Source: a virus (taxonomy: Duplodnaviria; Heunggongvirae; Uroviricota; Caudoviricetes). From it: a stretch of DNA of 33,534 bases. Positions 1 through 33,534 of this stretch are shown here, one piece after another (position 1 is the first letter of the stretch; the number at the start of each line of letters is the position of its first letter). The notes under the pieces are model-generated. The model was not told the origin of the DNA and did not search any database. It worked only from the letters and a program-made list of their open reading frames with translations. The position numbers and the translations under genes were made by a program. The stretch lies in IMG/VR virus record IMGVR_UViG_2558860170_000005. One strand, written 5' to 3'.

Positions 1-10483: not shown

Positions 10484-11082
10484 TACGCAAACTCCAGCAG
10501 CTGCGCGGCCACATTTTCGACTTGTTCCGGAGAGGAAAATTTACGGAACAGAATCCAGTTCCACAGCACATTCAGAACAGATTTATAAACCTGCTGAAAC
10601 TCGGTTTCGTCCATATTCGCAAAAGCGATGGATTTTGCCCGACGCCCGCGGCTACCGTCCGGATAAAAATGTTCGGTGTAAAATCCAGCCTGAATGGTTA
10701 CCCACTCGCGAAAAGCCTCAAACGACTTTAGCAATGCCGTATCCCGGGTTCTGCGTGTCGCAACTGTATTCAGATATTGCTCTGCGGCTTCGCTCAGAGC
10801 TGGCGTATGTTCCCGACCTACTGATTCGCACAGGTAATCAACGAAACCAGACAGCAGTTCTCGTTCGCGAGGCGTGATCGCCCCACCGACCGGAGTCCAG
10901 TAATCGAATCCCAGTTGCAGGAGTTTGAAAAAACGCTTGTGGAATGCGTAGTTACGCACACGCTTAAAGTCTGCGTGTATCCACTCACCTGTTTTGATTT
11001 GATGCAGAAAATCGCAACTCTCCGGCGTCGCCGGGAGAAGTAATCCGGAAGAGGTTTGTTTGATCAGTTGTATATGCGCCAT
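10483..11082 (-). CDS. YbcN-like phage protein (DUF1367 type)
   Basis: MAHIQLIKQTSSGLLLPATPES…KSIAFANMDETEFQQVYKSVLNVLW… resembles DLP12 YbcN. Confidence 0.55.
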   Translation of the reverse strand: MAHIQLIKQTSSGLLLPATPESCDFLHQIKTGEWIHADFKRVRNYAFHKRFFKLLQLGFDYWTPVGGAITPRERELLSGFVDYLCESVGREHTPALSEAAEQYLNTVATRRTRDTALLKSFEAFREWVTIQAGFYTEHFYPDGSRGRRAKSIAFANMDETEFQQVYKSVLNVLWNWILFRKFSSPEQVENVAAQLLEFA

Positions 11083-11153
11083 CGTAGTTCTCCGCTGGCG
11101 CAGTAGAATGGGTGTTCAGCCCGTTATGTAGTATACCAGAATTAATGCCAATA

Positions 11154-11366
11154 CTAACAGGATGCTCTGACTCGCAATTCATCCAGCAGTTTATCATTTC
11201 CCATAATGTCACTTACCCTCATCGGTAAAAAAATTGCCTTTCGACCATTACGATACATCATTGATTTTTTGGTTTCAGGGAAGTAATCCATTTCGACTAT
11301 AACTGACAGGTCATCACGACGTATGACTGCGTATTTACTACTAAATAGTTTCTTTATTTTTTCCAC
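11154..11366 (-). CDS. Hypothetical small phage protein
   Basis: 70-codon ORF with GTG start preceded by GGAGG; upstream region cut by IS1 copy 2. Confidence 0.35.
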   Translation of the reverse strand: MEKIKKLFSSKYAVIRRDDLSVIVEMDYFPETKKSMMYRNGRKAIFLPMRVSDIMGNDKLLDELRVRASC

Positions 11367-11472
11367 GATGCCTCCAGGTTTATAAGTACAAACGGTTATA
11401 TCAACATAGAGACAAAAGGTGATGCTGCCAACTTACTGATTTAGTGTATGATGGTGTTTTTGAGGTGCTCCA

Positions 11473-11748
11473 GTGGCTTCTGTTTCTATCAGCTGTCCCT
11501 CCTGTTCAGCTACTGACGGGGTGGTGCGTAACGGCAAAAGCACTGCCGGACATCAGCGCTATCTCTGCTCTCACTGCCGTAAAACATGGCAACTGCAGTT
11601 CACTTACACCGCTTCCCAACCCGGTACGCACCAGAAAATCATTGATATGGCCATGAATGGCGTTGGATGCCGGGCAACTGCACGCATTATGGGCGTTGGC
11701 CTCAACACGATTTTACGTCACTTAAAAAACTCAGGCCGCAGTCGGTAA
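11473..11748 (+). CDS. insA: IS1 InsA
   Basis: Same as copy 1. Confidence 0.95.
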
Positions 11749-12170
11749 CCTCGCGCATACAGCCGGGCAGTGACGTCATCGTCTGCGCGGAAATGGACGA
11801 ACAGTGGGGCTATGTCGGGGCTAAATCGCGCCAGCGCTGGCTGTTTTACGCGTATGACAGTCTCCGGAAGACGGTTGTTGCGCACGTATTCGGTGAACGC
11901 ACTATGGCGACGCTGGGGCGTCTTATGAGCCTGCTGTCACCCTTTGACGTGGTGATATGGATGACGGATGGCTGGCCGCTGTATGAATCCCGCCTGAAGG
12001 GAAAGCTGCACGTAATCAGCAAGCGATATACGCAGCGAATTGAGCGGCATAACCTGAATCTGAGGCAGCACCTGGCACGGCTGGGACGGAAGTCGCTGTC
12101 GTTCTCAAAATCGGTGGAGCTGCATGACAAAGTCATCGGGCATTATCTGAACATAAAACACTATCAATAA
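11667..12170 (+). CDS. insB: IS1 InsB
   Basis: Same as copy 1. Confidence 0.95.
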
Positions 12171-12277
12171 GTTGGAGTCATTACCAAAAAAACCGCCGAA
12201 ACGGGTTAAGTGCGGGTGCGTTGAGGATGCCTGACACATCAAAGGTGGCGGGAGATTACTCTCCCGCCTGGTCACTC

Positions 12278-12433
12278 TTACTCTCTAGATTCGTAGTCTA
12301 CGAAAACAGCGACCTCCGTCTGGCCGATTCGGATTCGTACCTCGCAGAGGTCTTTCCTCGTTACCAGTGCCGTCACAATGACGGTTAAACAGATGACGAT
12401 CAGGGCGATTAACATCGCCTTTTGCTGCTTCAT
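12278..12433 (-). CDS. hok: Hok-family type I toxin
   Basis: MKQQKAMLIALIVICLTVIVTALVTRKDLCEVRIRIGQTEVAVF… single TM; near-identical to HokD/RelF as I recall it. Confidence 0.85.
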   Translation of the reverse strand: MKQQKAMLIALIVICLTVIVTALVTRKDLCEVRIRIGQTEVAVFVDYESRE

Positions 12434-12490
12434 AGCCTGCTTCTCCTTGCCTTTCGGCACGTAAGAGGCTAACCTACATTTGTGAGACAT
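12278..12490 (-). CDS. mok: Mok-like overlapping reading frame
   Basis: 70-codon frame starting upstream of and co-terminal with hok, as in hok/mok/sok loci. Confidence 0.5.
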   Translation of the reverse strand: MSHKCRLASYVPKGKEKQAMKQQKAMLIALIVICLTVIVTALVTRKDLCEVRIRIGQTEVAVFVDYESRE

Positions 12491-12775
12491 AGATTGGGCC
12501 TCAGATTAATGTTAAGCGTCTTGCAGGACGCGTAATGTTAACTGGGGCTTTTCTCTGTCTGCCTTACAGTGACATACCCGAGGCAGACAGCCTCAAGCAC
12601 CCGCAGCAATCTTACCGACACCGATAAGAAAACGCTATTTTTTATTGCCAGCACCATCTATCCAGGCTAGTTTATCTGCGTCAGAACGGCGCAATGCGCT
12701 CGCCTGAGATACGTTTACTTGCCATGGTAACAACAGGTAACGGCAATTGCTGTTTCTGTTTTGTTTCCTTCAAAA

Positions 12776-12806
12776 ACCCCGGACCATCAATCCGGGGTTT
12801 TTGTTT
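12776..12806. terminator. Bidirectional intrinsic terminator
   Basis: CCCCGGA-ccatcaa-TCCGGGG flanked by an A-run upstream and TTTTTGTTTG downstream. Confidence 0.55.
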
Positions 12807-12807
12807 G

Positions 12808-12891
12808 TTAACCCCAACGGCAAATCGAATACACCACCAGCGCCACCGCCATCGCAATTCCTACCGTGGTGAATGCCTCAGGCCAGGTCAT
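12808..12891 (-). CDS. Small hydrophobic peptide (27 aa), translationally coupled to the upstream gene
   Basis: MTWPEAFTTVGIAMAVALVVYSICRWG; start overlaps the DUF551 gene stop (ATGA); followed by the terminator. Not in the ORF track because of its size. Confidence 0.4.
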   Translation of the reverse strand: MTWPEAFTTVGIAMAVALVVYSICRWG

Positions 12892-13253
12892 TGATTCACC
12901 TCCTGCGGTGGTTCCGGTAGCGGCATCCAGTGAGTTGAGCTCTCTACTTCAACGCCGTCTTTGTCCACAAAAGCCATCTTATTCCCGCCACGAGTGGGGC
13001 AAAAAACCTTATCCCAGGAACCGGGGAATACATTCCCGAGATCATCGAGAAGAATCACATCGCAATATTCAGCAGGAACTGCATCACTACAGCTTATCCA
13101 GCCAGCCGGAGCTACCGGAGAGTTGCCAGCCTTACGCATGGCCATTTCCACGATTTCAACCATATCTCCTGGTGGAATTTTACAAAGTTGCCCAATACAT
13201 TTCTGCTGCCTGGCATATTCGAGAATGTGCTCCAGTTTGGTTCGATTAATCAT
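12888..13253 (-). CDS. DUF551-type phage protein
   Basis: C-terminal …STHWMPLPEPPQ signature typical of DUF551. Confidence 0.65.
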   Translation of the reverse strand: MINRTKLEHILEYARQQKCIGQLCKIPPGDMVEIVEMAMRKAGNSPVAPAGWISCSDAVPAEYCDVILLDDLGNVFPGSWDKVFCPTRGGNKMAFVDKDGVEVESSTHWMPLPEPPQEVNQ

Positions 13254-13918
13254 TATTTATCTCCCTTAAGCATGGCAGCGCGGCAGGCGTTCCAGCCATC
13301 AACATAATCAAACGTATTACTATCGTTTGGCCCGATTTCATCCGGCACTATCGGCTCTGGTTGGATAGTGACGTTGGCAAAGGCAGCACGCAAACCGGTT
13401 TTAATTTCTTCGATTTCATCAGAGCCAAGCGATGAATCTGACAGTGCGTGATGGAATGCGTAAGCCATGTCGTCGTTTACTGCAACCGGCACTGCCGGCG
13501 CTGCGTAAAGCGGTGTTATATCTGCCCGAAAATCACATGCTTTATGCAGTCGTACCCAACACTCAACTTCCGCTTTGTCAAAATATATAGCAGTGAACGT
13601 ATTAGATTCCTGGTCAACTTGAGTAAACGTCACCTTCCACGCTACAGCTACGGCTTTCCATCCATCAGGTTGTCGCATTCGCGGGGCAGCATAAAGCTCA
13701 TGCATTCCATCAGGCAGCGAGTGACCCACATACTCACCGAACCCGTCAATACACATGCCCCCATCTTCAACAATGCATTCCGCTACAGGCTCTGCTTCCA
13801 GTGATGCCAGAGCGATAAGCGCCAGTTCACGAATTTCACCGCCGTCTATATCGTCAATATCATCGCGGCCAGAAATGTTAGCCAGCCATTGCAGTCGCTC
13901 TTTGGTAATAGTGGTCAT
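13253..13918 (-). CDS. Hypothetical acidic phage protein
   Basis: 221-aa ORF in operon context with ATGA-type overlaps to both neighbours. Confidence 0.5.
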   Translation of the reverse strand: MTTITKERLQWLANISGRDDIDDIDGGEIRELALIALASLEAEPVAECIVEDGGMCIDGFGEYVGHSLPDGMHELYAAPRMRQPDGWKAVAVAWKVTFTQVDQESNTFTAIYFDKAEVECWVRLHKACDFRADITPLYAAPAVPVAVNDDMAYAFHHALSDSSLGSDEIEEIKTGLRAAFANVTIQPEPIVPDEIGPNDSNTFDYVDGWNACRAAMLKGDK

Positions 13919-14280
13919 GCCGTAGCCCCTTCTTGATATTTTTCAAACCAGAACACAACCGGGTCAGATTTCATTTCAACCAATCCCATACGAACCAGCG
14001 CTTTGCCTTTCCCGGACGCAAGGAATTCACGACGACCATCACTGATAATTCGTCGATAATCTTCCAGGCTACTGCAATGCTTGTGCAGATTGCATGGGTG
14101 GCATGCTGGTACCATGTTGGATATATCGTCACGTTCCTGGTGAAGCATATTTCCATCAAAACGAATGACCGGTTTTACATGGTCTGCATGCCACTTTTCG
14201 CCAAGTTCGCAGCCGCAATAAGCGCAGCGACCACCGAACTTCATGCGCAGTTCTGCACGTTGTTTTTTCGTCAGTGCCAT
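13915..14280 (-). CDS. HNH endonuclease
   Basis: MALTKKQRAELRMKFGGRCAYCG…HADHVKP…CHPCNLHK: Cys/His HNH zinc-finger motif. Longer frame to 14370 is possible. Confidence 0.7.
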   Translation of the reverse strand: MALTKKQRAELRMKFGGRCAYCGCELGEKWHADHVKPVIRFDGNMLHQERDDISNMVPACHPCNLHKHCSSLEDYRRIISDGRREFLASGKGKALVRMGLVEMKSDPVVFWFEKYQEGATA

Positions 14281-14281
14281 A

Positions 14282-14500
14282 TCAGCTTTCCTTATACGGA
14301 TTAATTTTATTGTGCAGTGTGTTGAATGACGCCCATACCACGTCGTTATACAATTCAATAACTGGCTCAATTATTTTTCCGATTATCCAGACAAAAATTA
14401 GCGGGGATATCGGTGTCATCAACACGATAAACAGAATGAGAAACAGGAATTCTGTTGTTCTACTCTTTCGCGGATATTTTTTTCTAAATAATGTAACCAT
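14282..14500 (-). CDS. Hypothetical small membrane protein
   Basis: 72-aa ORF with a hydrophobic core, co-oriented with neighbours. Confidence 0.3.
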   Translation of the reverse strand: MVTLFRKKYPRKSRTTEFLFLILFIVLMTPISPLIFVWIIGKIIEPVIELYNDVVWASFNTLHNKINPYKES

Positions 14501-14988
14501 TCATTACCGCCCTTTCGAGCGGTCTCCTGATGATTTGAGGGTGCAGAAATCCCTCCGGTTAAGGATTAAATTTTTAACAGTGCTAAATTTAATTATTCAG
14601 TTCTGGATTTTGTCGCCCTGCGTATCCGCGCTTTCGCGTTACGCTCAATCTGTATCAGCTTTTCTATATTTCTCCGCCTTTCCTGTTCCTCCTGGCGCAA
14701 TAGCCTTACATCATCTGCCAGTCTGGTTTCTCTTTTTGCCACAGAGAGCATCCAGTCAAACGGCTCCACAACCGCACCGCAGATTTTACAGCGGACCTGA
14801 CGCTCTTTTTCGTCAACCCGGACAGAGGCGTGATGGCAATATGGTCTTTCCGATGGTTCATAAAGAAAATTAACCTGATTACGTGGGTCATCCTCTTTTA
14901 CCGGAAATAAAACGATATTGCTTAACTCATCTTGGTGATGCTGCCAACTTACTGATTTAGTGTATGATGGTGTTTTTGAGGTGCTCCA

Positions 14989-15264
14989 GTGGCTTCTGTT
15001 TCTATCAGCTGTCCCTCCTGTTCAGCTACTGACGGGGTGGTGCGTAACGGCAAAAGCACTGCCGGACATCAGCGCTATCTCTGCTCTCACTGCCGTAAAA
15101 CATGGCAACTGCAGTTCACTTACACCGCTTCTCAACCCGGTACGCACCAGAAAATCATTGATATGGCCATGAATGGCGTTGGATGCCGGGCAACTGCACG
15201 CATTATGGGCGTTGGCCTCAACACGATTTTACGTCACTTAAAAAACTCAGGCCGCAGTCGGTAA
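14989..15264 (+). CDS. insA: IS1 InsA
   Basis: Same as copy 1. Confidence 0.95.
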
Positions 15265-15686
15265 CCTCGCGCATACAGCCGGGCAGTGACGTCATCGTCT
15301 GCGCGGAAATGGACGAACAGTGGGGCTATGTCGGGGCTAAATCGCGCCAGCGCTGGCTGTTTTACGCGTATGACAGTCTCCGGAAGACGGTTGTTGCGCA
15401 CGTATTCGGTGAACGCACTATGGCGACGCTGGGGCGTCTTATGAGCCTGCTGTCACCCTTTGACGTGGTGATATGGATGACGGATGGCTGGCCGCTGTAT
15501 GAATCCCGCCTGAAGGGAAAGCTGCACGTAATCAGCAAGCGATATACGCAGCGAATTGAGCGGCATAACCTGAATCTGAGGCAGCACCTGGCACGGCTGG
15601 GACGGAAGTCGCTGTCGTTCTCAAAATCGGTGGAGCTGCATGACAAAGTCATCGGGCATTATCTGAACATAAAACACTATCAATAA
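15183..15686 (+). CDS. insB: IS1 InsB
   Basis: Same as copy 1. Confidence 0.95.
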
Positions 15687-15904
15687 GTTGGAGTCATTAC
15701 CAACTCATCTTCTGGTTTTATTTCCATGCTCCTCTCCTTTGATGCGAATACCAGCGGTAATTGAAGCCTGATAGCTAATTTTACTCACAGTACCGCCTCC
15801 TGAAATTTCCCCTGATAAAACGCCAGCACGCGCTGCATAGTGAGGTAGCCTGAGTTTAACGGACACTCCTTCCTGAAATAGAATGGCATCAGAAGGAGCT
15901 AATA

Positions 15905-16207
15905 ATGAGCAGAAAAACCCAACGTTACTCTAAAGAGTTCAAAGCCGAAGCTGTCAGAACGGTTCTTGAAAATCAACTTTCGATCAGTGAAGGCGCTTCC
16001 CGATTATCTCTTCCTGAAGGCACTTTAGGACAATGGGTTACCGCCGCCAGAAAAGGGCTCGGTACTCCTGGTTCCCGCACGGTGGCTGAACTGGAATCTG
16101 AAATTCTGCAACTGCGTAAGGCGTTAAATGAAGCTCGCCTTGAGCGAGATATATTAAAAAAAGCAACAGCGTATTTTGCACAGGAGTCGCTGAAAAATAC
16201 GCGTTAA
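15905..16207 (+). CDS. IS600 OrfA
   Basis: Same as other copies (P20L variant). Confidence 0.95.
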   Translation: MSRKTQRYSKEFKAEAVRTVLENQLSISEGASRLSLPEGTLGQWVTAARKGLGTPGSRTVAELESEILQLRKALNEARLERDILKKATAYFAQESLKNTR

Positions 16208-16242
16208 TCGAACAATGGCGACAACAATTTCCCATTGAAGCG

Positions 16243-17061
16243 ATGTGTCAGGTATTTGGTGTATCCAGGAGCGGTTATTACAACTGGGTACAGCATGAAC
16301 CCTCAGACAGAAAACAAAGTGATGAGCGGCTAAAACTGGAGATTAAGGTGGCACATATCCGCACTCGCGAAACATATGGAACCCGGCGGCTCCAGACGGA
16401 GCTGGCAGAGAATGGCATCATCGTTGGTCGTGACCGACTGGCACGTCTTCGTAAGGAGCTAAGGCTACGCTGTAAGCAGAAACGCAAGTTCAGAGCGACT
16501 ACGAACTCGAACCACAATCTGCCAGTTGCGCCAAATCTGCTGAACCAGACGTTCGCTCCTACAGCACCAAATCAGGTCTGGGTGGCGGACCTGACGTATG
16601 TTGCCACACTGGAGGGATGGTTGTACCTCGCTGGCATCAAAGATGTTTATACGTGCGAAATTGTCGGCTACGCCATGGGAGAGCGCATGACAAAAGAGCT
16701 GACAGGTAAAGCCCTGTTTATGGCGCTCAGGAGCCAGCGCCCACCTGCCGGGCTAATCCACCACTCTGATCGAGGTTCACAGTACTGCGCATACGATTAC
16801 CGGGTCATACAGGAGCAGTTTGGTCTGAAAACATCAATGTCGCGTAAAGGTAACTGTTACGACAACGCTCCGATGGAAAGCTTCTGGGGAACGCTGAAAA
16901 ATGAGAGCCTGAGCCACTATCGTTTTAATAACCGGGATGAAGCCATCTCAGTAATACGGGAATACATTGAGATTTTCTACAATCGTCAGCGTCGTCACTC
17001 TCGTCTGGGGAATATCTCCCCGGCAGCCTTCAGGGAAAAATATCATCAGATGGCTGCTTAA
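16243..17061 (+). CDS. IS600 OrfB
   Basis: Same as other copies (Q→L variant in VATLEGW). Confidence 0.95.
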   Translation: MCQVFGVSRSGYYNWVQHEPSDRKQSDERLKLEIKVAHIRTRETYGTRRLQTELAENGIIVGRDRLARLRKELRLRCKQKRKFRATTNSNHNLPVAPNLLNQTFAPTAPNQVWVADLTYVATLEGWLYLAGIKDVYTCEIVGYAMGERMTKELTGKALFMALRSQRPPAGLIHHSDRGSQYCAYDYRVIQEQFGLKTSMSRKGNCYDNAPMESFWGTLKNESLSHYRFNNRDEAISVIREYIEIFYNRQRRHSRLGNISPAAFREKYHQMAA

Positions 17062-17488
17062 AAAAAGAACAAATGGTAGTGTCCGCTATTGCCAGTACAC
17101 CTCATAGCTTCGCTCTTCCGGCACTCGCGACAGATTATATTCAGGCGCCTGTCGTAGCGGCGTATTTCTCCGTCTGGTAATGACCAGATAAGGTCAGGAT
17201 CAACCACAACCGGTTTCTTCACCTTTACCCTCGATAGCTTTTTGCGGGCGTTTTGCCAGTCTTTATGAGCCTGTTCAGAGGGAAATACCCCGTAGCCAGA
17301 ATTATATACATCACCACTTGCGACCAGTTCCATGCATAAGCGACCGACAGACGCACGACTGATACCTGTTTCATCTGACAACTGCCGAATCGTGACCCGA
17401 CCGTCCTGATGCACGAGTTCCACAATTCGCGTCTTCAGTTCTTCCCGCTGTTCGGGAGTAAAAGGTTTCGCCATAAATCCTCCTGAAA

Positions 17489-18235
17489 CTACTTAACAAC
17501 CCTCGAATGGCTAACATTCGGACGCCAGCTCTCCCAGTTAAAATTCACCCAGCGCCCGCCGTTCATGACCATGCGATCCATCACCCGCTCGCCGAGAAGT
17601 GTATTCATCGCTGCATGGTTAATATTTGTCAGCATCCCCACACCGCGTAACGATGCCGTCCGGCGATCAACAATCTGGTTCAGTACCACCTGCTCGTTTT
17701 TCGTATCCCGCTGCATGCCAATTTCATCCAGGACCAGCAGGTCAACACCACAAAGCTCCTGTAAAAATTTTTCACCGGATTTGCCGTTGTCGTAGCTCTC
17801 ATGCAACACGCTCATGACATCGGACACGGTGACGATAATCACGCTACGCCCCTTCGCCATCAGCCGGTTGCCAATCGCGTCTGCAAGATGATTTTTTCCG
17901 GTGCCGGGCTTACCGCTGAACACAAAATTCGTACAGCCTGTCATCAGTTCGTCAGCTATGGATTTCGCCTGACTCAGTGCATGTCGCTGACCGTCGTTCT
18001 GCGCCCGGTAATTCGCAAACGAACACTTCCGGTGCAACGGCTGGATGCCGGAGCGGTTCAGGATTTTTTCCACCCGCAACTGACGATTCAGGCGGTTGAT
18101 CTCCTCGCAACGTTTCTGGCCTTCAGCAAGTTGCCACTCGCGCCACTCCGCAACCGTTCTGAATGGGGCGGTTACATGTGGTGGGGTCAGTCTGCGGATA
18201 CGCTCCAGAACGCCTCCTGTCGCAATATTTTTCAT
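17489..18235 (-). CDS. DnaC-like helicase loader (phage replication protein)
   Basis: Walker A FSGKPGTGKNHLA, Walker B DLLVLDEIG; overall resemblance to E. coli DnaC / Rac YdaV. Confidence 0.75.
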   Translation of the reverse strand: MKNIATGGVLERIRRLTPPHVTAPFRTVAEWREWQLAEGQKRCEEINRLNRQLRVEKILNRSGIQPLHRKCSFANYRAQNDGQRHALSQAKSIADELMTGCTNFVFSGKPGTGKNHLADAIGNRLMAKGRSVIIVTVSDVMSVLHESYDNGKSGEKFLQELCGVDLLVLDEIGMQRDTKNEQVVLNQIVDRRTASLRGVGMLTNINHAAMNTLLGERVMDRMVMNGGRWVNFNWESWRPNVSHSRVVK

Positions 18236-18241
18236 GGTCTG

Positions 18242-19393
18242 TTACCCCCTGAAGCCTGGCGGGATCGCACTGTCCGGCAACGAGACGGTGTTAACCTGTC
18301 GGAGCAACGTCTCAGGCCGAACACCTTTCGGCGCGAACAGACCCTGGTATTCATTGGCGATGCTGTGTCGAATCACCTGCTCAGGTGTAAAACCCTGCTG
18401 ACGGAATTTTTCCAGTTCCCGTATCGCCCCGTTAGCGCCCTGCTCCGTTCGAATCGGTTTTCGCAATGCCTGCCTGAACTGGACCCACTCATGCCAGAGT
18501 GTTTCTGGCAACCAGTCGGGCAGATCAACTGACAACGGGTCAAATTTTTTCTGGCGAACAGCCCCACCGATAACCAGAATTCCCTGCTCGGTGTGCCTTG
18601 CGATATCACTGCGCCGCAAGACACATATCCCGGTTTCAACAGCACCGATTTTGAGCAGTGATTTCTGTCGCGGAGAATTTCGGTCAAGCTCGCTCCCACA
18701 CCGGACACCGTTCCTGTCAGTCACGACGATATCAATCCGCCCTCCGCAACCGTCACCACGCTCTGGCACCGGATACTCACGACAGACATCCAGGCCAGCA
18801 GCCTGCAACGCAACCACCGCAGAATTACAAAATTCCGCTGCAGTACCGCCAGATAATCTCCCCTCAAGCACTCCAGCCACAAAATCCCGAAACTCCCTTC
18901 CGGAAGGGAAGGGTTTGGGATGGGTTAGATCTGTTTTTAGATCTTTATCTGTATCTTTATTAGTTGCCTTTGTGTTGGCATCATGTTCGAACATCACTCC
19001 AACATCTGTTTGAACACCTGTTAAATTTCTCTCTTGTTTTGTTTGAACATCTGCTTCCTTTCTGCTTCTTCTGGCCTGAACAGATGCTTTTCCTGCGGCT
19101 GATTTTTTGGTTAATTTTTCTCTGACAGATGCCAGATCTTCCTCAATCCGAAGATGCATCCATTCGTCGCCGTTATCACAAAAAAACTCCCGCAAGGATG
19201 GTTCAACATCAACCCATCGCTCGTTAGTCAGACGGGCAATTTTTGCCAACCTGTTTTTGGGTATTGGCTTTCCTGTTTGCCAGTAATTGAACATCAGCAA
19301 CAAATACGCGCCGTGCTCCTCTGCTGACAAATGCATGGTGTCAGCCAGGTAATCAGCTATGTACAGTTGCATGTATGGTAATGCGGCCATAAT
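18242..19393 (-). CDS. Replication initiator (YdaU/DUF1376-type N-terminus, O-like role)
   Basis: N-terminal …LPYMQLYIADYLADTMHLSAEEHGAY… motif; lies immediately upstream of the DnaC-like gene; iteron cluster inside. Start could be 19441 instead. Confidence 0.6.
   Translation of the reverse strand: MMAALPYMQLYIADYLADTMHLSAEEHGAYLLLMFNYWQTGKPIPKNRLAKIARLTNERWVDVEPSLREFFCDNGDEWMHLRIEEDLASVREKLTKKSAAGKASVQARRSRKEADVQTKQERNLTGVQTDVGVMFEHDANTKATNKDTDKDLKTDLTHPKPFPSGREFRDFVAGVLEGRLSGGTAAEFCNSAVVALQAAGLDVCREYPVPERGDGCGGRIDIVVTDRNGVRCGSELDRNSPRQKSLLKIGAVETGICVLRRSDIARHTEQGILVIGGAVRQKKFDPLSVDLPDWLPETLWHEWVQFRQALRKPIRTEQGANGAIRELEKFRQQGFTPEQVIRHSIANEYQGLFAPKGVRPETLLRQVNTVSLPDSAIPPGFRG
18984..19051. 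repeat. Iteron-like repeats (candidate origin) inside the initiator gene
   Basis: TGTTCGAACATC (18984), TGTTTGAACACC (19007), TGTTTGAACATC (19040); adjacent AT-rich tract with TTAGATCT repeated at 18925 and 18937. Confidence 0.5.
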
Positions 19394-19453
19394 TGCCCCG
19401 TATGATGCTGCCCGGTTGCTTAGAATAAGCACAAACAGCATGGAAACTTTTGC

Positions 19454-19876
19454 TTAATGAACAATGACAGAATCGTCGGAAGACCCGCCGCCGCTGAAAT
19501 GCGCTTTCCGGTAAACGGCCTGGACTGCATCATCATGCGCATCAATTGCCGTACTCAACGCTTCCTGCGCCGCCAGTAATGCACGGCGTTCCAGGGTATC
19601 GAAGATGCAGAGTCGGTGACGCAGCTCGCGCGGAAGAATTGCCAGAACCGCAGGGATCAGTTTCTGAATTTTTTCCCTTTGCGCTTTCGTTTCACCTTTC
19701 AACCAACGGTGATAGATATTCTGCTGATTGTTCCAGTCCTTGCCTGGTACAAGGGGCAATTCGCCGCCCCCCTGGCGCAGATATTCTTCAGTAATTGCGT
19801 TAGCGACCCACGCCTGCCCTTTTTCGGCTGCCAGGGCTAACAACACTGATTCGATGTGCTCATGCCTGATTTTCAT
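19454..19876 (-). CDS. YdaT-like phage regulatory protein
   Basis: 140-aa ORF directly downstream of the cro-like gene with ATGA-type overlap, same position as Rac ydaT. Confidence 0.4.
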   Translation of the reverse strand: MKIRHEHIESVLLALAAEKGQAWVANAITEEYLRQGGGELPLVPGKDWNNQQNIYHRWLKGETKAQREKIQKLIPAVLAILPRELRHRLCIFDTLERRALLAAQEALSTAIDAHDDAVQAVYRKAHFSGGGSSDDSVIVH

Positions 19877-20115
19877 GAATCAACCGCTCCTATGCTGTTT
19901 TCGCTATGCTTACCGTCTGGGGGGAATACATCGTCAAGTCCACAATGAGCGCCAAGCCGATTAAGGGTAGAAACAATTTTTCTGCACTCCTCTAGTCCAG
20001 GGGTACGAAAATTTGCTTCGTAATTTGCCAGTCGGCTTTGTATCCACCCTAACTGAACAGCAAGTTGTCTTTGAGACAGCCCAAGCTGTTTTCGATATGT
20101 TGAAATTTTGTTCAT
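19873..20115 (-). CDS. Cro-like HTH regulator (YdaS-like)
   Basis: 80-aa ORF with HTH (…LGLSQRQLAVQLGWIQSRLANYE…), divergent from the cI-like gene; GGAGG 8 nt upstream of ATG. Confidence 0.6.
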   Translation of the reverse strand: MNKISTYRKQLGLSQRQLAVQLGWIQSRLANYEANFRTPGLEECRKIVSTLNRLGAHCGLDDVFPPDGKHSENSIGAVDS

Positions 20116-20139
20116 TGAAAACCTCCGATGACAATTTTA

Positions 20140-20154
20140 AACACACCTTGTGTT
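20140..20154. promoter_or_regulatory. Operator palindrome AACAC-N5-GTGTT (OR-type)
   Basis: AACACACCTTGTGTT, 25-39 bp upstream of the cro-like start; same half-sites recur at 20715-20729. Confidence 0.55.
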
Positions 20155-20185
20155 ATATAGCCAAGCTGTTTTGTGTTTTATGTAA

Positions 20186-20200
20186 ATCACGATTCGTGAT
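20186..20200. promoter_or_regulatory. Operator-like palindrome ATCAC-N5-GTGAT
   Basis: ATCACGATTCGTGAT, perfect 15-bp palindrome just upstream of the cI-like start. Confidence 0.45.
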
Positions 20201-20211
20201 ACAAGGATGCA

Positions 20212-20631
20212 ATGGAAAAAGAAAACGAAAAAATTGCCGCTAGTAGGCTCAATGACAAAATTGCAATGCGTCTTAAAGAGCGCAGGCAGAAGCTTGGTTT
20301 ATCTCAAGGAAAACTTGCTGAAATCTGCGGATGGACGCAATCGCGTATAGGTAACTATGAGGCGGGCAGCAGAAATGTTGGAGTACATGACGCTGTCGTA
20401 TTGGGAAAGGCACTTGGCATATCTCCTCCTGAGCTCCTCTTTGGAGAACAGGAATCTTCTGAATTGTGGTTAAATGAATCCCAACGAAAACTTCTTGAGT
20501 TGTTTAACCAGCTACCGGGCTCAGAACAACAACGAATGATTGAGCTATTTGAAGTCCGGCTAAAAGAAATCGATGAGTATGTAGAAAAATATTTGAGAGG
20601 CAGGATTAAAGATAATCCCCCACCGGAATAA
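20212..20631 (+). CDS. CI-like repressor (XRE-family HTH)
   Basis: 139-aa ORF with N-terminal HTH (…LGLSQGKLAEICGWTQSRIGNYE…), divergent from the cro-like gene and followed by a terminator. Confidence 0.6.
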   Translation: MEKENEKIAASRLNDKIAMRLKERRQKLGLSQGKLAEICGWTQSRIGNYEAGSRNVGVHDAVVLGKALGISPPELLFGEQESSELWLNESQRKLLELFNQLPGSEQQRMIELFEVRLKEIDEYVEKYLRGRIKDNPPPE

Positions 20632-20661
20632 TGATCTTGCTATCACAGTAATATGCCAATC

Positions 20662-20686
20662 AGCCCGCTATCAGCGGGCTTTTTTG
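20662..20686 (+). terminator. Intrinsic terminator after the repressor gene
   Basis: AGCCCGC-tatca-GCGGGCT followed by TTTTTTG. Confidence 0.65.
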
Positions 20687-20714
20687 TAGCATCATCATAT
20701 GACACTCACCATAA

Positions 20715-20756
20715 AACACATTGCGTGTTGACACAAGAAAACAAATTGTGTTTAAT
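20715..20756 (+). promoter_or_regulatory. PL-like early promoter with overlapping operator
   Basis: -35 TTGACA (20728-20733), 17-bp spacer, -10 TTTAAT (20751-20756); palindrome AACACATTGCGTGTT (20715-20729) overlaps the -35. Confidence 0.5.
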
Positions 20757-20936
20757 AAGCATATCCAAACAACGCCCCACCAGAGAACGGCAGGACAATA
20801 CCTCGAGTTATCCAGTCACTGAACAGGGCTAAGTAGCCAGCCTGAGGCATACGAACATGACGGCAGTTGTTGATTGATACAAAGCGCAGTAGATAAAACG
20901 TTCCGCCACCCGGCGTTAAGGGGAAATGGGGTCAAC

Positions 20937-21092
20937 ATGAATACTATCGATCTTGGCAACAACGAATCTCTGGTATGTGGCGTGTTTCCCAATCAAGACG
21001 GCACATTCACCGCCATGACGTATACCAAAAGCAAAACGTTTAAAACCGAAGCTGGCGCACGTCGTTGGTTGGGAAGACATTCAGGTGAGTAA
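20937..21092 (+). CDS. DUF1391-type small phage protein (YdaF-like)
   Basis: 51-aa MNTIDLGNNESLVCGVFPNQDGTFTAMTYTK…; first gene after the PL-like promoter. Confidence 0.5.
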   Translation: MNTIDLGNNESLVCGVFPNQDGTFTAMTYTKSKTFKTEAGARRWLGRHSGE

Positions 21093-21126
21093 AATGAACG
21101 AGACAGAATTAAAACACGTTATCGCT

Positions 21127-22288
21127 CTACTCCTAAATAGCTGCGCGGAATAGTAGATCACTTTGAGGGAACTTAGCCCGGATTGTGCGATCTGATCAAT
21201 CGCCAAATCAAAACAAATCACCAACCGGACTGAGCAATGCCGATCATAGCACCAATTTCCCGTGACGAACGACGCCTGATGCAGAAAGCCATCCATAAAA
21301 CACACGATAAAAATTATGCCCGCAGACTGACTGCCATGCTGATGCTGCACCGGGGCGACCGTGTCAGCGACGTTGCCAGAACGCTCTGCTGCGCCCGTTC
21401 CTCTGTTGGACGCTGGATTAACTGGTTCACGCAGTCGGGTGTTGAGGGACTGAAATCATTACCTGCCGGGCGTGCCCGTCGCTGGCCGTTTGAGCATATC
21501 TGCACACTGTTACGTGAGCTGGTAAAACATTCTCCCGGCGACTTTGGCTACCAGCGTTCACGCTGGAGTACAGAACTGCTGGCAATAAAAATCAATGAGA
21601 TAACCGGTTGCCAGTTAAATGCCGGAACCGTTCGCCGCTGGTTGCCGTCTGCGGGGATTGTGTGGCGAAGGGCTGCGCCAACTCTGCGTATCCGTGACCC
21701 GCATAAAGATGAAAAGATGGCAGCAATCCATAAAGCACTGGACGAATGCAGCGCAGAGCATCCGGTCTTTTATGAAGATGAAGTGGATATCCATCTTAAT
21801 CCCAAAATCGGTGCGGACTGGCAACTGCGCGGACAGCAAAAACGGGTGGTCACGCCGGGACAGAATGAAAAATATTATCTGGCCGGAGCGCTGCACAGCG
21901 GGACAGGTAAAGTCAGCTGTGTGGGCGGCAACAGCAAAAGTTCGGCGCTGTTCATCAGCCTGCTGAAGCGGCTTAAAGCGACATACCGTCGGGCGAAAAC
22001 CATCACGCTGATCGTGGACAACTACATTATCCACAAAAGCCGGGAAACACAGAGCTGGCTGAAGGAGAACCCGAAGTTCAGGGTCATTTATCAGCCGGTT
22101 TACTCGCCATGGGTGAATCATGTTGAACGGCTATGGCAGGCACTTCACGACACAATAACGCGTAATCATCAGTGCAGCTCAATGTGGCAACTGTTGAAAA
22201 AAGTTCGCCATTTTATGGAAACCGTCAGCCCATTCCCCGGAGGCAAACATGGGCTGGCAAAAGTGTAGCGGTATTAAGCGCAGCTATT
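21127..22288 (+). mobile_element. IS630 (Tc1/mariner-like), inserted at CTAG with TA duplication
   Basis: Terminal inverted repeat AATAGCTGCGC…; flanks …CTCC-TA | IS | TA-GAAG rebuild a CTAG target; 343-aa transposase. Confidence 0.85.
21237..22268 (+). CDS. IS630 transposase
   Basis: 343-aa MPIIAPISRDERRLMQKAIHKTHDKNYARRL… recognised as IS630 transposase. Confidence 0.9.
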   Translation: MPIIAPISRDERRLMQKAIHKTHDKNYARRLTAMLMLHRGDRVSDVARTLCCARSSVGRWINWFTQSGVEGLKSLPAGRARRWPFEHICTLLRELVKHSPGDFGYQRSRWSTELLAIKINEITGCQLNAGTVRRWLPSAGIVWRRAAPTLRIRDPHKDEKMAAIHKALDECSAEHPVFYEDEVDIHLNPKIGADWQLRGQQKRVVTPGQNEKYYLAGALHSGTGKVSCVGGNSKSSALFISLLKRLKATYRRAKTITLIVDNYIIHKSRETQSWLKENPKFRVIYQPVYSPWVNHVERLWQALHDTITRNHQCSSMWQLLKKVRHFMETVSPFPGGKHGLAKV

Positions 22289-22428
22289 TAGAAGATGCAA
22301 AACGCCTCCAGCAACTGGAGCCAAATGCAGGCACTGGGGCACGCATCTGGCTGGCTAAAGAAGCGCTGGAATCTGGCGATTATGATAGCGAAGAAGCCTT
22401 CTACAAAGCAGAAGGCCGTACAGGATAT

Positions 22429-22725
22429 TCACCGGGTCTTGGCGGGGTATAAATACCATGCGCATTGACTGAATTCGCAAACAAAAACAGACGCGCGATA
22501 CCTGGATAGTCGGTCTGCATAGTCAGATATCTGGCTGCGAATTTGATAAATATCACCGCCCTTTTCGGAAACATAAGTTCCGTCCGGGAGTTGATTATAC
22601 GAACCATCTCCATGGGGGATCGTTCTCCTGAATCCTAGTGAGAGCATATATTTATGAAGCCCTTCGTAATCCTCTGGCTCAGCATTATATAGTTCTACTC
22701 TGGCGAGATACGTTGGCATATTCAT
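22429..22725 (-). CDS. Hypothetical 98-aa protein, opposite to the surrounding early-left genes (moron candidate)
   Basis: ATG preceded by TAAGGAA; convergent with and overlapping the 3' end of the IS630-split gene; no motif recognised. Confidence 0.4.
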   Translation of the reverse strand: MNMPTYLARVELYNAEPEDYEGLHKYMLSLGFRRTIPHGDGSYNQLPDGTYVSEKGGDIYQIRSQISDYADRLSRYRASVFVCEFSQCAWYLYPAKTR

Positions 22726-23226
22726 TTCCTTACTGGTTGTGTGAGAACTTCAGTAAAGATACCACCAAAGCCCGGAGGTGGTGAAATAAAACCGGGCACA
22801 ACACGAAGGCGCATTTCCGGTATCCATAAAGAGTCGGTCTTGTCTGTTAAATTTAAATGGTGGGAGTGCGCCTCCGGTTGTAAATAACGACATTGCTGTG
22901 TGAAGTACCAGTTGGCGGCATCGGTTTAATTGCTGGCTGATGTCCGCCCTTTTTAAAGTGAATTTTGTGATGCGGTGAATGCGGCTCAGCGCACGCGGAA
23001 CAGTTAAAACAGTAAGGAAAATCCCTTATTCCGGCGTTAATTGTTAACTGGTTAACGTCACCTGGAGGCACCAGGCACCGCATCAACAAAGTTCACTTCG
23101 GTGATGAAAGGAAAGAGAAAATGTTGAATGTAGCTATTGAAAACCAGAACGGGTGGAATTATAGTGCACCTGCACCTCATAAAACGGGTGCCGGGATTGC
23201 TACCCCGAAGTCATTCACGGCGCATA

Positions 23227-23248
23227 ACCGCGCTCAGGCGGTTTTTTT
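23227..23248 (+). terminator. Putative intrinsic terminator / attenuator upstream of Rha
   Basis: ACCGC-gctcag-GCGGT followed by TTTTTTT. Confidence 0.5.
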
Positions 23249-23414
23249 ATGCGTAATGCACAGCCACATTCAAATTATGGTGGGGCGTGCGGGGCAGTCG
23301 CAAGACTGGCCGGGTTCCGTGATGACCGGTTGTAGCAACCCTGTACGTCTCACCACCCATGAGATTGCTACCTCCGGTGGTGAGTTAATCAAATTCATCG
23401 CGGAGGCTGCCATC

Positions 23415-23966
23415 ATGGCTACTACCCTTTCTCACCCTTGTGTAACCGTAGAAAACGGTCGCGCTGTCACTACGTCTGTTGCGGTTGCAGAGTTCTTCCA
23501 CAAACGACACGACAATGTGTTACGTGCCATCGCAAATATTGAATGCTCAGATAAATTTACTGCCCTCAATTTTGAAGCGAGCGAATACACCGACTCAATC
23601 GGGCGCAAACTCCCAATGTACCAAATCACCAAAAACGGCTTCGTTTTCCTGGTTATGGGCTTCACTGGCAAAAAAGCCGCTGCATTCAAAGAAGCCTACA
23701 TTGCTGAGTTCGACCGCATGGAGGCCGAACTGCGCCAGAATAACACCCCACCTGCTGACAAGATGATTCCGGGTGATGGTCGCACTCTGGTTGTTCACTT
23801 CGACAAATTCGGCAATGTCGAATTCACCGAAACCGTTCCTGATGGCGCACTGGTCTGTACCCTGGAGACTTTCCGGTTTTATCTGGAAAAACAGGGATGG
23901 ACTCTTGTTAACCGGGGCGCAATTAAAAATATGACTGTGGAACAATTACTCAAAATTCATTGTTGA
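23415..23966 (+). CDS. rha: Rha-family phage regulatory protein
   Basis: N-terminal …TTSVAVAEFFHKRHDNVLRAIANI… Rha signature; ATG at 23415 with GGAGG 8 nt upstream. The upstream open frame from 23121 is probably leader. Confidence 0.7.
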   Translation: MATTLSHPCVTVENGRAVTTSVAVAEFFHKRHDNVLRAIANIECSDKFTALNFEASEYTDSIGRKLPMYQITKNGFVFLVMGFTGKKAAAFKEAYIAEFDRMEAELRQNNTPPADKMIPGDGRTLVVHFDKFGNVEFTETVPDGALVCTLETFRFYLEKQGWTLVNRGAIKNMTVEQLLKIHC

Positions 23967-23976
23967 GGACGCAATA

Positions 23977-24165
23977 ATGGAGACGTTATTACCAAACGTT
24001 AATACGTCTGAAGGTTGTTTTGAAATTGGTGTCACTATCAGTAACCCTGTATTTACTGAAGATGCCATTAACAAGAGAAAACACGAACGGGAGCTATTAA
24101 ATAAAATATGCATTGTTTCAATGCTGGCTCGTTTACGTCTGATGCCAAAAGGATGTGCACAATGA
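23977..24165 (+). CDS. Hypothetical small phage protein
   Basis: 62-aa ORF with GAGGA upstream; stop overlaps the next start (ATGA). Confidence 0.35.
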   Translation: METLLPNVNTSEGCFEIGVTISNPVFTEDAINKRKHERELLNKICIVSMLARLRLMPKGCAQ

Positions 24166-24353
24166 ATACAGTATTTGCACTCGTTCTGACGGTTTTTCTT
24201 GTTTCCGGTGAACCGGTTGACATGGTTACTGGCGTATACAGCTCAATGAAAGAATGTATGACTGCCGCAGCGAAACAGAAAATTCCCGGTGACTGTTATC
24301 CGGTCGATAAAGTTATTCACCATGATAATAACGAAATCCCGGCAGGTCTTTAA
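24162..24353 (+). CDS. Small protein with N-terminal signal-peptide-like segment
   Basis: MNTVFALVLTVFLVSGEP… hydrophobic N-terminus; translationally coupled to the upstream ORF. Confidence 0.4.
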   Translation: MNTVFALVLTVFLVSGEPVDMVTGVYSSMKECMTAAAKQKIPGDCYPVDKVIHHDNNEIPAGL

Positions 24354-24437
24354 AACAGTTCCGTAATAAATATCCGGTTTCATTCTTATATGCCAGCAAT
24401 GGCAGGGGTTCGCTCAACCTTAATTAAGGAGAAAAAC

Positions 24438-24713
24438 ATGATTACCAGTTATGAAGCCACTGTTGTAACTACTGATGACATTGTTCACGAGGTTAATCTG
24501 GAAGGAAAGCGTATTGGCTACGTGATTAAGACAGAAAATAAAGAAACCCCATTCACTGTGGTTGATATCGACGGTCCATCAGGCAACGTTAAAACACTTA
24601 ACGATGGTGTAAAAAAAATGTGTCTGGTGCACATAGGAAAGAATCTGCCCGCAGAAAAAAAAGCCGAATTTCTGGCAACTCTGATTGCAATGAAATTAAA
24701 AGGTGAAATCTGA
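24438..24713 (+). CDS. Hypothetical 91-aa protein (RacC-like by size and position)
   Basis: ATG at 24438 with AAGGAG 6 nt upstream; directly precedes the recE-like gene. Confidence 0.4.
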   Translation: MITSYEATVVTTDDIVHEVNLEGKRIGYVIKTENKETPFTVVDIDGPSGNVKTLNDGVKKMCLVHIGKNLPAEKKAEFLATLIAMKLKGEI

Positions 24714-24908
24714 AAAAAAGAAAGCCTGCACACTGTGCAGGCCTGAGTGAAGAACCTGGGACATTTATTCATCACTCGCAGTAATTTTAATCTGAGTTGA
24801 GGTTAAAAAACAATGAGCACCGATAAACAAGTTTACCCACTGTATGAGGTAGCCTGAGTTTAACGGACACTCCTTCCTGAAATAGAATGGCATCAGAAGG
24901 AGCTAATA

Positions 24909-25211
24909 ATGAGCAGAAAAACCCAACGTTACTCTAAAGAGTTCAAAGCCGAAGCTGTCAGAACGGTTCCTGAAAATCAACTTTCGATCAGTGAAGGCGC
25001 TTCCCGATTATCTCTTCCTGAAGGCACTTTAGGACAATGGGTTACCGCCGCCAGAAAAGGGCTCGGTACTCCTGGTTCCCGCACGGTGGCTGAACTGGAA
25101 TCTGAAATTCTGCAACTGCGTAAGGCGTTAAATGAAGCTCGCCTTGAGCGAGATATATTAAAAAAAGCAACAGCGTATTTTGCACAGGAGTCGCTGAAAA
25201 ATACGCGTTAA
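24909..25211 (+). CDS. IS600 OrfA
   Basis: Same as other copies. Confidence 0.95.
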   Translation: MSRKTQRYSKEFKAEAVRTVPENQLSISEGASRLSLPEGTLGQWVTAARKGLGTPGSRTVAELESEILQLRKALNEARLERDILKKATAYFAQESLKNTR

Positions 25212-25246
25212 TCGAACAATGGCGACAACAATTTCCCATTGAAGCG

Positions 25247-26065
25247 ATGTGTCAGGTATTTGGTGTATCCAGGAGCGGTTATTACAACTGGGTACAGCAT
25301 GAACCCTCAGACAGAAAACAAAGTGATGAGCGGCTAAAACTGGAGATTAAGGTGGCACATATCCGCACTCGCGAAACATATGGAACCCGGCGGCTCCAGA
25401 CGGAGCTGGCAGAGAATGGCATCATCGTTGGTCGTGACCGACTGGCACGTCTTCGTAAGGAGCTAAGGCTACGCTGTAAGCAGAAACGCAAGTTCAGAGC
25501 GACTACGAACTCGAACCACAATCTGCCAGTTGCGCCAAATCTGCTGAACCAGACGTTCGCTCCTACAGCACCAAATCAGGTCTGGGTGGCGGACCTGACG
25601 TATGTTGCCACACAGGAGGGATGGTTGTACCTCGCTGGCATCAAAGATGTTTATACGTGCGAAATTGTCGGCTACGCCATGGGAGAGCGCATGACAAAAG
25701 AGCTGACAGGTAAAGCCCTGTTTATGGCGCTCAGGAGCCAGCGCCCACCTGCCGGGCTAATCCACCACTCTGATCGAGGTTCACAGTACTGCGCATACGA
25801 TTACCGGGTCATACAGGAGCAGTCTGGTCTGAAAACATCAATGTCGCGTAAAGGTAACTGTTACGACAACGCTCCGATGGAAAGCTTCTGGGGAACGCTG
25901 AAAAATGAGAGCCTGAGCCACTATCGTTTTAATAACCGGGATGAAGCCATCTCAGTAATACGGGAATACATTGAGATTTTCTACAATCGTCAGCGTCGTC
26001 ACTCTCGTCTGGGGAATATATCCCCGGCAGCCTTCAGGGAAAAATATCATCAGATGGCTGCTTAA
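25247..26065 (+). CDS. IS600 OrfB
   Basis: Same as other copies. Confidence 0.95.
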
Positions 26066-27693
26066 AAAAAGAACAAATGGTAGTGTCCGCTATTGCCAGT
26101 ACACCTCAGTATTACGAAGCAAAAAATGACAAAGTAAGAAAACGCCTCGGTATTAAAGGCGGTTTTTACTGGGCTGAAGCGAAAAAATTATCCATTGCCA
26201 TCTCCCGTGGTGCTGTTGCGATTGACGATGCTGGCTACGATGAAGATGACTTTAAAAAACCTGTTCGCGTCAATTTGCCCGTTGTTGGTGACCTCCCACC
26301 AGAAGGCGTGTTTGATACGGAATTCTGCAACCGTTACGAAAAAGGCGGGGAAGATGGCATCACAATGGTATTTATCGCATCTTCTCCCTCTGTTCAGGAC
26401 AAACCAGCCAGCACTGACAATACCAACGTCAACGGCGAAGACATGACAGAAATTGAGGAGAACATGCTCCTGCCAGTTTCCGGTCAGGAACTGCCCATTC
26501 GCTGGCTTGCTCAACACGGCAGCGAAAAACCGGTAACGCACGTTTCACGCGACGGACTCCAGGCATTACACATTGCTCGGGCTGAAGAACTACCGGCTGT
26601 TACTGCCCTGGCTGTTTCCCACAAAACCAGCCTGCTCGACCCGCTGGAAATTCGCGATCTCCACAAACTGGTTCGTGACACTGACAAAGTTTTCCCTAAT
26701 CCTGGTAATTCAAGCCTGGGACTGATAACTGCTTTTTTCGAAGCATACCTGAACGCTGACTACACCGATCGAGGACTGCTGACAAAAGAGTGGATGAAGG
26801 GTAATCGTGTTTCACACATCACTCGCACGGCTTCCGGTGCTAATGCTGGCGGCGGAAACCTCACCGATCGCGGCGAAGGTTTCGTACACGATCTGACGTC
26901 ACTGGCGCGCGACGTAGCCACTGGCGTACTGGCCCGTTCAATGGATCTGGACATCTATAACCTTCATCCGGCACACGCTAAACGCATTGAGGAAATTATC
27001 GCTGAAAATAAACCGCCCTTTTCTGTTTTCCGCGACAAATTCATCACCATGCCTGGCGGGCTGGATTATTCCCGCGCCATCGTGGTTGCGTCCGTAAAAG
27101 AAGCACCAATTGGGATCGAGGTCATCCCCGCGCACGTCACTGAATATCTGAACAAGGTACTGACTGAAACCGATCATGCCAACCCTGATCCGGAAATCGT
27201 GGATATTGCCTGCGGTCGCTCCTCTGCCCCGATGCCGCAGCGTGTAACAGAAGAAGGAAAACAGGATGATGAAGAAAAACCGCAACCATCTTGCGCAATG
27301 GCAGATGAACAGGCAACGGCTGAAACAGTGGAACCGGATGCAACTGAACATCATCAGGACACGCAGCCGCTGGATGCTCAGTCACAGGTAAATGCTGTTG
27401 ATGCGAAATATCAGAAACTGCGGACAGAACTCCATGAAGCCCGGAAAAACATTCCGCCCAAAAATCCTGTCGATGCAGACAAATTACTGGCTGCCTCTCG
27501 CGGAGAATTTGTTGAAGGGATTAGCGACCCGAATGATTCGAAATGGATTCCCGGTCATCATATCTCCTCAAATGAAGTCAAAAAAACGGAAAATAAAGTG
27601 CGACAGACTGAAGATAAACAGCACCAGAACAGCGAACCGGAGGAGCGAACTGAGGTGTACTGGCAATAGCGGACACTACCATTTGTTCTTTTT

Positions 27694-28512
27694 TTAAGCA
27701 GCCATCTGATGATATTTTTCCCTGAAGGCTGCCGGGGAGATATTCCCCAGACGAGAGTGACGACGCTGACGATTGTAGAAAATCTCAATGTATTCCCGTA
27801 TTACTGAGATGGCTTCATCCCGGTTATTAAAACGATAGTGGCTCAGGCTCTCATTTTTCAGCGTTCCCCAGAAGCTTTCCATCGGAGCGTTGTCGTAACA
27901 GTTACCTTTACGCGACATTGATGTTTTCAGACCAGACTGCTCCTGTATGACCCGGTAATCGTATGCGCAGTACTGTGAACCTCGATCAGAGTGGTGGATT
28001 AGCCCGGCAGGTGGGCGCTGGCTCCTGAGCGCCATAAACAGGGCTTTACCTGTCAGCTCTTTTGTCATGCGCTCTCCCATGGCGTAGCCGACAATTTCGC
28101 ACGTATAAACATCTTTGATGCCAGCGAGGTACAACCATCCCTCCTGTGTGGCAACATACGTCAGGTCCGCCACCCAGACCTGATTTGGTGCTGTAGGAGC
28201 GAACGTCTGGTTCAGCAGATTTGGCGCAACTGGCAGATTGTGGTTCGAGTTCGTAGTCGCTCTGAACTTGCGTTTCTGCTTACAGCGTAGCCTTAGCTCC
28301 TTACGAAGACGTGCCAGTCGGTCACGACCAACGATGATGCCATTCTCTGCCAGCTCCGTCTGGAGCCGCCGGGTTCCATATGTTTCGCGAGTGCGGATAT
28401 GTGCCACCTTAATCTCCAGTTTTAGCCGCTCATCACTTTGTTTTCTGTCTGAGGGTTCATGCTGTACCCAGTTGTAATAACCGCTCCTGGATACACCAAA
28501 TACCTGACACAT
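27694..28512 (-). CDS. IS600 OrfB
   Basis: Same as other copies. Confidence 0.95.
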   Translation of the reverse strand: MCQVFGVSRSGYYNWVQHEPSDRKQSDERLKLEIKVAHIRTRETYGTRRLQTELAENGIIVGRDRLARLRKELRLRCKQKRKFRATTNSNHNLPVAPNLLNQTFAPTAPNQVWVADLTYVATQEGWLYLAGIKDVYTCEIVGYAMGERMTKELTGKALFMALRSQRPPAGLIHHSDRGSQYCAYDYRVIQEQSGLKTSMSRKGNCYDNAPMESFWGTLKNESLSHYRFNNRDEAISVIREYIEIFYNRQRRHSRLGNISPAAFREKYHQMAA

Positions 28513-28547
28513 CGCTTCAATGGGAAATTGTTGTCGCCATTGTTCGA

Positions 28548-28850
28548 TTAACGCGTATTTTTCAGCGACTCCTGTGCAAAATACGCTGTTGCTTTTTTTA
28601 ATATATCTCGCTCAAGGCGAGCTTCATTTAACGCCTTACGCAGTTGCAGAATTTCAGATTCCAGTTCAGCCACCGTGCGGGAACCAGGAGTACCGAGCCC
28701 TTTTCTGGCGGCGGTAACCCATTGTCCTAAAGTGCCTTCAGGAAGAGATAATCGGGAAGCGCCTTCACTGATCGAAAGTTGATTTTCAGGAACCGTTCTG
28801 ACAGCTTCGGCTTTGAACTCTTTAGAGTAACGTTGGGTTTTTCTGCTCAT
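28548..28850 (-). CDS. IS600 OrfA
   Basis: Same as other copies. Confidence 0.95.
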   Translation of the reverse strand: MSRKTQRYSKEFKAEAVRTVPENQLSISEGASRLSLPEGTLGQWVTAARKGLGTPGSRTVAELESEILQLRKALNEARLERDILKKATAYFAQESLKNTR

Positions 28851-28914
28851 TATTAGCTCCTTCTGATGCCATTCTATTTCAGGAAGGAGTGTCCGTTAAA
28901 CTCAGGCTACCTCA

Positions 28915-29099
28915 ATAATGAAACTGGCGAAGATGAACTCAACTGGAAAAAACAGGTGTTGATTGCGGCGGTTTACGGTTTATGTGCGAATCCTGCGTGC
29001 ATAGCCTATGCGCCTGCAATCCCTGACATCGCAATGATGATTGCCAACAAGCTTGAAAATTTTGGAGTGACCAGTGATGAGCGCTTACCCGATTTTTGA
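28915..29099 (+). pseudogene. 3' fragment of an unknown early gene truncated by IS600 copy 5
   Basis: Open frame …[60 protein letters not shown] with no own start downstream of the IS end; overlaps the gam start. Confidence 0.35.
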
Positions 29100-29373
29100 T
29101 CGTATTGAAGAAATGGCATGGGCTCGCCACTACCAGCAGATCGTTCGTGAAGAAAAAGAAACGGAACTGGCGGACGACCTGGAAAAAGGTCTGCCTCAGC
29201 ACCTGTTTGAATCGCTCTGCATCGACCATTTGCAACGCCACGGTGCCAATAAACAGGCAATCAGCCACGCATTTGATGATGATGTTGAGTTTCAGGAGCG
29301 CATGGCAGAACACATCCGGTACATGGCTGAAACCATTGCCCACCACCAGGTTGATATTGATTTGGAGGACTAA
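29077..29373 (+). CDS. gam: Gam (RecBCD inhibitor), short form
   Basis: …[81 protein letters not shown]… closely matches lambda Gam as I recall it. Confidence 0.85.
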
Positions 29374-29378
29374 AATCT

Positions 29379-33534: not shown

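Follow-up and report, generated by a model that had tools for sequence, protein, structure and literature searches.

The locus studied here raises two questions: whether a hok toxin gene that has an IS1 element as its immediate neighbor still belongs to a complete toxin-antitoxin unit, and what is encoded by the very short open reading frame found upstream of it. The whole stretch of viral DNA analyzed, hereafter the window, is 33,534 nucleotides long. With high probability, it holds the 'nin-like' early region of a defective lambdoid prophage from an IS-laden Shigella sonnei-type genome, in which a complete hokW/sokW-type toxin-antitoxin system, an IS1 copy located past the hok terminator, and a 27-codon gene lie side by side and are mutually independent. 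This is mostly known biology, to which one modestly novel micropeptide family is added: prophage hok loci were already known to be common, the hokW/sokW subtype has been characterized experimentally, and the hok/sok part adds little. The host prophage is full of IS elements; besides the IS1 next to hok (copy 2), the window contains two further IS1 copies and six ORF pairs that are size-matched to one confirmed IS3-family pair. The hok locus lies in the replication-to-Q region of this defective prophage, with IS1 at its 3' edge.

The region 12186-12604, on the minus strand, is a hok/mok/sok type I toxin-antitoxin locus of hokW/sokW type in which all parts are present. The toxin gene (12278-12433, minus strand) encodes a protein of 51 aa that scored 77.3 bits with the Pfam family PF01848 (HOK_GEF; cut-off 22) and 111 bits with PHROG 251, 'MokW-like host killing'. 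The conserved cysteine of Hok is present (C30), and Y47 has a UACG context that forms part of the loop CUACGAA (12290-12296). The 70-aa mok ORF, in frame with hok (12278-12490, minus strand), showed the layout of the annotated mokW of phage 933W and mokC of K-12; it overlaps hok from upstream and has its own Shine-Dalgarno sequence (GAGG, 12499-12502, minus strand), an arrangement consistent with translation of hok via mok. The hok leader was recognized by the Rfam model RF01794 ('sok') with 118.1 bits (gathering score 59, E 1.3e-27), and this covariance model matched over its full length, 1-157, at 12428-12602 on the hok-sense strand. Position 1 of the model falls on 12602, and transcription of hok would start near this nucleotide; the -10 hexamer of the hok promoter, TAAGAT (12609-12614, minus strand), was located by alignment with 933W. 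On the plus strand, the gene for the Sok antitoxin RNA, including its promoter, was mapped to 12447-12552 from the annotated sokW of 933W. The -35 (TTGCCT, 12447-12452) and -10 (TAACCT, 12470-12475) hexamers, separated by a 17-nt spacer, are identical in 933W; the promoter matched the consensus weakly, and a consensus promoter scan of 12100-13000 found no site. The predicted Sok RNA (about 12482-12552; fold of -38.3 kcal/mol, z -6.7) starts with a single-stranded tail, which is followed by a long hairpin and then by a U-rich end. Its gene is a cis-encoded antisense that overlaps the mok translation start and is colinear with the annotated sokW, whose function has been demonstrated by experiment (PMC8621323). 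The first-pass annotation had proposed a hok/mok type I toxin locus here, and the Pfam, PHROG, and Rfam leader matches and the mok frame all bear this out; the leader elements and a promoter-bearing Sok-like gene, on which that proposal had been made to depend, were both found.

At the 5' end of the predicted hok mRNA, folding placed a tac element, GCGGGUGCUUGAGG (12591-12604, minus strand), which pairs with the fold-back inhibition (fbi) element, CCUCAACGCACCCGC (12212-12226, minus strand). In the MFE fold (z -6.4), nt 1-14 of the mRNA are engaged with nt 379-393 through 14 pairs and one bulge, and this pairing was kept in 53 of 53 unique homologues. Inside the hokW subfamily, covariation gave no signal to read, tac and fbi being invariant, and a comparison between subfamilies was used instead: the tac and fbi sequences of an R1-type plasmid locus differ from those of the window with compensating changes. 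The intrinsic terminator of the hok mRNA (12186-12207, minus strand), identified by alignment to 933W and in the MFE fold, consists of the hairpin AACCCGUUUCGGCGG followed by seven U; relatives have the identical hairpin with 6-8 U, whereas the terminator hairpin of 933W is different. A 9-bp hairpin at 12247-12268 (minus strand), present in the fold, corresponds to the stem-loop with which the translatable hok mRNA ends after 3' processing. In R1, the counterpart stem protects the truncated hok mRNA (PMC9841398), and by analogy a protective role may be assigned to the hairpin described here. This hairpin had been annotated as terminal; it is real and has a 9-bp stem, but it is separated from IS1 by fbi and the terminator.

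The mode of action of the locus would be that of R1 hok/sok and Sp5 hokW/sokW (PMC9841398, PMC8621323). The full-length hok mRNA would be closed and untranslatable, with its 5' tac paired to the 3' fbi; slow trimming of the 3' end as far as the 12247-12268 hairpin would open the mok Shine-Dalgarno sequence, and translation of mok would then drive that of hok. Sok RNA, constitutive and unstable, would pair with the leader and lead to decay by RNase III, and once Sok is gone, upon prophage induction or loss, Hok would enter the inner membrane. For hokW/sokW of Sp5, toxicity, dependence on RNase III and Hfq, and a role in lysis after induction have been reported (PMC8621323). Toxicity and its counteraction by Sok were shown for this 93%-identical system and may, by analogy, extend to the allele of the window, which carries the substitution T36I.

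Over the transcription unit, the window shared 92.7% DNA identity with hokW/mokW/sokW of the Stx2 phages Sp5 (VT2-Sakai)/933W, with equal Hok length, an in-frame mok, and matching tac, fbi, and 3' hairpin; moreover, hokW/sokW of these phages also lies directly downstream of a 27-aa ORF of identical type. With hok/sok (parB) of plasmid R1 and its IncF relatives, the window has in common the tac/fbi end pairing, the predicted mok-coupled translation, and a Sok with a 5' tail and a hairpin, but the carrier is a plasmid in R1 and a prophage in the window, and only about 47 nt of DNA, in the region of the mok and hok Shine-Dalgarno sequences, could be aligned. An identity of 44% has been reported between HokW and R1 Hok (PMC8621323).

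When compared with 933W, the Hok protein of the window showed the substitution T36I (codon 12326-12328) and different last residues, SRE against SEK. Residue 36 is threonine in all the other 51 unique phage homologues among the 52 loci compared, and isoleucine in the window only. The exact T36I protein was found on at least 1000 contigs, whose sources name only Shigella or Shigella sonnei, while the T36 form is a multispecies Enterobacteriaceae protein; on these records, T36I is confined to the Shigella lineage carrying the Hok of the window, and it may alter the toxicity of the protein. Such a distribution, in a prophage so heavily laden with IS elements, is what would be expected if the locus were structurally complete but its toxin attenuated or dead by T36I, i.e., a decaying toxin-antitoxin system in a degrading prophage. 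We consider this rather unlikely: the seven residues that are conserved in >80% of Hok homologues (bioRxiv 10.1101/2025.08.07.668861) do not include position 36, this allele has an intact hok frame, with C30, the UACG site at Y47, and every RNA element also undamaged, and the variant has been kept across many genomes with no added damage. The reading that we prefer is that of a Shigella-lineage hok allele that, judged from its sequence, is structurally intact save for one lineage-specific substitution.

Between hok and the 27-codon gene there is a variant-specific spacer module (12615-12807), defined by alignment to the 933W type. It adds about 165 bp to the 933W-type arrangement, bears a terminator, and takes the place of the hok promoter's -35 region. 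Of 5426 E. coli genomes, only 40 have this module, which is unannotated in them; in other phages, different modules stand in its place, and a second, unrelated hydrophobic ORF of 33 aa sits between the micropeptide gene and hok. The terminator of the module (12771-12803) had been called bidirectional: the hairpin is there, flanked by an A-run and a T-run, but the terminator scan flagged the plus strand only, and the minus strand offers five U residues, an A:U extension of the stem being uncounted. It separates the upstream operon from hok, and a G/U-rich stretch precedes it within the module. A plus-strand small RNA was sought in 12615-12807; the Rfam hits were sub-threshold and driven by the terminator, and the promoter scan showed nothing.

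The 27-aa micropeptide gene, MTWPEAFTTVGIAMAVALVVYSICRWG, was located at 12808-12891 on the minus strand. Its product starts with the motif M-x-W-P-E/D-A, contains one hydrophobic helix, and has RWG at its C-terminus. A Shine-Dalgarno sequence, AGGAGGT (12898-12904, minus strand), lies 6 nt 5' of the ATG and is embedded in the last codons (QEVNQ) of the upstream gene, which encodes a DUF551 protein of 121 aa (12888-13253, minus strand; Pfam DUF551, 70 bits). The TGA stop codon of this gene overlaps the ATG of the micropeptide gene as ATGA. A hydrophobic 27-aa peptide coupled in this way had been pointed out by the first-pass annotation, and both the peptide and its translational coupling were found in the sequence; in addition, the small ORF turned out to be conserved in related prophages, the point on which its significance had been said to hang.

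Several lines of evidence indicate that this ORF is under selection as a protein. A degenerate DNA pattern gave 130 hits, all of which open a short hydrophobic ORF, with a length of exactly 27 aa in 121 of them; as a negative control, chance hits of the pattern in unrelated genomes led to ORFs of scattered length. The genome-wide pattern scan gave 47 hits, estimated to be mostly due to chance, and these served as a negative control and not as a measure of taxonomic spread. No internal stop was found among 59 unique sequences. The pN/pS ratio was 0.34 (pS 0.37, pN 0.125), while the remaining sense frames gave 1.0 and 2.4. In the antisense frame with the same wobble positions, the value was 0.33, but this frame is interrupted by stops in 4 of the 59 sequences and has no conserved start. 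Synonymous changes were observed at 26 out of 37 possible, against 41 out of 107 possible non-synonymous ones, an excess with a binomial p = 0.013. An SD-like 4-mer was present in all 71 unique upstream contexts, and an ATGA or TAATG overlap with the upstream gene was found in 123 of 131 cases, involving several unrelated upstream genes. Since the N-terminal motif belonged to the search pattern, its conservation rests mainly on tblastn hits, and a homologue obtained independently of the motif came from phage PhiR5_1. Distant members, with 59-67% identity and on contigs of 40-65% GC, kept the length, the W-P-E/D-A motif, the helix, and a basic/aromatic C-terminus. An HMM of the family, applied to every short ORF in the retrieved loci, detected only in-frame N-terminal extensions and no members without the motif. 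Taken as sequence evidence, these data argue that the 27-aa ORF is a genuine conserved gene, and its product is most likely a single-pass inner-membrane peptide. The gene would stand at the tail of an upstream accessory operon and, we infer, be translated by coupling with whichever gene precedes it, aided by its own strong Shine-Dalgarno sequence.

Database searches with Pfam, NCBIfam, and PHROGs returned no family for the micropeptide or seven of its relatives, and only sub-threshold, unrelated profiles of short hydrophobic proteins. Identity with KdpF (TIGR02115) was considered and rejected, with a score of 14.7 bits against a cut-off of 26.85. Regulators of the KdpF/AcrZ/MgrB type and phage 'moron' micropeptides are likewise about 27 residues long, with one helix, at operon edges, coupled, and usually missed by annotation, but no sequence relationship was found between the micropeptide and small single-pass membrane proteins such as KdpF. 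A full-text literature search found no mention of the M-x-W-P-E/D-A motif, which, as far as these searches show, is undescribed. The micropeptide sequence is also absent from the supplementary files of the Sakai RIBOseq paper, files that may not list sequences.

The ORF was found in about 1730 of 5426 E. coli genomes, i.e., about a third of them, with up to 7 copies per genome, and its carriers are lambdoid phages and one P1-like phage. The family is probably also present in phage contigs of very different GC content. RefSeq almost never annotates it. The conserved block begins and ends at mosaic junctions, and no conservation extends past the ORF borders. Of 131 loci, 65 have hok after the ORF; the idea that it forms part of the hok locus was discarded, as half of the homologues are in contexts without hok. 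The ORF also occurs inside tightly packed operons, with neither terminator nor hok after it. We lean towards the view that this is an undescribed and very widespread family of phage single-pass membrane micropeptides (M-x-W-P-E/D-A, one helix, usually CRWG), and that the site upstream of prophage hok is a hotspot collecting such peptides; the site appears to collect them because the second, 33-aa hydrophobic ORF sits there in other phages. If this is true, the hotspot would hint that such peptides have a role at the membrane in common, for instance in the timing of lysis, in exclusion, or in modulating a membrane protein of the host. This strongly conserved, translationally coupled gene of 27 codons is missed by RefSeq/PGAP, PHROGs, and Pfam; thousands of sequenced prophages of E. 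coli and Shigella, Stx phages among them, carry it. The definition of a family with a recognizable motif makes the micropeptide directly testable, and it would extend the short list of phage small membrane proteins of known function.

A different explanation for the ORF is that, instead of encoding a functional peptide, it works as a conserved recombination linker between phage modules, or as a coupling ORF whose translation counts but whose product does not, for example, by retaining ribosomes on the mRNA as far as the terminator or hok promoter. The coincidence of the block ends with mosaic junctions, the near lack of RefSeq annotation, the lack of a protein family model, and the similar pN/pS of the antisense frame all fit this proposal. 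It is nevertheless improbable: the amino acids are conserved despite a pS of 0.37 against a pN of 0.125, with the excess of synonymous alleles; the distant members keep length, motif, helix, and C-terminus across contigs of such different GC content; and the packed operons offer no downstream terminator or hok to be served. A conserved membrane micropeptide stays our favored reading of the ORF.

Type I toxins are small proteins with a single hydrophobic helix. The micropeptide resembles them in size and in its single helix, hok follows it in the 65 loci mentioned above, and the unrelated 33-aa hydrophobic ORF occupies the same site in other phages, all of which could suggest a membrane-damaging, type I-like toxin, or a lysis or exclusion helper acting together with Hok. 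The arrangement of the gene makes this quite improbable. Conservation ends at the ORF borders, with no conserved antisense RNA gene alongside; outside the ORF, the mosaic flanks leave a conserved RNA gene no space, although one could lie wholly within the ORF. In addition, a distal operon gene with a strong Shine-Dalgarno sequence does not share the tightly repressed organization of type I toxin genes, half of the copies are far from any hok, and no similarity to known toxin families was found.

With regard to the neighboring insertion element, IS1 copy 2 (11418-12185, plus strand) is 768 bp long, has both inverted repeats exact, and encodes insA and insB (Pfam InsA, DDE_Tnp_IS1), which are convergent with hok. 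It differs from copies 1 and 3 by 1 nt. Its right inverted repeat abuts the U-run of the hok terminator, the last of the seven U being the base that adjoins IS1, and the junction reads CGGCGGUUUUUUU followed by GGUAAUGAC. The gap from the hok stop codon to IS1 is exactly 92 bp (12186-12277), the distance already given in the first-pass annotation. That annotation had also raised the idea that a nearby IS may neutralize hok, and this was not supported, as fbi, the terminator hairpin, and the U-run all precede IS1. The K-12 hokC locus is similar in having a convergent IS just downstream of hok and an untouched reading frame, but there IS186A lies 19 bp past the stop codon, inside the 3' UTR, whereas in the window IS1 is 92 bp past the stop, beyond fbi and the terminator; the defining IS lesion is absent in the window because of this position. 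Although IS elements that lie near the coding frames of K-12 hok loci, yet outside them, are reported to inactivate these loci (Pedersen and Gerdes 1999, cited in PMC7232551), and antisense IS1 read-through could cross hok, insB being transcribed toward it and the hok terminator having no T-run on the plus strand, it is very improbable that IS1 neutralizes hok in the way IS150/IS186 do at K-12 hokA, hokC, and hokE, by a disturbed 3' end or by such read-through, since IS1 begins past the full terminator hairpin and its seven U, the fbi, 3' hairpin, and leader are identical to those of IS1-free relatives, the tac-fbi pairing is still present in the fold next to IS1, and, with the other IS1 copies and IS3-family-sized ORF pairs in the window, a chance neighbor is the simpler reading. 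Assignment to the class of IS-inactivated hok loci of the K-12 hokA/hokC/hokE type was rejected, with IS1 past the U-run and fbi, hairpins, and leader intact. The hok transcription unit is not cut by IS1 because fbi and the terminator fall before it, and, as far as its cis elements can be read, the unit is left untouched and retains every known one. An IS beside a hok gene need not inactivate it; what decides is where the IS lies relative to fbi and the terminator. The likely effect of IS1 would be polarity on the downstream early genes, DUF1367 and YbcO, toward the Q-like antiterminator, and not on hok.

The history of this insertion is not that of a simple transposition. Copy 2 lacks the 9-bp target duplication, its flanks being GAGACAAAA and AAAAAAACC, and it replaces about 135 bp present in the IS1-free relatives (L001, L159, and L143); a simple insertion was rejected on these two grounds. 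The data point either to an insertion after which neighboring DNA was deleted or to recombination involving two IS1 copies. A swap of flanks by recombination among the three IS1 copies of the window was discarded, and copy 2 is the only one rearranged, because copies 1 and 3 keep their own intact target duplications. IS1 probably landed just past the hok terminator, with the loss of about 135 bp of adjacent DNA occurring later. The IS1/hok junction was identical in six of the six places in public genomes, named as Shigella sonnei, that carry the T36I Hok.

The first-pass annotation had read this minus-strand region as a hok/mok type I toxin locus, and the database searches agreed. The 51-aa Hok/Gef toxin encoded at 12278-12433 (minus) matched Pfam HOK_GEF with 77 bits (cut-off 22) and PHROG 251, 'MokW-like host killing', with 111 bits, and the ORF list included a 70-aa mok ORF on the same strand, in frame with hok and starting at 12490. 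Rfam RF01794 ('sok') matched the hok-sense strand at 12428-12602, from the 5' end of the hok mRNA to the hok AUG, with 118 bits over its full model length (gathering score 59, E 1.3e-27). Since the match has this strand and this end, the model recognises the hok leader, of which Sok is the exact complement. RF01794, named 'sok antitoxin', is therefore a model of the leader and not of the antisense Sok RNA, and strand calls taken from it would be inverted. The closest annotated counterpart of the locus was hokW/mokW/sokW of phage 933W and VT2-Sakai/Sp5, with 92.7% DNA identity. HokW is toxic and is counteracted by the 71-nt sokW RNA, aided by RNase III and Hfq; upon prophage induction this RNA is removed, and HokW builds up in the inner membrane, with more phage release (PMC8621323). 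Prophages are also enriched in hok genes (bioRxiv 10.1101/2025.08.07.668861). We hold with high confidence that the locus belongs to this known, experimentally studied family, and the established hok/sok mechanism would apply to it.

The RNA elements were placed from an alignment of the window, 933W and three E. coli prophages, and from the RNA fold of 12186-12604. On the minus strand, a -10 box TAAGAT (12609-12614) would set transcription start near 12602, and the mRNA 5' end carries the tac element GCGGGUGCUUGAGG (12591-12604), which pairs with the 3' element fbi. Then come the mok Shine-Dalgarno (SD) sequence GAGG (12499-12502) and AUG (12490), the hok AUG (12433) and stop codon (12278-12280), a 9-bp hairpin (12247-12268), fbi CCUCAACGCACCCGC (12212-12226), and a terminator hairpin with U7 (12186-12207). 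The minimum-energy structure (-168.9 kcal/mol, z -6.4) joined fbi to the first 14 nt with one bulge, and each of the 53 unique homologues retained these 14 pairs. The R1-type plasmid locus has GGCGCUU/AAGCGCC at the tac/fbi places, i.e., both sides are changed relative to the window. This pairing is known from R1 as the tac/fbi lock, and there, 3' trimming to the last stem-loop yields the translatable hok mRNA (PMC9841398). The 12247-12268 hairpin had been taken as terminal; its 9-bp stem was real in the fold, but fbi and the terminator follow it, so that, given the lock and the trimming in R1, it corresponds to the 3' end of the processed, not the primary, transcript. The first-pass annotation had proposed a comparison with hokD/relF and plasmid hok/sok to find sok and fbi; here, both were placed by way of 933W and the fold. 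The Sok promoter lies on the plus strand (-35 TTGCCT, 12447-12452; 17-nt spacer; -10 TAACCT, 12470-12475), and the predicted Sok RNA, at about 12482-12552 (plus) and colinear with annotated sokW, folded with -38.3 kcal/mol (z -6.7) into a single-stranded 5' tail, a long hairpin and a U-rich end. Within hok, the Tyr47 codon UAC (12293-12295, minus) is followed by G, and the minimum-energy fold places this codon, at 12286-12300 (minus), in the 7-nt loop CUACGAA above a 4-bp stem, UAGA/UCUA. UACG is the context in which TadA is reported to edit A to I in hok mRNAs, changing Tyr to Cys (bioRxiv 10.1101/2025.08.07.668861); recoding of Tyr47 could affect Hok toxicity via a disulfide with C30.

The second IS1 copy (11418-12185) ends 92 bp from the hok stop codon, as had been noted, and the junction reads ...AACCCGUUUCGGCGG-UUUUUUU followed by GGUAAUGACUCC... 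As IS1 starts directly past the last U of the terminator, the hok unit is intact, with nothing missing. In the IS1-free relatives compared (E. coli FDAARGOS_944, 99.6% identical across hok, Shigella flexneri SFBU1023 and E. coli ECMA0423), the same terminator preceded 138 nt of AT-rich DNA that ran up to GTCTCTATG. The window retains 4 of these 138 nt, indicating that about 135 bp are gone. A 9-bp target duplication was absent at this copy and present at copies 1 (1113-1880) and 3 (14934-15701). Most simply, IS1 inserted and then caused a deletion next to it, or two nearby IS1 copies recombined. The proposal that IS1 neutralises hok was not supported. A statement in PMC7232551, citing Pedersen and Gerdes 1999, describes K-12 hok loci as inactivated by insertion elements, and the situation that underlies it is that of K-12 hokC, where IS186A ends 19 bp past the stop codon, within the 3' UTR; in contrast, the window IS1 begins beyond the terminator, outside a complete hok unit. 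We take IS1 to be a bystander with respect to hok; its adjacency is ordinary in such genomes and leaves the locus undisrupted. The element does interrupt the path from the early operon to a 70-aa ORF, DUF1367, YbcO and the DUF1133/Q-like antiterminator, and polarity on these downstream genes would be its more likely consequence.

The exact Hok protein was found on at least 1000 contigs and is named Shigella sonnei or multispecies Shigella in the sources. The same IS1 junction was present in all six public genome places returned for it, with 0-1 mismatches over 715 bp, indicating an arrangement that is old and fixed in the lineage rather than a recent insertion at an active toxin. In one genome of this lineage (L183, CP151349.1), HTH_35 and Mu-type transposase genes lie past the hok-adjacent IS1 in place of the usual 70-aa/DUF1367 region, suggesting further rearrangement at this IS1. 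The window Hok differs from the widespread form by T36I only, the residue being T in the 51 other unique phage loci; position 36 is outside the seven residues conserved across the Hok family (bioRxiv 10.1101/2025.08.07.668861). With moderate confidence, we consider this allele still active, the reservations being T36I, which may weaken Hok, and an altered -35 region. The three IS1 copies of the window are 0-1 nt apart, the 100-aa/272-aa ORF pair at 2266-3422 is an IS3-family transposase by Pfam, and five more ORF pairs match it, as compared by size alone. Shigella genomes typically carry IS elements at such density. The backbone of the prophage (DnaC-like, DUF1376, HNH, DUF551, DUF1367, YbcO, Q-like) is cut at several places.

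Upstream of hok, the sequence contained the 27-aa ORF previously described at 12808-12891 (minus), overlapping the DUF551 stop codon as ATGA and followed by a hairpin (12771-12803) with an A-run and a T-run at its flanks. The ORF was conserved in related prophages, among them 933W and E. coli loci. In E. coli genomes, the conserved block corresponded exactly to 12805-12891, with both flanks unrelated; the upstream genes varied (DUF551 genes differing in length, and genes for four more hypothetical proteins), and the stop codon of each overlapped the small ORF ATG. RefSeq annotated no such ORF at the E. coli loci examined, and in 933W it lies, likewise unannotated, between L0139 and hokW. A degenerate DNA pattern with codons 1-7 and Gly11 fixed and the rest free matched at least 120 viral contigs. 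Among the matches listed plus the earlier loci, all 130 occurrences opened a short hydrophobic ORF, exactly 27 aa long in 121. The same pattern gave 47 matches in 596 Gb of bacterial genomes, about the number estimated for chance; as a negative control, matches outside Escherichia/Shigella opened ORFs of arbitrary length (11 to 416 aa). For 59 unique 84-nt sequences, analysed at pattern-unconstrained codons only, pS was 0.37 and pN 0.125, a ratio of 0.34, against 0.99 and 2.4 in the other two sense frames. Synonymous changes were seen at 26 of 37 possible, and non-synonymous at 41 of 107 (p = 0.013), an excess absent in both other sense frames, and none of the 59 sequences had an internal stop. 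One antisense frame, sharing wobble positions, also had a low ratio; it contained stops in 4/59, its start was not conserved, and it would read as a His/Arg-rich string running through the terminator. An SD-like motif stood 4-16 nt upstream in 71/71 unique contexts (AGGAGGT, 6 nt from the ATG, in the window), and the start/stop overlap was ATGA in 105 and TAATG/TGATG in 18 of 131 loci. The micropeptide ORF is thus a genuine small gene, widespread yet essentially undescribed, and its interest is modest. In-frame upstream ATGs lengthen the ORF to 44-45 aa in some homologues (L014, L060, L104, L108; the region corresponds to window 12892-12945, minus), the extended forms overlapping the DUF551 gene end in another frame, and these ATGs probably account for 40-45-aa 'hypothetical protein' entries that occasionally group with the peptide.

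Hok lay downstream of the small ORF in 65 of the 131 loci, mostly with a gap of 188-211 nt to the hok AUG; elsewhere, a type II TA pair or DUF4222-xis-int came after it. Its presence with and without hok, among varied neighbours, indicates an independent module ending accessory 'ea/nin-like' operons and not a hok/sok component. In the loci with this gap, as in 933W, the hok promoter directly follows the small ORF stop codon with no terminator, whereas the window is a rare variant (40/5426 E. coli genomes) in which about 165 extra bp contain the 12771-12803 terminator and replace the hok -35 region. With this terminator in place, hok should be shielded from upstream-operon transcription, except under antitermination. 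On the plus strand, the spacer 12615-12807 has a small hairpin (12739-12754), a G/U-rich run, TTGCTGTTTCTGTTTTGTTTCC, and then the terminator, a layout seen in Hfq-type sRNAs; it is unannotated in its 40 genomes, a scan of it found no promoter, and Rfam gave sub-threshold matches only. Loci with gaps of ~385 nt (L019, L032, L045 and others) or ~463 nt (L033, L053, L101) carry other inserts, in which a further hydrophobic ORF, unrelated to the first, has about 33 aa and an SD of its own; examples are MSDDISLAMEGALAVVAVVGVYCLVVFLMDRLGN (33 aa) and a homologue beginning VLVLKCALAIAAVMAIYCLVIVLMDHLSD, for which the PHROG search returned no match. Micropeptide genes seem to accumulate at this site upstream of prophage hok.

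The peptide has a short acidic N-terminus (MTWPEAF), a ~17-residue hydrophobic stretch and a C-terminal Arg-Trp-Gly, a design that suggests a single-pass inner-membrane protein; by the positive-inside rule, its C-terminus would be cytoplasmic, and its output would approximate the level of the preceding gene through translational coupling. No conserved antisense partner accompanies the gene in its flanks, which makes a role as a type I toxin unlikely. No Pfam, NCBIfam or PHROG family matched the peptide, and the literature search found no paper on it; a few GenBank records name the exact peptide as a 'hypothetical', 'bacteriophage' or 'prophage' protein (e.g., AOM45384.1). The gene was present in about 1730 of 5426 complete E. 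coli genomes, with up to seven copies each. Homologues found by tblastn, without the pattern, retained the design, as in PhiR5_1 (MSWPDAIVTLGVVFAAAFVVFSICRWG, after ea22) and BP-4795 (MNWPEAFTAVGVAIAVAFILYSLFRWG, after DUF551, near xis/int); a 24-aa member lies in the P1-like Salmonella phage SJ46, with a gene on either side, and further members come from viral contigs with 40-65% GC. Short ORFs of the form M-x-W-P-E-A-F/L, e.g., MSWPEALVLIGLSLAVAWMVRDL and MNWPEAFAYVGIAFAIAWALRNI, also occurred far from enterobacterial phages, followed by a hydrophobic helix in Bdellovibrionales-type genomes (L141, L169, L176) and on viral contigs L023, L086 and L089 (40-65% GC). Judged from these sequences, the family may be much broader than enterobacterial phages, and single matches could be due to chance. 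A 933W-type micropeptide on a 431-bp 'Xanthomonas pisi' contig (L145) and an Escherichia-type one on a 369-bp 'Acinetobacter idrijaensis' contig (L162) are most likely assembly contamination.

What the first reader, a model, noticed from the sequence alone, without database searches (positions are those of the whole stretch)
18900..19060. Candidate replication origin: palindromic iterons plus AT-rich repeats inside the initiator gene
Three copies of TGTT(C/T)GAACA(T/C)C at 18984, 19007 and 19040 lie next to an AT-rich tract with repeated TTAGATCT. They sit within the linker-coding part of the O-like/YdaU-type gene, upstream of the DnaC-like loader. Lambda ori lies inside gene O in the same way.
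Basis: partly seen in the sequence, partly recalled or inferred. Interest (0 to 1): 0.6.

Follow-up and report, generated by a model that had tools for sequence, protein, structure and literature searches.

The report
Replication origin inside prophage initiator gene
The repeats are real and are most likely the replication origin of a Rac-type prophage, lying inside its own initiator gene as in phage lambda; the same layout recurs in many unrelated phage initiator genes.

Summary
Observation confirmed. Three TGTTYGAACAYC copies lie at 18984, 19007 and 19040 (0.08 expected by chance). Beside them is a 23% G+C tract at 18925-18963, the least stable DNA in the replication module.

All of this lies in the part of a ydaU-type gene (18242-19441, minus strand) that codes for a disordered linker. 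A DnaC-like loader gene follows.

The origin reading is supported by comparison, not by experiment.
- The stretch is conserved in K-12 Rac, whose origin oriJ is known genetically, and in inducible Rac-like phages.
- In about 35 homologous genes from hosts of 41-66% G+C, the same place holds short repeats spaced 11 nt apart, so they fall in all three codon phases.
- A (GATACA)n tract follows. Its Asp and Thr codons are always GAT (131/131) and ACA (87/87).
- Swapping the N-terminal domain swaps the repeats. Swapping the C-terminal domain swaps the helicase loader.
- (GATACA)3 in viral contigs lies mostly mid-gene in replication initiators of several unrelated families.

One correction: YdaU is not homologous to lambda O. 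It is a winged-helix DUF1376 domain joined to a probable DnaT-like C-terminal domain.

It is a new member of a known kind. The wider origin signature may be new.

The parts
18242..19441 (-). Initiator gene of the ydaU type. The ORF is 399 aa. Homologues begin at MAALPY, so the real start is probably the ATG at 19390 (382 aa).
   Evidence: ORF list; Pfam DUF1376; PHROG 6451 'primosomal protein'; alignment of N-terminal domains
19130..19378 (-). Codes for the DUF1376 N-terminal domain, a predicted winged-helix fold followed by a long basic helix. This is the presumed iteron-binding domain.
19040..19051 (.). Iteron 1, TGTTTGAACATC. The gene strand reads GATGTTCAAACA, which codes D-V-Q-T.
19007..19018 (.). 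Iteron 2, TGTTTGAACACC. The gene strand reads GGTGTTCAAACA, which codes G-V-Q-T in the same frame as iteron 1. It lies 33 nt from iteron 1.
18984..18995 (.). Iteron 3, TGTTCGAACATC, with the perfect 10-nt palindrome TGTTCGAACA. It is read in a different frame (M-F-E-H) and lies 23 nt from iteron 2.
18959..19090 (.). The whole array, in 11-nt register with the three strong iterons. Weaker half-sites on the gene strand are TGTTCAGG, GATGTTGGAG, TGCCAACACAA and AGGCAACTAAT.
   Evidence: 11-nt block layout; four-copy family with spacings 33, 33 and 12 in the K-12-type gene; identity at a shift of 11 nt (lag-11 autocorrelation) is 0.42 against 0.287 +/- 0.045 in shuffles, p = 0.0025
18925..18963 (.). 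AT-rich tract of 23% G+C with two GATC sites; presumed DNA-unwinding element. The gene strand reads a degenerate hexamer array GATACA GATAAA GATCTA AAAACA GATCTA, coding D-T-D-K-D-L-K-T-D-L.
   Evidence: homologous (GATACA)n tracts
18894..18909 (.). Perfect 8+8 palindrome TCCCTTCCGGAAGGGA just beyond the AT-rich tract, at the start of the inserted module. Its role is uncertain, and it is not a general feature of the family.
18551..18928 (-). Extra 378-nt segment (126 aa) that replaces about 40 nt of K-12 ydaU. It joins exactly at the AT-rich tract and belongs to a separate module together with the C-terminal domain.
18245..18523 (-). Codes for the C-terminal three-helix domain, which resembles the C-terminal single-strand-binding domain of DnaT. 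Presumed to contact the loader, the helicase or unwound DNA.
   Evidence: phmmer against PDB: 2ru8 E = 1.9e-4 and 9zbt E = 7.6e-4; AlphaFold pLDDT 80-90; PHROG 678 positions 208-284. A profile search gave no PDB hit.
17489..18235 (-). ydaV, a DnaC-like helicase loader of 248 aa, apparently intact.
   Evidence: NCBIfam NF009043 matched over 1-248 at 504 bits, and DnaC PRK07952 at 3e-91; PHROG 50
19454..20134 (-). Upstream part of the same leftward transcription unit: a cII/YdaT-like gene at 19454-19876, a Cro-like HTH gene at 19873-20115, and a weak promoter-like site at 20134-20105. Transcription from here would run through the origin.
   Evidence: The promoter match is a consensus match only.

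Best explanation
The segment is the vegetative replication origin of a Rac-type lambdoid prophage. It corresponds to oriJ of E. coli K-12 Rac and is embedded in the linker-coding part of the initiator gene ydaU.

Proposed mechanism:
1. The N-terminal winged-helix (DUF1376) domain of YdaU binds an array of TGTT/AACA half-site palindromes. There are three strong sites and about five weaker ones, all in 11-bp register, so they lie on roughly one face of the helix.
2. Oligomerisation on this array strains the adjacent 39-bp tract of 23% G+C (a degenerate (GATACA)n) and opens it.
3. The C-terminal DnaT-like domain, together with the DnaC-like loader YdaV, places the host DnaB helicase on the opened DNA.
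4. Transcription from the Cro-side promoter passes through the origin, as in lambda.

Shown here:
- the anatomy of the segment;
- DNA-level constraint, not protein-level constraint, on both the repeats and the AT-rich tract;
- repeats that change with the N-terminal domain, and loaders that change with the C-terminal domain;
- a winged-helix fold for the N-terminal domain;
- a disordered linker.

Inferred, not shown: binding, unwinding, helicase loading, and identity with the genetically defined oriJ.
For: Chance is excluded for the three 12-mers.

The AT-rich tract is the least stable DNA in the replication module.

The stretch is nearly identical in K-12 Rac ydaU and is present in the phages vB_EcoS-683R6 and Rac-SA53.

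Fifty-three loci found through the N-terminal domain were read. In 36 of them, from Enterobacterales, Pseudomonas, Azotobacter, Frateuria, Alphaproteobacteria and others, an array of CGTTSAACG-type repeats is followed directly by (GATACA)n.
- Mean identity between positions 11 nt apart (lag-11 autocorrelation) is 0.447, against about 0.26 at other lags, in 25 non-redundant loci.
- The YAACR motif falls in all codon phases (33/24/16), but 71 of 73 copies fall in four adjacent phases modulo 11.
- Codon test: GAT 131/131 and ACA 87/87 inside the tract, against 48% and 23% elsewhere in the same genes. Host G+C ranges from 41 to 66%.

Moraxella phage Mcat25 keeps AACGACCGTTCAAC x3 plus an AT-rich stretch, although the gene stops there, so the AT-rich part is non-coding.

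Natural swaps:
- E. coli protein P0099 has an unrelated N-terminal domain (PHROG 2509) on a 97%-identical middle and C-terminal part. Its repeats are different (GGTAACGCTG / CAGCGTTAC), and the junction is exactly at the AT-rich tract.
- Rac-SA53 has the same N-terminal domain and iterons but a different C-terminal part, and it is paired with a P-like loader in place of a DnaC-like one.

Structure: winged-helix N-terminal domain and disordered linker at aa 124-165.

Wider association:
- 110 of 127 occurrences of (GATACA)3 in IMG/VR read as DTDT.
- Of 104 such ORFs scanned against PHROGs, every one of the 25 most-matched families that carries an annotation (18 of the 25) is a replication-initiator or replisome-organizer family.
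- Synonymous hexamers are rarely in those gene families: GACACC 0/117, GACACA 8/117, GATACC 6/114 and GATACT 36/121, against GATACA 94/125.

The annotated lambda origin has the same position in its gene and the same order of parts.
Against: No experiment shows replication from this segment, and none shows YdaU binding to it.

The papers that mapped oriJ are not held, so I could not check that oriJ includes this stretch. One paper's 'oriJ' qPCR primers map inside ydaV, about 700-850 bp downstream of the corresponding stretch in K-12 ydaU.

The Rac version is degenerate. It has only three strong sites with uneven spacing (23 and 33 nt) and an interrupted hexamer tract. Rac-SA53 has lost the first strong copy.

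(GATACA)n is nearly always read as Asp-Thr, so the protein also limits the tract. Replication slippage could homogenise units within one tract.

A conserved stretch of the N-terminal-domain coding region also shows identity peaks at lags 11, 22 and 33 (about 0.36). The compared sequences are homologous and so not independent.

The lag-11 signal upstream of (GATACA)n in other initiator families is present in only 28% of cases.

The DnaT similarity is weak: E = 1.9e-4 for the single sequence, and no hit with a profile.
Confidence: 0.75

Rival explanations
1. The repeats are a by-product of a low-complexity, disordered protein linker and of a slippage-prone hexanucleotide microsatellite. They have no cis-acting role in the DNA.
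For: The region encodes a disordered linker. (GATACA)n is read as (Asp-Thr)n in 110 of 127 viral occurrences, so a protein constraint exists. Tract length varies from 2 to 9 units, as expected of a microsatellite.
Against: Synonymous codons in the tract are invariant in hosts of 41-66% G+C. G+C-richer synonymous hexamers are almost absent from initiator genes. The repeats keep an 11-nt register and not a codon register, and their peptides are not conserved. The arrangement persists where it is non-coding, in Moraxella phage Mcat25. The repeats change when the N-terminal domain changes.
Confidence: 0.08
2. The repeats are genuine YdaU binding sites, but they serve autoregulation (a roadblock or operator inside the gene) and not origin firing. 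The origin lies elsewhere.
For: Initiators often autoregulate. Repeats that co-vary with the N-terminal domain show a likely binding relationship, not origin function.
Against: An autoregulatory site does not explain the conserved, highly unstable AT-rich tract directly beside the sites. It also does not explain the association of (GATACA)n with many initiator families. No other repeat-plus-AT-rich candidate was seen in the coding part of the module, 17489-19876.
Confidence: 0.08
3. The origin of this prophage is somewhere else. Candidates are ydaV, where one study placed its 'oriJ' primers, or the AT-rich intergenic region at 20050-20250.
For: The 'oriJ' primers of De Paepe et al. map to K-12 ydaV. 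The region 20088-20187 is the least stable 100-mer in 17489-20200.
Against: The ydaV amplicon and its counterpart in the window show only two-copy short repeats, consistent with chance, and have 53-58% G+C. A qPCR amplicon only needs to be near the origin. The interval 20050-20250 is the divergent promoter and operator region between the two HTH genes, and it has no exact TGTTYRAACA copy.
Confidence: 0.05
4. The conserved tract is mainly a module-exchange joint: a short stretch of shared DNA where initiator N-terminal and C-terminal modules recombine.
For: The mosaic junction between the window gene and both the P0099-type gene and K-12 ydaU lies exactly at the AT-rich tract. The same tract is shared by many initiator families.
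Against: This is compatible with an origin and not an alternative to it. It does not explain the phased, family-specific repeats or the demand for AT-rich codons.
Confidence: 0.04

Closest known systems
Phage lambda ori inside gene O (four 18-19-bp iterons, then an AT-rich region)
   Same: The origin lies inside the initiator gene, between the parts coding the N- and C-terminal domains. The sites have dyad symmetry, and the AT-rich tract is on the promoter-distal side. The position in the gene is nearly the same: nt 349-433 in O against 340-407 here. The initiator is modular, with the N-terminal part matched to the origin and the C-terminal part matched to the loader. The gene sits downstream of cro- and cII-like genes.
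   Different: YdaU is not homologous to O. The sites are 10-12 bp and not 18-19 bp, and they form an 11-bp-phased array of half-sites. The loader is DnaC-like and not P-like. The C-terminal domain resembles DnaT.
oriJ of the E. coli K-12 Rac prophage (defined genetically; oriJ plasmids, Potrykus et al. 2000, cited in PMC11014345)
   Same: The window's ydaU is about 96% identical to K-12-type Rac ydaU over the aligned parts, including the iteron and AT-rich stretch. The gene order racR-like, ydaS-like, ydaT, ydaU, ydaV is the same.
   Different: I could not verify where oriJ was mapped at sequence level. The window gene carries an extra 126-aa module, and the prophage is broken up by IS elements.
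RepA_N-family plasmid initiators (pSK41, pTZ2162, pAD1), whose origin lies in the centre of the rep gene (from my own knowledge of that literature)
   Different: There is no sequence membership, since Pfam finds only DUF1376. The setting is a phage, not a plasmid. The repeats and their spacing differ.
DnaD-like phage 'replisome organizer' initiators, for example SPP1 G38P with oriL inside gene 38 (from my own knowledge)
   Different: The sequence family is different. SPP1 itself was not examined here.

Membership tests
Lambda-type intragenic origin (ori lambda in gene O) | The origin lies inside the initiator gene, between the regions coding the N- and C-terminal domains | tested here: met
Lambda-type intragenic origin (ori lambda in gene O) | Three or more clustered repeats with dyad symmetry (iterons) | tested here: met
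   Three strong copies plus weaker phased half-sites; lambda for comparison
Lambda-type intragenic origin (ori lambda in gene O) | An AT-rich, easily melted tract directly beside the iterons on the promoter-distal side | tested here: met
   23% G+C at 18925-18963; least stable 40-mer of the module
Lambda-type intragenic origin (ori lambda in gene O) | The initiator is a homologue of lambda O | tested here: not met
   BLASTP E = 1.9. Lambda O falls in PHROG 277 and the N-terminal part of PHROG 678; YdaU falls in PHROG 6451 and the C-terminal part of 678. Pfam finds only DUF1376.
Lambda-type intragenic origin (ori lambda in gene O) | The partner is a lambda P-type loader | tested here: not met
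   The loader is DnaC/IstB-like
Lambda-type intragenic origin (ori lambda in gene O) | The initiator binds the repeats, and the segment supports replication | not testable with these tools
   Needs EMSA or footprinting and a plasmid replication assay
Rac prophage oriJ | Lies in a Rac-type replication module, with DNA close to that of K-12 Rac | tested here: met
   About 96% identity to K-12-type Rac ydaU over the aligned parts, including the repeats; same gene order
Rac prophage oriJ | The experimentally defined minimal oriJ fragment contains this stretch | not testable with these tools
   The mapping papers are not held. The only sequence clue, qPCR primers, maps to ydaV.
RepA_N-type origin inside the rep gene | N-terminal domain belongs to the RepA_N family | tested here: not met
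Initiator-gene origins with phased repeats plus (GATACA)n (a class proposed here) | Family-specific short repeats in roughly 11-nt register, directly upstream of the tract | tested here: met
Initiator-gene origins with phased repeats plus (GATACA)n (a class proposed here) | A (GATACA)n tract of at least 2 units, read as Asp-Thr | tested here: inconclusive
   The window has one exact GATACA unit within a degenerate hexamer series GATACA GATAAA GATCTA AAAACA GATCTA. Close relatives have 2-3 exact units.
DnaT (primosomal protein I) C-terminal domain | Sequence and fold similarity of the YdaU C-terminal part to DnaT residues about 89-179 | tested here: inconclusive
   phmmer 2ru8 E = 1.9e-4 and 9zbt E = 7.6e-4; confident three-helix model; a profile of mixed homologues gave no PDB hit

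The most novel reading that the evidence does not exclude
The window's origin may be one, rather degenerate, member of a very widespread and apparently undescribed class of phage origins. In this class, family-specific initiator-binding repeats, usually phased at about 11 bp, are followed directly by a shared (GATACA)n element. The whole lies in the disordered-linker coding region of at least half a dozen unrelated initiator or replisome-organizer families. The hexamer would then be a specific unwinding or single-strand-recognition element that is kept at synonymous sites even in hosts of 60-66% G+C, and not merely AT-rich filler. It would also serve as the joint where initiator modules are exchanged.
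Probability: 0.45. Interest if true: 0.75.

Novelty: new member of a known kind. Interest (0 to 1): 0.55.

Why it matters
For this window, the result gives the prophage a concrete and testable origin, with base-level coordinates for binding sites and the unwinding element. It also places the classical but poorly mapped Rac origin oriJ inside ydaU.

It assigns a function and a domain logic to the DUF1376/YdaU family, which open-access literature barely mentions (6 papers):
- a winged-helix domain that reads the origin;
- a disordered linker whose DNA is the origin;
- an exchangeable C-terminal domain matched to the helicase loader.

More broadly, phased repeats followed by (GATACA)n could be used as a sequence-only signature. 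It could locate replication origins and initiator genes in uncultured phage genomes. It is also a clear case of DNA that serves at once as coding sequence and as a cis-acting element.

Tried and rejected
- ydaV as the site of oriJ, suggested by published qPCR primers. There are no meaningful repeats and no AT-rich tract there.
- A GC-rich palindrome after the AT-rich tract as a general third element, by analogy with lambda. Arm lengths downstream do not differ from controls: 5.4 against 4.6 and 6.0.
- DnaA boxes. None lies in or near the segment.
- Dam-site clustering. There are two GATC sites 12 bp apart, but the motif is only partly conserved in relatives, so it was not pursued.
- RNA element, promoter or terminator as an alternative. 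Nothing credible lies in 18900-19060.
- Plasmid use of YdaU-type initiators as indirect proof of replicon function. Only 12 records match, mostly very large replicons, which is uninformative.
- Linking the CGTT-to-TGTT half-site switch to a particular residue of the N-terminal domain. The Rac group uses only TGTT/AACA (10 against 0), but no residue tracks this cleanly.
- A profile search of PDB with a mixed full-length alignment. No hits.
- Literature. The search term 'oriJ' is swamped by an author's name. The oriJ plasmid paper is not held. No paper holds the (GATACA)3 string, and none links Rac to iterons.
- TTAGATCT alone is not statistically notable.
Full report
WHAT IS THERE

They are the only matches to TGTTYGAACAYC in the 33.5-kb window. 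Shuffles give 0.08 matches on average, and none of 100 reaches three. The 10-nt core TGTTYRAACA has exact matches nowhere else.

TTAGATCT occurs twice, at 18925 and 18937. On its own this is not significant.

The tract 18925-18963 has 23% G+C. Its 40-mer is the third least stable in the whole window (z = 3.4) and the least stable in the replication module.

CONTEXT

Everything lies in a minus-strand ORF, 18242-19441 (399 aa). Its N-terminal part is Pfam DUF1376. Homologues start at MAALPY, so the real start is probably at 19390.

Upstream on the same strand lie a YdaT/cII-like gene and a Cro-like HTH gene, facing a divergent repressor gene. Downstream lies a full-length DnaC-like loader. This is the immunity and replication module of a Rac-type lambdoid prophage of E. 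coli or Shigella.

About 1,500 E. coli genomes carry a close ydaU. Only two carry this 1,200-nt form.

Aligned with K-12 Rac ydaU, the N-terminal part is about 96% identical and the iteron and AT-rich stretch is nearly identical. Immediately after the AT-rich tract, the window gene has 378 extra nucleotides in place of about 40 in K-12.

THE REPEATS ARE A DNA FEATURE, NOT A PROTEIN FEATURE

The spacings are 33 and 23 nt. Copies 1 and 2 are therefore read as (D/G)VQT, and copy 3 in another frame as MFEH.

The three copies are the strongest members of a longer array. Cutting the gene strand into 11-nt blocks back from the AT-rich tract puts TCAAAC, TTAACA, TCAAAC, TTGGAG, TTCGAAC, TGCCAAC and AGGCAAC in register. 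Identity between positions 11 nt apart is 0.42, against 0.287 +/- 0.045 in shuffles (p = 0.0025).

RELATIVES

A scan of one genome per species with an N-terminal-domain profile gave 53 loci. They come from Enterobacterales, Pseudomonas, Azotobacter, Frateuria, Propionivibrio, Alphaproteobacteria and several metagenome-assembled genomes.

In 36 of them the same position in the gene carries 3-9 copies of a CGTTSAACG/AACG-type motif in 11-nt register. This is followed directly by (GATACA)n, with n from 2 to 9, and often by AAAGATC(T/A)AAAAG.

In 25 non-redundant loci:
- Mean identity at lag 11 is 0.447, against about 0.26 at other lags.
- The YAACR motif starts in all three codon phases (33/24/16).
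- 71 of 73 copies fall in four adjacent phases modulo 11, measured from the tract.
- The peptides over the array are not conserved.

A caveat applies. A conserved part of the N-terminal-domain coding region also shows identity of about 0.36 at lags 11, 22 and 33. Those sequences are homologous and so are not independent samples.

Isolated phages show the same thing.
- Pseudomonas phages UFJF_PfDIW6, PfAn1 and AH02 do so, with 54-67% identity in the N-terminal domain.
- Moraxella phage Mcat25 does so at only 31% identity. There the gene stops inside the element, so the AT-rich part is non-coding.
- More distant DUF1376 phages carry different short repeats at the equivalent position. These infect Rhizobium, Acinetobacter, Vibrio and Leptolyngbya.

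CODON TEST

Within the Asp-Thr-type tract of 37 loci, all 131 Asp codons are GAT and all 87 Thr codons are ACA. Elsewhere in the same genes GAT is 265 of 552 and ACA is 128 of 558. Host G+C ranges from 41 to 66%.

NATURAL DOMAIN SWAPS

A common E. coli protein, P0099 (376 aa), sits in the same prophage context. It has an unrelated N-terminal domain (PHROG 2509, 'replication initiation protein') fused to a middle and C-terminal part 97% identical to the window's.

Its linker DNA carries different repeats: GGTAACGCTG, CAGCGTTAC and AGCGTTACC. Its purine-rich tract also differs: (GAGGAA)3 GATATAAATACTGATC. It joins the window sequence exactly at ...GATCTAACCCATCCC.

Phage Rac-SA53 shows the reverse case. 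It keeps the Rac N-terminal domain, two of the three strong iterons and the hexamer tract. It has a different C-terminal part and is paired with a P-like loader in place of a DnaC-like one.

So the repeats travel with the N-terminal domain, and the loader type travels with the C-terminal domain. Lambda O has the same two-module logic.

THE PROTEIN

In the full-length model, residues 124-165 are disordered, with pLDDT about 30. These residues are encoded by most of the iteron array and by the AT-rich tract. The first strong iteron (aa 114-117) lies at the end of the long helix, which the model runs to residue 123. The inserted segment is a low-confidence alpha/beta domain. The C-terminal part is a confident three-helix unit.

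That C-terminal part matches the C-terminal domain of DnaT by sequence (2ru8, E = 1.9e-4). A mixed profile gave no PDB hit, so this stays provisional.

YdaU is not a homologue of lambda O. BLASTP gives E = 1.9. Lambda O matches the N-terminal half of PHROG 678 and YdaU matches its C-terminal part. That PHROG is therefore a chimera of an O-type N-terminal domain and a DnaT-like C-terminal domain.

COMPARISON WITH LAMBDA

In the annotated lambda record, the four iterons lie at nt 349-433 of the 900-nt gene O, with the AT-rich region to their right. Here the three strong sites lie at nt 340-407 from the likely start, and the AT-rich tract follows at about nt 428-466. The layout is the same, but the proteins and the repeat design differ.

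BEYOND THIS FAMILY

In 110 of 127 occurrences the tract is read as DTDT. Typically it sits at residue 120-170 of a 240-340-aa ORF.

Only 18 of the 120 loci have a DUF1376 domain upstream. Seven representatives of the rest all matched replication-initiator, replisome-organizer or DnaD-like PHROGs.

In a scan of 104 such ORFs, every annotated family among the 25 most-matched PHROGs (18 of the 25) is of that kind. The top counts are:
- PHROG 10469, DnaD-like: 44
- PHROG 3926: 44
- PHROG 6451: 30
- PHROG 3992: 27
- PHROG 9327: 26
- PHROG 1408: 21
- PHROG 678: 19

Their upstream DNA again shows family-specific short repeats, for example CGAACGC x9, GTAACG/CGTTAC and GTCGCA, many at 11-nt spacing. 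Lag 11 is the strongest period in 28% of 82 non-redundant cases, against 1-4% for the control hexamers.

As controls, four synonymous hexamers were scanned in the same way. The share of ORFs related to the (GATACA)n set was:
- GATACA 94/125
- GACACC 0/117
- GACACA 8/117
- GATACC 6/114
- GATACT 36/121

. Only the AT-rich codon choices are used in initiator genes. This fits an unwinding element that is also translated.

WHAT IS KNOWN

Rac is stated to have an active origin, oriJ (PMC3945230), and oriJ plasmids exist (Potrykus et al. 2000, cited in PMC11014345). Neither that paper nor the 1978-79 mapping papers are held. One study's 'oriJ' primers map inside ydaV, a region with no origin-like features.

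DUF1376 appears in six held papers, none on origins. No held paper contains the (GATACA)3 string or links Rac to iterons. I cannot exclude an older description in a subscription journal.

VERDICT

The origin reading is well supported by comparative evidence, at about 0.75. It remains untested by experiment.

As an origin inside an initiator gene of a lambdoid prophage it is a new member of a known kind, not a surprise. The wider signature of phased repeats plus (GATACA)n across many initiator families is the most novel reading that the data allow.

Noticed in passing
window 18551-18928 (minus strand): The ydaU gene carries an in-frame 126-aa module that K-12 ydaU lacks. It matches PHROG 1347 (function unknown) and models as a low-confidence alpha/beta domain containing the motifs GRIDIVV...ELD. 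The same module occurs in Salmonella (P0001) and behind an unrelated N-terminal domain in E. coli (P0099). RefSeq annotates the identical gene in strain FDAARGOS_944 as two pseudogene fragments, although the ORF is intact.
   Followed up: partly
window 18894-18909: A perfect 16-nt palindrome, TCCCTTCCGGAAGGGA, lies just past the AT-rich tract. It is also flagged as terminator-like on the minus strand. K-12 has CCCCCGGGGG at the equivalent place, but downstream palindromes are not a general feature of the family.
   Followed up: partly
window 2266-3084, 16243-17061, 25247-26065, 27694-28512 and 32182-33000; also 1128-1631, 11667-12170 and 15183-15686; and 21237-22268: The window appears heavily loaded with insertion sequences. 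It holds five ORFs of exactly 272 aa; the one at 16243-17061 is an IS3-family transposase orfB. It also holds three 167-aa ORFs and one 343-aa ORF that I read as an IS630-type transposase. One IS abuts the DUF977 gene just downstream of ydaV, and the IS630-like one lies beyond the repressor gene. I identified the IS families from the translations, not with a tool.
   Followed up: no
L007 and L011 (E. coli ECMA0423, Shigella flexneri SFBU1023), gene nt about 405 onward: In these genomes ydaU is interrupted directly after the third iteron by foreign DNA (TGGATTTGCCCCTATATTTCC...), probably the end of an IS element. This removes the AT-rich tract.
   Followed up: no
L031, L032, L033, L036, L038 (Kosakonia, Pseudomonas, Phytobacter): Some DUF1376 initiators have a different middle part, which I read as a T5orf172/GIY-YIG-like domain (not checked with a tool). 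Its DNA holds several CGTAGTAGCTACG-type repeats and lacks the usual array plus (GATACA)n.
   Followed up: no
L068 1879-1960 (Moraxella phage Mcat25): The initiator is split here. The N-terminal-domain gene ends inside the repeat and AT-rich element, and a separate ORF follows, so part of the presumed origin is intergenic.
   Followed up: partly
L001 7241-7395 (K-12 ydaV): The published qPCR primers labelled 'oriJ' (PMC3945230, supplementary file 4) amplify a stretch inside ydaV. It lies about 700-850 bp downstream of the iteron and AT-rich element in ydaU.
   Followed up: yes
window 20601-20687: A weak Rfam match to the Trp leader (25.8 bits against a gathering score of 41; E = 0.035) lies just after the repressor gene. 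It is probably chance.
   Followed up: no
Loci L001-L057, upstream arrays: The Rac group (E. coli, Citrobacter braakii and the window) uses only TGTT/AACA half-sites: 8-10 copies against 0 of the other type. Most other lineages use CGTT/AACG. Both halves of the site have changed together, as expected for a symmetric binding site. No single residue of the N-terminal domain tracks the switch.
   Followed up: partly

What the first reader, a model, noticed from the sequence alone, without database searches (positions are those of the whole stretch)
20140..20756. Shared operator half-sites (AACAC-N5-GTGTT) at both the cro/cI switch and a PL-like promoter
AACACACCTTGTGTT upstream of cro and AACACATTGCGTGTT overlapping the -35 of a well-formed promoter (TTGACA, 17 bp, TTTAAT) after the cI terminator. 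A third palindrome ATCACGATTCGTGAT lies just upstream of cI. This reproduces the lambda OR/OL logic with a distinct operator sequence.
Basis: seen in the sequence. Interest (0 to 1): 0.55.

Follow-up and report, generated by a model that had tools for sequence, protein, structure and literature searches.

The report
Lambda-type operators of a prophage switch
The repeated palindromes are almost certainly the repressor-binding sites of an ordinary lambda-like prophage on/off switch whose short repressor cannot cut itself. The motif is not a new one, because phage lambda's own OR2 operator has exactly the same form.

Summary
AACAC-N5-GTGTT occurs exactly twice in 33.5 kb (0.05 expected), at 20140 and 20715, and ATCACGATTCGTGAT lies at 20186.

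The layout is more regular than reported. There are three sites at a 23-bp pitch between the divergent cro-like and repressor genes. Two more sites, also 23 bp apart, lie over a TTGACA promoter after the repressor terminator.

Three lines of evidence support them as operators:
- In 49 haplotypes of this cassette the half-sites are almost invariant (pi 0.006), while the central 5 bp and the inter-site spacers vary (pi about 0.12).
- Across 303 related loci, the first residues of the recognition helix covary with half-site positions 2 and 3, in both regulatory regions.
- The cro-like protein carries the same QSR..NYE helix as the repressor.

The claim of a "distinct operator sequence" does not hold. 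Lambda OR2 is T-AACAC-CGTGC-GTGTT-G and overlaps the -35 hexamer in the same register. The lambda consensus half-site is TATCAC. The repressor's DNA-binding domain aligns with lambda cI and keeps the equivalents of Gln33, Gln44 and Ser45.

The locus belongs to the known DicA/Gifsy/RacR class of short, non-cleavable repressors. It has a YdaT-like gene and a ydfA-like first gene of the leftward operon, and it sits in an IS-ridden cryptic prophage. It is a new member of a known kind. Protein binding itself was not tested.

The parts
19454..19876 (-). YdaT-family gene (140 aa), the functional counterpart of lambda cII in Rac and CP-933P type prophages
   Evidence: Matches Pfam PF06254 YdaT_toxin at E 2.4e-11. 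Annotated 'toxin YdaT family' in near-identical E. coli records.
19866..19883 (+). Candidate YdaT box, CTGATTTTCATGAATCAA, spanning the cro stop and the ydaT start
   Evidence: One mismatch to the published YdaT site TTGATT-N6-AATCAA (PMC9986795). The scan found 4 matches at up to 2 mismatches against 2.6 expected, so the position rather than the count is what suggests a real site.
19873..20115 (-). Cro-like 80-aa helix-turn-helix protein (YdaS/DicC analogue) with recognition helix W-IQSRLANYE
   Evidence: Pfam HTH_3 at E 6.7e-10. It carries the same QSR..NYE helix as the repressor. Its helix-start residue covaries with the operator class across the family.
20116..20759 (.). Exchangeable immunity cassette: OR operators, repressor gene, terminator, and OL operators with the PL-like promoter
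   Evidence: Homology to phage vB_Apl-pPE4 (L008) stops at 20115 (95.5% identical up to there) and resumes at 20760 (99.4%). Between those points the repressor is 61-62% identical and the operators have a different flavour.
20140..20154 (.). OR1, a perfect palindrome AACAC-ACCTT-GTGTT that overlaps the -10 region of the leftward PR-like promoter
   Evidence: All 10 half-site columns are invariant in 49 haplotypes, while the central 5 bp have pi 0.13.
20136..20164 (-). PR-like promoter for cro: -35 TTGGCT (20164-20159), 17-bp spacer, -10 TTTAAA (20141-20136). The alternative -10 TAAAAT (20139-20134) has a 19-bp spacer
   Evidence: Read from the sequence. The register relative to OR2 and OR1 is identical to lambda PR, where the last TTG of the 17-mer operator starts the -35. 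Most relatives have TTGACC here. Not called by the consensus scan. The transcription start is unmapped.
20163..20177 (.). OR2, AAGCT-GTTTT-GTGTT, with only the right half-site conserved; overlaps the PR -35
   Evidence: Lies exactly 23 bp from both OR1 and OR3. The right half GTGTT is invariant in 49 haplotypes. Whether it is occupied, presumably cooperatively, is inferred.
20186..20200 (.). OR3, a perfect palindrome ATCAC-GATTC-GTGAT next to the repressor gene
   Evidence: Half-sites are invariant in 49 haplotypes. ATCAC half-sites are mixed with AACAC half-sites in the operator sets of relatives such as mEp213 and pAEv1818. It matches the lambda consensus half-site.
20212..20631 (+). 139-aa repressor: N-terminal HTH_3 domain plus a C-terminal helical hairpin, with no S24 peptidase domain
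   Evidence: Pfam. 29% identical to DicA over its full length, E 2e-15. 34% identical to the lambda cI N-terminal domain over 58 aa, with the Gln33, Gln44 and Ser45 equivalents conserved. AlphaFold model with pLDDT 87.
20662..20687 (+). Intrinsic terminator of the repressor transcript
   Evidence: An 8-pair stem with 6 G-C pairs, a 3-nt loop and a T run.
20715..20729 (.). OL site over the -35, a perfect palindrome AACAC-ATTGC-GTGTT
   Evidence: Half-sites are invariant in 49 haplotypes and the central 5 bp have pi 0.16. The overlap GTGTTGACA is the same as at lambda OL2/PL.
20728..20756 (+). PL-like promoter: TTGACA, 17 bp, TTTAAT (alternative -10 TAATAA at 20753-20758 with a 19-bp spacer)
   Evidence: TTGAC(A/T) in the same register is present in all relatives examined. 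It corresponds in position to Qin dicBp upstream of ydfA (PMC10448788). Not called by the consensus scan because the -10 lacks A at position 2.
20738..20752 (.). OL site over the spacer and -10, AAAAC-AAATT-GTGTT (one mismatch)
   Evidence: It is 23 bp from the other OL site. The right half is invariant, the left half nearly so, and the centre is the most variable stretch (pi 0.27).
20760..20936 (+). Leader of the PL transcript, lying outside the immunity cassette
   Evidence: 99.4% identical to L008. It is a diverged version of a roughly 64-nt element conserved after PL in relatives and in 50 phage records.
20937..21092 (+). ydfA-like gene (DUF1391, 51 aa), the first gene of the PL operon
   Evidence: Pfam PF07151 at E 5.8e-29. 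90% identical to Qin YdfA.

Best explanation
The region 20116-20759 is the immunity cassette of a lambdoid prophage of the DicA/Gifsy/RacR type. It resembles Rac and Qin and is now cryptic and riddled with insertion sequences.

The proposed mechanism is as follows. The 139-aa repressor, presumably acting as a dimer, and the 80-aa Cro-like protein both carry a QSR..NYE recognition helix. Both bind 15-bp operators of the form A(A/T)CAC-N5-GTG(T/A)T.

Three operators at a 23-bp pitch fill the 96-bp gap between the divergent cro-like and repressor genes. OR1 lies over the -10 of the leftward promoter, the half-palindromic OR2 over its -35, and OR3 next to the repressor gene. Two more operators, also 23 bp apart, cover the -35 and the -10 of a rightward PL-like promoter placed just after the repressor terminator. 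That promoter drives ydfA and the early-left operon.

Repressor bound at these sites would shut both lytic promoters. The weaker half-palindromic sites would be filled cooperatively. Cro would act through the same sites, probably starting at OR3. Because the repressor has no self-cleavage domain, release would come from an antirepressor rather than from RecA-stimulated cleavage.

Shown here: the sequence layout, the conservation pattern, the protein/DNA covariation and the homologies. Inferred: actual binding, the order of site occupancy, cooperativity, the promoter start points and the route of induction.
For: 1. The motif is non-random and confined to the two regulatory regions.
2. The pitch is regular: sites start at 20140, 20163 and 20186, and at 20715 and 20738, each 23 bp apart. 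Lambda's operators are 23, 24, 24 and 20 bp apart.
3. In 49 haplotypes of this cassette, mean pi is 0.006 for half-sites, 0.127 for the central N5 and 0.121 for inter-operator spacers. Third codon positions give 0.028 (repressor) and 0.048 (cro). Half-sites differ from spacers at Mann-Whitney p = 6e-9.
4. Relatives whose repressors are 57-65% identical, and the S24-type cI of phage mEp213, all have xxCAC-N5-GTGxx sites at a pitch of about 23 bp, both upstream and downstream of the repressor gene.
5. Covariation across 303 loci. Helix start xQ-SR goes with A at half-site position 2 (0.92-1.00). Helix start (A/S)TA-SR goes with G at position 2 (0.64-0.68), and the paired Cro has xR-SR. Helix starts SG(S/A), SAA and STP go with T at position 3 (about 1.0).
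6. The repressor's helix-turn-helix domain aligns with lambda cI and conserves the equivalents of Gln33, Gln44 and Ser45. The operators overlap the -35 hexamers in the same register as in lambda.
7. The repressor is a full-length homologue of DicA, the first downstream gene is 90% identical to YdfA, and a YdaT-family gene follows cro. This matches systems characterised experimentally: Qin (PMC3441716, PMC10448788), CP-933P (PMC8630535) and Gifsy (PMC3121763).
Against: - No binding, footprint or reporter data exist for this repressor. Every functional step is inferred.
- The -10 hexamers in the lambda register (TTTAAT, TTTAAA) lack the conserved A at -11, and the consensus promoter scan called neither PL nor PR.
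- No convincing promoter for the repressor gene itself could be identified.
- OR2 and the -10-proximal OL site are only half-palindromes, so their occupancy is a guess.
- The same Cro protein is found beside cassettes with a different operator flavour, so Cro's exact target is unclear.
- The prophage is degraded: IS630 sits inside the PL operon at 21136-22288 and several other insertion sequences are present. The switch may no longer operate as a bistable switch.
- The covariation counts used only sites with a perfect CAC-N5-GTG core, and the loci are phylogenetically related.
Confidence: 0.85

Rival explanations
1. One reading: a lambda-like circuit that uses an operator alphabet of its own, unrelated to lambda's.
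For: The central 5 bp are A/T-rich and variable, unlike lambda's CCGC-type centres. The repressor is only 34% identical to the lambda cI N-terminal domain and has a different C-terminal half. The operators do differ from those of Qin DicA (TTGTTAGTCATAACTAACAA, PMC3441716) and of CP-933P PaaR2 (GTTTAGTAA, PMC8630535).
Against: Lambda OR2 fits AACAC-N5-GTGTT exactly. OL1, OL2 and OR3 fit AWCAC-N5-GTGWT with one mismatch (5 matches in 2.9 kb against 0.29 expected, one of them not an annotated operator). The overlap with the -35 (GTGTTGAC) is identical in both phages. The Gln-Ser start of the recognition helix is shared.
Confidence: 0.1
2. The sites are real operators, but in this genome they are a relic. 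The repressor only keeps toxic early genes silent (cro/ydaT and the leftward genes) in a dead prophage, and no bistable switch or induction remains.
For: IS630 is inserted in the PL operon at 21136-22288. Repeated pairs of equal-length ORFs suggest several further insertion sequences, although I did not identify them. The window's PR -35 is TTGGCT where most relatives have TTGACC. RacR and DicA play exactly this silencing role in the cryptic prophages of E. coli K-12 (PMC5700373, PMC10448788).
Against: The cro, ydaT, replication and repressor genes are intact, and homology to other E. coli genomes is 99.5% over 17091-21135. The repressor protein is 100% identical to that of 9 IMG/VR loci. All operator half-sites are intact. 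Qin, itself cryptic, still shows DicC-dependent bistability (PMC10448788).
Confidence: 0.4
3. The palindromes are bound mainly by a protein other than the adjacent repressor, such as the YdaT-like cII analogue or a host factor, or they act as RNA hairpins.
For: YdaT homologues do bind the racR-ydaS intergenic region in Rac (PMC11879457). Each palindrome could form a 5-bp hairpin.
Against: The published YdaT site is TTGATT-N6-AATCAA, and the only good match lies elsewhere, at 19866-19883. Half-site letters covary with the recognition helices of the adjacent repressor and Cro. The stems are short and A/T-rich and are not followed by T runs. The sites lie upstream of the predicted transcription start points.
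Confidence: 0.04
4. The palindromes occur by chance.
For: With two mismatches allowed the motif is at background frequency: 13 matches against 16 expected.
Against: There are 2 exact matches against 0.05 expected. The spacing is a regular 23 bp. The half-sites are invariant amid variable neighbouring bases. The sites recur in relatives whose repressors are 57-65% identical.
Confidence: 0.01

Closest known systems
Phage lambda OR/OL operators with cI and Cro
   Same: - Divergent repressor and cro genes, with three operators in the gap between them.
- A second operator set over PL, on the far side of the repressor gene.
- Operator spacing of 23-24 bp.
- Half-site A(T/A)CAC with a 5-bp centre.
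- The operator end TTG forms the start of the -35 at both PR and PL.
- A Gln-Ser start to the recognition helix in both the repressor and Cro.
   Different: - The repressor is 139 aa and has no S24 self-cleavage domain.
- The centre of the operator is not conserved, whereas lambda's positions 7-8 are.
- Cro here is an all-helical HTH_3 protein.
- OR and OL are about 575 bp apart rather than about 2.4 kb.
- There are no rexAB and no N/nutL. Only two OL sites are recognisable.
Qin prophage dicA / dicC / dicBp-ydfA (E. coli K-12)
   Same: - The repressor is a full-length homologue of DicA (29% identity, E 2e-15).
- The gene order is the same: cro-like gene, repressor, terminator, promoter, ydfA.
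- YdfA is 90% identical.
- DicA represses dicC and dicBp through operators on both sides (PMC3441716, PMC10448788).
   Different: - The operator sequence differs. DicA's Oc is TTGTTAGTCATAACTAACAA.
- The recognition helix differs (SHVSVSQWE against TQSRIGNYE).
- DicC has no detectable similarity to the window's Cro.
- Qin lacks ydaT.
CP-933P PaaR2 / YdaS / YdaT and Rac RacR / YdaS / YdaT switches
   Same: Each has a short repressor, a YdaS-type Cro and a YdaT gene as the cII analogue. In CP-933P the repressor and YdaS footprint overlapping operators in a 97-bp gap, and a PL promoter with matching OL operators was shown experimentally (PMC8630535, PMC9986795, PMC11879457).
   Different: The operator consensus is different (GTTTAGTAA inverted repeats, four sites). 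In CP-933P the repressor sits in an operon with a toxin-antitoxin pair. I did not compare the PaaR2 or RacR protein sequences with the window's repressor.
Gifsy-type non-cleavable repressors (GfoR, GfhR, GtgR) with antirepressors
   Same: Repressors of about 135-140 aa consisting of an HTH domain plus a short C-terminal part, and not cleaved on induction. Paralogues about 66% similar are heteroimmune and recognise different operators, much like the specificity classes seen here (PMC3121763).
   Different: No LexA box (CTGT-N8-ACAG) and no GfoA-like gene were found in the window. The candidate antirepressor here is a Rha-family gene preceded by isrK and C4 RNAs.
Phage mEp213 cI (S24-type) and its operators
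   Same: The HTH domain is 58% identical to the window's repressor. The operators are A(A/T)CAC-N5-GTG(T/A)T, three at OR and three at OL, and the OL2 overlap is GTGTTGACA.
   Different: It carries a full LexA-like cleavage domain and a lambda-type N/nutL leader.

Membership tests
Lambdoid bipartite immunity switch (OR plus OL) | Divergently transcribed repressor and cro genes separated by a short regulatory gap | tested here: met
   cro-like gene at 19873-20115 (minus strand), repressor at 20212-20631 (plus strand), 96-bp gap.
Lambdoid bipartite immunity switch (OR plus OL) | Several copies of one operator motif in the gap, about two helical turns apart | tested here: met
   Sites start at 20140, 20163 and 20186, a 23-bp pitch. 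Two are perfect palindromes and one has only the right half.
Lambdoid bipartite immunity switch (OR plus OL) | The same motif over a second early promoter on the other side of the repressor gene | tested here: met
   Sites at 20715 and 20738 overlap TTGACA-N17-TTTAAT. The same holds in all specificity classes of the family.
Lambdoid bipartite immunity switch (OR plus OL) | Repressor and Cro bind these sites, with differential affinity and cooperativity | not testable with these tools
   Support is indirect only: a shared QSR..NYE helix and protein/DNA covariation.
Lambdoid bipartite immunity switch (OR plus OL) | Functional sigma-70 promoters overlapped by the operators | tested here: inconclusive
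   The -35 hexamers are good and in the lambda register. The -10 hexamers lack A at position 2, and the consensus scan called neither promoter.
DicA / Gifsy / RacR short non-cleavable repressors | About 125-160 aa, N-terminal HTH_3 domain, no S24 peptidase domain | tested here: met
   Only HTH families match in Pfam. The model shows a five-helix HTH plus a helical hairpin.
DicA / Gifsy / RacR short non-cleavable repressors | Similarity to DicA that includes the C-terminal half | tested here: met
   29% identity over residues 14-135, E 2e-15, including the shared LLELFN.LP.SEQ segment.
DicA / Gifsy / RacR short non-cleavable repressors | Inactivated by a protein antirepressor | not testable with these tools
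   The candidate is a Rha-family gene at 23121-23966 with isrK and C4 RNAs upstream. No LexA box was found in the window.
Lambda cI / LexA-like cleavable repressors | C-terminal S24 peptidase domain with a self-cleavage site | tested here: not met
   There is no S24 match. The protein ends at residue 139. By contrast, mEp213 cI has the domain.
Lambda cI / LexA-like cleavable repressors | N-terminal HTH homologous to lambda cI, with the operator-contacting Gln33, Gln44 and Ser45 | tested here: met
   BLASTP gives 34% identity over 58 aa, E 3e-6, with all three residues aligned. Their roles in DNA contact are from my own knowledge of the lambda repressor-operator crystal structure (PDB 1LMB).
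Lambda operator family | Half-site with A at position 2, C at 4, A at 5 and C at 6, two-fold symmetric, 17-bp frame | tested here: met
   Window sites are AACAC or ATCAC. Lambda OR2 is AACAC...GTGTT and OL1 and OR3 carry ATCAC.
Qin (DicA) immunity specificity | Operator Oc, TTGTTAGTCATAACTAACAA, or close variants | tested here: not met
   No such sequence occurs in 20116-20211 or 20632-20760. The recognition helix differs.
CP-933P (PaaR2) immunity specificity | Inverted repeats with consensus GTTTAGTAA | tested here: not met
   Neither GTTTAGTAA nor its complement occurs in the two regulatory regions, as read.

The most novel reading that the evidence does not exclude
Because this repressor's operators use the same letters as lambda's (lambda OR2 is a perfect site, and OL1, OL2 and OR3 are one mismatch away), the cryptic prophage and lambda-like phages may cross-talk. 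The 139-aa repressor, or the Cro that is shared between two cassette types, could occupy the -35 regions of lambda PR and PL. Conversely, lambda-type cI proteins could silence this prophage.

That would be partial cross-immunity between a non-cleavable and a cleavable repressor system. The operator centre, which varies in this cassette, might be what tunes or insulates such cross-talk.
Probability: 0.12. Interest if true: 0.55.

Novelty: new member of a known kind. Interest (0 to 1): 0.3.

Why it matters
It matters modestly. The locus adds a clearly readable specificity class to the DicA/Gifsy/RacR family of short prophage repressors, which are common in Escherichia, Shigella, Salmonella, Klebsiella and Citrobacter genomes but are annotated only as "helix-turn-helix domain-containing protein".

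The family-wide covariation gives a small, testable recognition code. Gln at the helix start goes with A at half-site position 2, and Arg in the paired Cro proteins goes with G. It ties this family to the classical lambda repressor/operator pair.

The covariation also shows that the exchangeable immunity unit here leaves out cro. That has consequences for cross-talk between co-resident prophages. None of this changes the accepted picture of lambdoid switches.

Tried and rejected
- **Consensus promoter scan.** It called neither the PL-like nor the PR-like promoter, because both -10 hexamers lack A at position 2. I kept the promoters on the grounds of the lambda register and conservation in relatives, and I flag them as unproven.
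- **A third OL site at the 23-bp pitch.** Neither 20692-20706 nor 20761-20775 resembles the motif. Citrobacter relatives do have a third site.
- **YdaT as the binder.** Its published box differs, and its best match lies at 19866-19883, not at the palindromes.
- **LexA box.** CTGT-N8-ACAG was not found anywhere in the window.
- **The conserved leader after PL as a known RNA.** No Rfam family matched at gathering score in the window, or at E <= 1 in relative L001. There is no similarity to HK022 putL. The consensus fold has almost no covariation support.
- **Excess diversity of non-contacted operator positions as a general rule.** It holds for the window-type group. It does not hold for the Citrobacter-type or SGA-type groups, where third codon positions are as variable (pi about 0.10).
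- **A specific published name for this repressor.** All 120 listed relatives carry generic names, and the literature searches found nothing on this operator class.
- **A promoter for the repressor gene itself.** I found no convincing hexamers by eye.
- **Fold search of the model.** Only the HTH domain has close solved relatives (C.AhdI, P22 c2, 434). The C-terminal hairpin has none.
Full report
**1. What is in the sequence**

AACAC-N5-GTGTT occurs exactly twice in 33,534 bp, at 20140-20154 and 20715-20729. The expectation is 0.05, and none of 100 shuffles reached two matches.

Allowing mismatches brings in two more sites of interest:
- ATCACGATTCGTGAT at 20186-20200.
- AAAACAAATTGTGTT at 20738-20752.

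With two mismatches the motif as a whole is at background frequency (13 found, 16 expected). The argument therefore rests on the exact sites and their arrangement.

The arrangement is regular. In the 96-bp gap between the cro-like ATG (20115, minus strand) and the repressor ATG (20212), the two palindromes start 46 bp apart. The position midway between them, 20163-20177 (AAGCTGTTTTGTGTT), carries a perfect right half-site. After the repressor terminator (20662-20680 plus a T run), the two sites start 23 bp apart.

This gives three sites at a 23-bp pitch on one side of the repressor gene (OR) and two on the other (OL).

**2. The genes around it**

- The 139-aa protein matches only helix-turn-helix families in Pfam and has no S24 peptidase domain.
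- The 80-aa minus-strand protein is also an HTH_3 protein.
- It is followed by a YdaT-family gene, a DUF1376 replication gene and a DnaC/IstB-like ATPase.
- Downstream of the promoter lies a DUF1391 gene that is 90% identical to Qin YdfA.
- The repressor is 29% identical to DicA over its whole length (E 2e-15).
- The cro-like protein has no detectable similarity to DicC.
- An IS630 copy at 21136-22288 interrupts the leftward operon, as shown by comparison with a 99.5% identical E. coli locus.
- Repeated pairs of equal-length ORFs suggest several more insertion sequences, which I did not identify.
- 153 of 5,426 complete E. coli genomes carry at least 80% of the 19800-21150 region.

**3. Evidence that the sites are operators**

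*(a) Conservation within this cassette.* Eighty IMG/VR loci encode a repressor 83-100% identical to the window's. Among 49 distinct haplotypes of the group at 97% identity or above, mean nucleotide diversity differs sharply by site class:

| Site class | Mean pi |
|---|---|
| 50 half-site columns | 0.006 |
| Central N5 positions | 0.127 |
| Inter-operator spacers | 0.121 |
| Third codon positions, repressor | 0.028 |
| Third codon positions, cro | 0.048 |

Half-sites differ from spacers at Mann-Whitney p = 6e-9. The half-sites are islands of invariance in the most variable stretch of the locus.

*(b) Relatives at 57-65% repressor identity.* These come from Citrobacter, Enterobacter, Raoultella, Citrobacter phage Chris1 and Aeromonas phage pAEv1818. 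The S24-type cI of coliphage mEp213, whose HTH is 58% identical, was also examined. All have xxCAC-N5-GTGxx sites at a pitch of about 23 bp. In every relative that carries the full cro-repressor layout, the sites lie both upstream and downstream of the repressor gene, and the distal downstream site ends in TTGAC(A/T).

*(c) Covariation.* In 303 loci I sorted repressors by the residues between the invariant CGW and SR at the start of the recognition helix. I then tabulated the bases flanking every perfect CAC-N5-GTG core in the two regulatory regions.

| Helix start | Half-site result |
|---|---|
| TQ, AQ, VQ, ASQ | A at position 2 in 92-100% of half-sites |
| ATA, STA, ATG | G at position 2 in 62-68% |
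| SGS, SGA, SAA, STP | T at position 3 in about 100%; position 2 mostly T or C |

The paired Cro proteins follow the same rule. Cro has xQ-SR next to the A-type operators and xR-SR next to the G-type operators.

Gln pairing with adenine and Arg pairing with guanine is the usual amino-acid/base preference, and Gln44 of lambda repressor contacts the adenine at operator position 2. Both statements are from my own knowledge of the 1LMB structure and were not tested here.

Two caveats apply. Only sites with a perfect core were counted, and the loci are related to one another. Even so, three specificity classes, each containing several helix variants, show the pattern in both regulatory regions.

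**4. The operator is of the lambda type**

I fetched the lambda immunity region. OL1, OL2 and OR3 fit AWCAC-N5-GTGWT with one mismatch each. In total there are 5 matches in 2.9 kb against 0.29 expected, one of them outside the annotated operators.

The overlap with the -35 hexamer is the same to the base. Lambda has GTGTTGACT at PR and GTGTTGACA at PL. The window has GTGTTGACA at the PL-like promoter, and CAGCTTGGCT (TTGACC in most relatives) at the PR-like promoter on the minus strand.

Lambda's operators are 23 and 24 bp apart at OR, and 24 and 20 bp apart at OL.

The repressor's HTH domain aligns with the lambda cI N-terminal domain at 34% identity over 58 residues, with the equivalents of Gln33, Gln44 and Ser45 conserved. 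The statement that the locus uses "a distinct operator sequence" is therefore wrong.

What does differ from lambda is the operator centre, which is unconstrained here, and the non-HTH part of the repressor.

**5. Promoters**

In the lambda register (17-bp spacers) the -10 hexamers are TTTAAT for PL and TTTAAA for PR. The operator half-site GTGTT forces a T where the conserved A at -11 should be, and the consensus scan rejected both promoters for that reason.

Hexamers that have the A (TAATAA, TAAAAT) would need 19-bp spacers. Relatives with other operator flavours have GA-type -10 hexamers at 17 bp (GAGCAT, GATTAT, GAAACT) or TAATAT and TATAAT at 18-19 bp. Start-site mapping is needed.

I could not identify a promoter for the repressor gene itself.

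**6. The exchangeable unit**

Phage vB_Apl-pPE4 has an identical Cro (80 of 80 residues). Its DNA homology to the window ends at 20115 and resumes at 20760. Between those points lie a repressor 61-62% identical to the window's and operators of the (T/C)TCAC type.

This pairing is not a one-off. The same Cro type sits next to 28 distinct TQ-type cassettes and 14 distinct SGS-type cassettes. The immunity cassette therefore excludes cro.

Both operator flavours keep an ATCAC half-site in the site nearest the repressor gene. Cro may read mainly that site, but this is inference.

**7. How it probably works, and what is known**

The layout matches three systems studied experimentally:
- **Qin.** DicA binds Oc, represses dicC and dicBp upstream of ydfA, and is relieved by the antirepressor Rem (PMC3441716, PMC10448788).
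- **CP-933P.** PaaR2 and YdaS footprint overlapping operators, and a PL promoter with OL sites responds to both proteins (PMC8630535).
- **Gifsy prophages.** Their short repressors are not cleaved and are removed by antirepressors (PMC3121763).

The AlphaFold model (pLDDT 87) shows a five-helix HTH followed by a helical hairpin at 89-133. Only the HTH has close solved relatives: C.AhdI, P22 c2, 434 repressor and Stl. The hairpin is the likely surface for dimerisation and antirepressor binding, by analogy.

I conclude that this is a new specificity member of a known class.

**8. Limits**

Nothing here shows binding. I could not scan the host chromosome outside the window. The excess diversity of non-contacted operator positions over third codon positions is specific to this cassette group and was not reproduced in two sister groups.

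Noticed in passing
window 20116-20759 compared with L008 (PP818812.1, phage vB_Apl-pPE4): The immunity cassette is exchanged as a unit that excludes cro. An identical 80-aa Cro flanks two cassettes whose repressors are 61-62% identical and whose operators differ (A[A/T]CAC against [T/C]TCAC). In IMG/VR the same Cro type pairs with 28 distinct cassettes of the first kind and 14 of the second.
   Followed up: partly
window 20140-20200 and 20715-20752; loci L012-L076: In this cassette group the central 5 bp of the operators and the inter-operator spacers are 3-4 times more diverse (pi about 0.12) than third codon positions of the adjacent genes (0.03-0.05). The excess was not reproduced in the AQ-type and SGA-type sister groups.
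   Followed up: partly
window 20760-20936; L001 3017-3100 and about 115 other distinct leaders: A roughly 64-nt element, GTCATC.AGGCAGGACGCCCACGAAGTAGCTGCCGGCGGCATACGAAACACCGGATGAGATGAC, lies immediately downstream of the PL-type promoter in most family members and matches 50 phage records (ST64B, SfV, SfII, SPN3UB, mEp237 and others). It has no Rfam match and no similarity to HK022 putL, and the predicted structure has almost no covariation support. The window carries a diverged version with an insertion.
   Followed up: partly
window 23172-23248, 23273-23360, 23121-23966: Rfam finds isrK (64.8 bits) and C4 antisense RNA (79 bits) at the 5' end of an ORF that corresponds to a Rha-family phage regulatory protein in a near-identical E. 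coli locus. This looks like a P1-type c4/ant or Gifsy-type IsrK/AnrP module inside the PL operon, and it is a candidate antirepressor for the non-cleavable repressor.
   Followed up: no
window 19866-19883: CTGATTTTCATGAATCAA is one mismatch from the published YdaT box TTGATT-N6-AATCAA. It spans the cro stop and the ydaT start, the position where Rac and CP-933P carry their YdaT box for the reverse, PRE-like promoter.
   Followed up: no
window 21136-22288: An IS630-family element (343-aa DDE_3 transposase at 21237-22268) is inserted between the ydfA-like gene and the isrK/C4/Rha module, interrupting the PL operon. The boundaries were defined by alignment to an uninterrupted E. coli locus.
   Followed up: yes
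window 1128-3422, 11473-12170, 14989-17061, 24909-26065, 27694-28850, 31844-33000: Several repeated ORF pairs (100 aa + 272 aa, five copies; 91 aa + 167 aa, three copies) look like multiple copies of two insertion sequences. Such a load would suit a Shigella-like, heavily degraded prophage region. I inferred this from ORF lengths only and did not identify the elements.
   Followed up: no
window 30533-30711, 12428-12602, 9145-9452: Rfam hits at gathering score: RalA antitoxin sRNA (207 bits), sok antitoxin RNA (118 bits) and four tandem tRNA genes on the minus strand.
   Followed up: no
L005 (Phytobacter sp.) 2390-2500: A relative with a 43% identical repressor has a different palindrome, TAAGCCAAAGACTTA and TAAGCAAAAGACTTA, in the same upstream position. 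This is probably yet another specificity class with the same layout.
   Followed up: no
window 20159-20164: The window, together with 6 of the related loci, has TTGGCT at the PR-like -35, and 2 further loci have TTGACT, where most relatives have TTGACC. The TTGGCT variant may weaken the cro promoter in this lineage.
   Followed up: no

Follow-up and report, generated by a model that had tools for sequence, protein, structure and literature searches.

Evidence that two IS600 events split a nuclease-less RecE-like gene in a decayed Shigella sonnei prophage

The window analyzed here is a 33,534-nucleotide stretch of viral DNA (IMG/VR record IMGVR_UViG_2558860170_000005), and its positions 20077–33534 match S. 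sonnei 53G (HE616528.1) at 100% identity. A ttcA-like ATP_bind_3 gene comes next after an IS600-split integrase in the window, as it likewise does in K-12 Rac, and on sequence comparison the window is best read as a decayed lambdoid prophage of Shigella sonnei at the ttcA (Rac) site. The locus under study holds the pieces of a broken RecE-like gene, two of the six IS600 copies in the window (copies 4 and 5), and two intact genes downstream (Table 1). The second of these, an AAA_24 ATPase, also matches the profile PHROG 1366 and is weakly Sak4-like (PHROG 124 'Sak4-like', E 9e-9).

Table 1. Coordinates of the broken gene, the two IS600 copies and the neighboring open reading frames in the window
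Feature	Coordinates	Strand	Description
Gene 5′ end	24813..24844	+	ATG, 10 codons + 2 nt; final GTA is the left duplication copy
IS600 copy 4	24845..26108	+	1264 bp; GTA duplication at 24842–24844 and 26109–26111
IS600 copy 4 orfA	24909–25211	+	
IS600 copy 4 orfB	25247–26065	+	−1 frame
530-aa hybrid ORF	26077..27669	+	Start and stop within the two IS600 right ends
Middle fragment	26109..27650	+	Duplicated GTA, then codon 11 to second base of codon 524; between two IS600 right ends
IS600 copy 5	27651..28914	−	1264 bp; flanks AAC / ATA; no target duplication
77-aa hybrid ORF	28866..29099	+	Begins in IS600 left end and runs into tail remnant; cluster representative P0202
3′ remnant	28915..29099	+	Ancestral codons 586–646 (last 61) and stop; conserved tail; overlaps gam start by 23 nt
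gam	29077..29373	+	Pfam PF06064, E 8e-56; lambda-type host-nuclease inhibitor; intact; next operon gene
AAA_24 ATPase	29379..30476	+	Pfam PF13479, E 7.5e-14; intact; downstream of gam

Copies 4 and 5 share the termini TGAGGT...ACCTCA and are 99.7–99.8% identical to the PGAP-named IS600 of E. coli VL40, with copy 4 at 99.7%; PGAP describes the reference element as 'IS3-like element IS600 family transposase, programmed frameshift', and Pfam HTH_Tnp_1 and rve match the orfA and orfB products of copy 4. Element size, TG...CA inverted repeats, orfA and orfB in a −1 frame relationship, and the 3-bp duplication at copy 4 are all those of IS600 and the IS3 family. The two copies match at all but one of their 1264 nt (IS position 1176, A versus C) and form inverted repeats with 1542 bp between them, bearing out the original prediction of a gene interrupted by two IS600 elements in inverted orientation, with repeats of about 1.26 kb around 1.54 kb. 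Expansion of IS600 and IS-driven pseudogenization in Shigella are on record, with 53G among the reference genomes, and IS600 is one of five IS expanded in all Shigella and ranks among the main causes of pseudogenes (PMC7373316).

Copy 4 is a clean insertion after 10 codons, as had been proposed. GTA stands at both of its flanks, the uninterrupted target in an IS-free relative reads CCACTGTATTACG with GTA once only, and removal of copy 4 together with one GTA rejoins the frame, which runs from the ATG at 24813 through 10 codons and 2 nt into 26112–27650. The rejoined frame comprises 523 full codons and 2 nt, slightly short of the 524-aa translation previously counted. Copy 5 carries no duplication, again as described (flanking triplets AAC and ATA). 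Among the other IS600 elements of the window, copies 2, 3 and 6 are bounded by CAC, TAG and TTG duplications, and copy 1 (GGC/TTC) has none.

The IS-free allele used for comparison (locus L001) comes from the enteroinvasive E. coli strain RMDEC332 and is 99.6% identical; its PGAP coding-sequence start coincides with the start of the window gene. The middle fragment is 99.6% identical to L001 9001–10542 and 78–81% identical to K-12 RecE over the first 585 residues. Three changes are specific to the window (D70G, E506K and G523R), all of them non-synonymous (3/3), and D70 is otherwise invariant. The original prediction had bounded the gene at 24813–28914; its start stands, and its end does not, because the last 61 codons and the stop persist beyond copy 5 at 28915–29099, where they encode a protein sequence identical to the L001 tail. 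An exact-sequence look-up recovered the 530-aa hybrid, with both of its IS junctions, in 31 contigs, all named S. sonnei; the two insertions recur in assemblies of this species only. Databases list this hybrid as 'exonuclease VIII [Shigella sonnei]', yet it cannot be a nuclease, and we infer that the broken S. sonnei gene is non-functional.

Comparison with RecE clarifies what was broken. The RecE nuclease is a C-terminal PD-(D/E)XK domain (PF12684), represented by RecE 606–866 in the crystal structure. The RecE-like assignment holds for the N-terminal region: the window gene matches NCBIfam PRK09709 exodeoxyribonuclease VIII over positions 1–516 of 877 (E 1e-294) and the N-terminal family Pfam PF06630 (E 1.2e-37), while its PRK09709 whole-protein score of 980 bits lies below the curated cut-off of 1269. 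In the IS-free allele the gene is a complete 646-aa ORF in which residues 48–591 align to RecE 40–585 at 78% identity; similarity to K-12 RecE extends no further than RecE residue 585, beyond which the protein continues as a conserved 55-aa tail. Next come gam and the AAA_24 ATPase, in the same order as in the window, and not a nuclease domain or recT.

These observations bear on whether copy 5 ended the frame ahead of a nuclease domain, as the original prediction implied. Were the gene a full-length RecE exonuclease whose nuclease domain, and recT with it, had been removed or cut off by copy 5, one could point to the fragment matching only positions 1–516 of PRK09709 and to the missing target duplication, which is often a sign of IS-mediated deletion. 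Against this, just some 185 bp have gone, the sequence on either side of copy 5 is collinear with the IS-free locus, and the allele at that locus lacks a nuclease domain and has gam after it. Searches of the 646-aa IS-free protein found Pfam PF06630 only and no nuclease domain, a PDB sequence search with the same protein returned one chance hit and no RecE nuclease match, and tblastn found neither the RecE nuclease domain nor RecT anywhere in the window. Many intact homologs of 646–690 aa share the nuclease-less architecture. We regard loss of a nuclease as very improbable; on these comparisons, no nuclease domain or recT was ever there to be lost.

The segment missing beside copy 5 corresponds to L001 10543–10727 (codons 524–586) and included a C-x8-CxxC motif; its length is given as 183–185 bp to allow for an ambiguity of 2 nt at the right junction. 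Since the sequence on each side of copy 5 remains collinear with the IS-free locus, with these bases alone gone, a local deletion accounts for the absent duplication, which reflects this loss and not the loss of a domain. We also searched the other IS600 copies in the window for partner half-duplications, as would arise had copy 5 been placed by inversion, and none match; collinearity makes such an account unnecessary. The pattern of SNPs across the six IS600 copies in the window gave no usable signal for recombination between copies 4 and 5.

Together these data make it highly likely that two IS600 events split a 646-aa, nuclease-less gene for a RecE N-terminal-like protein in a decayed S. 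sonnei prophage. The ancestral gene would have stood directly upstream of gam in the early-left operon and encoded a RecE N-region, an acidic linker and a two-helix tail. Two separate events of this IS3-family element would then have broken it. Copy 4 would have arrived by simple transposition after codon 10 with the usual 3-bp duplication, and copy 5 would have entered at about codon 524, facing the other way, with the adjoining ~185 bp lost and the frame shifted, a step that may reflect a deletion beside the element or recombination of two IS600 copies lying close together.

Near-identical inverted IS copies enclosing a 1.54-kb segment also recall a composite transposon that arrived, or moves, as a unit, and one draft contig (FTYY01000236.1) joins IS600 and the gene fragment to a different left flank. 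This contig may reflect a rearrangement of the locus in some isolates, or an assembly chimera across a multi-copy repeat. We give the composite element almost no credence: the GTA of the outer left flank is duplicated at the inward-facing end of copy 4, and therefore copy 4 inserted alone and in place; the outer flanks differ, with GTA on one side and ATA on the other; and the enclosed DNA belongs to this locus, where it is collinear with the IS-free allele, and is not foreign cargo. A different possibility is that the 1.54-kb segment actively inverts by homologous recombination between the IS600 copies, leaving populations mixed. Inversion between such near-identical inverted copies could occur mechanistically, given repeats identical at 1263/1264 nt and 1.5 kb apart, and IS-flanked inversions are on record in S. 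sonnei (PMC12795559), in a published rearrangement survey that screened only events above 7 kb (PMC12795559). Because an IS600 right end forms each of the two inner junctions, inversion would not alter any of the four junction sequences, and draft contigs, which break off within the element, do not read orientation through IS600. The assembled segment nonetheless lies in the ancestral orientation relative to the IS-free allele, and a flip would move a dead fragment only, with no coding consequence; we consider active inversion rather unlikely.

The two-event reading leaves the question of whether the ancestral gene was itself functional. PGAP labels the inspected IS-free alleles pseudogenes ('incomplete; missing C-terminus'), and because this call already applies to an allele without IS600, the insertions may have cost no function. 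On this basis the 646-aa ORF could be a dead recE remnant whose 3′ half was replaced by the gam module, as the PGAP labels in the inspected IS-free E. coli genomes, one of which also carries a frameshift, would suggest. Intact ORFs of 646–690 aa with the same architecture nevertheless persist at 56–98% identity; the Stx phages 75/02 Stx, POCJ13 and PhiR5_2 carry them in complete genomes. Their dN/dS comes to 0.08–0.35 over the whole gene and about 0–0.28 over the tail. The tail motif (..QQL.IAA..GLCANPA....IP.MA..LA), which lies at the protein C-terminus and survives in the 3′ remnant of the window, was placed by a tail HMM at the very C-terminus in over 20 cluster representatives whose identity is only 20–33%. 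Maintenance of a sequence motif at such divergence argues against a dead remnant, which we judge improbable.

The intact homologs instead delineate what we define in the present analysis as a 'nuclease-less RecE-N plus C-terminal tail' subfamily. Its predicted layout is a RecE N-terminal fold of ~390 residues that matched no fold in the PDB, then an acidic linker, disordered and bearing a zinc-ribbon-like CxxC, and last a two-helix hairpin (residues 596–634). A tblastn search of the phage collection with the 55-aa tail alone found nothing, probably owing to filtering or to the shortness of the query. In E. coli, Shigella and Stx phages the family gene lies beside lambda-type gam-bet-exo or gam-AAA_24 modules, and in more distant prophages it stands alone, adjoining xis-int. 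The combination of a RecE N-region with a C-terminal hairpin and no nuclease is, as far as sequence conservation indicates, an old family under purifying selection that occurs in viable Stx phages, and we lean toward the view that the gene destroyed by IS600 belonged to a free-standing, apparently uncharacterized family of nuclease-less phage proteins. The N-terminal region of RecE is reported to enhance linear-linear recombineering, and a nuclease-free relative offers a route to studying this unexplained part of RecE.

A promoter and terminator scan of 24300–29500 returned only the promoter-like site of IS600 itself and nothing exceeding chance. Gam and the AAA_24 gene have probably been severed from their operon promoter by the two IS copies. 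As a genomic feature, the locus is an ordinary, textbook example of how IS600 drives cryptic-prophage decay, here in an S. sonnei reference genome that has been published.

Like RecE of the E. coli K-12 Rac prophage, the broken gene occupies the same ttcA-adjoining site and early-left operon position and contains PF06630. Unlike K-12 RecE, the ancestral protein has no PD-(D/E)XK domain (RecE 564/606–866) and no recT partner, and it ends in the conserved 55-aa helical tail, followed by gam and the AAA_24 ATPase. A second likeness is to the 'Exodeoxyribonuclease VIII' gp06 of Shigella phage 75/02 Stx and its counterparts in POCJ13 and PhiR5_2, which share the RecE N-region, acidic CxxC linker and tail; gp06 also overlaps the gam start and is 56% identical over 98% of the length. 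These phage genes are intact in complete deposited genomes and are followed by gam-bet-exo, whereas in S. sonnei two IS600 elements interrupt the gene, and gam and AAA_24 come after it. The insertions themselves involve the same 1264-bp element, with −1 frameshifted orfA/orfB and a 3-bp duplication, as IS600 insertions in Shigella genomes; all that is particular here is that a single gene was hit twice, by copies facing opposite ways, and that a small deletion adjoins one of them.

Six IS600 and three IS1 copies were identified in the 33.5 kb window by repeat scan, and insertion sequence makes up roughly one third of its length. IS600 copies 4 and 5, which split the RecE-like gene, lie in opposite orientation around 1542 bp as proposed in the original prediction, but differ by a single base at IS position 1176. 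GTA stands on either side of copy 4, and removal of the element with one GTA joins ATG(24813)...CCACTGTA to TTACGAAG... in frame, so that end-matching and the in-frame junction confirm a clean insertion with a GTA duplication. At copy 5 the flanks read AAC and ATA and, also as predicted, there is no target duplication. The rejoined frame continues to the copy 5 edge for 523 codons plus 2 nt, one residue short of the 524 reported earlier. Elsewhere, copies 1 and 5 have half-sites that do not match each other, and copy 1 therefore marks a separate deletion or rearrangement; the element inside copy 2 presumably resembles IS911.

Coordinates of insertion sequences and neighboring genes in the window
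Feature	Position	Strand	Details
IS1 copies (n = 3)	1113-1883, 11415-12185, 14934-15701		
IS600 copy 1	2223-3486	-	flanks GGC / TTC, no target duplication
IS600 copy 2	6444-8959		target duplication CAC; split at IS position 450
~1250-bp element inside copy 2	6894-8142/8145		ends TGAAGTGGTCAACAAAAACTGGCCACC... and ...GGTGGCCAAATTCAGTGTGCCACTTCA
IS630-type (DDE_3) transposase gene	21237-22268		
IS600 copy 4	24845-26108	+	1264 bp, TGAGGT...ACCTCA (exact end-matching)
530-aa ORF	26077-27669		start and stop inside right ends of both IS600 copies
IS600 copy 5	27651-28914	-	1264 bp, TGAGGT...ACCTCA (exact end-matching)
AAA_24 ATPase, 365 aa	29379-30476		downstream of gam
Integrase, Arm-DNA-bind_2 part	31032-31787		
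IS600 copy 6	31780-33043		target duplication TTG; splits prophage integrase
Integrase, Phage_integrase part	from 33079		

Searches with the 523-aa reconstructed product hit PF06630 of Pfam (Exonuc_VIII, E 1e-37) and positions 1-516 of 877 of the NCBIfam exodeoxyribonuclease VIII equivalog (E 1e-294); absence of the C-terminal part keeps the latter score, 980 bits, under the 1269-bit cut-off. The gene is RecE-like, as first described, in its N-terminal region but not beyond. The closest E. coli matches share 99.3-99.6% identity and include enteroinvasive E. coli CFSAN029787 and several human stool isolates. In strain RMDEC332 (locus L001), the locus is IS-free, the copy 4 target reads CCACTGTATTACG with GTA present once, and the ORF is intact (646 aa, 8972 to 10912). 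On either side of copy 5 the window remains collinear with L001 (27650 = L001 10542, 28915 = L001 10728), and the sole loss is 185 bp (183-185; 2 nt ambiguous) spanning codons 524-586, a deletion that accounts for the missing duplication. The gene span of 24813-28914 assigned earlier contains both IS600 hits but omits the surviving 3′ end, as the last 61 codons persist at 28915-29099. Similarity between the L001 protein and K-12 RecE covers RecE residues 40-585 at 78% identity with none beyond, and its end coincides with the boundary of the RecE nuclease domain, placed at residues 564-866 in a 2023 review (PMC11611040). Beyond this boundary the L001 allele carries a 55-aa tail whose coding sequence shares 23 nt with the gam start, and tblastn queries with RecE 586-866 and RecT gave zero matches across the entire window. 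Copy 5 had been thought to end the frame ahead of a nuclease domain, implying its loss; the IS-free allele has no such domain and only 185 bp are missing. By this comparison, copy 5 took away no nuclease domain, and the allele never possessed one. Together, these data confirm the earlier observation on both IS600 hits and support its interpretation in part.

The gene was broken by two independent IS600 events, with copy 4 a standard IS3-family insertion and the ~185 bp deletion at copy 5 likely arising either by recombination between same-orientation IS600 copies inserted ~185 bp apart or by adjacent deletion by the element itself. All 3 lineage-specific substitutions in the split gene are non-synonymous, one striking the otherwise invariant D70, a pattern that, with tiny numbers, is consistent with drift after inactivation; the IS600 hits probably also have a polar effect on gam and the AAA_24 ATPase gene. 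As inverted repeats matching at 1263/1264 nt and 1.5 kb apart, the two copies would be well suited to RecA-dependent inversion. Inversions between IS elements have been described in S. sonnei, in a survey that covered only those above 7 kb (PMC12795559). The preserved frame and collinearity with L001 show that the assembled orientation is ancestral, and any inversion would only reorient a dead gene fragment. With an IS600 right end at each inner junction, inversion alters no junction sequence and is detectable solely by reads or amplicons crossing one entire IS. We rejected a composite transposon (IS600-fragment-IS600), since the GTA at the outer left has its duplicate on the inner edge of copy 4, and the DNA between the elements is native to this site. 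A 4.8 kb S. sonnei draft contig (L007, GCA_900159305.1 FTYY01000236.1, 1-1849) carries the IS600 left end followed by the recE fragment; left of IS600 lie a DnaB-type helicase gene and an 83-aa ORF, with flank ...GGAGGTGT. Either the isolate has undergone a rearrangement mediated by IS600 at copy 4, or the contig is chimeric.

Exact-sequence look-up of the 530-aa ORF returned 31 contigs, every one named Shigella sonnei and most of them ~1.8-kb drafts terminating in IS copies. Window 20077-33534 matches S. sonnei 53G (HE616528.1 1957464-1971056) at 100% identity. This strain was a mapping reference in a study that counts IS600 among five ISs expanded in all Shigella (PMC7373316). The feature is a known and ordinary case of genome decay in Shigella. 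Downstream of the broken gene follow gam, an AAA_24 ATPase gene, a DUF1187 gene, an excisionase-like gene, the integrase split by copy 6, which makes prophage excision impossible, and a ttcA-like gene, which marks the site occupied by the Rac prophage in K-12. The AAA_24 ATPase best matches PHROG 1366 (function unassigned) and is weakly Sak4-like (PHROG 124, E 9e-9). It occupies the slot of bet-exo in sister prophages, making it a candidate annealase that may serve the gam module.

Checking the IS600 observation yielded a nuclease-free RecE family as a by-product. The NCBI annotation pipeline PGAP labels E. coli versions of the nuclease-less allele as pseudogenes with a missing C-terminus. A protein search recovered dozens of intact 646-671-aa homologs with PF06630 only (Shigella, E. 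coli, E. albertii), alongside proteins in which the N-region is joined either to PF12684, as in canonical RecE (~884 aa), or to PF16473. PF16473, a DnaQ-like 3′-5′ exonuclease domain, replaces the PD-(D/E)XK nuclease in homologs P0073-P0075, P0102, P0115, P0117 and P0119 (~814 aa full length), and the RecE N-region therefore pairs with three or more distinct C-termini. Across the whole gene, pairwise dN/dS lies between 0.08 and 0.35, and in the tail at ~0-0.28. Of 1.84 billion cluster representatives searched, 219 matched at E <= 0.001, and a tail HMM located ..QQL.IAA..GLCANPA....IP.MA..LA as a motif at the very C-terminal end of >20 representatives that are only 20-33% identical to the query. 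This ~40-aa motif, a predicted two-helix hairpin, occurs at window 28915-29099, L001 10728-10912, and in representatives P0137, P0172, P0224, P0263 and others. Six motif-bearing distant representatives scanned contain no Pfam nuclease domain, and neither the motif nor the conserved core (query residues ~230-400) is covered by any Pfam model. In IMG/VR prophages, these distant homologs have excisionase and integrase genes immediately downstream, without gam, bet or exo. We conclude from these sequence comparisons, against the PGAP label, that the nuclease-less form is a real, conserved, nuclease-free RecE relative, and the destroyed gene may belong to an uncharacterised RecE-N family misannotated as pseudogene. 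Versions of 682-690 aa are present in the complete deposited genomes of the Stx phages 75/02 Stx, POCJ13 and PhiR5_2, where they share 56% identity across 98% of the length and lie directly upstream of gam-bet-exo, a gene order repeated in further E. coli and E. albertii prophages.
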